In this document: piece by piece, positions 1 to 64,000 of the stretch
Position numbering within the stretch: position 1 is the stretch's first letter
Layout of the letters: every line of letters begins with the position of its first letter
Assembly: GCF_965641715.1 (NCBI RefSeq)
Contig: NZ_OZ282453.1
Length of the DNA: 64,000 nt
Strand: one strand, 5' to 3'
DNA from: Escherichia coli
Lineage (GTDB): Bacteria > Pseudomonadota > Gammaproteobacteria > Enterobacterales > Enterobacteriaceae
The notes under the pieces: generated by a model
Told to the model about the DNA's origin: nothing
Databases searched by the model: none
The model's input: only the letters and a program-made list of their open reading frames with translations
Made by a program: the position numbers and the translations under genes

Positions 1-219
1 CTGCTGGAGTTCGATTACCACGAAGTTCGCACCAAGCGCGCCATTATTGATAACTCGCGCCACGTTATGCTGGTGGTCGATCACTCGAAATTTGGCCGTA
101 ACGCGATGGTCAATATGGGTAGCATCAGCATGGTAGATGCCGTCTACACCGACGCCCCGCCGCCAGTAAGCGTGATGCAGGTGCTGACGGACCACCATAT
201 TCAACTGGAGCTGTGCTGA
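1..219 (+). CDS. glpR: C-terminal fragment of DeoR-family repressor GlpR; 5' end lies outside the window
   Basis: Frame-1 translation from base 1 reads ...[72 protein letters not shown], ending at TGA 217-219. Position next to rtcR matches K-12 synteny. Confidence 0.75.
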   Translation: MLEFDYHEVRTKRAIIDNSRHVMLVVDHSKFGRNAMVNMGSISMVDAVYTDAPPPVSVMQVLTDHHIQLELC

Positions 220-1799
220 TCCTGCACGGCTTCCCACGTCAGACCAAAACGCGCCAGGTATTTGCGTAGCCGATCCGCGTCATTGACGCTGGCTTTGCCC
301 TGGCGCGAAACGTCAAAAAGCTGGCGTCCGGCTGCGGAAAGCGACTTTGCCTGGCGGCAGATTGCGATAACGTGTTCCAGTTGCATACGGTCGAAGAGAT
401 CGATGTTTTCTGCCTCTGCGCCCAGCAACGCCGTAAGCGCGGAGGGGCGGCTCTCCTGCCAGTTATAGCGCAGACGGTTTATCTCATCTTCAACCACGTC
501 CAGAGTAATGCGTCCGCTAGAGGCAAAGGTTGCCATTCGCGTGACGCTGGCAGAAAGCTCGCGAAAGTTACCGCGCCATGTTGCCTGGGGAGATGTCGCA
601 AAGGCCAGCCAGGCGCGCCGCGCTTCGGTGTTAAAACGCACGCTGTCGCCGGTGAGTGAAGCGTGGCGCTCCACTTCATAATCCAGGTTAGGTTCAATAT
701 CTTCCTGACGCTGGCGCAGCCCCGGCAGGGTGAAGGTCCAGAGATTGATCCGCGCGTATAGATCTTCGCGGAATTTGCCATCGGCAACCAGCTGGCGTAA
801 ATCGCGCACCGTTCCGGCGATGAGCTGAAAATCACTGCTCACCTGGCGATCGCTGCCAAACGGATAAAAGGTTTTTTCTTCAATGGCTTTAAGCAGCATT
901 GCCTGTTCGTCTGCGCCCAGTTCGCCAATCTCATCAAGAAACAACATTCCGCCGTTGGCGCTGCGTAATAATCCTTCACGAGATTCCCGCGCCCCGGTAA
1001 ACGCGCCTTTCACATGACCAAACAGCGTCGACATGGCGGTATCGCCGCGCAGGGTTGCGCAGTTCACTTCCACAAACGCGCCGCTAAACTGATGCCGCGC
1101 CTGTTTTAATTCAAATATACGTCGCGCCAGAAATGACTTGCCCGCACCGGTTGGGCCGTTTAGCAGGATCGGTGCGCGGGATTTAATCGCCACTTTTTCG
1201 ATCTGTTCAATCATGCGGTTGAAGTGCGGGTTACGCGTGGCAATGCCGGACTTAAGAAAATCAAGCGTTTGCTGGCGTTCCTCGGCAAAGCGGCTGGCGA
1301 TGGCGTTATAACGGCTTAAATCGAGATCGATAATCGTCACTTCACCTGGGCCGCGCGGCTGTTCTTTTTTGCGCGGAGGTGAAGATTGTATCAACCGGGC
1401 GGGCAGGTAACGCGCTTCCGCCAGCAGAAACCAGCAAATCTGCGCGACGTGGGTGCCGGTGGTGATGTGAATTAAATAGTCTTCTTTTTCTGGCTGAAAC
1501 TCGTAACCACGGGCGAAATCATGCAGGCAGGCGTAAACCTCTTCGAAATCCCACGGGTTATGCAGTTCAATCTCAACGCTCACCACTTCTGTTTCTGGCG
1601 AAACGCTGGCGATATCGCGTTTAAGCGTTTCAAATAGCGAGCGCGAGCGGGCGTCGTGCAATAATTCCAGTCGATCGATGACCAACGATTCTTGCTGGCA
1701 TAAACAGAGCGTCGGACGCCATTTTGACCAGCGCTGACTACCGCGCCCGGCATAATCCAGCACCGTTCCGACAAAGCCAAAAGCCACTTTTTTACGCAT
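201..1799 (-). CDS. rtcR: sigma54-dependent transcriptional activator RtcR (532 aa; CARF-like N-terminal domain, AAA+ core, C-terminal HTH)
   Basis: ORF 201..1967 contains the GAFTGA sigma54-contact motif and Walker-type AAA+ core. Start set at the internal Met of MRKKVAFGF (ATG complement at 1797-1799) to give 532 aa. Divergent from rtcB. Confidence 0.9.
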
Positions 1800-1933
1800 C
1801 TTAGATATCCTTATAAAAGACGATATTTCATTATCGGTAAATCGGCTTTGCGGGAAATCTCCGGTTACGGACGTAAAGATATAATCTTTTTTAAAACAAT
1901 GAATTAAAAAATTAATCTGCTTATTTAATTTTC

Positions 1934-1949
1934 TGGCACGACGGTTGCA
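1934..1949 (+). promoter_or_regulatory. sigma54 (-24/-12) promoter of the rtcBA operon
   Basis: TGGCAC-N5-TTGCA (tggcacgacggttgca) with GG at 1935-1936 and GC at 1947-1948, about 37 bp upstream of the rtcB ATG and facing it. Matches the sigma54 consensus exactly. Confidence 0.8.
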
Positions 1950-1985
1950 ATTATCAGGACATACCAACGAAAAGAGAAAAACAAA

Positions 1986-3212
1986 ATGAATTACGAATTA
2001 CTGACCACTGAAAATGCCCCGGTAAAAATGTGGACCAAAGGCGTGCCGGTAGAAGCCGATGCGCGTCAGCAACTTATTAATACGGCGAAGATGCCGTTTA
2101 TTTTCAAACATATTGCGGTAATGCCTGATGTACACTTGGGTAAAGGTTCCACCATTGGTAGCGTGATCCCGACCAAAGGGGCGATTATTCCGGCGGCGGT
2201 GGGCGTGGATATTGGCTGTGGAATGAACGCGCTGCGTACCGCGTTAACGGCGGCAGATCTGCCTGAAAACCTGGCGGAGCTGCGTCAGGCGATTGAAACT
2301 GCGGTGCCGCACGGGCGTACCACTGGCCGTTGTAAACGTGATAAAGGCGCATGGGAAAACCCGCCTGTTAACGTCGATGCGAAATGGGCTGAGCTGGAGG
2401 CCGGTTATCAGTGGTTAACGCAAAAATATCCGCGTTTCCTTAACACTAACAACTATAAACACCTGGGAACGCTGGGAACGGGTAACCACTTTATTGAAAT
2501 CTGCCTTGATGGGTCGGACCTGGTGTGGATTATGCTGCACTCCGGTTCACGCGGAATTGGTAACGCCATCGGGACTTACTTTATCGATCTGGCGCAAAAA
2601 GAGATGCAGGAAACGCTTGAAACATTGCCGTCGCGTGATCTGGCGTACTTTATGGAAGGTACGGAATACTTTGATGATTACCTGAAAGCCGTGGCCTGGG
2701 CGCAGCTTTTTGCCAGCCTTAACCGCGATGTGATGATGGAAAACGTAGTAACGGCGTTGCAGAGCATTACGCAGAAAACGGTCAGACAGCCACAAACGCT
2801 GGCGATGGAAGAGATCAACTGTCACCACAACTATGTGCAAAAAGAACAGCACTTTGGTGAAGAGATCTACGTGACGCGTAAAGGCGCGGTGTCTGCGCGT
2901 GCTGGTCAATATGGAATTATTCCAGGGTCGATGGGAGCGAAAAGCTTTATCGTCCGTGGGCTGGGAAATGAAGAGTCGTTCTGTTCATGCAGCCACGGTG
3001 CCGGGCGGGTAATGAGCCGTACTAAAGCGAAAAAACTGTTCAGCGTGGAAGATCAAATTCGTGCCACCGCGCATGTGGAATGCCGTAAAGATGCCGAAGT
3101 GATCGACGAAATCCCGATGGCGTATAAAGATATTGATGCGGTGATGGCGGCACAAAGCGATCTGGTGGAAGTTATCTATACCCTGCGTCAGGTGGTGTGC
3201 GTAAAAGGATAA
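1986..3212 (+). CDS. rtcB: RNA-splicing ligase RtcB (408 aa)
   Basis: ORF 1986..3212 begins MNYELLTTENAPVKMWTKGVPVEADARQQLIN, with His/Cys metal-ligand pattern typical of RtcB. Stop codon directly abuts the rtcA start. Confidence 0.95.
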   Translation: MNYELLTTENAPVKMWTKGVPVEADARQQLINTAKMPFIFKHIAVMPDVHLGKGSTIGSVIPTKGAIIPAAVGVDIGCGMNALRTALTAADLPENLAELRQAIETAVPHGRTTGRCKRDKGAWENPPVNVDAKWAELEAGYQWLTQKYPRFLNTNNYKHLGTLGTGNHFIEICLDGSDLVWIMLHSGSRGIGNAIGTYFIDLAQKEMQETLETLPSRDLAYFMEGTEYFDDYLKAVAWAQLFASLNRDVMMENVVTALQSITQKTVRQPQTLAMEEINCHHNYVQKEQHFGEEIYVTRKGAVSARAGQYGIIPGSMGAKSFIVRGLGNEESFCSCSHGAGRVMSRTKAKKLFSVEDQIRATAHVECRKDAEVIDEIPMAYKDIDAVMAAQSDLVEVIYTLRQVVCVKG

Positions 3213-5578
<2,366 letters not shown>

Positions 5579-5594
5579 TGATATAAAGATGTAA

Positions 5595-5618
5595 GCCGGA
5601 TCCAATGCATTATCCGGC
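5595..5618. terminator. Hairpin between the convergent 3' ends of rtcA and malT
   Basis: gccggat-ccaatgcatt-atccggc, 7-bp stem, sits between the rtcA stop (5581) and malT stop (5624). No strong U-tract, so it may be a REP-like stabiliser rather than an intrinsic terminator. Confidence 0.35.
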
Positions 5619-5623
5619 TAAAC

Positions 5624-8335
<2,712 letters not shown>

Positions 8336-8825
8336 TCACTTCACTGTGGAAAATGAGGAAATATTATTTTTTTTGCGCTTCGTAATTAATGGTTATAAGG
8401 TCGGCCAGAAACCTTTCTAATGCAAGCGATGACGTTTTTTTATGTGTCTGAATTTGCACTGTGTCACAATTCCAAATCTTTATTAACAACTCACCTAAAA
8501 CGACGCTGATCCAGCGTGAATACTGGTTTTCCTTATGTTCATCAGTTTCATTTAAGCAAGGGTTTGTGCTCCATTCCTGATGAAAGTGCTATCTAAAAAG
8601 ATGATCTTAATAAATCTATTAAGAATGAGATGGAGCACACTGGATATTTTACTTGTGAAACTGTTTCACTCCTTTACTTAATTTATAGAGTTACCTTCCG
8701 CTTTTTGAAAATACGCAACGGCCATTTTTTGCACTTAGATACAGATTTTCTGCGCTGTATGGCATTGATTTGCTGCTAATCCTGTGGTTTGCACTAGCTT
8801 TAAGTGGTCGAGATCACATTTCCTT

Positions 8826-8871
8826 GCTCATCCCCGCAACTCCTCCCTGCCTAATCCCCCGCAGGATGAGG
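8826..8871 (+). promoter_or_regulatory. malP promoter region with MalT boxes
   Basis: MalT-box-like hexamers GGA(T/G)GA: inverted GGGGATGAG at 8827-8835, inverted GGGAGGAG around 8841-8848, forward GGATGAGG at 8864-8871. They lie 70-115 bp upstream of the malP ATG. Confidence 0.6.
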
Positions 8872-8916
8872 AAGGTCAACATCGAGCCTGGCAAACTAGC
8901 GATAACGTTGTGTTGA

Positions 8917-11334
<2,418 letters not shown>

Positions 11335-11343
11335 GGAAGCTCG

Positions 11344-13428
11344 ATGGAAAGCAAACGTCTGGATAATGCCGCGCTGGCGGCGGGGATTAGCCCCAATTAC
11401 ATCAATGCCCACGGTAAACCGCAGTCGATTAGCGCCGAAACCAAACGGCGTTTGCTTGACGCGATGCATCAACGTACCGCCACGAAAGTGGCGGTAACGC
11501 CAGTCCCGAATGTCATGGTTTATACCAGCGGCAAAAAAATGCCGATGGTGGTGGAGGGCAGCGGCGAATATAGCTGGCTGCTGACCACCGAAGAAGGAAC
11601 GCAGTACAAAGGCCATGTAACGGGGGGCAAAGCGTTCAATCTACCGACGAAGCTGCCGGAAGGTTATCACACGCTGACGCTTACCCAGGAAGACCAGCGC
11701 GCGCATTGCAGGGTGATTGTCGCCCCGAAACGCTGTTACGAACCGCAGGCGTTGCTGAATAAACAAAAGCTGTGGGGTGCCTGCGTCCAGCTTTATACGC
11801 TGCGATCGGAAAAAAACTGGGGTATTGGGGATTTTGGCGATCTCAAAGCGATGCTGGTGGATGTGGCAAAACGTGGCGGGTCGTTCATTGGCCTGAACCC
11901 GATTCATGCGCTCTATCCGGCAAATCCGGAGAGCGCCAGCCCATACAGCCCGTCTTCTCGCCGCTGGCTGAATGTGATTTATATCGACGTTAACGCCGTC
12001 GAAGATTTCCATCTTAGCGAAGAGGCTCAGGCCTGGTGGCAGTTGCCGACCACGCAACAGACGCTGCAACAGGCGCGGGATGCCGACTGGGTCGATTACT
12101 CCACGGTTACCGCCCTAAAAATGACAGCATTACGAATGGCGTGGAAAGGTTTCGCGCAACGTGATGATGAGCAGATGGCCGCGTTTCGCCAGTTTGTTGC
12201 AGATCAAGGCGACAGCCTGTTCTGGCAGGCAGCCTTTGATGCGCTACATGCCCAGCAAGTGAAAGAGGACGAAATGCGCTGGGGCTGGCCTGCATGGCCA
12301 GAGATGTATAAGAACGTGGATTCACCAGAAGTGCGTCAGTTCTGCGAAGAACATCGCGATGACGTTGATTTTTATCTCTGGTTGCAGTGGCTGGCTTACA
12401 GCCAGTTTGCCGCCTGCTGGGAGATAAGCCAGGGCTATGAAATGCCGATTGGCTTGTATCGTGATCTGGCGGTTGGCGTAGCGGAAGGTGGGGCGGAAAC
12501 CTGGTGCGACCGTGAACTGTATTGCCTGAAAGCGTCGGTTGGCGCGCCGCCGGATATCCTCGGCCCGTTGGGGCAGAACTGGGGATTGCCGCCAATGGAC
12601 CCGCATATCATCACCGCGCGTGCCTATGAACCGTTTATCGAGCTGTTGCGTGCCAATATGCAAAACTGCGGCGCATTACGAATTGACCATGTGATGTCGA
12701 TGCTGCGTTTGTGGTGGATACCGTATGGCGAGACGGCAGATCAGGGCGCGTATGTTCACTATCCGGTGGATGATCTGCTCTCGATTCTGGCACTCGAAAG
12801 TAAACGTCATCGCTGTATGGTGATTGGTGAAGATCTCGGTACCGTACCGGTAGAGATTGTCGGTAAGCTGCGCAGCAGCGGTGTGTACTCCTACAAAGTG
12901 CTCTATTTCGAAAACGACCACGAGAAGACGTTCCGTGCACCGAAAGCGTACCCGGAGCAGTCGATGGCGGTTGCGGCGACACACGACCTGCCAACGCTGC
13001 GTGGTTACTGGGAGAGCGGGGATCTAACTCTGGGCAAAACCCTGGGGCTGTATCCGGATGAAGTGGTACTGCGCGGTCTGTATCAGGATCGCGAACTGGC
13101 GAAGCAAGGGCTGCTGGATGCACTGCATAAATATGGTTGTCTGCCAAAACGTGCCGGGCATAAGGCATCGTTGATGTCGATGACGCCGACGCTGAACCGT
13201 GGTTTGCAGCGCTACATTGCCGACAGTAACAGTGCTCTGTTAGGACTACAGCCGGAAGACTGGCTGGATATGGCCGAACCGGTGAATATTCCTGGCACCA
13301 GTTACCAGTATAAAAACTGGCGACGCAAGCTTTCCGCAACGCTTGAGACGATGTTTGCCGATGATGGCGTGAACAAGTTGCTGAAGGATTTGGACAGACG
13401 GCGCAGAGCTGCAGCGAAGAAGAAGTAG
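11344..13428 (+). CDS. malQ: 4-alpha-glucanotransferase (amylomaltase) MalQ (694 aa)
   Basis: ORF begins MESKRLDNAALAAGISPNYINAHGKPQ, directly downstream of malP in the same orientation (9-bp gap). Length matches MalQ. Confidence 0.95.
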   Translation: MESKRLDNAALAAGISPNYINAHGKPQSISAETKRRLLDAMHQRTATKVAVTPVPNVMVYTSGKKMPMVVEGSGEYSWLLTTEEGTQYKGHVTGGKAFNLPTKLPEGYHTLTLTQEDQRAHCRVIVAPKRCYEPQALLNKQKLWGACVQLYTLRSEKNWGIGDFGDLKAMLVDVAKRGGSFIGLNPIHALYPANPESASPYSPSSRRWLNVIYIDVNAVEDFHLSEEAQAWWQLPTTQQTLQQARDADWVDYSTVTALKMTALRMAWKGFAQRDDEQMAAFRQFVADQGDSLFWQAAFDALHAQQVKEDEMRWGWPAWPEMYKNVDSPEVRQFCEEHRDDVDFYLWLQWLAYSQFAACWEISQGYEMPIGLYRDLAVGVAEGGAETWCDRELYCLKASVGAPPDILGPLGQNWGLPPMDPHIITARAYEPFIELLRANMQNCGALRIDHVMSMLRLWWIPYGETADQGAYVHYPVDDLLSILALESKRHRCMVIGEDLGTVPVEIVGKLRSSGVYSYKVLYFENDHEKTFRAPKAYPEQSMAVAATHDLPTLRGYWESGDLTLGKTLGLYPDEVVLRGLYQDRELAKQGLLDALHKYGCLPKRAGHKASLMSMTPTLNRGLQRYIADSNSALLGLQPEDWLDMAEPVNIPGTSYQYKNWRRKLSATLETMFADDGVNKLLKDLDRRRRAAAKKK

Positions 13429-13440
13429 AGTGCGGTTGAT

Positions 13441-13461
13441 GCCGGATGCGATGCATCCGGC
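13441..13461. repeat. REP-like perfect hairpin between convergent malQ and gntT
   Basis: gccggatgc-gat-gcatccggc, 9-bp perfect stem with 3-nt loop, no adjacent T-tract. Confidence 0.5.
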
Positions 13462-13472
13462 AGTCAGTGTTA

Positions 13473-14789
13473 TCAAATCACCATATTCAGCAGCAGACAG
13501 CCTACCAGACCGCACACCGAGATAATGGTTTCCAGCATCGACCAGGATTTGATGGTCTCGCCGATAGTCAGGTTAAAGTACTCTTTGAACAGCCAGAAGC
13601 CCGGATCGTTCACATGAGAGAAAATCACACTACCGGAACCAACCGCAATAACCATCAGCTCCGGGCTAACACCCGTCGTTGCAATCAGCGGTGCCGCGAT
13701 ACCACCCGCAGTGATTGCCGCAACGGTTGCGGAACCCAGCGCGATACGCAGTACGGCAGCAATCGACCAGGCCATCAGCAGCGGAGAAATGTTGGTTTCG
13801 TGCATCATGGAAGCAATGTATTTGTCCACGACGCTGTCTACCAGCACCTGCTTGAACGCACCGCCACCACCGATGATCAACAGCATCATCGCAATGATTT
13901 TGATGGAAGAAACCAGCGTGTCGTTAATCTGATCCATTGAACGACCACGGTTTAGACCAAAGGTGAACATCGCAATCAGCACGGCAATCAGCGTAGCCAT
14001 TACCGGGTCACCGAGGAACTCCGCTACCGGCAGGAAAGCGTGACCTTTCGGCAGGATCATTTCGGCAATCGCACGCATCGCCATCAGTACTACCGGCACC
14101 AGAGAGGTCCAGACGCTGACGCCAAAGCTCGGCATCTCTTCTTCGCTGAAGGTTTTCGCGCTGTAGAGACCTTCCGGAATTGGCTTATCGATACCTTTCA
14201 ACACGCGAGCGTAAACCGGACCGGCGAGAATCACGGTCGGGATTGCCAGAATAGTACCGTACAGCAGGGTTTTACCCATATCGGCATTGAAAATGGTGGC
14301 AATCGCAGTCGGACCCGGATGCGGTGGCAGGAAGCCGTGGGTCACAGACAGTGCAGCCGCCATTGGTACACCAACATACAGCAGTGGAATATTCGCAGAA
14401 GCCGCGATGGTAAACACCAGCGGCAGCATCAGCACAAAGCCCACTTCATAGAACAGGGCAAAACCAACGGTAAAACCGGTCAGTACCACCGCCCACTGGA
14501 TGTGTTTTTTACCAAATTTGGCAATCAGCGTGGTGGCGATACGTTGTGCGCCACCGCAGTCTGCCAGCATTTTGCCCAGCATTGCGCCAAAACCCATGAT
14601 CAGGGCAAGGCTACCGAGCGTCCCGCCGACACCGGCTTTGATGGAGCCAATAACTTTATCCAGCGGCATTCCTTGCATTAATCCAACAGCAAGCGCCACG
14701 AGGACGAGAGCGATGAAGCCGTTCATTTTGAAGCGGATCATCAGGAGCAACAACAAGATTACACCGATAGCAACAATGACTAATGGCAT
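13473..14789 (-). CDS. gntT: High-affinity gluconate:H+ symporter GntT (438 aa)
   Basis: ORF begins MPLVIVAIGVILLLLLMIRFKMNGFIALVLVALAVGLMQG; polytopic GntP-family membrane protein. Confidence 0.95.
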   Translation of the reverse strand: MPLVIVAIGVILLLLLMIRFKMNGFIALVLVALAVGLMQGMPLDKVIGSIKAGVGGTLGSLALIMGFGAMLGKMLADCGGAQRIATTLIAKFGKKHIQWAVVLTGFTVGFALFYEVGFVLMLPLVFTIAASANIPLLYVGVPMAAALSVTHGFLPPHPGPTAIATIFNADMGKTLLYGTILAIPTVILAGPVYARVLKGIDKPIPEGLYSAKTFSEEEMPSFGVSVWTSLVPVVLMAMRAIAEMILPKGHAFLPVAEFLGDPVMATLIAVLIAMFTFGLNRGRSMDQINDTLVSSIKIIAMMLLIIGGGGAFKQVLVDSVVDKYIASMMHETNISPLLMAWSIAAVLRIALGSATVAAITAGGIAAPLIATTGVSPELMVIAVGSGSVIFSHVNDPGFWLFKEYFNLTIGETIKSWSMLETIISVCGLVGCLLLNMVI

Positions 14790-14808
14790 GATTTACCTGG
14801 CCTTTCAT

Positions 14809-14824
14809 TTGTTATGGGTAACGT
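14809..14824 (-). promoter_or_regulatory. Putative GntR operator 1 (gntT leader)
   Basis: TTGTTA-TGGG-TAACGT resembles the palindromic GntR operator ATGTTA-N4-TAACAT (2 mismatches). Lies 20-35 bp upstream of the gntT start. Confidence 0.5.
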
Positions 14825-14949
14825 CAATTTTCTGACGACAAACTCTAATTATCCCAATCGGGAACAGAGATATTGCGGCACCACGACTGATACCCACTAA
14901 AACTAATTATTGTAGTCAGATGTCAGGAGTATGTTTGGTACCCATGTGA

Positions 14950-14965
14950 ATGATACGGGTAACAT
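14950..14965 (-). promoter_or_regulatory. Putative GntR operator 2 (gntT promoter)
   Basis: Reverse complement reads ATGTTA-CCCG-TATCAT, one mismatch from ATGTTA-N4-TAACAT. Confidence 0.5.
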
Positions 14966-15093
14966 CTGGCGTTTGAGAATCACCAGAGCGGGGTAAATTT
15001 AAATTATGAGAGGTTGGTCATATTATCGCGGGGAAACGAAGGGAGGGATTTGCCAAAGCAATGCTGCGCCAACGTCTGGCACATGTTCAACGT

Positions 15094-15149
<56 letters not shown>

Positions 15150-15725
15150 TTAGTAGTAGGAGTGTTCGCCGCGCTGGTGTTCGGTGAGATCGCGCACACC
15201 TTTCAGCTCCGGGAATTCGTTTAGCAGCTGCTTCTCGATCCCTTCTTTCAGCGTCACATCGACCATGGAACAACCGTTACAGCCGCCGCCAAATTGCAGA
15301 ATGGCGTAACCGTCTTCGGTGATTTCCATCAGCGAAACGCGACCACCGTGACCAGCAAGTTGCGGGTTGATCTGCGACTGCAGCATATACTCCACACGCT
15401 CCATCAGCGGTGCATCGTCTGCCACTTTACGCATTTTGGCGTTCGGGGCTTTCAGCGTTAACTGGGAACCCAACTGGTCGGTAACAAAATCGATCTCTGC
15501 ATCTTCCAGGTATGGTGCGCTTAACTCATCAACATACGCGGTCAGCAGGTCAAATTTCAGGGCGGTGTCGGTGGCTTCCACGGCATCCGGCGGACAATAA
15601 GAAACACCACATTCAGCGTTAGGCGTGCCAGGGTTAATCACAAATACGCGGATTTGTGTCCCTTCTTCCTGATTTGCCAGCAGTTTGGCAAAGTGCGCTT
15701 GTGCAGCATCGGAAATACGGATCAT
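15150..15725 (-). CDS. nfuA: Fe/S cluster carrier protein NfuA (191 aa)
   Basis: ORF begins [33 protein letters not shown] and ends with the Nfu-type CXXC motif ([17 protein letters not shown]). Confidence 0.95.
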
Positions 15726-15783
15726 AGTAATGGCCTAATAGTTGACTATTTTAGTTGGTTATAATACGCCCATCATCGAGGCT

Positions 15784-17275
<1,492 letters not shown>

Positions 17276-17301
17276 GCACTTTTGAATGGCGAGACAGAAC
17301 T

Positions 17302-18180
17302 TTACTGGCTCGCCGCAGCCAATTCTTCCTCTGACAGCCCGGTAAAGCGCATGATGTCTGCAAGAGGGACTCCGGATTCAAGCATTATTTTGGCTATATG
17401 CAGGGCTTTGGATTGTTCCCCCTCCTGCCGCAATCTTTCCGCAATAGTCATTAAACTCTCCTTGTGTATCGGTGATCGTTCGGCAACGCCGTCGATAAAA
17501 TCGTTAAAACGTACCGCATCGCCGGTTTGCAGTATGTAATTAAACAGCCCTTTGATTTGTCTGTCATTAGCGTATCCACTACTTAATAAGCAGGCCATTT
17601 GCTCTACCAGCCCCATCAGGTCGCGTTGACGAATATGTTTTTGAATTAACTCCAGCAGCGCCATACGTCGGTGCTGCATGATTTCATCATCAGGCATGAC
17701 GGTGACATCAATCAGCGGAAATGCAGAGGCATAAAGCTGCCTTGCCAGGTTGGGATCGGCGAAACGATCCAGCCAACACAGCGAATAGGGATAGGGGCTT
17801 TCAATACCGTGATAAAACAACAATGGCACCACCATCGGCAACGTTTTGTATCCGGCATCAAGGTGATTTTGCATTGCGGCAATGGCGTAACGCATCATGC
17901 GGAATGCGATCAGTTTGTTTGAGGTGCTTTGATGTTCAATCAGACAATAGATGTATCCTGGTCCTTGTTCTGTTTTCACCGACCACAGCACATCGGAATA
18001 GCTTTCACGCAGATCGTCATCAATAAAGCTGCTCGACTCCAGCTTGAGGGTTTTCATATCACAGAGCGCGTGAATGGGTGCCGGTAAATGAAACGCAAGA
18101 AAATCGCGTGCCGTGTCCGGTTGGCGTAAAAAGAGTTTGAACAGCGCATCGTGTGGGGTGGAACTCTGCTTTTTGCTCAT
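17302..18180 (-). CDS. rpnA: Transposase_31-family recombination-promoting nuclease RpnA/YhgA (292 aa)
   Basis: ORF begins [33 protein letters not shown], the conserved N-terminus of YhgA-like (Rpn) proteins. Confidence 0.85.
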
Positions 18181-18325
18181 GGCGTTCCTTCACCTGTTGT
18201 TTGAATGCCGCGACTCTACGCGCCACTCCACACCTGTGCATTAGCCAGTTTTCATCCCTGCGAGACGCTTTCAGAGGAACTTACGTCGCGCTGCAAGAAT
18301 TGCATTTTTATGGAAAGCCGCACGC

Positions 18326-18360
18326 AAAAAAGCCCGGATGCAAACGCATACCGGGCTTTT
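18326..18360 (-). terminator. Rho-independent terminator downstream of feoABC
   Basis: GC-rich hairpin gcccgg..ccgggc (18332-18356) flanked by A-run on one side and T-run on the other. On the minus-strand transcript the stem is followed by UUUUUU. Confidence 0.75.
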
Positions 18361-18382
18361 CAAAACAGGCGATGGAGTATGG

Positions 18383-18619
18383 TTAACGCAGCGCCCACCA
18401 CTCGCGCAGACAGGCTTTTCCTTCCGGACAGCTTTTACAACTGCCGGAGAGGCAGCCGTCAGGTTCTTCCTGAATCCGCACGGCTTTGCCCATGCTTTCC
18501 AGCTGTTGCAGCATGGCGTTAATCATTGGCTGCGGAGTGTTCAATGTCTGGCTTATCTGGGCCGCTTCCATACGGCCCCGTAACGCCAGCAAATCACGTA
18601 CCTGAATAAGTGAAGCCAT
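18383..18619 (-). CDS. feoC: Ferrous-iron transport regulator-like protein FeoC (78 aa)
   Basis: [50 protein letters not shown] with C-terminal Cys cluster; 1-bp overlap with the feoB stop. Confidence 0.9.
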
Positions 18620-20940
18620 TAATGGCAATCACCGGTGGTGCTGGCTGCGCAGCAACTACTTACCGACTTGCGGGTTGCCAGCAGTTCGATATCCACCCGG
18701 CTACGCGCGCGGCGCAGCAGACCGATAACCACGATGTTAAACAGGATAACCGCCAGAATGCACACCAGGCTGTAAGTTGGGTGCTGACTGTAGCTGGCGA
18801 TCTGATAGAACAATGTTGCCAGTGAGTAAGCGATATTCAGCCCCCACAGGATGGAGAAGCCCATCCAGCCACGGCTTGATTCACGGGCGATGGCTCCCAT
18901 CACCGAGATGCACGGTACATACAGCAGGACGAAAATCAGGTAGCTGTATGCGGCAGCTGCGCTACCGAATTTCTGATCCATCACGCCCATCGCCCCGGTA
19001 CCCATTTCGCCGTCGCCTTTGCTAGCTTCAATGGGGTTCATCAGTACGCTAAGGCTGAAGGTGTCCTTCAGGCTCTGCCAGGTTTCATCTACCGCGCTGA
19101 ACAACTCTTCACCGAGGTTAAATTCCGCCGGATTGAACTCTTCGTCCTGAATATTTTCTGCGGTGTAGAGGGTGTTGAGCGTACCCACCACCACTTCTTT
19201 CGCCATTGCACCCGTAAACAGGCCAACTGTTGCCTGCCAGTTATCTTCATGCACGCCAATCGGCTTGAAGACCGGGGTGATCACCCGGCTGACGGAAGCC
19301 AGCGCCGAGTCGTTGATGTTATCGACGATTTTCCCGCTCAACGAGAAGCTGTTGAAAGCGCTCAGGAAAATGCTGACGATGATAATCACTTTACCAGCAC
19401 GCAGAACGAAGCCTTTCAGACGCTGCCAGGTCTGGATAATCAGGCTTTTAACGTGTGGTACATGGTAGACCGGCAGCTCCATGACAAACGGCGTCGCTTC
19501 ACCGCGCATGATGGTGTACTTGAGCATCAGGCCAGTCAGCACCGCCATCACGATACCGAGCATATACAGCGAGAAGACCGCCAGCGCACCGTTCTGCCCG
19601 AAGAAGGCAGCCGCGAATACTGCGAAGATAGCCAGACGCGCGCCGCAGGACATAAACGGTGCCATCATGATGGTCATCAGACGTTCACGCGGTGCATCAA
19701 GTGTACGTGCACCCATTACCGACGGTACGTTACAACCGAAACCGACGATCAGCGGCACAAAGGATTTCCCCGGCAAGCCCAGCGCCTGCATCAGGCGGTC
19801 CATCACAAACGCTGCACGCGCCATATAGCCGGAGTCCTCAAGGAAGGAGAGGAACAGGTACATCATGCCGATCTGCGGCACCAGTGGCAGCACGGTGTTA
19901 ATACCGCCACCCAAGCCCTGGGCGAGGAAGATAGTCAGCCAGTCCGGGAAGTGGAGCGTGTAGCCAATCCATTGAATACCATGCACAAATAGCGCCACGG
20001 AGCCGACGTCAAACAGCGGCTGTAACGCCCCGCCGATGTTGATAGCCAGCAGGAACATCAGGTACATCACAAAGAGGAAAATCGGCAGACCGAGGAAACG
20101 GTTGAGCACGATTTTATCTACCGCAGTGGTGAAACGGCTGGGTTCTGCCGTCAGGGTGTTGCTTACCACATCACAGATGGCAGCAATGCACTGGTAACGC
20201 GCATCGGCAATGTGCAGCGCCGGATCGTCCATCTCATTACGCAGACGGGCGAGGGCGGCATCAAGATGCTGCGACGCTTCACCGGCGTAGGCGCGGCTGT
20301 AGATATCGCCTTCCAGCATTTGCAGGCCCAGCCAGCGACGTTGTTTCAGCGGGATGTCGGAAGGCATCACTTTTGCCAGTGAATCTGCTTCGTTGAGCAG
20401 CGGCTGTGCGTAATGCACCAGTTCCACATTCTCGTTAGCTTTATAGCGATCAATCGCCAGCTTGAGCGCTTCAATACCGCGACCACGGGTTGAAACCAGC
20501 GGGATCACCGGGCAGCCAAGACGCGCCGACAGAGCATCAATTTCAATACGAATATTTTGCTTCTCGGCAATGTCGAGCATGTTCAGTGCCACGATGCAGG
20601 GAATGCCGAGTTCCAGCAGTTGTAGCGTCAGGTACAGGTTACGCTCAAGGTTAGACGCATCCACCACGTTAATCAGTAGGTCGGCGTCGCCACTCAAAAT
20701 GTAGTGACAGGCGATTTGCTCATCGAGCGAGGTCTGCGATGAGATGGTGGTCAGAGAATAGGTGCCGGGCAGGTCCACCAGCGTGACCTGATGATCGGTG
20801 GTGGAGAATTGCCCTTCTTTACGTTCGACGGTAACGCCAGCCCAGTTACCTACACGCTGACGTGCGCCAGTGAGCTGGTTAAATAAGGTTGTCTTGCCAG
20901 AATTTGGATTACCAATTAAGCCAATGGTTAATTTTTTCAT
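18619..20940 (-). CDS. feoB: Ferrous iron transporter FeoB (773 aa; N-terminal G-domain plus polytopic permease)
   Basis: Start at [25 protein letters not shown] (G1/P-loop motif); long hydrophobic C-terminal region. Confidence 0.96.
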
Positions 20941-20956
20941 TGTTGTTATCACCGTA

Positions 20957-21184
20957 TTAACAGGAAACCGCTTCCACTTCTAATAAGGCCAGATCTTTTT
21001 TGCGTAATACCAGGCTCACACGACGGGTTTCGATATGAATGGGGTCGCCGAGTGGAGCGACGCGCACCACATTAAAAGAGGAGCCAGGTAACATGCCTAG
21101 AGAAAGCAGTTTTTGGCGATATGCCGGGCTGATTTCACGGGAAAAGCCAGTGATTTTCCACGCAGTATCTGGAGTGTATTGCAT
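20957..21184 (-). CDS. feoA: Ferrous iron transport protein FeoA (75 aa)
   Basis: [75 protein letters not shown], an SH3-like FeoA domain, immediately upstream of feoB. Confidence 0.93.
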
Positions 21185-21292
21185 AGGTGCCTACTTGTTT
21201 CTCATTAACTGGATAACTACCTCATGGGGCGTTTGACAGCGACATGAGACCAGATGATTTGCCAACGAAGGAGAGATTAAATAATCAACAGT

Positions 21293-21316
21293 ACAATGAT
21301 AATGAGAATGGTTTCT
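21293..21316 (-). promoter_or_regulatory. Putative Fur box in the feoABC promoter
   Basis: aATGATaATGAGaATGGT is three successive Fur-type hexamers, about 110 bp upstream of the feoA start. feo is a known Fur target. Confidence 0.4.
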
Positions 21317-21373
21317 ATCAGCAATACTTAAAATGTGTGCGAATGTTGGTTTGAATAATAATCTGACTCAATG

Positions 21374-21387
21374 TTGATGTGGCTCAA
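21374..21387 (-). promoter_or_regulatory. Putative FNR site in the feoABC promoter
   Basis: TTGAT-gtgg-cTCAA, 9/10 match to the FNR consensus TTGAT-N4-ATCAA, about 190 bp upstream of the feoA start. Confidence 0.4.
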
Positions 21388-21521
21388 GGTTATATCGCAG
21401 CGAAAATATAATTCGAATAGCGAATTACCAGGACTGGCTAATGTTTAATTAAGGTTTCAGTTGTTAATGAGGTGATAAATATTAACGAAATATATTGTGA
21501 GTTTGGCTGTGGAATAAATAT

Positions 21522-21600
21522 GCCGGAGATATTCTCCGGCACTTTTATGTCAGGCAAGGCGTTCGTTGCCAGATGCGGCGTGAACGCCTTATCGCGCAGG
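21522..21600. repeat. Hairpin plus degenerate REP element downstream of tex
   Basis: Hairpin gccggagatattctccggc (21522-21540) and REP-like gccagatgcggcgtgaacgccttatcgcgcagg (21568-21600). Confidence 0.5.
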
Positions 21601-21621
21601 TTTAGGGGCCAGTCCGGGCGT

Positions 21622-23943
21622 TTAACGTTTTTTGCCCATTGCTGCCGCCAGCGCGTCCATCATCGCGCTGTTACCGGCAGGCTGCGCTTCACGACCGCGT
21701 GGTTTGGCTGCCGGGCGGTTGTTTTGCGGGCGATCGTTACCGCCGCCGCGACGAGCGTTGGTTTCGCCAGGCTGCTCGTCCAGACGCATAGTCAGGGCGA
21801 TACGTTTACGCTGAAGATCCACTTCCAGCACTTTCACCTTCACAATGTCGCCCGCTTTCACCACGGTATGCGGATCTTCCACAAACTTGTTCGACAATGA
21901 AGAGATGTGAACCAGGCCGTCCTGATGCACGCCGATATCGACAAACGCGCCAAAGTTGGTGACGTTGGTGACAGCGCCTTCGAGGATCATACCCGGTTGC
22001 AGGTCGTTCATTGTCTCGACGCCATCGGCAAACTGAGCGGTTTTAAATTCCGGACGCGGATCGCGACCCGGTTTTTCCAGCTCTTTGATGATGTCAGTTA
22101 CTGTCGGCACACCGAATTTTTCATCAGTAAAGTCAGACGCTTTCAGGTTACGCAGTTCGCTGCTGTTACCCATCAGATCTTTCAGTGCCTGCTGTGTTGC
22201 TGCCAGAATGCGTTCCACCACCGGATAGGCTTCCGGGTGAACGGTAGAGGCGTCCAGCGGGTTATCACCGTGGTTAATGCGCAGGAAGCCCGCGCACTGC
22301 TCGAAGGCTTTCGGCCCCAGACGGCTCACTTTTAACAGTTGCTGACGGTTCTGGAACTGGCCGTTCTCATCGCGCCAGGCTACGATGTTTTGCGCCATCA
22401 TGCGCGTCAGGCCCGCCACGCGGGTTAACAGCGGAACAGAAGCAGTGTTGAGATCGACGCCAACGGCGTTTACGCAGTCTTCTACTACTGCATCCAGTTT
22501 GCGGGCCAGTTGCGTCTGGCTGACGTCATGCTGATACTGACCTACGCCGATAGATTTCGGATCGATTTTCACCAGCTCCGCCAGCGGATCCTGCAAACGG
22601 CGGGCGATAGAAACCGCGCCACGCAGCGAAACGTCGAGATCCGGGAACTCCTGCGCTGCCAGCTCGGAAGCCGAGTAAACCGACGCGCCAGCTTCGCTGA
22701 CGATCACTTTCTGTGCGGTCACTTTCGGGAACTGCTTCTGCACGTCGAGATAGAAACGTTCGGTTTCGCGGGAAGCTGTACCGTTGCCGATCGCCACCAG
22801 TTCAACGTTATGCTTTTCACACAGCGCAGCAACAGTCATCGCTGCTTTTGCGGCTTGTCCGGTGTGCGGGTAAATGGTATCGGTCGCTACCAGTTTGCCA
22901 GTGGCATCGACCACCGCCACTTTTACCCCAGTACGCAGACCCGGATCGAGGCCCATCGTTGCACGCAGTCCGGCAGGGGCCGCCATCAGCAGATCGTGCA
23001 GGTTACGGGCAAAGACGTTGATTGCTTCATCTTCCGCGCGTTCGCGCACGGTGCCCATCAGTTCGGTTTCCAGATGCATCAGCACCTTGATGCGCCAGGT
23101 CCAGCTCACCACGCCTTTGCGCCAGCTATCCGCCGGAGCATTGTTCAGGCGCAGGCCGAGATGATCCATGATGATTTGCTCGCAATAGCTCTCTTTTGGC
23201 GGCTCATCGAACTGCGGATCGGCATTCAGCGAAAGCTGGAGTACGCCTTCGTTACGCCCACGGAACATCGCCAGCGCGCGGTGAGAAGGCACCGTTGACA
23301 GCGGTTCGTGATGATCGAAATAGTCGCGGAATTTCGCCCCTTCCTCTTCTTTACCGCTCACCACCGTAGAAACCAAATGCGCGTTCTTCCACAGATAATC
23401 ACGCACTTTCGCCAGCAGCGCGGCATCTTCGGCAAACCGTTCCATCAGGATATAGCGCGCGCCGTCCAGCGCGGCTTTGGTATCTGCCACGCCTTTATCG
23501 GCATCAACATATTGTGCAGCGGCGACTTCTGGCGTGTGTGACGGATCGCTCCACAGCAGGTCAGCCAACGGCTCAAGCCCTGCTTCAATGGCGATTTGCC
23601 CGCGGGTGCGGCGTTTAGGTTTGTAGGGCAGGTAGAGGTCTTCGAGTTCGGTTTTGCTTAGGGTGGCGTTGATGGCATTCGCCAGATCATCGGTGAGTTT
23701 GCCTTGCTCGGAAATGGACTTGAGGATCGCCTGACGTCTCTCTTCCAGCTCGCGCAGGTATCCCAGACGCGTTTCCAGATTACGCAGCTGCGTGTCATCC
23801 AGACCGCCGGTGATTTCCTTACGATAACGTGCGATAAACGGCACGGTATTCCCTTCGTCAAGCAGGCGAACGGCAGCGTCAACCTGTTCCGGGCGCGCCT
23901 GAATTTCACCCGCAATAATGCGGCAGAACGAATCATTCATCAT
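21622..23943 (-). CDS. tex: Transcription accessory protein Tex/YhgF (773 aa; C-terminal S1 domain)
   Basis: ORF begins [43 protein letters not shown]; S1 RNA-binding region near the C-terminus. Confidence 0.95.
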
Positions 23944-24039
23944 GGTTTGAGTTCATCTTTTCGGATCAAAAATCAGGGGATAGTTATACGGACTGGCTGG
24001 CAAAAATGCCAGCCATCGGCAGGAGGTTAAGACTCTTCC

Positions 24040-24516
24040 TTACGGTTTCACGTACTCGATAGCATTAACATACCAGCTCGCTTCCCCGGCAGGGGTATTC
24101 ACCACCGCCAGATCGCCGACTTCTTTTTTCAGCAATGCGCGGGCCATTGGGGAATCGATAGAGATGTAATCTTTACGGCCAAAAATTTCATCGTAGCCGA
24201 CAATACGGAAGCGGTGAGTCACGCCATCGTCGTTTTCAATCTCCACCCACGCGCCAAAAAAGACTTTGCCTTCCTGCTGCGGGGAGTAATCGACGATTTT
24301 GAGATTTTCCATGCATTTAGTGAGATAGCGCACGCGACGGTCGATTTCACGCAGGCGCTTTTTATTATACTGATAGTCAGCATTTTCGCTGCGGTCGCCC
24401 AGACTTGCGGCCCAGGTCACCTTTTTTGTGACCTCCGGGCGTTCTTCACGCCAGAGATAATTAAGCTCTTGTTTGAGTTTTTCATACCCTTCCCGGGTAA
24501 CCAGGGGCGTTTTCAT
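24040..24516 (-). CDS. greB: Transcript cleavage factor GreB (158 aa)
   Basis: Start at MKTPLVTREGYEKLKQELNYLWREERPEVTKKV (Gre coiled-coil N-terminus). Confidence 0.93.
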   Translation of the reverse strand: MKTPLVTREGYEKLKQELNYLWREERPEVTKKVTWAASLGDRSENADYQYNKKRLREIDRRVRYLTKCMENLKIVDYSPQQEGKVFFGAWVEIENDDGVTHRFRIVGYDEIFGRKDYISIDSPMARALLKKEVGDLAVVNTPAGEASWYVNAIEYVKP

Positions 24517-24743
24517 CTCGTTGATTCCCTTTGTCTGTTTGATAATGCGCACATTGGGTATAACGTGATCATATCAACAGAATCAATAATGTTTCGCCGA
24601 ATAAATTGTATACTTAAGCTGCTGTTTAATATGCTTTGTAACAATTTAGGCTGAAATTCATACCAGATTTAGCTGGTGACGAACGTGAGCTTTTTTAAGA
24701 ATACACGCTTACAAATTGTTGCGAACCTTTGGGAGTACAAACA

Positions 24744-26812
<2,069 letters not shown>

Positions 26813-26818
26813 ATAAAC

Positions 26819-26849
26819 GGGAGGCGAAGGTGCCTCCCGTTTTGCTTTC
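26819..26849. terminator. Bidirectional rho-independent terminator between convergent envZ and pckA
   Basis: gggaggc-gaaggt-gcctccc followed by gttttgcttt on the plus strand, with an A-rich run upstream that supplies U-rich sequence to the minus-strand transcript. Confidence 0.8.
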
Positions 26850-26887
26850 TATAAGATACTGGATAGATATTCTCCAGCTTCAAATCA

Positions 26888-28510
26888 TTACAGTTTCGGA
26901 CCAGCCGCTACCAGCGCGGCACCCGCAGGGGTGTCGGTGTATTTATCGAAGTTGTCGATAAACAGTTTCGCCAGGGTTTCGGCTTTTTCCTGCCACTGTT
27001 CCGGAGAAGCGTAGGTGTTACGCGGATCGAGGATCTTAGTGTCAACACCCGGCAGCTCGGTCGGGATCGCCAGGTTAAACATCGGCAGAGTGAAAGTTTC
27101 TGCGTTGTCCAGCGAACCGTTGAGGATAGCGTCGATAATGGCGCGGGTATCTTTAATCGAGATACGTTTGCCAGTGCCGTTCCAGCCAGTGTTAACCAGA
27201 TAAGCCTGCGCGCCCGCCGCCTGCATACGTTTCACCAGCACTTCTGCGTACTGAGTCGGGTGCAGCGACAGGAATGCCGCGCCGAAGCAAGCGGAGAAGG
27301 TTGGCGTCGGTTCGGTGATGCCACGCTCAGTACCGGCCAGTTTGGCGGTGAAGCCAGAGAGGAAGTGGTACTGGGTTTGATCGGCAGTCAGACGAGAAAC
27401 CGGCGGCAGCACACCAAAGGCGTCTGCGGTCAGGAAGATAACTTTCGTTGCGTGACCCGCTTTTGAAACCGGCTTAACGATGTTATCGATGTGATAGATC
27501 GGATAAGAAACGCGGGTGTTCTCGGTTTTTGAACCATCATCAAAGTCGATAGTGCCATCTTCACGCACGGTGACGTTTTCCAGCAGCGCATCGCGACGGA
27601 TAGCGTTGTAGATTTCAGGTTCCGCTTCTTTCGACAGCTTGATAGTTTTTGCGTAGCAGCCGCCTTCGAAGTTAAACACGCCGTCATCGTCCCAGCCGTG
27701 TTCGTCATCGCCAATCAGGCGACGTTTCGGGTCGGTGGAAAGGGTGGTTTTACCGGTGCCGGAAAGGCCGAAGAACACCGCAACATCGCCTTTCTCGCCA
27801 ACGTTGGCGGAGCAGTGCATAGAAGCGATACCTTTCAGCGGCAGCAGGTAGTTCATCATCGAGAACATCCCTTTCTTCATTTCGCCGCCATACCAGGTGC
27901 CGCCAATCAGCTGCATGCGCTCGGTCAGGTTAAAAGCCACGAAGTTTTCGGAATTCAGACCCTGTTCTTTCCACTGCGGGTTAGTGCACTTCGCGCCGTT
28001 CATAACGATAAAGTCTGGTTTGAAACCTGCCAACTCTTCATCGCTCGGGCGAATAAACATGTTTTTGACAAAATGCGCCTGCCAGGCCACTTCGGTGATG
28101 AAACGGACGGAAAGACGAGTATCCGGGTTCGCACCACAGAAGGCGTCGACAACGAACAGACGTTTGCCGGAAAGCTGTTTGGTCACCAGGCCTTTCAGAT
28201 GTTGCCAGGTTTCCGGAGAGAGAGGTTTGTTATCGTTCTTACCTTTGCCTTTGTCTGCCCACCAGAAAGTATCGCGAGTGGTATCGTCACGGACGATATA
28301 CTTATCTTTTGGTGAACGACCGGTGAAGATCCCGGTATCGACGGCAACGGCACCCAGATTAGTTAACACCCCGCGCTCATAACCTGTCAGGCTCGGATCG
28401 AGCTCTTCCTGATACAGCAGGTCGTAGCTTGGGTTGTAAACGATATCATGTACGTCACTGATACCATAAGCCTCGAGTTCTTGCGGGGTCAAACCATTGT
28501 TAACGCGCAT
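26888..28510 (-). CDS. pckA: Phosphoenolpyruvate carboxykinase (ATP) PckA (540 aa)
   Basis: Start at [36 protein letters not shown]; kinase P-loop [13 protein letters not shown] present. Confidence 0.96.
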
Positions 28511-28888
28511 TTCACTGCTCCTTAGCCAATATGTATTGCCTGAATAGTAAAGTCTTTTTGGGGGTGTTAACCGCGACAAGGCTCATAGATTTACGTATCT
28601 GGAGAAATTCATATTTGACAAAAAACTCCGTGATTCCTGTCACGAAACGGTTGCTATTATCGCAGAAATAGCATTTTAGGTGTGGAAAATGTTCTCAAAA
28701 GGTTAAATCTTGGTTTATATGGCGGGAATATTGTGAGTGGAATCGCATTCCTGAATGAAATTGATGCAAATTCAACCGGTAAAGTATCGATTCACCACGC
28801 TAACTTTTTTTGATTATTTTCTGAAAAAAGCAAAATACTACTGCCCGGATGCGATAATTAACCCACCTTTTGATTCTGGATAACCAAC

Positions 28889-30613
28889 ATGGATAACGTT
28901 GAACTTTCACCCGCAACACGCTGGGGGATGATTGCTACCGGATTACTTCAGGGGCTGGTTTGCTATCTGCTGATCGCCTGGCTTGCCGGAAAAAATCACA
29001 GTTGGATTGTTTATGGCGTGCCTGCGACCGTTGCGTTTTCATCCGTTTTACTCTTCTCCGTGATCTCTTTTAAACAGAAGCGCCTTTGGGGATGGCTGGC
29101 GCTGGTGTTTATTGCCACGCTGGGGATGAGCGGCTGGTTGAAGTGGCAAACTGATGGCATGAACCCCTGGAGAGCTGAAAAGGCGCTTTGGGATTTTGGC
29201 TGCTATCTGCTGCTGATGGCAATGTTGTTGCTACCGTGGATACAACAAAGCCTTCGTATCCGCAATGACAGTAGCCGCTATCGCTATTTTTACCAGTCAG
29301 TATGGCATAACGTACTTATATTACAGGTTATTTTTCTCGCCAATGGCCTGACGTGGCTGGTGCTTTTACTGTGGGGTGAGTTGTTTAAACTTGTTGGCAT
29401 CACGTTTTTCAATACGCTCTTTTTTGCAACCGACTGGTTTATGTATCTTACATTAGGTCTGGTTACCGCGCTGGCGTTGATCCTCGCGCGAACACAGTCA
29501 CGTTTAATCGACTCTATTCAAAAGTTGTTCACGTTAATCGCCACGGGGTTGCTGCCGTTAGTATCATTGCTAACCCTGATGTTTATCATCACCCTGCCGT
29601 TTACAGGCCTGAGTGCGATTTCTCGCCACATCTCCGCCGCTGGGTTGCTGTTAACGCTGGCCTTTTTGCAATTGATCTTAATGGCTATTGTCCGCGATCC
29701 GCAAAAAGCGTCACTTCCCTGGACGGGGCCGTTGCGTTGCCTGATTAAAACCGCTTTGCTGGTTGCTCCGCTGTATGTGTTCGTCGCCGCCTGGGCGTTA
29801 TGGCTGCGGGTCGCTCAGTACGGCTGGACTGTCGACCGCTTGCAGGGCGCGCTGGCGGTGCTGGTGTTACTGGTATGGTCGCTGGGGTATTTTGTCAGTA
29901 TCGTATGGCGTAAAGGGCAAAATCCCCTTGTTCTTCAGGGCAAAGTGAACCTTGCGGTTTCGTTATTGGTGTTGGTAATACTGGTGCTTCTTAATTCTCC
30001 GGTGCTGGACAGTATGCGCATTAGCGTGAACAGTCATATGGCGCGTTATCAGAGTGGCAAAAACACGCCAGACCAGGTAACTATCTACATGCTCGAACAG
30101 AGCGGTCGCTATGGACGTGCGGCGCTTGAGTCGCTGAAAAGCGATGCCGGGTTTATGAAAGACCCGAAACGTGCGCGGGATCTGTTGATGGCGTTAGATG
30201 GAGAGCAACATCTTCAGCAACAGATATCGGAAAAAGTATTAGCCGAAAATGTGTTAATTGCCCCTGGTTCTGGTAAACCGGATGCGACATTCTGGTCGGC
30301 CTTAATCCAGGATCGCTATAACGTGATGACCTGTATTGAAAAAGACGCCTGCGTACTGGTCGAGCAAGATCTGAATAGTGATGGCAGGGCAGAGCGGATC
30401 CTCTTTGCCTTTGATGATGAAAGATACATTGTCTATGGCTTTGATCCTGACAAGAAAGAATGGCAAGAGCTTACGATGAGTTTACTTCCGCGTGATATAA
30501 CGAAAGAAAAATTACTCACAGCTGCGAAGGATGGAAAACTGGGAACGAAGCTCAAAGCGTGGCGCGATCTTGTAGTGGATGGTGAAAGGCTGGATGTGAA
30601 TCTGAATGAGTGA
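28889..30613 (+). CDS. yhgE: Inner-membrane protein YhgE (574 aa), function unknown
   Basis: ORF begins [48 protein letters not shown]; many hydrophobic segments in the first 370 residues, then a hydrophilic C-terminal domain. Confidence 0.85.
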
Positions 30614-30675
30614 CAAAGCGCATCAGGTGTATTAGTCGTAAAATCCGGCAGAACCCTCTCTGCCGGACATACTCA

Positions 30676-31560
30676 TTAATGAACTTGCGGATCTGCCGGA
30701 GACGCGTTGTTGCGGATTTCAGCAATATCCATCGCATTGAACAGATAGTGGTTACCGCAGTAATCACAATGCATGTCAATTTCGCCATCTTCCGCCAGGA
30801 TGCTATCGACTTCTTCATCAGGCAGCGTTTTCAGCGCATCGGCGCAACGTTCACGCGAGCAGGTGCATTTGAACTCCACATCCTGCGGATCGTAAACCGT
30901 CACCTCTTCTTCGTGATACAAACGCCACAACACTTCGTTTGCCGGTAAGGTCAGCAGTTCTTCGGTTTTGATGGTTTCGGTTAGCGTCGCCAGGTGGTCA
31001 AAGTCGTCCTGCTGGGCATTTTGCGCAGGCATTACCTGCAACAACATACCGCCTGCAGCCGGTTTGCCGTCTACGTCGCCGGTGCGAATAAACAGACGCG
31101 TCGGCAGCTGTTCAGAACGCATAAAGTAATCTTCCAGGCAGGCCGCCAGGGTATCACCTTCCAGACCCACCACGCCCTGATAGCGTTCACCTTCGCTCGG
31201 GGTAATGGTGATCACCACGTAACCATTGACGACCAGCGTTTTCAGGTCGGCATTTTCTGGAATTTCGCCCTGCACGCGCGCCACACCGCGCATCTGCTGG
31301 TTGTTGTTACCGTTAATAACCGCCAGATTCATCGGACCGTCGCCTTGCAGCTGTACGGTGATATCACCATCAAACTTCAGCGTAGCGGTTAACAGGCTGG
31401 TCGCAACCAGCAGTTCTGCCAGCACGTTTTTAACGGGCTGCGGATAATCGTGATTCTCAAGGATCTGTTGCAGGGTTTCCGAAACGGTTACCAGTTCGCC
31501 GCGAACGGCAAAGTTTTCAAACAGATAGCGATGTAATTGGTCATGTTGCGGCATAATCAT
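30676..31560 (-). CDS. hslO: Redox-regulated chaperone Hsp33 (HslO), about 292 aa
   Basis: C-terminal zinc centre CTCSRERC...HCDYCGNHY; begins (MI)[22 protein letters not shown]. Start may be the ATG at 31552-31554. Confidence 0.93.
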
Positions 31561-31578
31561 CTCTCTTGCAGGTGACAG

Positions 31579-31980
31579 TTATTCACTGTCGCCGTGTTTA
31601 AATCGTAACAGGTCGCGGCGCTCTTTTTTGTCCGGGCGTCGGTCCGGATGCGGCATGGTTAAGGCATTAAGTTTACGTGCCAGCGCCATTTTTTCGCGTT
31701 TCTCTACACTTTCCGCAGTCTCTTCATACAGCAAGGCTGCCTCGCTGGCGGGGCGACGCTGTTCAGTAATCGCCTTTACAATCACCGTGCGTTCGTCATT
31801 TCCCTGGCGCAGAGTGAGCGTGGCATTCAGCTCGACGATTTTGCTCGGCTTGCTGCGCTGCCCGTTGTAATGCACCTTACCGCCTTCAATCATTTCACGG
31901 GCCAGCGCGCGGGTTTTATAAAAACGGGCAGCCCATAGCCATTTATCCAGTCGAACCTCAACAGCAGGTTTTTCTTTCAT
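31579..31980 (-). CDS. hslR: Ribosome-associated heat-shock protein Hsp15 (HslR), 133 aa
   Basis: MKEKPAVEVRLDKWLWAARFYKTRALAREMIEGGKVHYNGQRSKPSK (S4-like RNA-binding domain), upstream of hslO in the same orientation. Confidence 0.93.
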   Translation of the reverse strand: MKEKPAVEVRLDKWLWAARFYKTRALAREMIEGGKVHYNGQRSKPSKIVELNATLTLRQGNDERTVIVKAITEQRRPASEAALLYEETAESVEKREKMALARKLNALTMPHPDRRPDKKERRDLLRFKHGDSE

Positions 31981-31990
31981 GGCGTCTCCT

Positions 31991-32659
31991 TCACATTAGC
32001 GAGGGGATCAGGCGGCGGTAGTCATTCAGTGACGGATGGCGTTGATACTGTTTCTCGGCAATCCCTGAGTCAGGATTAGTCACGCCGAGGCAGTAACGAA
32101 TACCAAATTGCGCGGCAGCATCGAGAATCGCTTCGCTGTCATCAATAAACAGCGTTCTTTCAGCTTTCAGACCCGTAGCTTCGGCCACCGCATGCCATAA
32201 CCGCTGATCCTCTTTCGGATAACCAAATGTGTGGGTGGAAAGTAATAAATCAAGGTGTGCGTCCAGACCGGTATGCTCAAGTTTTACCGCCAGGTTGTGC
32301 GGATGCGCATTGGTGAGCAAAATTCGCTGCTTACCGCTGGCTTTCAGTGCCTCAAGAAACGGAATGGTATCTTCACGCAGTACGGCACGCGGTCCCATCT
32401 CGGTGGTCATCGCACAGATATCCAGACCCAGTTGCTCACTCCAGTAATCAAGACAGTACCAGTTTAGCGTATGCTGTACGTCGTGATATTGCTGGCGCAT
32501 ATATTCCATCGCTTCCTGTGGCGTAACCCCGTTTTTCGCGCCCCATGTTTCAGGCACCAGCTTTTGCCAGAAATAGTTATCGAAGGCGAGGTCGAGCAAC
32601 GTGCCGTCCATATCCAGCAGAACGGTATCTACGTCCTGCCAGGCAATGTTGATATGCAT
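31991..32659 (-). CDS. yrfG: HAD-family nucleotidase YrfG (222 aa)
   Basis: Start at MHINIAWQDVDTVLLDMDGTLLDL (HAD motif I DxDGT). Confidence 0.88.
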   Translation of the reverse strand: MHINIAWQDVDTVLLDMDGTLLDLAFDNYFWQKLVPETWGAKNGVTPQEAMEYMRQQYHDVQHTLNWYCLDYWSEQLGLDICAMTTEMGPRAVLREDTIPFLEALKASGKQRILLTNAHPHNLAVKLEHTGLDAHLDLLLSTHTFGYPKEDQRLWHAVAEATGLKAERTLFIDDSEAILDAAAQFGIRYCLGVTNPDSGIAEKQYQRHPSLNDYRRLIPSLM

Positions 32660-32723
32660 GAGGGAAATCTCCAGAGTGAAGCAATTTGCGCGACAGGGTA
32701 GCATAACCTGCCGCGCAAACGTG

Positions 32724-34859
32724 TTATTCGATAAGGCTTTCTGAAGGGGTGATCAGTTGCGGGTTCAGGCAGCTTTCATAATAGGCCTGAATCTTCATCA
32801 TGCGAGTGCGATGACGCTGGTAACGCCGCCAGGCCTGTACGCCATTATAAATGGCGCTACCCAGCATCGTCAGTAGCAGCAGTGTGGTGCTGAGATAGCG
32901 CCACAGGCCGGAACGATCCGGGATCGGATGAAGGCCTATATGCTGCGTACCATTGGCGTCAGTGAAGATTTTTGTGACGATACCCTCGGCGTTAAACGGC
33001 GTATGCATCAGCATTTGTGCCAGTTTCTGGAAAGCGTTCCACTGTTCTTGCGGCGGGTAGTCGTAAAGTGATGCCGAAGGCCAGGGTTGATCAACAAAAT
33101 CGCTGCCTTCATCGCTGACAATCAGGAATCCGCCGGGGGCCGGACTGTTTAGTGATTGTGCCGCTCGTGCCGTTTCATGCGTGATAAACGGCGCGGTGGA
33201 GGTTGCCACCAGGTTATCCAGCGATTCCGCACTTACCGGGCGTAATAACACATTCACGCCATCGAGTTTCCCGGCGTTGGCGCGTTTTACCAGCGCGTCC
33301 CAGTCTTTACTGTTGCCGAGATTGACCAGCGCATTTTTCAGTCGCACACAGTCATCTTTGGCAGAACACAGATCCGCTGTCTTCAGTACAATGTCGCCAA
33401 AATCATCAAGCAATACCATGCCGGATTTTTGAATTGCTGAACGTAATGAGGCGCTGACGCGAGATTCATCTTCCGGTTTAGGGTGCAGCTGGCGATTAAC
33501 TGCTTCAGTCAATGCCGTCGCTTTGTTGACCAGTTCAGATTCTGGTAATGGTAATGAGCGGGCGTCATTCCAGATGATCTGCGAGCAGTCAAACGGTAAA
33601 AAAGGTGAATTGGTTTTCGCGCTCCAGGTTCCGGAAGTGCGAATATTACACATTCCCGTACCGCTAATACGCAATGTATCGCCTACCCGCACGCCAGCGT
33701 CAGCCAGTTGTTTTACGCTGGTGGCTTCAATGGTCTGCGCGCCTTTCATCCATGAGAGAGTGAATTTCAGCGGCATATCCAGCGGGATCCAGAATAACAG
33801 CATAAACAGCACCAGCAGCGAGCCCGCAGCGATAATCGTACTGCGCAGCCAGTGCTGTAACGGAAAGTTTTTTACTTCATCATGCAGCGAAAGATATCGC
33901 CCCTGACGCACTACGTGGCGGTCGAGATAGATATCAATATCGGTTTGTTGACCGAGATCCTGAGCAATGTATGGCTGCCAGTGTGCGGGATAGACCAGGT
34001 CGATAATACCGAGTGAAATATTGTTGATCTGTTCCTGATCGTTTTCGCCAAACAATCCCCAACGACGGGGTGTACCGCGCAGACAATGAATTTCCCGCAG
34101 GGAGGATTTTGCCGGGGGGGCGAATAGCCCCCACAGACCTGCGCCCAGCAGCAGTAACGCGCCGCCTGCCAGCCACGGAACAAATACATCCGGGGTAATC
34201 AGGCAGAAAAAGAACATCAGAAAGGAGGCGACGATCAGCAACGCTTCACGCAGCCCGCGCGGACGACTCAGCGCATATTCTTCATGCGTTTCTTTGCGAA
34301 TATTGAGTAGCTCGATTTGCTCACTCTCTTCCCCGCGAATCGACGCCTGCGTGGACGGAACAGGTTGCAAGGTATAGCCGCGCGTTTCCTGCATGTACTC
34401 CTGCAGCGTATGACCGTTGAGTGAAATAACCAACGGCAGCGAATCGGTATGAATCAGTTCAACGGTATTCTCATCGTTGATGTACTGTTCCCAGAAAGGG
34501 GGCAGGTGGACTTCTACCGAATCGAGGTAGTAACGCCATTTATTCGGATCGTCGGTAGAGATGCCGTAACGTGTGATAGCGTGTGTCAGCATCATGACGT
34601 TGTTGCTTTCGGCATTCAGCGCCAGAGAGATCGGTGCCGCGCTGGCTCCCGTTGGGCCAGGCACCTGTAATACCTGCGTCAGGCTCTCAAGATAATTTTC
34701 AACGGCGCTACGTTCTTCAGGTGTGAGTTTACGCGTTTGCGCATCCGCGAAGGCGTTGGTCCAGGGCAGCTGACGCCGTCTGGATCGCACTTTTATCAGC
34801 CATCCCGCAAGTAGTGAGCAGGCCAGCAAAGCAGCTAAAAAAATCACAATGGTGCTCAT
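32724..34859 (-). CDS. igaA: Rcs-phosphorelay attenuator IgaA/YrfF (711 aa), inner-membrane protein
   Basis: ORF begins MSTIVIFLAALLACSLLAGWLIKVRSRRRQLPWTNAFADAQTRKLTPEER; length and position match IgaA. Confidence 0.92.
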   Translation of the reverse strand: MSTIVIFLAALLACSLLAGWLIKVRSRRRQLPWTNAFADAQTRKLTPEERSAVENYLESLTQVLQVPGPTGASAAPISLALNAESNNVMMLTHAITRYGISTDDPNKWRYYLDSVEVHLPPFWEQYINDENTVELIHTDSLPLVISLNGHTLQEYMQETRGYTLQPVPSTQASIRGEESEQIELLNIRKETHEEYALSRPRGLREALLIVASFLMFFFCLITPDVFVPWLAGGALLLLGAGLWGLFAPPAKSSLREIHCLRGTPRRWGLFGENDQEQINNISLGIIDLVYPAHWQPYIAQDLGQQTDIDIYLDRHVVRQGRYLSLHDEVKNFPLQHWLRSTIIAAGSLLVLFMLLFWIPLDMPLKFTLSWMKGAQTIEATSVKQLADAGVRVGDTLRISGTGMCNIRTSGTWSAKTNSPFLPFDCSQIIWNDARSLPLPESELVNKATALTEAVNRQLHPKPEDESRVSASLRSAIQKSGMVLLDDFGDIVLKTADLCSAKDDCVRLKNALVNLGNSKDWDALVKRANAGKLDGVNVLLRPVSAESLDNLVATSTAPFITHETARAAQSLNSPAPGGFLIVSDEGSDFVDQPWPSASLYDYPPQEQWNAFQKLAQMLMHTPFNAEGIVTKIFTDANGTQHIGLHPIPDRSGLWRYLSTTLLLLTMLGSAIYNGVQAWRRYQRHRTRMMKIQAYYESCLNPQLITPSESLIE

Positions 34860-35178
34860 GCTTTCCCCATCTTACTTAGTCTGTCAGGCGTGGTCAGTCG
34901 CACCGGACACAATACATGATTCTGCGGTTGGCTATCGGCAAGCGTGGAGTTTAACTTGAGCATCATTAAGCACATCACAGTAACCGCTGATCATAGCAAA
35001 CCCTCTGAAGGCGGAATATCAGCAAATTCCTGGAGTTATTTCAACCTATTGACTTTTAATTTGATTTGAGGACGATTATTTATTAAGTTACATAAATGTA
35101 AATAACATGCAATTCACATTGCCGAAAGCGTGTCCGATATCGCACAATAACCGCTGATTTCACAGCATAGATCCCACG

Positions 35179-35739
35179 ATGAGCAAATCATTACAAAAAC
35201 CCACCATTCTGAATGTTGAAACTGTAGCCCGTTCCCGACTGTTTACCGTCGAGAGCGTGGATCTGGAGTTCAGCAATGGCGTGCGGCGTGTTTATGAACG
35301 AATGCGTCCAACCAACCGGGAAGCAGTGATGATTGTGCCGATTGTGGACGATCACCTGATCCTGATCCGCGAATACGCAGTGGGAACTGAATCCTACGAA
35401 TTAGGTTTTTCGAAAGGATTAATTGATCCGGGTGAAAGCGTCTACGAAGCCGCTAACCGCGAGCTAAAAGAAGAGGTTGGATTTGGTGCGAACGATCTGA
35501 CTTTTTTGAAGAAGCTCAGCATGGCACCGTCTTACTTTTCCAGCAAAATGAATATAGTGGTAGCGCAAGATCTCTACCCGGAATCGCTGGAAGGCGATGA
35601 GCCAGAGCCGCTACCACAGGTGCGCTGGCCGCTGGCGCATATGATGGATTTGCTGGAAGACCCTGACTTCAACGAAGCGCGTAATGTCAGCGCGCTGTTC
35701 CTCGTGCGCGAATGGTTGAAAGGGCAGGGGCGAGTGTAA
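35179..35739 (+). CDS. nudE: ADP-compounds hydrolase NudE (186 aa), Nudix family
   Basis: Nudix box GLIDPGESVYEAANRELKEEVGF present. Confidence 0.93.
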   Translation: MSKSLQKPTILNVETVARSRLFTVESVDLEFSNGVRRVYERMRPTNREAVMIVPIVDDHLILIREYAVGTESYELGFSKGLIDPGESVYEAANRELKEEVGFGANDLTFLKKLSMAPSYFSSKMNIVVAQDLYPESLEGDEPEPLPQVRWPLAHMMDLLEDPDFNEARNVSALFLVREWLKGQGRV

Positions 35740-35752
35740 ATGCGTGAAGTTT

Positions 35753-35849
35753 GCCTGATGCACAACGCTTATCAGGCTTATGGGGTTCCTGCAATATATT
35801 GAGTTTTCACGATTTTGTTAGCCGGATAACGCGTTCACCCGTATCCGGC
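35753..35849. repeat. Two REP-type palindromic units between nudE and mrcA
   Basis: gcctgatgcacaacgcttatcaggc (35753-35777) and gccggataacgcgttcacccgtatccggc (35821-35849). Confidence 0.6.
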
Positions 35850-35877
35850 ATAAACAAGTGCACTTTGTCAGCAAACT

Positions 35878-35901
35878 GAAAAGGCGCCGAAGCGCCTTTT
35901 T
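35878..35901. terminator. Bidirectional rho-independent terminator shared by nudE and mrcA
   Basis: aaaaggcgc-cgaa-gcgccttttt: GC stem with tetraloop, flanked by A-run and T-run. Confidence 0.8.
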
Positions 35902-35903
35902 AA

Positions 35904-38456
35904 TCAGAACAATTCCTGTGCCTCGCCATTATCGATAATGGTCGTTCCCACCTCGTGCACCGCCTGTTGTGTCGGCTGCGTACCTTCGATGAAATACTCT
36001 TCGCGGCTGTTGCCACCATTAGCTAACTGCCCGGTGCTGCGATCGATATTCACCGTCACAATACCCGGCGGCGGCGTCAGCGGCTGCTCCGGCACACCTT
36101 CAAGAACGGCTTTCATATAAGCGTCCCATGCAGGCTGGGCACTCTTGGCACCGCCTTCGTAACCTGAGATCTGATCTTTAATCGCTCCGGAAGCCGTTGT
36201 ATGACCGAGATTACGACGGTGATCATCAAAGCCAATCCAGACCGAGGTCACAACGCCCGGTCCGTAACCCGAGAACCACGCATCTTTCGAACTGTTAGTG
36301 GTACCGGTTTTCCCGCCGATATCGCGACGCTGCAAATCACGACCTGCACGCCAGCCAGTACCCTGCCAGCCTGGCTCACCAAAGATATTGGTGTTCAAAG
36401 CACTCTTAATCAGGAATGCCAGCGGAGTGTTGATGACGTGCGGTGCGTACTCCTGCGCGCCAGTCTTCGCCACTAATGCCTGATTTGCCTGCTCCAGCTG
36501 CGGCATTGGTACAGAAACATTCTGCTGCTCGCGGGAGATAGCGACATCTTCAACATCGTTATTTTCCAGCACGTTCGATTTCTGCGTATCACCGTAAATC
36601 ACCGGAATATCACATTCCGGGCAGGCTACTTTCGGTTTCGCTTCGAAAATCACGCCGCCCTGATCGTTTTCAATTTTGCTGATAAACCACGGGTCCACCA
36701 GGAAGCCGCCGTTCGCCATGACCGCGTAGCCGCGCGCCACCTGCATTGGAGTGAAGGACGCTGAACCCAGCGCCAGCGATTCGGTGTGGACAATGTTTTG
36801 CGCCGGGAAGCCGAAGCGTTGCAGATATTCTGCAGCGTAGTCGACGCCCATCGCCCGCATTGCGCGTACCATCACCACGTTTTTCGACTGACCCAGCCCC
36901 TGACGTAAGCGAATTGGACCGGCATACTGCGGTGGTGAGTTCTTCGGCTGCCAGTCAGAACCGGCACCTGCATCCCAGCGAGAAATTGGCACATCGTTCA
37001 ACATACTTGCCAGCGTCAGACCTTTATCCATCGCCGCGGTGTAGAGGAACGGTTTGATGTTGGAACCTACCTGACGCAGTGCCTGGGTGGCGCGGTTAAA
37101 CTTGCTCTGATTGAAATCAAAGCCACCGACCAACGCCATAACGGCACCGTTTTGCGGATTGATCGACACCAGTGCCGAGTTCACTTCCGGCACTTGTGCC
37201 AGCCACCATGCATCGCCAACCTGACGAACCCAGATTTGCTGACCCGTTTGCAGAACATCGGTCACTTTACGCGGCGTCGGTCCTTGCTGAGTATCCGAAC
37301 GGTAAGGACGCGCCCAGCGAACGCCTTCCATACTCAATGCGACGGTCGACCCGTCCGCCAGCATTGCCGTCGCTTCCTGAGGATTGGCGCTGGTGACTGC
37401 GGCAGGCAGCAGCGGACCATAGGTTGGCAGCGCCTTCAGCGTATCGGTAATCTTGTTGTTATCCCACGCCGACTCGCCCACTTTCCACAGCACATTTGCC
37501 GGGCCGCGATAGCCGTGGCGCATGTCGTAGTCCAGCACGTTATTACGTACCGCCTGCTGTGCGGCCTGCTGCACTTTGCGGGTGATGGTGGTGTAAATGC
37601 GATAACCGTCTTCATAGGCACTTTCGCCATAACGGTTATACATCTCCTGGCGCACCATTTCGCTCAGGTACGGCGCAGAAAAAGCAATCTCCGGCGCGTG
37701 ATAGTTAGCGTTAATCGCCTCAGTGCGTGTCTGATCGAACTGTTGTTGGGTGATATACCCTTCATCCAGCATCCGCGATAGCACGACGTTACGCCGCGCG
37801 ACGGCACGATCCATCGAGTAGAGCGGGTTGAAGGTGGAAGGCGCTTTCGGCAGCCCGGCTATCACCGCCATTTCGTTCAGCGTCAGTTGGTCGACCGTTT
37901 TTCCGAAATAGACTTGTGCCGCAGCACCGACACCATAGGCGCGGTAACCAAGGTAAATCTTGTTCAGATAAAGCTCGAGGATTTCGTCTTTCGTCAGCAA
38001 CTGTTCAATGCGAATCGCGAGGAAGACTTCCTTAATCTTACGCATCAGCGTGCGTTCTGGACTGAGGAAGAAATTTCTCGCCAGCTGCTGGGTAATGGTA
38101 CTCGCCCCTTGTGACGCGTGACCGGAGAACAGCGCCACACTTGCCGCACGGAAGATCCCCACCGGGTCAACGCCGTGATGCTCGTAGAAGCGGCTGTCTT
38201 CTGTCGCGATAAAGGCTTTCACCATCTCCGGCGGGATTTGATCCAACGTAACCGGAATACGACGTTTCTCACCGTATTGAGCAATCAGCTCGCCATCGGC
38301 GCTGTAAATCTGCATCGGAATTTGCAGGCGAACATCTTTTAATGTCGCCACATCCGGCAGTTGTGGCTCGATGTAGCGGTATAGGCCATAAATCGAGCCT
38401 GCTCCCAGCAGAATGCAACAGACTGCAAGGATCAAAAAATACTTTACGAACTTCAC
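35904..38456 (-). CDS. mrcA: Penicillin-binding protein 1A (MrcA), 850 aa from GTG start
   Basis: Glycosyltransferase motifs (EDSRFYEHHGVD) and transpeptidase SxxK/SxN/KTG motifs (e.g. GGKTGTT). Start taken at GTG complement 38454-38456 (MKFVKYFLILAV). Confidence 0.95.
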   Translation of the reverse strand: MKFVKYFLILAVCCILLGAGSIYGLYRYIEPQLPDVATLKDVRLQIPMQIYSADGELIAQYGEKRRIPVTLDQIPPEMVKAFIATEDSRFYEHHGVDPVGIFRAASVALFSGHASQGASTITQQLARNFFLSPERTLMRKIKEVFLAIRIEQLLTKDEILELYLNKIYLGYRAYGVGAAAQVYFGKTVDQLTLNEMAVIAGLPKAPSTFNPLYSMDRAVARRNVVLSRMLDEGYITQQQFDQTRTEAINANYHAPEIAFSAPYLSEMVRQEMYNRYGESAYEDGYRIYTTITRKVQQAAQQAVRNNVLDYDMRHGYRGPANVLWKVGESAWDNNKITDTLKALPTYGPLLPAAVTSANPQEATAMLADGSTVALSMEGVRWARPYRSDTQQGPTPRKVTDVLQTGQQIWVRQVGDAWWLAQVPEVNSALVSINPQNGAVMALVGGFDFNQSKFNRATQALRQVGSNIKPFLYTAAMDKGLTLASMLNDVPISRWDAGAGSDWQPKNSPPQYAGPIRLRQGLGQSKNVVMVRAMRAMGVDYAAEYLQRFGFPAQNIVHTESLALGSASFTPMQVARGYAVMANGGFLVDPWFISKIENDQGGVIFEAKPKVACPECDIPVIYGDTQKSNVLENNDVEDVAISREQQNVSVPMPQLEQANQALVAKTGAQEYAPHVINTPLAFLIKSALNTNIFGEPGWQGTGWRAGRDLQRRDIGGKTGTTNSSKDAWFSGYGPGVVTSVWIGFDDHRRNLGHTTASGAIKDQISGYEGGAKSAQPAWDAYMKAVLEGVPEQPLTPPPGIVTVNIDRSTGQLANGGNSREEYFIEGTQPTQQAVHEVGTTIIDNGEAQELF

Positions 38457-38575
38457 TGGAAATTTCCCATTTAGTTTCATTTGGGCAGTTTATAAACAAA
38501 CACGCGGTAGTATAAAGGCAAGCCAGACGCATTGATATACCCGTCAGAGTGACGGGTGATAAGGAGATCATCACA

Positions 38576-39355
38576 ATGGCATTTAAGATCTGGCAAATTG
38601 GTTTGCATTTACAACAGCAAGAAGCGGTAGCGGTTGCTATTGTGCGGGGCGCAAAAGAATGCTTTTTGCAACGCTGGTGGCGGTTGCCGCTGGCGCACGA
38701 CATTATCAAAGATGGGCGGATTGTTGATGCGCAGCGGCTGGCTAAAACGTTGTTACCGTGGAGTCGCGAACTGCCGCAGCGCCATCACATCATGTTGGCG
38801 TTTCCCGCCAGTCGCACATTACAGCGGTCATTTCCGCGCCCGTCGATGTCCCTCGGTGAGCGGGAGCAAACGGCCTGGCTTTCCGGGACGATGGCCCGCG
38901 AGCTGGATATGGATCCGGACTCCCTGCGCTTCGATTACAGCGAAGACTCACTCAGTCCCGCCTATAACGTGACTGCCGCGCAAAGCAAAGAGCTGGCAAC
39001 GCTGCTTACTCTGGCAGAAAGGTTGCGTGTTCATGTTAGTGCGATCACCCCGGATGCCAGTGCATTACAGCGATTCCTGCCTTTTTTACCTTCTCATCAG
39101 CAATGTCTGGCCTGGCGTGATAACGAACAGTGGCTGTGGGCGACGAGCTATCGCTGGGGGCGCAAACTGGCGGTGGGGATGACTAGCGCGAAGGAGCTGG
39201 CGGCAGCGTTATCCGTTGATCCCGAAAGCGTCGCGATATGTGGCGAAGGCGGATTTGATCCCTGGGAGGCCGTTTCTGTTCGTCAGCCGCCGTTACCGCC
39301 GCCAGGTGGAGACTTTGCCATCGCGCTGGGGCTGGCGCTTGGGAAGGCGTACTGA
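38576..39355 (+). CDS. hofM: DNA-utilisation / type IV pilus assembly protein HofM (PilM-like), 259 aa
   Basis: Start MAFKIWQIGLHLQQQEAVAVAIV preceded by a strong AAGGAG Shine-Dalgarno; first gene of a five-gene hofMNOPQ block. Confidence 0.88.
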   Translation: MAFKIWQIGLHLQQQEAVAVAIVRGAKECFLQRWWRLPLAHDIIKDGRIVDAQRLAKTLLPWSRELPQRHHIMLAFPASRTLQRSFPRPSMSLGEREQTAWLSGTMARELDMDPDSLRFDYSEDSLSPAYNVTAAQSKELATLLTLAERLRVHVSAITPDASALQRFLPFLPSHQQCLAWRDNEQWLWATSYRWGRKLAVGMTSAKELAAALSVDPESVAICGEGGFDPWEAVSVRQPPLPPPGGDFAIALGLALGKAY

Positions 39356-39894
39356 TGAACCCGCCAATTAATTTTTTGCCCTGGCGACAGCAACGCCGGA
39401 CCGCTTTTCTTCGTTTCTGGTTGCTGATGTTCGTTGCGCCTCTGCTGCTGGCCGTCGGGATAACGCTAATACTGCGTCTGACAAGCAGCGCCGAAGCGCG
39501 CATAGACGCCGTTTTGCTTCAGGCGGAACAACAACTCGCCCGCAGCTTACAGATAACGAAACCACGTTTGCTGGAGCGCCAACAAATTCGTGAGCAGCGT
39601 TTGCAAAGGCAGCGCCAGCGACAATTTACCCGCGACTGGCAATCTGCGCTGGAAGCACTGGCGGCGCTTTTACCCGAGCACGCCTGGCTGACAACGATAA
39701 GCTGGCAGCAGGGAACGCTGGAGATCAAGGGGTTGACAACAAGCATTACCGCGTTAAACGCACTGGAAACGTCACTCCGCCAGGATGCGTCTTTTCATCT
39801 CAATCAGCGGGGAGCCACGCAGCAGGATGCGCAGGGACGCTGGCAATTTGAGTATCAGTTAACAAGGAAGGTTAGCGATGAACATGTTCTTTGA
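39355..39894 (+). CDS. hofN: HofN (PilN-like), 179 aa
   Basis: MNPPINFLPWRQQRRTAFLRFWLLMFVAPLLLAVGITLIL (single N-terminal TM segment); 1-bp overlap (TGATG) with hofM. Confidence 0.88.
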   Translation: MNPPINFLPWRQQRRTAFLRFWLLMFVAPLLLAVGITLILRLTSSAEARIDAVLLQAEQQLARSLQITKPRLLERQQIREQRLQRQRQRQFTRDWQSALEALAALLPEHAWLTTISWQQGTLEIKGLTTSITALNALETSLRQDASFHLNQRGATQQDAQGRWQFEYQLTRKVSDEHVL

Positions 39895-40318
39895 CTGGTG
39901 GTTCGCCATATCACCCCGCCTCCGCCAGTTTTGCTGGGCAGTCTGGTTGCTGATGTTAGTTACGCTCATTTTTCTGTCATCGACACACCATGAAGAGAGC
40001 GACGCATTAATTCGACTACGGGCAAGTCATCACCAGCAGTGGGCCGCACTGTATCGCCTGGTAGACACCACTCCCTTCAGCGAGGAAAAAACGCTGCCCT
40101 TTTCGCCACTGGATTTTCAGTTATCCGGCGCGCAACTGGTTTCCTGGCATCCATCCGCGCAGGGAGGTGAGTTGGCGTTGAAAACGCTGTGGGAAGCAGT
40201 GCCGTCGGCATTTACACGGCTGGCAGAGCGCAACGTCAGCGTGAGCCGTTTTTCGTTAAGCGCGGAAGGTGATGATCTTTTGTTCACGCTACAACTGGAG
40301 ACGCCGCATGAGGGTTAA
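39878..40318 (+). CDS. hofO: HofO (PilO-like), 146 aa
   Basis: MNMFFDWWFAISPRLRQFCWAVWLLMLVTLIF; 17-bp overlap with hofN. Confidence 0.85.
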   Translation: MNMFFDWWFAISPRLRQFCWAVWLLMLVTLIFLSSTHHEESDALIRLRASHHQQWAALYRLVDTTPFSEEKTLPFSPLDFQLSGAQLVSWHPSAQGGELALKTLWEAVPSAFTRLAERNVSVSRFSLSAEGDDLLFTLQLETPHEG

Positions 40319-40712
40319 ACGCTGGTTGTTGGCAGGTATTGCATTGTGCCTTTTAACCGGTATGCGTGACCCTTTTAAACCGCCGGAAGATCTATGCCGG
40401 ATTAGCGAACTTAGCCAGTGGCGCTATCAGGGGATGGTAGGGCGAGGCGAGCGCATCATCGGTGTAATAAAAGACGGGCAAAAGAAATGGCGACGGGTGC
40501 AGCAAAACGATGTGCTGGAAAACGGCTGGACAATTTTACAGCTGACGCCAGACGTACTAACGCTGGGTACCGGGACAAACTGCGAACCGCCACAATGGTT
40601 GTGGCAACGGCAAGGAGATACAAATGAAGCAATGGATAGCCGCACTACTGTTGATGCTGATACCCGGCGTACAGGCGGCAAAGCCGCAAAAAGTGACGCT
40701 GATGGTGGATGA
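40308..40712 (+). CDS. hofP: HofP (PilP-like lipoprotein), 134 aa
   Basis: MRVKRWLLAGIALCLLTGMRDPFKPP (signal peptide / lipobox-like LTGM); overlaps the hofO 3' end and the hofQ 5' end. Confidence 0.85.
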   Translation: MRVKRWLLAGIALCLLTGMRDPFKPPEDLCRISELSQWRYQGMVGRGERIIGVIKDGQKKWRRVQQNDVLENGWTILQLTPDVLTLGTGTNCEPPQWLWQRQGDTNEAMDSRTTVDADTRRTGGKAAKSDADGG

Positions 40713-41862
40713 CGTTCCGGTAGCTCAGGTGTTGCAGGCGCTGGCTGAACAGGAGAAGTTGAACCTGGTGGTGTCGCCAGACGTCAGCGGTACGGTGTCG
40801 TTACATCTAACAGATGTTCCCTGGAAGCAGGCACTACAAACTGTAGTGAAAAGCGCCGGACTGATAACGCGCCAGGAGGGCAACATTCTCTCAGTGCATT
40901 CCATTGCCTGGCAGAATGACAATATCGCCCGTCAGGAAGCGGAGCAGGCGCGGGCGCAGGCAAATCTGCCGCTGGAAAATCGCAATATTACTCTGCAATA
41001 CGCCGACGCCGGAGAGCTGGCGAAAGCTGGGGAGAAGCTACTGAGCGCCAAAGGGAGTATGACCGTCGATAAACGCACCAATCGCCTTTTGCTACGAGAT
41101 AACAAAACGGCGTTAAGCGCCCTTGAACAGTGGGTAGCGCAAATGGATCTGCCGGTCGGGCAGGTTGAGCTGTCGGCGCATATTGTCACCATTAATGAAA
41201 AAAGTTTGCGTGAGTTAGGCGTGAAATGGACGCTGGCCGATGCGCAACAAGCTGGTGGCGTTGGGCAAGTCACCACGCTTGGCAGCGACCTCTCCGTAGC
41301 GACGGCGACAACGCATGTCGGTTTTAACATTGGGCGCATCAATGGACGTTTGCTGGATCTTGAGCTTTCTGCGCTCGAACAAAAACAGCAGCTGGATATT
41401 ATCGCTAGTCCGCGTCTGCTGGCCTCACATCTTCAGCCTGCCAGCATTAAACAGGGGAGCGAAATTCCATATCAGGTTTCCAGCGGGGAAAGTGGCGCGA
41501 CGTCGGTGGAATTTAAAGAGGCAGTCCTGGGGATGGAGGTCACGCCCACGGTGTTACAAAAAGGTCGCATCCGGCTGAAATTACACATCAGCCAGAACGT
41601 TCCGGGGCAGGTGCTACAGCAGGCCGATGGCGAAGTGCTGGCGATTGATAAGCAGGAGATCGAAACGCAGGTCGAGGTCAAAAGCGGAGAAACGTTGGCG
41701 CTGGGCGGCATTTTTACCCGTAAAAATAAATCGGGTCAGGATAGCGTGCCGTTGCTTGGCGACATTCCCTGGTTCGGGCAATTATTTCGTCATGACGGAA
41801 AAGAAGATGAACGACGCGAGTTAGTGGTGTTTATCACGCCACGACTGGTTTCCAGTGAGTAA
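40624..41862 (+). CDS. hofQ: Outer-membrane secretin HofQ (412 aa)
   Basis: MKQWIAALLLMLIPGVQAAKPQKV signal peptide; secretin C-domain (..VLQKGRIRLKLHISQNVPG..GETLALGGIFTRKNKSGQDSVPLLGDIPWFGQLFR). Confidence 0.93.
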   Translation: MKQWIAALLLMLIPGVQAAKPQKVTLMVDDVPVAQVLQALAEQEKLNLVVSPDVSGTVSLHLTDVPWKQALQTVVKSAGLITRQEGNILSVHSIAWQNDNIARQEAEQARAQANLPLENRNITLQYADAGELAKAGEKLLSAKGSMTVDKRTNRLLLRDNKTALSALEQWVAQMDLPVGQVELSAHIVTINEKSLRELGVKWTLADAQQAGGVGQVTTLGSDLSVATATTHVGFNIGRINGRLLDLELSALEQKQQLDIIASPRLLASHLQPASIKQGSEIPYQVSSGESGATSVEFKEAVLGMEVTPTVLQKGRIRLKLHISQNVPGQVLQQADGEVLAIDKQEIETQVEVKSGETLALGGIFTRKNKSGQDSVPLLGDIPWFGQLFRHDGKEDERRELVVFITPRLVSSE

Positions 41863-42262
41863 ACAGCCGTAAAAGCGGTAATGTTTTTACGCTGAACGTG
41901 TTTCATCTATTTGACGCGCGCAGGTATTTAGCATACAAGGAGTACCGATTTGAGAGTTGGTGCTCTTCGCTGCCTGCGTTCCATGATGATGATTTATCAT
42001 TCAGGCGGCATTTTGCTGTCTTTTTTACGCTAATCTTACCCGGTGATTTATCGCCAGAGCGGTGGTAGCAAGGCAGCGCGCTTGCAGCGACCAGATATGC
42101 AGAGGGATGGGTGATTTATTCAGTTGCCAAACCCGCTGGAGTATTGAGATAATTTTCAGTCTGACTCTCGCAATATCTTATGAGGTTTCAGTTCATGTCC
42201 TGCGGCGCTCTCTGAGCGAAGCGGGTTTATCATTAACGAATAGTCTTAGTAGTACCGAAAAA

Positions 42263-42784
42263 ATGGCAGAGAAACGCAATATCTTTCTGGTTGGGCCTAT
42301 GGGTGCCGGAAAAAGCACTATTGGGCGCCAGTTAGCTCAACAACTCAATATGGAATTTTACGATTCCGATCAAGAGATTGAGAAACGAACCGGAGCTGAT
42401 GTGGGCTGGGTTTTCGATTTAGAAGGCGAAGAAGGCTTCCGCGATCGCGAAGAAAAGGTCATCAATGAGTTGACCGAGAAACAGGGTATTGTGCTGGCTA
42501 CTGGCGGCGGCTCTGTGAAATCCCGTGAAACGCGTAACCGTCTTTCCGCTCGTGGCGTTGTCGTTTATCTTGAAACGACCATCGAAAAGCAACTTGCACG
42601 CACGCAGCGTGATAAAAAACGCCCGTTGCTGCACGTTGAAACACCGCCACGTGAAGTTCTGGAAGCGTTGGCCAATGAACGCAATCCGCTGTATGAAGAG
42701 ATTGCCGACGTGACCATTCGTACTGATGATCAAAGCGCTAAAGTGGTCGCTAACCAGATTATTCACATGCTGGAAAGCAACTAA
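42263..42784 (+). CDS. aroK: Shikimate kinase I AroK (173 aa)
   Basis: [28 protein letters not shown] (Walker A). The 67-codon in-frame upstream extension in the ORF track was not used. Confidence 0.95.
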
Positions 42785-42840
42785 TTCTGGCTTTATATAC
42801 ACTCGTCTGCGGGTACAGTAATTAAGGTGGATGTCGCGTT

Positions 42841-43929
42841 ATGGAGAGGATTGTCGTTACTCTCGGGGAACGTAGTTACCCAATTACCATCGCATCTGGT
42901 TTGTTTAATGAACCAGCTTCATTCTTACCGCTGAAATCGGGCGAGCAGGTCATGTTGGTCACCAACGAAACCCTGGCTCCTCTGTATCTCGATAAGGTCC
43001 GCGGCGTACTTGAACAGGCGGGTGTTAACGTCGATAGCGTTATCCTTCCTGACGGCGAGCAGTATAAAAGCCTGGCTGTACTCGATACCGTCTTTACGGC
43101 GTTGTTACAAAAGCCGCATGGTCGCGATACTACGCTGGTGGCGCTTGGCGGCGGCGTAGTGGGCGATCTGACCGGCTTCGCGGCGGCGAGTTATCAGCGC
43201 GGTGTTCGTTTCATTCAAGTCCCGACGACGTTACTGTCGCAGGTCGATTCCTCCGTTGGCGGCAAAACTGCGGTCAACCATCCCCTCGGTAAAAACATGA
43301 TTGGCGCGTTCTACCAGCCTGCTTCAGTGGTGGTGGATCTCGACTGTCTGAAAACGCTTCCCCCGCGTGAGTTAGCGTCGGGGCTGGCAGAAGTCATCAA
43401 ATACGGCATTATTCTTGACGGTGCGTTTTTTAACTGGCTGGAAGAGAATCTGGATGCGTTGTTGCGTCTGGACGGTCCGGCAATGGCGTACTGTATTCGC
43501 CGTTGTTGTGAACTGAAGGCAGAAGTTGTCGCCGCCGACGAGCGCGAAACCGGGTTACGTGCTTTACTGAATCTGGGACACACCTTTGGTCATGCCATTG
43601 AAGCTGAAATGGGGTATGGCAATTGGTTACATGGTGAAGCGGTCGCTGCGGGTATGGTGATGGCGGCGCGGACGTCGGAACGTCTCGGGCAGTTTAGTTC
43701 TGCCGAAACGCAGCGTATTATAACTCTGCTCACGCGGGCTGGGTTACCGGTCAATGGGCCGCGCGAAATGTCCGCGCAGGCGTATTTACCGCATATGCTG
43801 CGTGACAAGAAAGTCCTTGCGGGAGAGATGCGCTTAATTCTTCCGTTGGCAATTGGTAAGAGTGAAGTTCGCAGCGGCGTTTCGCACGAGCTTGTTCTTA
43901 ACGCCATTGCCGATTGTCAATCAGCGTAA
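42841..43929 (+). CDS. aroB: 3-dehydroquinate synthase AroB (362 aa)
   Basis: [25 protein letters not shown]...; NAD-binding [14 protein letters not shown] motif. Confidence 0.96.
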
Positions 43930-44020
43930 CAACAAGAAAGGTCAGGCCGCTTATCAAGCGGTCTATTAGCTTCAGGTTAATTGCAACGTGGTAAGCATTA
44001 ACCTTTTAGTGGGGTGTTAA

Positions 44021-45307
44021 ATGGATGAATTCAAACCAGAAGACGAGCTGAAACCCGATCCCAGCGATCGTCGTACTGGTCGTTCTCGTCAATCTTCTGA
44101 ACGTTCTGAGCGTACTGAACGTGGCGAACCGCAGATCAATTTTGATGATATTGAACTTGATGACACTGACGATCGCCGTCCGACTCGTGCGCAAAAAGAG
44201 CGCAATGAGGAACCGGAAATCGAAGAAGAAATTGACGAATCCGAAGATGAAACCGTGGATGAAGAGCGCGTAGAGCGTCGTCCGCGTAAGCGCAAAAAAG
44301 CAGCCAGTAAACCCGCTTCTCGTCAGTATATGATGATGGGCGTCGGCATTCTGGTTCTACTGCTGTTGATCATCGGTATCGGTTCTGCGCTAAAAGCCCC
44401 CTCGACCACTTCCAGCGATCAAACCGCGTCTGGCGAGAAGAGTATTGATCTTGCTGGCAATGCGACCGATCAGGCGAATGGCGTGCAGCCAGCGCCGGGA
44501 ACCACGTCTGCGGAAAATACTCAGCAGGATGTTTCTCTGCCACCGATCTCTTCTACGCCGACTCAAGGGCAAACCCCGGTGGCAACGGATGGTCAACAAC
44601 GTGTTGAAGTGCAGGGTGACCTGAACAATGCGCTGACCCAGCCACAAAATCAGCAACAGTTGAACAATGTGGCGGTCAATTCTACATTGCCGACTGAACC
44701 CGCAACTGTCGCGCCAGTACGCAATGGCAATGCATCGCGTGACACGGCGAAAACGCAAACTGCTGAACGTCCGGCCACTACGCGTCCAGCTCGTCAGCAG
44801 GCGGTGATTGAACCGAAAAAACCGCAAGCAACCGTGAAAACGGAACCGAAGCCGGTAGCACAGACACCGAAGCGTACTGAACCAGCTGCTCCTGTGGCGA
44901 GCACGAAGGCACCGGCTGCGACTTCTACGCCAGCACCAAAAGAGACGGCGACTACGGCTCCAGTACAAACGGCATCCCCGGCGCAAACCACGGCAACACC
45001 AGCCGCTGGAGGGAAGACCGCAGGTAATGTGGGTTCGTTGAAATCGGCACCGTCCAGCCATTACACTCTGCAGCTGAGCAGTTCCTCTAACTACGACAAC
45101 CTGAACGGTTGGGCGAAGAAAGAGAATCTGAAAAACTACGTTGTCTATGAAACGACGCGTAATGGTCAGCCGTGGTATGTCCTGGTTTCTGGCGTGTACG
45201 CTTCGAAAGAAGAGGCGAAAAAAGCGGTATCTACATTGCCTGCAGATGTCCAGGCCAAAAACCCATGGGCGAAACCGCTGCGTCAGGTACAGGCCGATCT
45301 GAAGTAA
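44021..45307 (+). CDS. damX: Cell-division protein DamX (428 aa; low-complexity linker plus C-terminal SPOR domain)
   Basis: Acidic N-terminus, single TM ([17 protein letters not shown]), long Pro/Thr/Ala/Gln-rich linker, conserved C-terminal domain (..[24 protein letters not shown]..). Confidence 0.93.
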
Positions 45308-45413
45308 TCAAGGTTATCTCCCGCAATGGTTTATCGTTGCGGGAGTTGCCTGAAGCGCTGGATGCTGTCGGAGCTTTCTCCACAGCCGGAGAAGGTGTAA
45401 TTAGTTAGTCAGC

Positions 45414-46250
45414 ATGAAGAAAAATCGCGCTTTTTTGAAGTGGGCAGGGGGCAAGTATCCCCTGCTTGATGATATTAAACGGCATTTGCCCAAGGGCGAA
45501 TGTCTGGTTGAGCCTTTTGTAGGTGCCGGGTCGGTGTTTCTCAACACCGACTTTTCTCGTTATATCCTTGCCGATATCAATAGCGACCTGATCAGTCTCT
45601 ATAACATTGTGAAGATGCGTACTGATGAGTACGTACAGGCCGCACGCGAGCTGTTTGTTCCCGAAACAAATTGCGCCGAGGTTTACTATCAGTTCCGCGA
45701 AGAGTTCAACAAAAGCCAGGATCCGTTCCGTCGGGCGGTACTGTTTTTATATTTGAACCGCTACGGTTACAACGGCCTGTGTCGTTACAATCTGCGCGGT
45801 GAGTTTAACGTGCCGTTCGGCCGCTATAAAAAACCCTATTTCCCGGAAGCAGAGTTGTATCACTTCGCTGAAAAAGCGCAGAATGCCTTTTTCTATTGTG
45901 AGTCTTACGCCGATAGCATGGCGCGCGCAGATGATGCATCCGTCGTCTATTGCGATCCGCCTTATGCACCGCTGTCTGCGACCGCCAACTTTACGGCGTA
46001 TCACACAAACAGTTTTACGCTTGAACAACAAGCGCATCTGGCGGAGATCGCCGAAGGTCTGGTTGATCGCCATATTCCAGTGCTGATCTCCAATCACGAT
46101 ACGATGTTAACGCGTGAGTGGTATCAGCGCGCAAAATTGCATGTCGTCAAAGTTCGACGCAGTATAAGCAGCAACGGCGGCACACGTAAAAAGGTGGACG
46201 AACTGCTGGCTTTGTACAAACCAGGAGTCGTTTCACCCGCGAAAAAATAA
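45414..46250 (+). CDS. dam: DNA adenine methyltransferase Dam (278 aa)
   Basis: [26 protein letters not shown] and catalytic DPPY motif (CDPPYAP). Confidence 0.97.
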
Positions 46251-46267
46251 TTCTCAAGGAGAAGCGG

Positions 46268-46945
46268 ATGAAACAGTATTTGATTGCCCCCTCAATTCTG
46301 TCGGCTGATTTTGCCCGCCTGGGTGAAGATACCGCAAAAGCCCTGGCAGCTGGCGCTGATGTCGTGCATTTTGACGTCATGGATAACCACTACGTTCCCA
46401 ATCTGACGATTGGGCCAATGGTGCTGAAATCCTTGCGTAATTACGGCATTACCGCCCCTATCGACGTACACCTGATGGTGAAACCTGTCGATCGCATTGT
46501 GCCTGATTTCGCTGCCGCTGGTGCCAGCATCATTACCTTTCATCCAGAAGCCTCCGAGCATGTTGACCGCACGCTGCAACTGATTAAAGAAAATGGCTGT
46601 AAAGCGGGTCTGGTATTTAACCCGGCGACACCTCTGAGCTATCTGGATTACGTGATGGATAAGCTGGATGTGATCCTGCTGATGTCCGTCAATCCTGGTT
46701 TCGGCGGTCAGTCTTTCATTCCTCAAACACTGGATAAACTGCGCGAAGTACGTCGTCGTATCGACGAGTCTGGCTTTGACATTCGTCTGGAAGTGGACGG
46801 TGGCGTGAAGGTGAACAACATTGGCGAAATCGCCGCGGCGGGCGCGGATATGTTCGTTGCCGGTTCGGCAATCTTCGACCAGCCAGACTACAAAAAAGTC
46901 ATTGATGAAATGCGCAGTGAACTGGCAAAGGTAAGTCATGAGTAA
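46268..46945 (+). CDS. rpe: Ribulose-phosphate 3-epimerase Rpe (225 aa)
   Basis: [47 protein letters not shown]. Confidence 0.96.
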
Positions 46946-47696
46946 GTTTGAAGATATTCGCGGCGTCGCTTTTGATCTCGACGGTACGCTGGTGGACAGT
47001 GCTCCCGGTCTTGCTGCTGCGGTAGATATGGCGCTGTATGCGCTGGAGTTGCCCGTTGCAGGTGAAGAACGTGTTATTACCTGGATTGGTAACGGCGCAG
47101 ATGTTCTGATGGAGCGCGCATTGACCTGGGCGCGTCAGGAACGTGCGACTCTGCGTAAAACAATGGGTAAACCGCCCGTTGATGACGACATTCCGGCAGA
47201 AGAACAGGTACGTATTCTGCGTAAACTGTTCGATCGCTATTATGGCGAGGTTGCCGAAGAGGGGACGTTTTTGTTCCCGCACGTTGCCGATACGTTGGGC
47301 GCGTTGCAGGCTAAAGGCCTGCCGCTAGGCCTGGTCACCAACAAACCGACGCCGTTCGTCGCGCCGCTGCTCGAAGCCTTAGATATCGCCAAATACTTCA
47401 GCGTGGTGATTGGTGGTGATGATGTGCAAAACAAAAAACCGCATCCGGACCCGCTGTTACTGGTGGCTGAGCGGATGGGAATTGCCCCACAACAGATGCT
47501 GTTTGTTGGCGACTCACGCAATGATATTCAGGCAGCAAAAGCGGCAGGTTGTCCATCAGTTGGCTTAACCTACGGATATAACTACGGCGAGGCTATCGAT
47601 CTCAGCCAGCCTGATGTAATTTATCAGTCTATAAATGACCTTCTGCCCGCATTAGGGCTTCCGCATAGCGAAAATCAGGAATCGAAAAATGACTAA
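46938..47696 (+). CDS. gph: Phosphoglycolate phosphatase Gph (252 aa), HAD family
   Basis: [13 protein letters not shown] motif I; start overlaps the rpe stop (ATGAGTAA). Confidence 0.95.
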
Positions 47697-48693
47697 GCCC
47701 ATCGTTTTTAGTGGCGCACAGCCCTCAGGTGAATTGACCATTGGTAACTACATGGGTGCGCTGCGTCAGTGGGTAAACATGCAGGATGACTACCATTGCA
47801 TTTACTGTATCGTTGACCAACACGCGATCACCGTGCGCCAGGATGCACAGAAGCTGCGTAAAGCGACGCTGGATACGCTGGCCTTGTATCTGGCTTGTGG
47901 TATCGATCCTGAGAAAAGCACCATTTTTGTTCAGTCCCACGTACCGGAACATGCGCAGTTAGGCTGGGCACTGAACTGCTATACCTACTTCGGCGAACTG
48001 AGCCGCATGACGCAGTTTAAAGATAAATCTGCGCGTTATGCCGAGAACATCAACGCTGGTCTGTTTGACTATCCGGTGCTGATGGCTGCGGACATCCTGC
48101 TGTATCAAACTAATCTGGTACCGGTGGGTGAAGACCAGAAACAGCACCTCGAACTGAGCCGCGATATCGCCCAGCGTTTCAACGCGCTGTACGGCGATAT
48201 CTTTAAGGTGCCGGAGCCGTTTATTCCGAAATCTGGCGCGCGCGTAATGTCGCTGCTGGAGCCGACCAAGAAGATGTCCAAGTCTGACGATAACCGCAAT
48301 AACGTTATTGGCCTGCTGGAAGATCCGAAATCGGTAGTGAAGAAAATCAAACGCGCGGTCACTGATTCCGACGAGCCGCCGGTAGTTCGCTACGATGTGC
48401 AGAACAAAGCGGGCGTTTCCAACCTGCTGGATATCCTTTCTGCAGTAACGGGCCAGAGCATCCCAGAACTGGAAAAACAGTTCGAAGGCAAGATGTATGG
48501 TCATCTGAAAGGCGAAGTGGCTGATGCCGTTTCCGGTATGCTGACTGAATTGCAGGAACGTTACCACCGTTTCCGCAACGATGAAGCCTTCCTGCAACAG
48601 GTGATGAAAGACGGCGCAGAAAAAGCCAGCGCGCACGCTTCCCGTACGCTAAAAGCGGTGTACGAAGCGATTGGTTTTGTGGCGAAGCCGTAA
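47689..48693 (+). CDS. trpS: Tryptophanyl-tRNA synthetase TrpS (334 aa)
   Basis: Class-I signature motifs ([12 protein letters not shown]-like and KMSKS); start overlaps the gph stop (ATGACTAA). Confidence 0.97.
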
Positions 48694-48708
48694 TTTAACA
48701 TTAATGCC

Positions 48709-48736
48709 AAAAACCGGGGAAACCCGGTTTTTTTAT
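48709..48736 (+). terminator. Rho-independent terminator of the aroK-to-trpS transcription unit
   Basis: ccggggaaacccgg hairpin (48714-48727) followed by TTTTTTT (48728-48734), 16 bp after the trpS stop. Confidence 0.85.
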
Positions 48737-48802
48737 CCTCATTTGCAATAATCCGAAAAAATGTGAAGCGCCTCGCCGTTTCCACATCTCACAGTTGCCA
48801 CT

Positions 48803-48845
48803 TATCTTCATTTTAATGAAGATATAAACATTCATTTTATTGAAA
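48803..48845. promoter_or_regulatory. Tandem palindromic operator-like motifs immediately upstream of yhfZ
   Basis: Perfect 10-bp inverted repeat TATCTTCATT-tt-AATGAAGATA (48803-48824), then a second near-copy of the core TTCATTTTA(A/T)TGAA. The whole array ends 8 bp before the yhfZ ATG. Confidence 0.45.
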
Positions 48846-48852
48846 ATATATT

Positions 48853-49758
48853 ATGCGTCGAACGTTTATCAAAAAAGAAGGCGTCGTTATCACGACGCTG
48901 GCCCGTTATTTGTTGGGTGAAAAATGCGGTAATAGGTTGAAAACCATAGATGAGCTGGCAACTGAATGCCGTTCATCCGTTGGCCTGACGCAGGCCGCGT
49001 TGAAAACGCTGGAATCAAGCGGAGCGATACGGATTGAACGCCGTGGGCGCAATGGCAGTTATCTGGTCGAGATGGATAACAAAGCATTGCTGAGTCATGT
49101 GGATATCAACAACGTGGTATGTGCGATGCCTTTGCCCTATACCCGCTTGTACGAAGGTTTAGCGAGCGGATTGAAAGCCCAGTTTGATGGCATTCCTTTT
49201 TACTATGCGCATATGCGCGGCGCGGATATTCGCGTGGAGTGTTTACTTAACGGCGTGTATGACATGGCGGTGGTTTCCCGACTGGCGGCGGAAAGTTATC
49301 TCACGCAAAAAGGGTTATGCCTCGCGCTGGAGTTGGGGCCGCACACCTACGTTGGCGAGCACCAGTTGATTTGCCGTAAAGGCGAGTCCGCAAACGTGAA
49401 GCGTGTGGGGCTGGATAACCGTTCGGCGGATCAGAAAATCATGACCGATGTTTTTTTTGGCGGTAGTGATGTGGAACGAGTCGATCTCTCTTATCACGAG
49501 AGTTTACAACGCATTGTTAAAGGCGATGTTGATGCGGTTATCTGGAACGTGGTGGCGGAAAACGAACTGACCATGCTGGGATTAGAGGCGACGCCGCTCA
49601 CAGACGATCCGCGATTTTTACAGGCCACCGAAGCCGTGGTCCTGACGCGAGTCGATGATTACCCAATGCAACAACTGCTGCGTGCCGTTGTAGATAAACA
49701 CGCCCTGCTCGCCCATCAACAACGGGTGGTGAGTGGGGAACAGGAACCGAGTTATTAA
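48853..49758 (+). CDS. yhfZ: Putative transcriptional regulator YhfZ (301 aa; N-terminal winged-HTH-like region, C-terminal ligand-binding domain)
   Basis: ORF begins MRRTFIKKEGVVITTLARYLLGEKCGNRLKTIDELATECRSSVGLTQAALKTLESSGAIRIERRGRNGSYLV. Confidence 0.85.
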   Translation: MRRTFIKKEGVVITTLARYLLGEKCGNRLKTIDELATECRSSVGLTQAALKTLESSGAIRIERRGRNGSYLVEMDNKALLSHVDINNVVCAMPLPYTRLYEGLASGLKAQFDGIPFYYAHMRGADIRVECLLNGVYDMAVVSRLAAESYLTQKGLCLALELGPHTYVGEHQLICRKGESANVKRVGLDNRSADQKIMTDVFFGGSDVERVDLSYHESLQRIVKGDVDAVIWNVVAENELTMLGLEATPLTDDPRFLQATEAVVLTRVDDYPMQQLLRAVVDKHALLAHQQRVVSGEQEPSY

Positions 49759-49774
49759 ACGAAAGGCATCTGAT

Positions 49775-50137
49775 ATGGAAACCAGACTCAACCTGCTTTG
49801 CGATGCAGGCGTTATTGATAAGGACATCTGCAAAGGCATGATGCAGGTCGTCAAGGTACTGGAAACAGAGTGCCATCTGCCGGTGCGCAGTGAGCAAGGA
49901 ACGATGGCGATGACACATATGGCGAGTGCACTGATGCGCAGTCGCCGTGGTGAAGAAATTGAGCCACTGGATAACGAGTTGCTGGCAGAGCTGGCGCAAT
50001 CCAGCCACTGGCAAGCCGTTGTGCAATTGCATCAGGTGTTGTTGAAGGAATTCGCATTGGAAGTTAACCCGTGTGAAGAAGGCTATTTGCTGGCCAACCT
50101 TTATGGATTATGGATGGCTGCTAACGAAGAGGTTTGA
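49775..50137 (+). CDS. yhfY: PRD-domain-like protein YhfY (120 aa)
   Basis: Start METRLNLLCDAGVIDKDICKGMMQVVKVLETECHLPVR preceded by a GAAAGG Shine-Dalgarno. PRD assignment is from recalled annotation. Confidence 0.8.
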   Translation: METRLNLLCDAGVIDKDICKGMMQVVKVLETECHLPVRSEQGTMAMTHMASALMRSRRGEEIEPLDNELLAELAQSSHWQAVVQLHQVLLKEFALEVNPCEEGYLLANLYGLWMAANEEV

Positions 50138-50220
50138 AGCTCCCGACAAATCCACGTCGCACAACCTAAATATTCAAAAAAATGAATATTTAATTCAAGG
50201 AACAGAAACGAGGCAACAAG

Positions 50221-51384
50221 ATGTTTGTAGAAGCATTGAAACGCCAGAACCCGGCGCTGATTTCCGCCGCACTAAGCCTGTGGCAGCAGGGCAAGATCGC
50301 CCCGGACAGCTGGGTGATCGACGTGGATCAGATACTGGAAAACGGTAAGCGGCTGATTGAGACGGCGCGGCTTTACGGCATTGAACTGTATCTGATGACC
50401 AAACAATTCGGTCGTAACCCATGGCTGGCGGAAAAACTGCTGGCGTTGGGCTACAGCGGCATTGTGGCGGTGGATTACAAAGAGGCGCGAGTCATGCGCC
50501 GCGCTGGTTTGCCGGTGGCGCATCAGGGGCATCTGGTACAAATCCCTTGTCATCAGGTTGCTGACGCCGTTGAACAGGGCACCGACGTCATCACCGTGTT
50601 TACTCTCGACAAAGCGCGGGAAGTTTCTGCGGCGGCGGTGAAGGCCGGGCGAATCCAGTCTGTGCTGCTCAAAGTTTATAACGACGATGATTTTCTTTAT
50701 CCGGGGCAGGAGAGCGGTTTTGTACAGCATTCGCTGCACGAGGTGGTTGCTGAAATTAAGAAACTGCCGGGGCTGCATTTAGCCGGACTAACCCATTTCC
50801 CTTGCCTGCTTTGGGATGAGGCTGCCGGGAAAGTTTTGCCGACACCGAATCTTCACACGCTGATACAGGCTCGGGATCAACTGGCGAAATCTGGTATTGC
50901 GATTGAGCAACTGAACGCACCTTCTGCGACCAGCTGCACTTCGTTGCCATTGCTGGCGCAATACGGTGTGACTCATGCCGAACCCGGTCATGCGCTGACG
51001 GGCACTATTCCGGCAAACCAGCAGGGCGATCAGCCTGAACGTATCGCGATGCTCTGGTTAAGTGAAATCTCCCATCATTTCCGTGGCGACAGCTACTGCT
51101 ACGGCGGCGGTTACTACCGTCGTGGTCATGCGCAACATGCGCTGGTGTTTACGCCAGAAAATCAAAAGATTACTGAAACCAATCTCAAAACTGTGGATGA
51201 CAGCAGTATCGACTACACCCTGTCGCTGGCAGGCGAGTTTCCGGTAAGCAGTGCAGTGGTGCTCTGTTTCCGCACGCAGATTTTTGTCACCCGTAGCGAT
51301 GTGGTGCTGGTGTCCGGTATTCACCGTGGCGAACCGAAAATCGTTGGTCGTTATGACAGTCTCGGCAACCCTCTGGAGGCGTAA
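50221..51384 (+). CDS. yhfX: YhfX, putative PLP-dependent enzyme of the alanine-racemase-like fold (387 aa)
   Basis: MFVEALKRQNPALISAALSLWQQGKIAPDSWVIDVDQILENGKRLIETARLYGIELYLMTKQFGRN; fold assignment is recalled, not derived from the sequence. Confidence 0.85.
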   Translation: MFVEALKRQNPALISAALSLWQQGKIAPDSWVIDVDQILENGKRLIETARLYGIELYLMTKQFGRNPWLAEKLLALGYSGIVAVDYKEARVMRRAGLPVAHQGHLVQIPCHQVADAVEQGTDVITVFTLDKAREVSAAAVKAGRIQSVLLKVYNDDDFLYPGQESGFVQHSLHEVVAEIKKLPGLHLAGLTHFPCLLWDEAAGKVLPTPNLHTLIQARDQLAKSGIAIEQLNAPSATSCTSLPLLAQYGVTHAEPGHALTGTIPANQQGDQPERIAMLWLSEISHHFRGDSYCYGGGYYRRGHAQHALVFTPENQKITETNLKTVDDSSIDYTLSLAGEFPVSSAVVLCFRTQIFVTRSDVVLVSGIHRGEPKIVGRYDSLGNPLEA

Positions 51385-52611
51385 ATGGCGCGATTTGTGG
51401 TGTTAGTGATCGATAGCTTTGGCGTAGGGGCAATGAAAGATGTCACGTTGGTGCGTCCGCAGGATGCCGGGGCGAATACCTGTGGTCACATCCTGAGCCA
51501 GTTGCCGCATTTGCAGCTACCAACGCTAGAGAAGCTGGGGCTAATCAACGCATTGGGTTATGCGCCAGGCGATATGCAGCCGTCAGACTCCGCAACCTGG
51601 GGCGTGGCAGAGCTGCAACATGAAGGTGGCGATACCTTTATGGGGCATCAGGAAATTTTAGGCACGCGCCCGTTACCGCCGCTGCGGATGCCCTTTCGCG
51701 ATGTGATTGACCGTGTTGAGCAGGCATTAGTATCCGCCGGTTGGCAGGTGGAGCGCCGTGGCGATGAACTGCAATTTCTGTGGGTCAATCAGGCGGTTGC
51801 GATTGGCGATAATCTCGAGGCGGATTTAGGCCAAGTCTATAACATTACCGCCAATCTCTCTGTGATCTCTTTTGACGACGCAATCAAAATTGGTCGTATC
51901 GTGCGTGACCAGGTACAGGTCGGCCGGGTCATTACATTTGGCGGCCTGTTAACCGACAGTCAGCGTATTCTCGATGCCGCAGAAAGCAAAGAAGGGCGCT
52001 TTATTGGTATTAATGCGCCGCGTTCTGGCGCTTATGACAACGGTTTCCAGGTCGTGCATATGGGCTATGGCGTCGATGAAAAAGTGCAGGTGCCACAAAA
52101 ACTGTATGAAGCAGGCGTGCCAACCGTGCTGGTGGGTAAGGTGGCAGATATCGTCAACAATCCTTATGGCGTGAGCTGGCAAAATCTGGTGGATAGCCAG
52201 CGGATTATGGATATCACCCTCGACGAATTTATCACCCATCAGACAGCGTTTATTTGCACCAACATTCAGGAAACCGACCTCGCTGGTCACGCAGAAGACG
52301 TCGCACGTTATGCCGAACGTTTGCAGGTCGTTGACCGTAATCTTGCTCTCCTGGTTGAGGCGATGCAGCCAGATGACTGCCTGATCGTCATGGCTGATCA
52401 TGGTAACGACCCGACAATCGGTCACAGCCACCATACCCGCGAAGTCGTGCCGGTGCTGGTTTATCAGCAAGGCCTGGCTGCTACTCAGCTAGGTGTTCGC
52501 ACCACGCTTTCTGATGTGGGGGCTACCGTGTGTGAATTTTTCCGTGCGCCACCGCCACAAAATGGTCGCTCTTTTCTTTCCTCCCTCCGGTTTGCAGGAG
52601 ACACCCTATGA
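51385..52611 (+). CDS. yhfW: YhfW, phosphopentomutase-like metalloenzyme (408 aa)
   Basis: C-terminal metal-binding pattern [22 protein letters not shown] typical of the phosphopentomutase / alkaline-phosphatase superfamily. Stop overlaps the php start. Confidence 0.85.
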
Positions 52612-53486
52612 GTTTTGATCCGACGGGTTACACCCTCGCCCATGAGCATCTGCATATTGATCTCTCCGGCTTTAAAAACAACGTGGACTGCCGCCTTGAT
52701 CAGTATTCGTTCATTTGCCAGGAGATGAACGACCTGATGGCCCGGGGCGTGCGTAATGTGATTGAGATGACCAACCGTTACATGGGGCGCAATGCGCAAT
52801 TTATGCTCGATGTAATGCGCGAGACGGGGATCAACGTGGTGGCCTGTACCGGTTATTACCAGGACGCGTTTTTCCCGGAACATGTGGCGACCCGCAGCGT
52901 GCAGGAACTGGCGCAGGAGATGGTCGATGAAATTGAGCAGGGTATCGATGGCACGGAACTGAAAGCCGGGATCATCGCGGAGATCGGCTCCAGCGAAGGG
53001 AAGATTACGCCGCTGGAAGAGAAGGTATTTATTGCCGCCGCGCTGGCACATAACCAGACCGGACGCCCGATCTCCACGCATACGTCGTTCAGCACGATGG
53101 GGCTGGAGCAACTGGCTTTGTTGCAAGCCCACGGAGTTGATCTTTCGCGTGTCACCGTTGGTCACTGCGATCTGAAAGATAACCTCGACAACATTTTGAA
53201 GATGATCGATCTCGGCGCGTACGTGCAGTTCGACACCATTGGTAAGAACAGTTACTACCCGGACGAAAAGCGTATTGCGATGCTTCATGCGCTACGCGAC
53301 CGTGGGTTGCTGAACCGCGTCATGCTGTCGATGGATATTACGCGCCGCTCCCATTTAAAAGCCAACGGTGGTTATGGCTATGACTATTTACTAACCACCT
53401 TTATTCCGCAATTGCGCCAGTCAGGATTCAGTCAGGCCGATGTGGATGTGATGTTACGTGAAAATCCCTCTCAATTTTTCCAATAA
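52608..53486 (+). CDS. php: Phosphotriesterase-homology protein Php (292 aa), binuclear-metal amidohydrolase
   Basis: N-terminal HxH metal motif ([11 protein letters not shown]) and further His/Asp ligands (STHTS, VGHCD, SMDITRR). Confidence 0.9.
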
Positions 53487-53496
53487 GGACAGACTC

Positions 53497-53850
53497 ATGA
53501 AAAAGATTGGCGTTGCAGGCTTACAGCGTGAGCAGATTAAAAAAACTATTGAAGCGACGGCTCCTGGCTGTTTTGAAGTTTTCATTCACAACGACATGGA
53601 AGCGGCAATGAAGGTGAAATCCGGGCAACTGGATTATTACATCGGCGCGTGTAATACCGGTGCGGGCGCGGCATTGTCGATTGCCATCGCGGTGATTGGC
53701 TATAACAAAAGTTGCACCATTGCCAAACCAGGCATTAAAGCGAAAGACGAGCATATCGCCAAAATGATCGCTGAAGGAAAAGTGGCGTTTGGCCTTTCCG
53801 TTGAGCACGTCGAACACGCGATTCCGATGCTGATTAACCATCTGAAATAA
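53497..53850 (+). CDS. yhfU: YhfU (117 aa), small protein of unknown function
   Basis: Start at MKKIGVAGLQREQIKKTIEATAPGCFEVFIHNDMEAAMKVKSGQLDYYIGACNTGAGAAL. Confidence 0.8.
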   Translation: MKKIGVAGLQREQIKKTIEATAPGCFEVFIHNDMEAAMKVKSGQLDYYIGACNTGAGAALSIAIAVIGYNKSCTIAKPGIKAKDEHIAKMIAEGKVAFGLSVEHVEHAIPMLINHLK

Positions 53851-53861
53851 AAGGCACGACT

Positions 53862-64000: not shown

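Follow-up and report, generated by a model that had tools for sequence, protein, structure and literature searches.

The genes glpR and rtcR of Escherichia coli converge with no intergenic DNA between them, such that their 3' ends, both stop codons included, share 19 bp. We regard this overlap as very probably a passive and evolutionarily accidental by-product of convergent genes that lack a spacer, rather than as a regulatory device. The junction lies at the start of the window analysed here, a stretch of 64,000 nucleotides that opens within glpR, and comprises the following features.

Positions 1 to 219, plus strand: glpR, codons 181-252 followed by the stop codon TGA at 217-219, with the window opening inside the gene (translation, RefSeq).
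Positions 201 to 1799, minus strand: rtcR, 532 amino acids, whose stop codon TGA is the reverse complement of 201-203 (open reading frame, NCBIfam, Pfam, RefSeq).
Positions 201 to 219: the stretch of 19 bp shared by both genes, encoding GlpR (I)QLELC-stop on the plus strand and RtcR (D)QHSSS-stop on the minus strand, in phase 123:213.
Positions 220 to 232: a variable segment of the junction, between the glpR stop codon and the conserved Trp-Glu codons of RtcR (alignment).

The 3' end of glpR reads CAC CAT ATT CAA CTG GAG CTG TGC TGA on the plus strand, and GlpR accordingly terminates in HHIQLELC. The rtcR open reading frame as called occupies 201 to 1967 on the minus strand, within which the ATG at 1799 is the annotated start. 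RtcR scored 851 bits against the NCBIfam equivalog model NF038308 (RNA_repair_RtcR; cut-off 650), which covered residues 1-527 of 532, and also matched the Pfam domains RtcR and Sigma54_activat; from these matches and the RefSeq annotation, its product is the sigma-54-dependent activator of rtcBA. For GlpR, the full-length homologue from the closest E. coli genome (locus L001) was compared with NF008154 (DeoR/GlpR family regulator), and scored 552 bits against a cut-off of 331 with all residues (1-252 of 252) covered. On the NCBIfam and Pfam evidence both overlap partners pass as genuine protein-coding genes on opposite strands. The original prediction, made from the sequence alone, had named the two genes, placed their stops at 217-219 (plus) and 201-203 (minus) and given them 19 bp in common; the gene identities are borne out by the family matches and RefSeq annotation, and the geometry is confirmed by direct reading of the sequence and by RefSeq.

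The same overlap is annotated in RefSeq for K-12 MG1655, where rtcR ends at 3559866 and glpR at 3559848, as well as for Combat11I9, EC11, NR301, R7, and ExPEC. More broadly, a 60-bp segment spanning the junction was found at a coverage of at least 80% in 5423 of 5426 complete E. coli genomes, in identical form in 2271 of them, and positions 1-2500 of the window matched 5424 of the 5426 (best identity 99.1%; K-12, 97%). The glpR/rtcR overlap is thereby already known, present in the reference annotation, and ordinary, although literature searches returned no paper on it, nor any that links the two genes.

A simple sequence of events would account for this arrangement. GlpR ends at its canonical conserved C-terminus, residue 252, while the RtcR frame would continue beyond its own conserved part, reading the complement of the closing glpR codons as far as the first in-frame stop. 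That stop, TCA on the plus strand, would be formed across the Ile and Gln codons of GlpR (ATT|CAA), and the run-on would add a dispensable tail of five residues, QHSSS, to RtcR. Codon positions 1, 2, and 3 of glpR face positions 2, 1, and 3 of rtcR (phase 123:213), and the wobble positions of the two genes are therefore opposed. Because third codon positions coincide, the mutual constraint on glpR and rtcR should be small; for the same reason the overlap would be nearly cost-free, and would persist. Across the 11 aligned sequences, variation in the Escherichia and Klebsiella overlap is restricted to 204 (CAA/CAG) and 210 (GAG/GAA), to which an E. coli locus with an rtcR-rtcA deletion (L025) adds 207 (CTG/CTT), and all three changes are synonymous in glpR and rtcR alike.

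The overlap's length is also unremarkable. As a null model, we took 40 long open reading frames of the window and determined how far an opposite-strand frame runs into them before its first stop. In the phase that yields overlaps of 4+3k bp, the median run-in was 28 bp (quartiles 4 and 127 bp), and 60% of run-ins were at least 19 bp. An overlap of 19 bp is the expected outcome once convergent genes abut without a spacer, and does not exceed chance. Judged by open reading frame coordinates, glpR/rtcR is the only overlapping pair among approximately seven convergent junctions in the window, and gaps of 26-151 bp separate the genes at five others.

Convergent overlapping gene pairs of prokaryotes constitute a described class, which Rogozin et al. 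are said to have covered in 2002. Lillo and Krakauer (2007; PMC2174442) counted 58 convergent overlaps in E. coli, and nothing in glpR/rtcR differs essentially from the pairs that they describe: it has the same short 3' sharing, defined phase and cross-species conservation, and the same explanation by the position or mutation of a stop codon, to which these authors attribute the phase frequencies of convergent overlaps. Phase 123:213 is the rarest (18%) among convergent overlaps at least 5 nt long (PMC2174442), and is also the phase of the very common 4-bp CTAA/TTAG overlaps, the form taken by the junction in Superficieibacter electus. As in other members of the class, the overlap is retained in more than one genome, here in E. 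coli, other Escherichia, Klebsiella oxytoca, and two other genera. The lack of a rho-independent terminator is likewise shared with most E. coli convergent overlaps, such terminators being predicted for only 20% of convergently overlapping genes (Lillo and Krakauer, 2007; PMC2174442).

Comparison across genera indicates how the geometry of the junction varies. A scan of genome contigs with RtcR recovered 21 loci, none of which belonged to Salmonella, Citrobacter or Enterobacter, and from which most other enteric genera were absent too; the junction alignment comprised 11 sequences from four genera. The overlap measures 19 bp in E. coli, in four further Escherichia species and in K. oxytoca. 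In S. electus it is 4 bp (TTAG): the alignment places nine additional nucleotides after the glpR stop, and glpR ends in TGT TAG as opposed to TGC TGA, creating an antisense TAA stop. In Intestinirhabdus alba seven nucleotides are missing just past the glpR stop, which puts the RtcR tail in another frame, and the overlap extends to 35 bp. The GlpR terminus QLELC-stop is invariant wherever glpR adjoins rtcR in the compared loci. To judge from these alignments, the overlap's length is set by insertions and deletions in 220-232 together with the choice of glpR stop codon, and the RtcR tail would be whatever the antisense of the last glpR codons happens to encode. Residues 528-532 of RtcR (QHSSS), which are encoded in the overlap, lie outside the NF038308 model, and at 13 more distant rtcR loci (including Pseudomonas, Iodobacter, Accumulibacter, and Desulfobulbus) the RtcR tails are unrelated and stop approximately 4 to 11 residues past a conserved W-[DENQ]-x-[ILV] motif.

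Loss of rtcR leaves the glpR end intact. Window positions 1-2500 have no full-length match in approximately 580 of 5424 E. coli genomes; four such strains were sampled, and three were checked (NR301, R7, and the GTDB representative SCPM-O-B-8794). All three retain only a 3' remnant of rtcR (in NR301 and R7, a pseudogene of 399 bp), and the end of glpR and the 19-bp geometry are unchanged. Retention of the same glpR end in strains with rtcR cut to 399 bp fits a passive overlap. The underlying event is a recurrent E. coli deletion that removes rtcB and fuses the 3'-terminal 399 bp of rtcR with the final 420 bp of rtcA.

Positions 3201 to 3987 of locus L003 (E. coli NR301): the rtcR-rtcA fusion, which also occurs at loci L026 and L025.

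The recurrence of this deletion, together with the number of genomes that lack a full-length match, suggests that the rtc RNA-repair locus is dispensable and often lost. Positions 1-2500, which span glpR, rtcR, and rtcB, are also unusually divergent within E. coli, as only three genomes are at least 99% identical to the window over this interval and 1374 fall between 90 and 95%; such a distribution suggests that the rtc locus may comprise deep allelic classes, or may have undergone recombination.

A separate lesion affects rtcA in the window (3213-5560), which is split by an IS4-family element at about 3867-5203, labelled in RefSeq as an IS4-like element IS421 family transposase.

Positions 4037 to 5155, minus strand: transposase open reading frame of the insertion, 372 amino acids.
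Positions 3854 to 3888 and 5182 to 5216: terminal inverted repeats of the insertion, 35 nt.
Positions 3855 to 3866 and 5204 to 5215: direct repeat of 12 bp, GGGAGTTTTCCC.

The rtcA open reading frame stops at 3926 after 237 amino acids, and the cyclase model matches residues 2-220 of these. The element occupies this site in only 2 of 5426 complete E. coli genomes. Elsewhere in the window, a 359-residue frame at 58870-59949 (plus) is almost exactly antisense to a 347-residue frame at 58909-59952 (minus); this is a mechanical call, and nothing was found to support a gene in the antisense frame beyond the open reading frame call itself.

The lack of intergenic DNA has consequences for how transcripts of the two genes end. 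The original prediction held that no terminator lies between glpR and rtcR, and this claim stands, as a consensus terminator scan of positions 1-387 on both strands returned no terminator-like site. A terminator and promoter scan of 1-2500 also returned nothing at the junction; Rfam gave no match in 1-2500 at a permissive E-value, nor in the whole window at gathering thresholds, and ARAGORN found no tRNA. Since an intrinsic terminator does not fit between the genes, each transcript must enter the antisense of its neighbour. The strand-specific mapping of 3' ends that had been proposed as a check on the junction is, in effect, already published for MG1655 (Adams et al., 2021, eLife 10:e62438; PMC7815308): the curated Term-seq tables assign no 3' end to glpR or rtcR, and Supplementary file 2 reports a Rho termination region at 3559514 on the minus strand (the glpR sense strand in MG1655), classed as antisense to rtcR, the position of which is coarse given that the method uses 800-nt windows. 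Without BCM, 154 counts fell upstream of this point and 29 downstream; in its presence the figures were 153 and 256, giving a Rho score of 8.89 (p = 2.7e-27; PMC7815308). A gap-free alignment between K-12 and the window locates the equivalent position.

Position ~553, plus strand: equivalent of the MG1655 Rho region, 334 nt past the glpR stop and antisense to rtcR.

The Rho region implies read-through of glpR-sense RNA into antisense rtcR. The TERMITe supplements make no mention of either gene, and the MG1655 literature data, which come from a strain other than that of the window, contain no sharp 3' end at the gene boundary. The Rho region and the missing Term-seq end together fit Rho-dependent termination of glpEGR inside antisense rtcR, with no discrete terminator at the junction. 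By extension from MG1655, Rho would end the glpEGR transcript in the strain of the window several hundred nucleotides into antisense rtcR, and the rtcR transcript would presumably be ended likewise inside antisense glpR. One qualification concerns the reference strain itself: MG1655 glpR (3559848-3560605) has lost one base pair at nt 151 (codon 51) and is marked as a pseudogene, such that its 3' two-thirds are untranslated, and the loading of Rho may consequently occur earlier there than in a glpR+ strain such as that of the window. The C/G skew relevant to Rho loading past the glpR stop is only mild (C>G at 183-312; C/G 1.1-1.4), and is not diagnostic.

Termination of this kind leaves an alternative to consider, namely that convergent transcription renders glpEGR and rtcR mutually repressive, either through RNA polymerase collision or through cleavage of double-stranded RNA by RNase III. 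We think this improbable. The penetration of glpR-sense transcription by approximately 334 nt into antisense rtcR in MG1655 makes complementary RNA possible, and glpR-rtcR adjacency is kept in Escherichia, K. oxytoca, Intestinirhabdus, and Superficieibacter; yet neither the overlap length (4, 19 or 35 bp) nor the RtcR tail is conserved, no conserved RNA structure was found on the four-genus alignment, rtcR is destroyed by deletion in the three checked strains while the glpR end is unchanged, and literature searches uncovered nothing that ties glycerol regulation functionally to RNA repair. Both glpR and rtcR encode regulators and are presumably expressed at low levels, for which reason collisions between polymerases would be rare. 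Precedents do exist, in the antisense regulation of mscL by arfA (PMC10070815), and in programmed RNA polymerase collisions at convergent genes (Wang et al., bioRxiv 10.1101/2022.10.23.513370). The arfA and mscL genes resemble glpR and rtcR in their tail-to-tail arrangement in Enterobacteriaceae, and would do so too in having a transcript complementary to the 3' coding sequence of the partner, but in that system an effect on expression has been shown experimentally and co-localisation is enriched (PMC10070815), whereas the overlap geometry of glpR/rtcR is variable, rtcR is often deleted, and no expression effect is known. The more specific proposal, that read-through of glpEGR (or the reverse) tunes the RNA-repair activator RtcR to the expression of the operon of the glycerol-regulon repressor, or vice versa, through polymerase collision or RNase III, and that the pair thus constitutes a second case akin to arfA/mscL, strikes us as highly doubtful. 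A passive overlap would, by comparison, need no regulatory coupling of GlpR and RtcR.

Bidirectional intrinsic terminators between convergent genes have reportedly been described by Ju et al. in 2019. A related possibility here is that a compact bidirectional terminator, or a stabiliser of 3' ends, is embedded in the coding sequence at the junction, where RNA folding predicts a stem-loop.

Positions 207 to 233, plus strand: predicted hairpin with a 10-bp stem and a 7-nt loop, UGAUCCU, which holds the glpR stop codon; no U tract.

We consider it most unlikely that this hairpin serves either role. The 10-bp stem is predicted on plus-strand RNA, and rho-independent terminators within the coding sequence of the partner have been reported for some convergently overlapping E. 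coli genes (PMC2174442); against this, the hairpin lacks a U tract on the plus strand and was missed by the terminator scan, and neither glpR nor rtcR has a reported Term-seq 3' end (PMC7815308). On the minus strand the same segment is weak, with two G-U pairs becoming A-C mismatches, and minus-strand RNA over the junction folds no better than shuffled sequences (z = -0.44). Plus-strand RNA from 140 to 330, by contrast with its shuffles, folds better (z = -4.4), with hairpins at 207-233 and 250-307; beyond coding-sequence composition, a passive overlap does not account for this value, and it counts against that reading. A proper U tract, as would be expected of a bidirectional intrinsic terminator, follows neither hairpin.

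Conservation of the predicted structure was assessed on the four-genus alignment, in which 89.3% of cells were paired, compared with 88.9% in shuffles, and helix 1 of the 207-233 hairpin had 85.7% of cells paired. Two alignment cells among the 11 sequences had changes on both sides of a pair, and no compensatory changes maintaining pairs were found beyond those in controls (covariation score 0.062, versus 0.038-0.067 for slid controls). In Escherichia sp. E1V33, E. whittamii, and K. oxytoca the 3' arm of the 207-233 hairpin has decayed, and in I. alba it is deleted, without compensation. The second hairpin, longer and imperfect, contains an inverted repeat of 9 bp without mismatches, CGCGCCAGG...CCTGGCGCG, which encloses inner pairings and falls within rtcR coding sequence close to its 3' end. 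Read in the rtcR sense, it precedes a UUUU run, 45 nt ahead of the rtcR stop, and thus resembles a weak terminator, but it is only partly kept in K. oxytoca and S. electus, with no covariation. From the alignment, we treat both hairpins as probably incidental, and not as selected structures. The sites at which bidirectional terminators or programmed polymerase collisions (Wang et al., bioRxiv 10.1101/2022.10.23.513370) stop convergent transcription, likewise in a very short space, have a stem-loop between the genes, A and U tracts flanking it, and sharp 3' ends; glpR/rtcR is unlike these, as the two genes have no DNA between them, a U tract is missing, no sharp 3' end has been reported, and Rho would act downstream.

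That the overlap is an artefact of annotation or sequencing, with one stop misplaced, merits virtually no credence: nothing was found in its favour except that RtcR is five residues longer than the family model, whereas stop codons, unlike start codons, are fixed by sequence, the equivalog matches of both proteins reach the terminus or stop no more than five residues short of it, and the presence of the junction in all but three of the complete E. coli genomes and in four other Escherichia species effectively refutes it, and excludes the stop-moving sequencing correction that the original prediction had named as its refutation.

Antisense coupling, if true, would connect glycerol regulation with RNA repair, and nothing that we found points there. 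Understood as a passive overlap, the glpR/rtcR junction matters little in itself, and its value lies instead in being a textbook-clean example of how a convergent overlap originates and varies: one junction, at which the overlap measures 4, 19 or 35 bp depending on an insertion or deletion and on the stop codon of the partner gene. It also illustrates how genes that lack a spacer would depend on Rho termination inside the antisense strand of the neighbour. In practical terms, deletion or C-terminal tagging of either glpR or rtcR must spare the partner gene.

Follow-up and report, generated by a model that had tools for sequence, protein, structure and literature searches.

The hofMNOPQ operon of Escherichia coli: a normally silent pilus and DNA-uptake locus with conserved but ordinary gene overlaps

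The closest described counterparts of the E. coli hofMNOPQ genes are the Haemophilus comA-E genes and the pilMNOPQ genes of Pseudomonas and Vibrio, to which they are orthologous. PilMNOPQ of P. aeruginosa and M. xanthus has the same five-gene order and the same predicted topology as hofMNOPQ, and the V. cholerae and H. influenzae comA-E systems share with it both a role in DNA uptake and control through CRP-S sites and Sxy (TfoX) (PMC1635313). In E. coli K-12 the genes are b3395-b3391, formerly yrfD, yrfC, yrfB, yrfA and hofQ.

We compared with these systems five genes found in a window of 64,000 nucleotides, the whole stretch of E. coli DNA that was analysed. Each begins with ATG and ends in a single terminal stop:

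38576-39355, + strand: hofM, 259 aa
39355-39894, + strand: hofN, 179 aa
39878-40318, + strand: hofO, 146 aa
40308-40712, + strand: hofP, 134 aa
40624-41862, + strand: hofQ, 412 aa

An earlier sequence-only reading had proposed a cryptic cluster of five co-oriented genes with tightly overlapping frames. All five are present on the + strand with the boundaries it gave, and the ORF coordinates yield overlaps of exactly 1 (hofM/hofN), 17 (hofN/hofO), 11 (hofO/hofP) and 89 bp (hofP/hofQ). The boundaries agree with those that RefSeq gives for the best-matching E. coli genome and with those annotated in K-12 MG1655 (b3391-b3395). K-12 has the same locus, gene order, gene lengths and overlaps, and the same neighbours, with divergent mrcA upstream and aroK-aroB-damX-dam downstream; per-gene nucleotide identity is 96.9-100%, and the differences are allelic only, amounting to 0-6 amino-acid changes per protein, the window not being K-12 itself. 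At least 80% of the hofMNOPQ region is held by 5424 of 5426 complete E. coli genomes, and the co-oriented order M-N-O-P-secretin is kept in 80 Enterobacteriaceae loci. We conclude that the region is the chromosomal E. coli hofMNOPQ operon, and that i) the region itself, with its boundaries and overlaps, ii) its Sxy/CRP-S regulation, and iii) the parts it plays in DNA uptake, DNA catabolism, piliation, and UPEC persistence have all been annotated or published before.

The labels PilM-, PilN-, PilO- and PilP-like plus secretin, which the same reading had attached to the five products, hold to different degrees: the identity of the cluster stands, and curated models recognise HofN and HofQ, but HofM and HofO resemble their namesakes in fold only and HofP does so marginally; HofM, HofO, and HofP pass no curated PilM, PilO, or PilP sequence model. 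HofM scores 15.9 bits with TIGR01175 (PilM), below the cut-off of 133, and has no Pfam match above cut-off, T2SSL alone appearing below threshold. A HofM family profile run against the PDB nevertheless matched PilM alone (3jc8_Ma, E=2.6e-5; 2ych, E=9.5e-3), and a Foldseek search with the AF2 model (pLDDT 90.6, pTM 0.88) returned P. aeruginosa PilM for all of the top 8 hits (E=1e-13 to 3e-12, TMq 0.55-0.72), followed by the GspL/EpsL cytoplasmic domain. HofM is some 95 residues shorter than full-length PilM, a protein of ~350 aa with four subdomains, and the shortening falls in the C-terminal half, residues 2-170 of the profile aligning with PilM 37-215; in size and fold it is about as similar to the GspL cytoplasmic domain, which does not bind ATP, as it is to PilM. 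HofM thus appears, only by predicted fold, to be a cytoplasmic PilM-like protein with an actin-like two-lobed fold.

HofN passes the Pfam PilN model (PF05137, 38.2 bits against a cut-off of 22.8) and opens with the motif [I/V]-N-[F/L]-L-P-W-R, in which N6, W10, and R11 are invariant and L8 and P9 are kept at 92% in 78 orthologs; a hydrophobic stretch follows. Judged by model and motif, HofN is a bitopic inner-membrane PilN homologue. PDB entries 5eou and 2ych show PilM with the PilN N-terminal peptide bound, and HofM may likewise clamp the conserved HofN N-terminal peptide. HofO is predicted to have an N-terminal transmembrane helix, a coiled coil, and a C-terminal ferredoxin-like domain, a fold that matches PilO structures; HofO would thus be PilO-like only by predicted fold. 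HofN and HofO would both be bitopic in the inner membrane, with their periplasmic ferredoxin-like domains paired.

HofP belongs to a Pfam family of its own (HofP, PF10748, 266.7 bits), separate from PilP. Three of the six PDB matches to its profile are PilP, the M. xanthus protein at E=3.9e-3 (3jc8_Pa) and N. meningitidis PilP weakly (2ivw, E=0.47; 4av2_M, E=1.5), so that HofP may be called PilP-like only marginally. It has a signal peptide, a conserved core at about residues 19-103, and an unconserved tail at 104-134; cysteines C30 and C92 are invariant, and G-M-R-D-P-F is conserved after the hydrophobic region. An alignment of 35 HofP sequences shows no conserved lipobox Cys where the signal peptide ends, and conservation stops at G103, just ahead of the hofQ start. 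HofP, in the periplasm, may link HofN/HofO to the secretin.

HofQ matches NCBIfam NF007851 (DNA uptake porin HofQ) at 856.2 bits against 598, aligned 1-412 to 1-412, and passes TIGR02515 (PilQ) at 448.1 bits against a cut-off of 284.35; the Pfam models STN, Secretin_N, and Secretin each match above cut-off, giving the order STN/N0, N1, secretin domain. The signal peptide, MKQWIAALLLMLIPGVQA, followed by AKP, is evident on inspection of the sequence. Among PDB entries V. cholerae PilQ ranks first (6w6m, E=2e-74 over residues 23-409), and the profile also matches 2y3m, the HofQ periplasmic domain. On these matches HofQ is an outer-membrane secretin. Published phenotypes bear on its function: natural DNA uptake and transformation induced by Sxy depend on hofQ, the transformation being abolished in hofQ::kan (PMC3330819), and hofQ helps UPEC to colonise the kidney (PMC2649431). 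EHEC produces PpdD type IV pili (PMC2920817), and plasmids carrying hofB, hofC, hofMNOPQ, the minor pilins, and gspO have been built from which pili are produced, PpdD pili among them. The uptake phenotype, the EHEC pili, and the pilus-producing plasmids make outdated the suggestion that in E. coli these genes are linked to the nutritional use of DNA and not to a visible pilus.

Three further features bear on expression and on the wider regulon:

38300-38575, + strand: hofM regulatory region, comprising the mrcA-hofM spacer (38457-38575) and the beginning of the divergently oriented mrcA coding sequence
41866-42031, + strand: candidate operon terminators from a consensus scan, hairpins at 41866-41879 and 42003-42021, each with a T-run
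15784-16467, - strand: gntX (ComF family), ATG start at 16467

The EMSA primers yrfDF and yrfDR of an earlier study map to 38300-38319 and 38404-38425, so that the fragment used there corresponds to 38300-38425 (PMC1635313). That yrfD promoter fragment contains two predicted CRP-S sites, one at -246, and CRP binding to it is weak, seen as an EMSA shift; yrfD is induced 16-fold by Sxy, with absolute dependence on CRP/cAMP (PMC1635313). CRP-S sites have TGCGA-type half-sites with C6/G17; a crude CRP scoring scan did not single out the exact 22-mers at the hofM promoter, and a consensus scan of the regulatory region found no + strand consensus sigma-70 promoter, as would be expected of one that depends on an activator. 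The candidate terminators lie in the 400-bp hofQ-aroK spacer; the total of terminator-like sites is not above shuffle expectation. The gntX product passes both the NCBIfam GntX equivalog (431 bits against a cut-off of 304) and ComF TIGR00201 (271 bits against 233.6); the gene lies 22.1 kb from the hofM start, matching the distance of about 22 kb first noted, and belongs, though unlinked, to the competence regulon that includes hofMNOPQ.

Earlier studies found the yrfD-hofQ operon to be poorly or undetectably transcribed in culture (PMC1635313), and the term cryptic is apt in this sense of silence in laboratory culture. Such silence, the much faster divergence of HofM, N, O, and P than of HofQ, and nonsense codons or disruptions in the E. 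albertii type strain and in C. koseri NCTC10786 could all be taken to mean that the cluster is an evolutionary relic, its genes decaying without function in E. coli. But dN/dS is 0.02-0.35 across all five genes (~0.1 for hofM, 0.02-0.04 for hofQ), which points to purifying selection, and the genes, intact and equally long in the window and in K-12, are near-universal in complete E. coli genomes and the subject of the published hofQ mutant phenotypes described above. Decay is thus largely refuted and, in our judgement, very improbable; the purifying selection on all five genes indicates that the cluster is silent, not decaying. Its silence in ordinary culture would be explained by a promoter in the mrcA-hofM region that needs CRP-cAMP together with Sxy at weak CRP-S sites.

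The geometry of the junctions is conserved in 80 orthologous loci from other Enterobacteriaceae, and this recurrence shows that it did not arise here by chance. The hofM/hofN overlap, here 1 bp in the form TGATG, is 1 or 4 bp in 59 of 78 loci, and the hofO/hofP overlap is 11 bp in 64 of 77. The sequence-only reading took the overlaps to imply translational coupling, a claim that divides at hofP/hofQ, where two features need to be located:

40612-40617, + strand: hofQ Shine-Dalgarno AAGGAG, 6 nt upstream of the ATG, inside hofP
40624-40712, + strand: hofP/hofQ dual-coding overlap, read in one frame as the HofQ signal peptide and the first residues of the mature protein, and in the other as the unconserved HofP tail

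Opening energies, computed from mRNA folding of 140-nt segments, have ortholog medians of 13.5-15.3 kcal/mol at the hofN, hofO, and hofP starts, against 13.7 for random operon positions; the hofQ ribosome-binding site is the most open in the operon, at 4.8 kcal/mol here and a median of 5.4 in 79 orthologs. Shine-Dalgarno strength (hofM, like hofQ, has AAGGAG) and openness of the site are together greatest at hofQ and least at hofN, hofO, and hofP, and 79 of 80 orthologs have the hofQ start codon together with a Shine-Dalgarno-like core of 4 nt or more. Coupling is therefore plausible, on these computed structures, at the 1-, 17-, and 11-bp junctions; at hofQ, with its strong Shine-Dalgarno and open site, coupling is not implied, and since ribosomes on hofP terminate 89 nt past the hofQ start, termination-reinitiation coupling is unlikely there. 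Ribosomes arriving from upstream would serve the short stop/start overlaps of hofN, hofO, and hofP in structured mRNA, while hofQ would initiate independently from a strong, unstructured site within the 3′ tail of hofP, which looks dispensable.

A long overlap between genes on one strand often reflects a mis-called start codon, and this one might be an annotation artefact, with hofQ starting downstream of the hofP stop or hofP ending earlier. Nothing specific favours such an artefact, and much opposes it: i) the annotated HofQ Met opens a canonical signal peptide, MKQWIAALLLMLIPGVQA/AKP, which a secretin needs and which any start downstream of the hofP stop would remove; ii) the NCBIfam model aligns from the annotated start, which with its ribosome-site core is the one so widely conserved in orthologs; and iii) hofP has no in-frame stop before 40710, a stop position common to most orthologs. 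We regard a mis-called boundary as barely credible.

What, then, maintains the overlap? The part of HofP encoded inside hofQ is 29 unconserved residues, and the hofP stop TGA is made from HofQ codons D29 (GAT) and D30 (GA-) within a conserved V-D-D (GTG GAT GA). Most simply, the 89-bp overlap is a by-product: the hofP frame would run on past its conserved core until the HofQ V-D-D codons happen to give TGA. Two mild signals of something more may be recorded beside this: D29 is GAT in 71 of 77 sequences (92%), compared with 40-81% at the 8 other conserved Asp columns, and four-fold-type synonymous sites of hofQ are less variable in codons 1-30 (p=7e-4). They are among the grounds for supposing that the overlap is a selected dual-coding element, in which the HofP C-terminal tail, or ribosome passage through it, is functional; selection might act on HofP:HofQ stoichiometry through translational coupling or occlusion, or on contact between tail and secretin. 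It would also accord with selection that an overlap of at least 59 bp (exactly 89 bp in 37) is kept in 73 of 79 loci though HofP identity is only ~40%, and that dS in hofP is roughly half the value for the neighbouring genes. Yet the tail varies in length and has no conserved residue; the overlap itself ranges from 4 to 140 bp and is only 4 or 38 bp in five loci; the counts of overlaps are not independent, the species being phylogenetically related; low synonymous variation is common at 5′ ends and signal peptides without any overlap; the first rank of D29 among 9 Asp columns is not significant; and the open, strong hofQ site has no need of unfolding by upstream ribosomes. We therefore consider selection for the overlap unlikely, and it is doubtful indeed that enterobacterial type IV pilus operons conserve the overlap as a dual-coding device, with selection holding the hofP frame open and its stop in V-D-D. 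If they did, ribosomes terminating on hofP would modulate hofQ initiation and set the scaffold-to-secretin ratio or, alternatively, the basic, Gly-rich HofP tail would touch the secretin. We conclude that the overlapping hof genes are real and conserved, but ordinary.

The preferred reading as a whole, to which we assign a probability of about 0.93, is that of a normally silent pilus and DNA-uptake operon with two modes of translation and an 89-bp overlap that arose as a by-product. The operon would supply the envelope-spanning alignment subcomplex and the outer-membrane pore of a type IVa pilus/competence machine, in which a HofQ multimer would form the channel that lets the PpdD fibre out and DNA in; the pilin ppdD, the ATPase hofB, the platform hofC, the minor pilins, and the ComF-like gntX are encoded elsewhere. 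As a discovery this matters little, the operon being already known. What is added here is a test of the PilM/N/O/P labels, the finding of purifying selection on the cluster, the observation that the overlap is conserved across Enterobacteriaceae yet encodes an unconserved HofP tail, and evidence from computation that hofQ is equipped to be translated on its own, hofN, hofO, and hofP having instead the look of coupled genes; these results could help those who rebuild the type IV pilus or DNA-uptake machine of E. coli to design their constructs.

Within the shared plan of these systems the differences are specific. Enterobacterial promoters have two predicted CRP-S sites, compared with one in the V. 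cholerae and H. influenzae systems (PMC1635313). HofM and HofO are only ~10-15% identical to the P. aeruginosa and M. xanthus Pil proteins, and HofP lacks the lipoprotein Cys of the PilP lipoprotein. HofQ, at 412 aa, matches only the C-terminal part of the Neisseria-type, P. aeruginosa and M. xanthus PilQs and lacks their long N-terminal regions: its match begins near residue 322-338 of Neisseria-type PilQ entries (745-761 aa), and its best stretch lies at residues 522-717 onward in P. aeruginosa and M. xanthus entries (714-901 aa). Unlike the Type II secretion system, in which GspL is a single protein, the hof cluster encodes HofM and HofN separately and has no GspC-like HR/PDZ protein, and with the GspD equivalog HofQ scores 193, short of the cut-off of 351. 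Of the solved structures, PilQ, the secretin of the V. cholerae competence pilus (6w6m), is the nearest to HofQ; it carries ~157 extra N-terminal residues.

The five co-oriented genes that the sequence-only reading had placed at 38576-41862 are confirmed in full by their ORFs and by RefSeq boundaries; they form hofMNOPQ, a well-known, annotated operon that had been read correctly and was already known. The hof coordinates below were taken from the ORF list and checked directly, and each hof gene has an ATG start and one terminal stop.

hofM, 38576-39355, + strand, 259 aa
hofN, 39355-39894, + strand, 179 aa
hofO, 39878-40318, + strand, 146 aa
hofP, 40308-40712, + strand, 134 aa
hofQ, 40624-41862, + strand, 412 aa
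gntX, 15784-16467, - strand, ATG start, passing the GntX equivalog and ComF subfamily models

These coordinates reproduce exactly the overlaps of 1, 17, 11, and 89 bp originally claimed, and gntX, said to lie about 22 kb away, is 22.1 kb from hofM. The competence gene gntX sits alongside rpnA (17302-18180, minus strand), which encodes a recombination-promoting nuclease of the Rpn/transposase-like family and adjoins the bioH and gntX pair. By megablast, 5425 of 5426 complete E. coli genomes contain 38000-42500, with identities of 95-99.4%, and 5424 retain at least 80% of it; in the RefSeq annotation of the best match the hofM-hofQ names and boundaries are identical, with divergent mrcA upstream and aroK-aroB-damX-dam downstream. 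Gene lengths are also the same in K-12 MG1655 (b3395-b3391), but 0-6 amino acids differ per Hof protein, so the window derives from another E. coli strain. An Rfam scan of the whole window at the gathering threshold returned no RNA families, and hence no known riboswitch or sRNA lies within or beside the operon.

A single scan of species-representative genomes (Escherichia, Citrobacter, Salmonella, Enterobacter, Klebsiella, Kluyvera, and others) yielded 80 orthologous loci, and for the overlaps each gene was taken to end at its first in-frame stop. The overlap is 1 or 4 bp for hofM/hofN in 59/78 loci, 17 bp for hofN/hofO in 46/76, and 11 bp for hofO/hofP in 64/77; for hofP/hofQ it is 89 bp in 37/79, 80-98 bp in 64/79, and at least 59 bp in 73/79, with outliers spanning 4 to 140 bp. 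The apparent long HofN ORF of one locus (L059) is an artefact of a tblastn HSP extending past a stop.

The 89-bp overlap is thus conserved across Enterobacteriaceae although the HofP tail within it is not. In the HofP alignment, conservation ends at G103 (…C-E-P-x-x-W-x-W-x-R-x-G). The ATG of hofQ, in hofP codon 106, follows two codons later, and the HofP tail that shares its sequence with hofQ is of variable length and conserved at no position. The signal peptide, the Shine-Dalgarno (SD) motif, and conservation all argue against a mis-annotated hofQ start. The hofP stop consists of the T of HofQ D29 (GAT) and the GA of the following Asp/Glu codon, and so sits in the nearly invariant V-D-D/E motif of HofQ. 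Two signals hint weakly at a dual constraint: i) GAT is the D29 codon in 92% of sequences, but is used in only 40-81% at eight further conserved Asp columns; and ii) within hofQ, codons 1-30 show less variability at four-fold-type synonymous sites (p=7e-4). Neither is decisive, because the Asp column is only rank 1 of 9, synonymous constraint is common in any case at gene 5′ ends and in signal-peptide regions, and the species do not count as independent samples. We consider a functional overlap unlikely, and favour, with a probability of about 0.85, a long conserved overlap that is incidental.

The opening energy of each start was computed as the cost of unfolding positions -18 to +12 within a 140-nt segment. 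For the window and the ortholog median, respectively, this is 4.8 and 5.4 kcal/mol at hofQ (79 loci), 7.4 and 9.5 at hofM, 9.6 and 15.3 at hofN, 9.0 and 14.0 at hofO, and 14.6 and 13.5 at hofP, compared with 13.7 ± 4.1 kcal/mol at random operon positions in the window. SD-like motifs are strongest before hofM and hofQ (AAGGAG) and weaker before hofN, hofO, and hofP. On this computed setup hofQ would initiate autonomously at an open, strong site, and hofN, hofO, and hofP look coupled, probably depending on ribosomes from the upstream gene as in classical coupling at short overlaps. Termination-reinitiation is unlikely at hofQ, since the hofP stop lies 89 nt beyond the hofQ start. Translational coupling, originally taken to be implied by all four junctions, is plausible at those of 1, 17, and 11 bp but, given the open, strong ribosome-binding site computed for hofQ, is not implied at the 89-bp junction.

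Relative to other Escherichia species, dN/dS is 0.02-0.04 for hofQ and about 0.1 for hofM, 0.15 for hofN, 0.2 for hofO, and 0.22-0.35 for hofP, with a similar ranking relative to Salmonella and Citrobacter. These low values throughout indicate that the cluster is maintained by selection, and argue against its being a pseudogene relic. HofQ is much more constrained than the scaffold proteins (97% identity to E. albertii, compared with 74% for HofO). Rates within the operon are highly unequal, dN/dS rising stepwise from hofQ (0.03) through hofM, hofN, and hofO to hofP (0.2-0.35); between the window and the 80 loci HofQ is 67-98% identical, and identity drops to 30-55% for HofM, N, O, and P.

In the Escherichia albertii NBRC 107761 type strain (L004:5255-6090), hofO and hofP each carry one nonsense codon (codons 70 and 34), the remainder of both is still conserved, and hofQ is 97% identical; this may be a recent inactivation of the scaffold genes in this lineage. 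The operon appears disrupted in Citrobacter koseri NCTC10786 (L038), where only truncated hofM and hofN ORFs are found and HofQ is matched from residue 38 onward. Citrobacter amalonaticus AUH_CA_2023_1 (L012:3933-5252) has G7 just before the hofM stop where another locus, L013, has G6, and the extra G, probably a homopolymer sequencing error, brings hofM and hofN into one frame as a 439-aa fusion ORF whose product would mimic the layout of T2SS GspL (PilM-like domain, TM helix, PilN-like domain).

Two CRP-S sites, one at -246, were predicted in the promoter of hofM (then yrfD) by Cameron and Redfield (PMC1635313), who also reported weak but specific CRP binding, 16-fold Sxy induction, and an absolute requirement for CRP and cAMP. 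The primers of their EMSA fall at 38300-38425, within the mrcA 5′ coding region. The CRP-binding fragment lies wholly within the coding sequence of mrcA (38300-38456, minus-strand mrcA), the divergent, essential-pathway gene for PBP1a, so that the same bases serve as mrcA codons and as hofM regulatory DNA. Unless Sxy is over-expressed, the operon is silent. A simple weighted-consensus scan of 38200-38580 for exact CRP-S 22-mers did not clearly rank the published sites. A sigma-70 scan found no consensus promoter on the + strand before hofM, which fits an activator-dependent promoter, and none for hofQ inside hofP; terminator-like matches in a consensus scan were not above shuffle expectation. 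The 400-bp hofQ-aroK spacer (41863-42262) is 100% identical to K-12, while flanking hofQ differs at 22/1239 positions; it contains hairpin-plus-T-run sites at 41866-41879 and 42003-42021, and a good sigma-70-like promoter at 42124-42153 (10/12 matches, extended -10 TG) that presumably serves aroK.

Linking these genes to DNA nutrition and not to a visible pilus, as first suggested, is too narrow: a hofQ::kan mutant loses Sxy-dependent natural transformation (Sinha and Redfield, PMC3330819), EHEC produces PpdD type IV pili (PMC2920817), and pili have been made in E. coli with plasmids combining hofB, hofC, hofMNOPQ, minor pilins, and gspO. In UPEC, hofQ also contributes to kidney colonisation (PMC2649431).

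As for the PilM/N/O/P labels, sequence upholds those of HofN and HofQ, predicted fold only those of HofM and HofO, and that of HofP is marginal. HofP has its own Pfam family, gives marginal profile matches to PilP (best E=3.9e-3), and, unlike the lipoprotein PilP, lacks a conserved lipobox cysteine, its invariant cysteines being C30 and C92. The HofO profile had no match among PDB sequences, and its likeness to PilO was detected by fold comparison only. HofM gives only sub-threshold matches to T2SSL and TIGR01175, but a 35-species profile searched against the whole PDB matched PilM alone (E=2.6e-5 and 9.5e-3), and in fold comparison its AF2 model (pLDDT 90.6, pTM 0.88) best matches P. aeruginosa PilM (E about 1e-13, TM up to 0.72), followed by the GspL/EpsL cytoplasmic domain and FtsA. 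HofM is some 95 residues shorter than PilM; as its residues 2-170 align collinearly with PilM 37-215 in the profile match, the shortening falls in the C-terminal half. HofN passes Pfam PilN, and its N-terminal I-N-F-L-P-W-R motif, nearly invariant among 78 orthologs, is of a type that we take to be a feature of PilN's N-terminal peptide. That peptide is bound by PilM, according to the titles of PDB 5eou and 2ych. HofQ, with STN, Secretin_N, and Secretin domains, scores above cut-off in the curated HofQ and PilQ models, and among solved structures V. cholerae PilQ (6w6m, E=2e-74) is its nearest relative.

Follow-up and report, generated by a model that had tools for sequence, protein, structure and literature searches.

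A conserved TTCA-N6-TGAA inverted repeat at three positions in the Escherichia coli yhf operon: putative operators of the GntR-type regulator YhfZ

In a 64-kb stretch of Escherichia coli DNA (the window, meaning the whole stretch analysed), the yhf operon carries three copies of an inverted repeat, TTCA-N6-TGAA, two of them (O1 and O2) in tandem directly upstream of yhfZ and a third (O3) between yhfY and yhfX, and it is probable, judging from sequence comparison, that these are operators of YhfZ at which repression of the operon is relieved by a ligand. The first-pass annotation of this DNA had taken the region upstream of yhfZ for the operator of a dimeric winged-helix regulator, placed across the promoter and a candidate site of YhfZ autoregulation, a prediction favored by each of the computational tests run since: the inverted repeat itself, its occurrence at 78 of 80 yhfZ loci, its persistence beside homologues with 31–47% identity, and a change of half-site that goes together with a change in the recognition helix. 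The tandem pair on which that annotation was built is real, but the copy before yhfX had been overlooked, and because there are three putative operators rather than two, control would cover the operon and not yhfZ alone. As an element, each site is of an ordinary kind, the operator of a local regulator, and is apparently new, in that the literature searched (curated regulon databases lay outside its scope) yielded neither a binding experiment nor any account of an operator, a regulon or an inducer for YhfZ. The features discussed here are collected in Table 1.

Table 1. Features of the yhfZ control region and neighboring genes in window coordinates; the last row gives positions in the loci named.
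Feature	Position	Strand	Details
trpS terminator hairpin	48709..48732	+	AAAAACCGGG/CCCGGTTTTT + T run; upstream limit of the yhfZ control region
Candidate CRP site	48762..48777	none	TGTGA-agcgcc-TCGCC; 8/10 match to TGTGA-N6-TCACA
Core promoter (inferred)	48795..48823	+	-35-like TTGCCA 48795-48800, 17-nt spacer, weak -10-like GAAGAT 48818-48823
Operator O1 (distal), putative	48803..48824	none	TATC-TTCA-ttttaa-TGAA-GATA; core 48807-48820
Operator O2 (proximal), putative	48827..48848	none	AACA-TTCA-ttttat-TGAA-AATA; core 48831-48844
yhfZ	48853..49758	+	301 aa; winged helix-turn-helix + solute-binding-protein-like domain; annotated yhfZ in RefSeq
yhfY	49775..50137	+	PRD-domain protein, second operon gene; RefSeq annotation transferred from K-12
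Operator O3, putative	50166..50193	none	CTAAATATTCA-aaaaaa-TGAATATTTAA; core 50173-50186
yhfX	50221..51384	+	PLP-dependent enzyme; Pfam Ala_racemase_N, YhfX-like_C; first gene downstream of O3
TACA-N6-TGTA at RGT[VI]Q loci	L090 1401; L094 498, 1470; L096 2469, 3485; L098 ~41		

The geometry of the pair before yhfZ is largely as it was first described. At O1, two 10-nt arms that are 100% complementary enclose a 2-nt spacer (TATCTTCATT-tt-AATGAAGATA, 48803-48824), and the second core, TTCATTTTATTGAA at 48831-48844, stands 10 nt past the end of the first (48820) and stops 8 nt short of the yhfZ ATG (48853). The second copy had been described as a repeat of the core, which is there but falls short of the full extent of the duplication: the direct repeat runs over 20 nt, 18 of them identical (48807-48826 against 48831-48850), with a start-to-start spacing of 24. 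Being 24 bp apart, O1 and O2 do not share a face of the helix, an unusual arrangement for cooperative dimers; within each site, the centers of the half-sites of TTCA-N6-TGAA are 10 bp apart, or about one helical turn. O3 was found by searching the window with the pattern TTCA-N6-TGAA. It reads AAATATTCA-AAAAAA-TGAATATTT, with the whole of 50166-50193 forming a near-perfect 28-nt palindrome, and it lies in the 83-nt gap between yhfY and yhfX, 35 nt upstream of the yhfX ATG; the sequence of O3 in K-12 is identical. The center of O3, in the window and at the homologous sites, is almost always AAAAAA, unlike those of O1 and O2, and an A-tract of this type may be relevant to bending or affinity.

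What is conserved in these sites becomes clear when six E. coli alleles are aligned across the yhfZ upstream region. The K-12-type O1 is TATCTTCA-AATTCC-TGAAGATA where that of the window is TATCTTCA-TTTTAA-TGAAGATA, such that both 8-nt arms are invariant among the six alleles and four of the six central bases differ, and in O2 the allelic changes are confined to the center and the outer flanks, with TTCA and TGAA never altered. Since the center varies and the arms do not, the 10-2-10 palindrome, although exact in this allele, is specific to it: the arms of the conserved unit are of about 8 nt and its center of 6, and the unit itself is TTCA-N6-TGAA with A/T-rich flanks (T-w-w-A-T-n-TTCA) rather than an arrangement of 10+2+10. 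The pooled half-site profile of 103 unique sites is T(-10) in 83%, W, W, A(-7) in 92%, T(-6) in 91%, n (A or C), and then TTCA; positions -10, -7 and -6 played no part in the selection of sites, yet they are conserved. The same 103 sites contain 28 different centers, AAAAAA being the commonest. The half-sites are thus two-fold symmetric, with specific bases conserved and the center free, as would be expected of an operator.

The motif is also sharply confined. TTCA-W6-TGAA occurs three times in the 64-kb window, where 0.02 occurrences are expected, and all three are in the yhf operon. A 28-nt matrix trained solely on sites from outside Escherichia picks O1, O2 and O3 and nothing else within the window, scoring O3 highest at 39.4 bits, followed by O1 (37.3) and O2 (37.0); the next-best position in the window reaches 7.0 bits, and the maximum in 20 shuffles was 10.4.

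To place the sites in a wider context, one genome per species was scanned, giving 80 yhfZ loci with 45–99% protein identity from Escherichia, Citrobacter, Klebsiella, Pluralibacter, Trabulsiella, Buttiauxella, Cedecea, Chimaeribacter, Lelliottia, Superficieibacter, Atlantibacter, Photorhabdus, Xenorhabdus, Serratia, Providencia, Vibrio and Photobacterium. When up to one core mismatch is allowed, 78 of these loci have a site no more than 120 nt from the yhfZ start. Two sites are present in 33 loci, and in every one of the 33 the O1-O2 spacing is 24 bp, with the O1 core starting at -46 from the ATG and the O2 core starting at -22 in all two-site genera. Among the genera with a single site, Xenorhabdus, Serratia and Providencia have the distal one, its core starting at -44 or -45, Photorhabdus and Atlantibacter the proximal one, and Vibrio one; the Vibrio and Photobacterium loci, with 45–47% identity, retain TTATCTTCA-N6-TGAAGAT. 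The distribution of exact cores over the 686 kb of the 80 loci has the form of a phylogenetic footprint: 107 of the 174 cores fall in the 100 nt that precede yhfZ, and another 56 at +1200 to +1399, in the yhfY-yhfX gap, so that 163 lie in two hot spots, and the 11 found elsewhere are about what chance would give for an 8-base pattern. The site before yhfX is kept in Escherichia, Citrobacter, Klebsiella, Pluralibacter, Trabulsiella, Serratia, Xenorhabdus and Providencia.

Of the 80 loci, two have no site so close to the yhfZ start, and one of these is that of Pluralibacter gergoviae (L044). Here yhfY comes before yhfZ, and the motif is found at -476 relative to yhfZ, which is upstream of yhfY, and again at +962, after yhfZ; the site has moved along with the start of the operon. 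Within E. coli, the 159-nt trpS-yhfZ spacer of the window is matched at 90–100% identity in 5084 of 5426 complete genomes, and the gene downstream of the matched spacer is annotated yhfZ. In the other 342 genomes (about 6%) nothing matches the region upstream of yhfZ; E. coli O157:H7 TR01, for example, retains only the first 38 nt after trpS, and in that strain the yhf operon appears to be missing or to have been replaced.

The candidate reader of the motif is encoded next to it. YhfZ, whose ATG at 48853 has no in-frame start upstream of it, matches the Pfam families HTH_41 (7e-19) and YhfZ_C PF14503 (3e-84) as well as the NCBIfam equivalog YhfZ_full, named “GntR family transcriptional regulator YhfZ”, and in a scan of the seven operon proteins other than that of yhfS it is the sole predicted DNA-binding protein. 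PF14503 has been placed among the solute-binding-protein profiles (PMC9602780). The structure in PDB, 2OZZ, spans only residues 74-301. In an AlphaFold model built on a 133-sequence alignment (pLDDT 94.7; an earlier model from 13 close sequences, with a pLDDT of 59, was dropped), a winged helix occupies residues 8-74, composed of helices 8-21, 32-38 and 43-55 and strands 59-63 and 69-74, in which 43-55 is the predicted recognition helix, and it is joined to a two-lobed alpha/beta domain. Foldseek ranks 2OZZ first for this model, followed by full-length LysR-type regulators and solute-binding proteins.

It is the recognition helix that suggests a tie between the protein and the motif. A profile search returned 730 clusters of the YhfZ family, which splits at the start of this helix into SVG[LIT]xQ, as in E. 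coli, and the commoner RGT[VI]Q; V43, L45 and T46 of the E. coli protein are R, T and V in most members. All six distant SVG[LIT]xQ representatives (31–47% identity) have TTCA-N6-TGAA some 20–33 nt before the start, one of them with an extra copy after yhfZ, and those that keep it at 31–37% identity sit in unrelated AT-rich genomes. The RGT[VI]Q sample comprised five loci with an upstream region. None of the five has TTCA-N6-TGAA near the start, and four, which are Firmicute-like, have TACA-N6-TGTA about 30 nt before the ATG instead (Table 1); the fifth, L097, has neither. In two of these four loci TACA-N6-TGTA comes directly after a clear -10 (TATAAT or TGnTAnnAT), with a similar element further upstream in the other two, and in two RGT[VI]Q loci a second copy stands before the PRD gene. 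The TTCA and TACA types are alike in geometry and position and differ in one half-site base pair, which changes along with the helix. The correlation comes from few loci (six, together with 78 close ones, against four of five), but since the half-site switch accompanies the recognition helix, it points to YhfZ itself as the reader and is, of the indirect lines of evidence for this, the strongest.

Where the sites lie relative to a promoter was considered from conserved upstream elements. Across nearly all Enterobacterales yhfZ loci, a TGTGA stands upstream of the ATG at a constant distance of about 91 nt, and a TTGnnn hexamer, which is TTGCCA in the window, follows 33 nt past it. The match of the window sequence to the CRP consensus is not unusual by itself, with 25 sites in the window reaching 8/10, but a CRP-like site at a fixed distance suggests catabolite control of the operon. 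Taking TTGCCA as the -35 element and GAAGAT as a weak -10, the predicted start would fall near 48830 and the CRP-like site would be centered near -61. A sigma-70 consensus scan did not report this pair; the hexamer pairs it did report for yhfZ, which would start at or after the ATG or lie on the opposite strand, were set aside, since the conserved TTGnnn and TGTGA point elsewhere. The same scan gave no promoter-like pair near O3 and yhfX, and no start for yhfZ, yhfX or yhfY was found in the supplements of a Cappable-seq paper and a global RNA-seq paper. On the promoter model, the spacer and the -10 would be covered by O1, and +1 to about +18 by O2. Because O1 and O2 would lie over this promoter, which is conserved but predicted and has a weak -10, the arrangement would be that of a repressor; this agrees with the RGT[VI]Q subfamily, where the site likewise follows the -10.

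These observations can be assembled into a model in which YhfZ, combining a winged helix of the GntR type with a ligand domain that resembles solute-binding proteins, would act as the local regulator of O1, O2 and O3. The operator would be the inverted repeat T-w-w-A-T-n-TTCA / N6 / TGAA-n-A-T-w-w-A, to which a YhfZ dimer would bind with one recognition helix in each of two major grooves, one helical turn apart, leaving the six central bases uncontacted. O1 would overlie the spacer and the weak -10 of a promoter assisted by CRP, and O2 the start of transcription and the first part of the leader; YhfZ, once bound, would keep RNA polymerase out and so repress both yhfZ and the operon yhfZYXW-php-yhfUTS until a small molecule, bound at the C-terminal domain, released it. 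O3 would add a further level of control over the enzyme and transporter genes, and may serve an internal promoter, as a roadblock or as a looping partner.

Several other explanations can be envisioned for the same sites. One keeps them as YhfZ operators but makes YhfZ a ligand-dependent activator or dual regulator of the LysR kind, with a tetramer using one site of the tandem pair for recognition and the other for activation. Apart from YhfZ itself, the structures that best match it over its full length are indeed OxyR, CbnR and BenM, the fixed 24-bp pair recalls two-site binding by a tetramer, and a promoter with a weak -10, together with the lack of a consensus promoter at O3, would suit dependence on an activator. 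We nevertheless regard this as unlikely: many genera keep a single site, which may be the distal one (Xenorhabdus), the proximal one (Photorhabdus) or just one (Vibrio); the motif is not of the T-N11-A type; O2 covers the predicted start in the promoter model; and in two of the four TACA-type loci of the distant subfamily the site comes immediately after a strong -10, which is the position of a repressor.

A second alternative is that the motif is bound by another transcription factor, either global or conserved with the operon; against this, the half-site changes together with the recognition helix of YhfZ. The link between YhfZ and this DNA is a predicted one, and AT-rich palindromes of TGAA/TTCA-like half-sites are known as the ARG box of ArgR and the CodY box, parts of which the motif resembles; the winged helix of YhfZ even has a very weak match (E = 0.5) to the DNA-binding domain of CodY, its only other sequence match in PDB. 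However, the ARG box, TGAAT-N4-ATTCA, has its half-sites the other way round, the halves of the CodY box are separated by 1 nt where those of the motif here are separated by six, and the CRP consensus is mismatched, and on such grounds of half-site order and spacing an identity of O1, O2 and O3 with ARG, CRP, CodY or LysR boxes was rejected. The motif is moreover confined to the yhf operon in the window, falls to the chance rate elsewhere in the 686 kb, and tracks yhfZ into Vibrio and into the unrelated AT-rich genomes at 31–37% identity, all of which make a different protein highly unlikely as its reader. Barely credible is the idea that the palindromes work as RNA hairpins in the yhfZ and yhfX leaders, as an attenuator or an element of stability or translation, and not as DNA sites. 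O1 and O3 do fold into modest AU-rich hairpins (-8.3 and -7.4 kcal/mol; z = -5.5 and -8.1) and yhfZ lacks a Shine-Dalgarno sequence, but O2, despite having the same half-sites, does not fold (-1.5 kcal/mol, z = -0.58), no T run follows the stems and no terminator was called at the sites, and O1 would lie upstream of the start in the promoter model. Conservation bears on specific bases (TTCA, A-7, T-6) and not on complementarity: at arm position n, the bases of the two halves could pair in only 25% of sites, which shows that selection has not acted to preserve pairing. With O2 unfolded, no covariation in pairing and no credible Rfam family match at the operator sites, the hairpin or attenuator reading was rejected. 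One attenuator survey did put yhfZ in an attenuator cluster, which it ascribed to BIME repeats (PMC2965389). In K-12-type strains, the gap between the trpS stop codon and its terminator has about 130 extra nt of REP/BIME-like sequence (L001 1854-1995, against 48694-48708 in the window), giving a trpS-yhfZ spacer of 289 nt rather than the 159 nt seen here; this insert, which lies upstream and not at the operator motif, probably explains the listing.

With O1, O2 and O3 read as YhfZ operators, the system can be compared with those already described. GntR-family local repressors such as FadR and those of the HutC/NagR type share with YhfZ an N-terminal winged helix of three helices and two strands and a short inverted-repeat operator beside their own gene; NCBI names YhfZ a member of the family, and some of its homologues have weak matches to PF00392. 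The “RGTVQxAL” helix of most YhfZ-family members resembles the GntR signature. GntR operators have a core of the GT-Nx-AC type, where the motif here is instead TTCA-N6-TGAA. In the classical subfamilies (FadR, HutC, MocR, YtrA and others), the C-terminal domain also differs from that of YhfZ, which has the solute-binding fold of PF14503; having the DNA-binding domain of the family but none of its effector domains, YhfZ constitutes a separate subfamily. The LysR-type regulators OxyR, CbnR and BenM likewise combine a winged helix with a type-2 periplasmic-binding-protein-like domain and use two adjacent sites at the promoter, as are present in the yhfZ region. This stands in contrast to the absence from YhfZ of any HTH_1 or LysR_substrate Pfam match, the poor superposition (rmsd 12–16 Å, TM about 0.45), the dissimilarity of the T-N11-A box to the YhfZ motif, and the number of yhfZ genera with a single site. 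Membership in the LysR family was thus rejected for want of HTH_1, LysR_substrate and T-N11-A, and the resemblance is one of distant fold only.

In overall layout, the yhf region recalls lac (O1/O2/O3), gal (OE/OI) and deo, with a candidate CRP site upstream, operators that would lie over the core promoter and, 1.36 kb downstream, one more putative operator within the operon. It differs from these systems in that O3 is in an intergenic gap before a gene and not inside a coding region, and in that nothing in the yhf region demonstrates looping, tetramers or an inducer. A broader proposal, which we put forward tentatively and hold to be doubtful, is that YhfZ-type regulators make up a separate and widespread class of one-component regulators with a fixed 4-6-4 geometry, in which the TTCA/TACA switch is made through residues 43, 45 and 46, and that the three operators of E. 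coli, two of them 24 bp apart and one 1.36 kb downstream, cooperate by looping or as a roadblock that separates the expression of yhfZ and yhfY from that of the genes for enzymes and transporters in what would be a cryptic catabolic operon.

An autoregulatory palindrome beside the gene for an uncharacterized regulator will not surprise a specialist; what makes the model well defined and testable is how deeply the motif is conserved, together with the copy before yhfX and the joint switch of helix and half-site. YhfZ and the genes yhfZYXW-php-yhfUTS are among the E. coli genes still without a known function, and a precise, deeply conserved motif with three mapped sites turns a “putative regulator” into a directly testable model. 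TTCA-N6-TGAA can serve as a search pattern for the prediction of regulons in other bacteria, and the pairing of SVGLxQ with TTCA and of RGTVQ with TACA is a small and clean candidate rule of specificity in an unstudied branch of the GntR family.

The + strand of the window carries, in this order, dam, rpe, gph, trpS, yhfZ, yhfY, yhfX, yhfW, php, yhfU and yhfT. The last position of trpS is 48693, and the terminator hairpin that follows it is invariant among the E. coli alleles. yhfY has a weak NCBIfam match (TIGR03582), and a PRD gene follows yhfZ in the distant loci as well; the mechanical open reading frame for yhfY begins at a GTG at 49733, encodes 134 aa and overlaps the end of yhfZ, whereas the RefSeq protein of 120 aa begins at 49775. 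The yhfZ leader is A/U-rich and mostly taken up by O2, and in every genus examined (L006-L085, and 48845-48855 in the window) yhfZ is preceded by no recognizable Shine-Dalgarno sequence.
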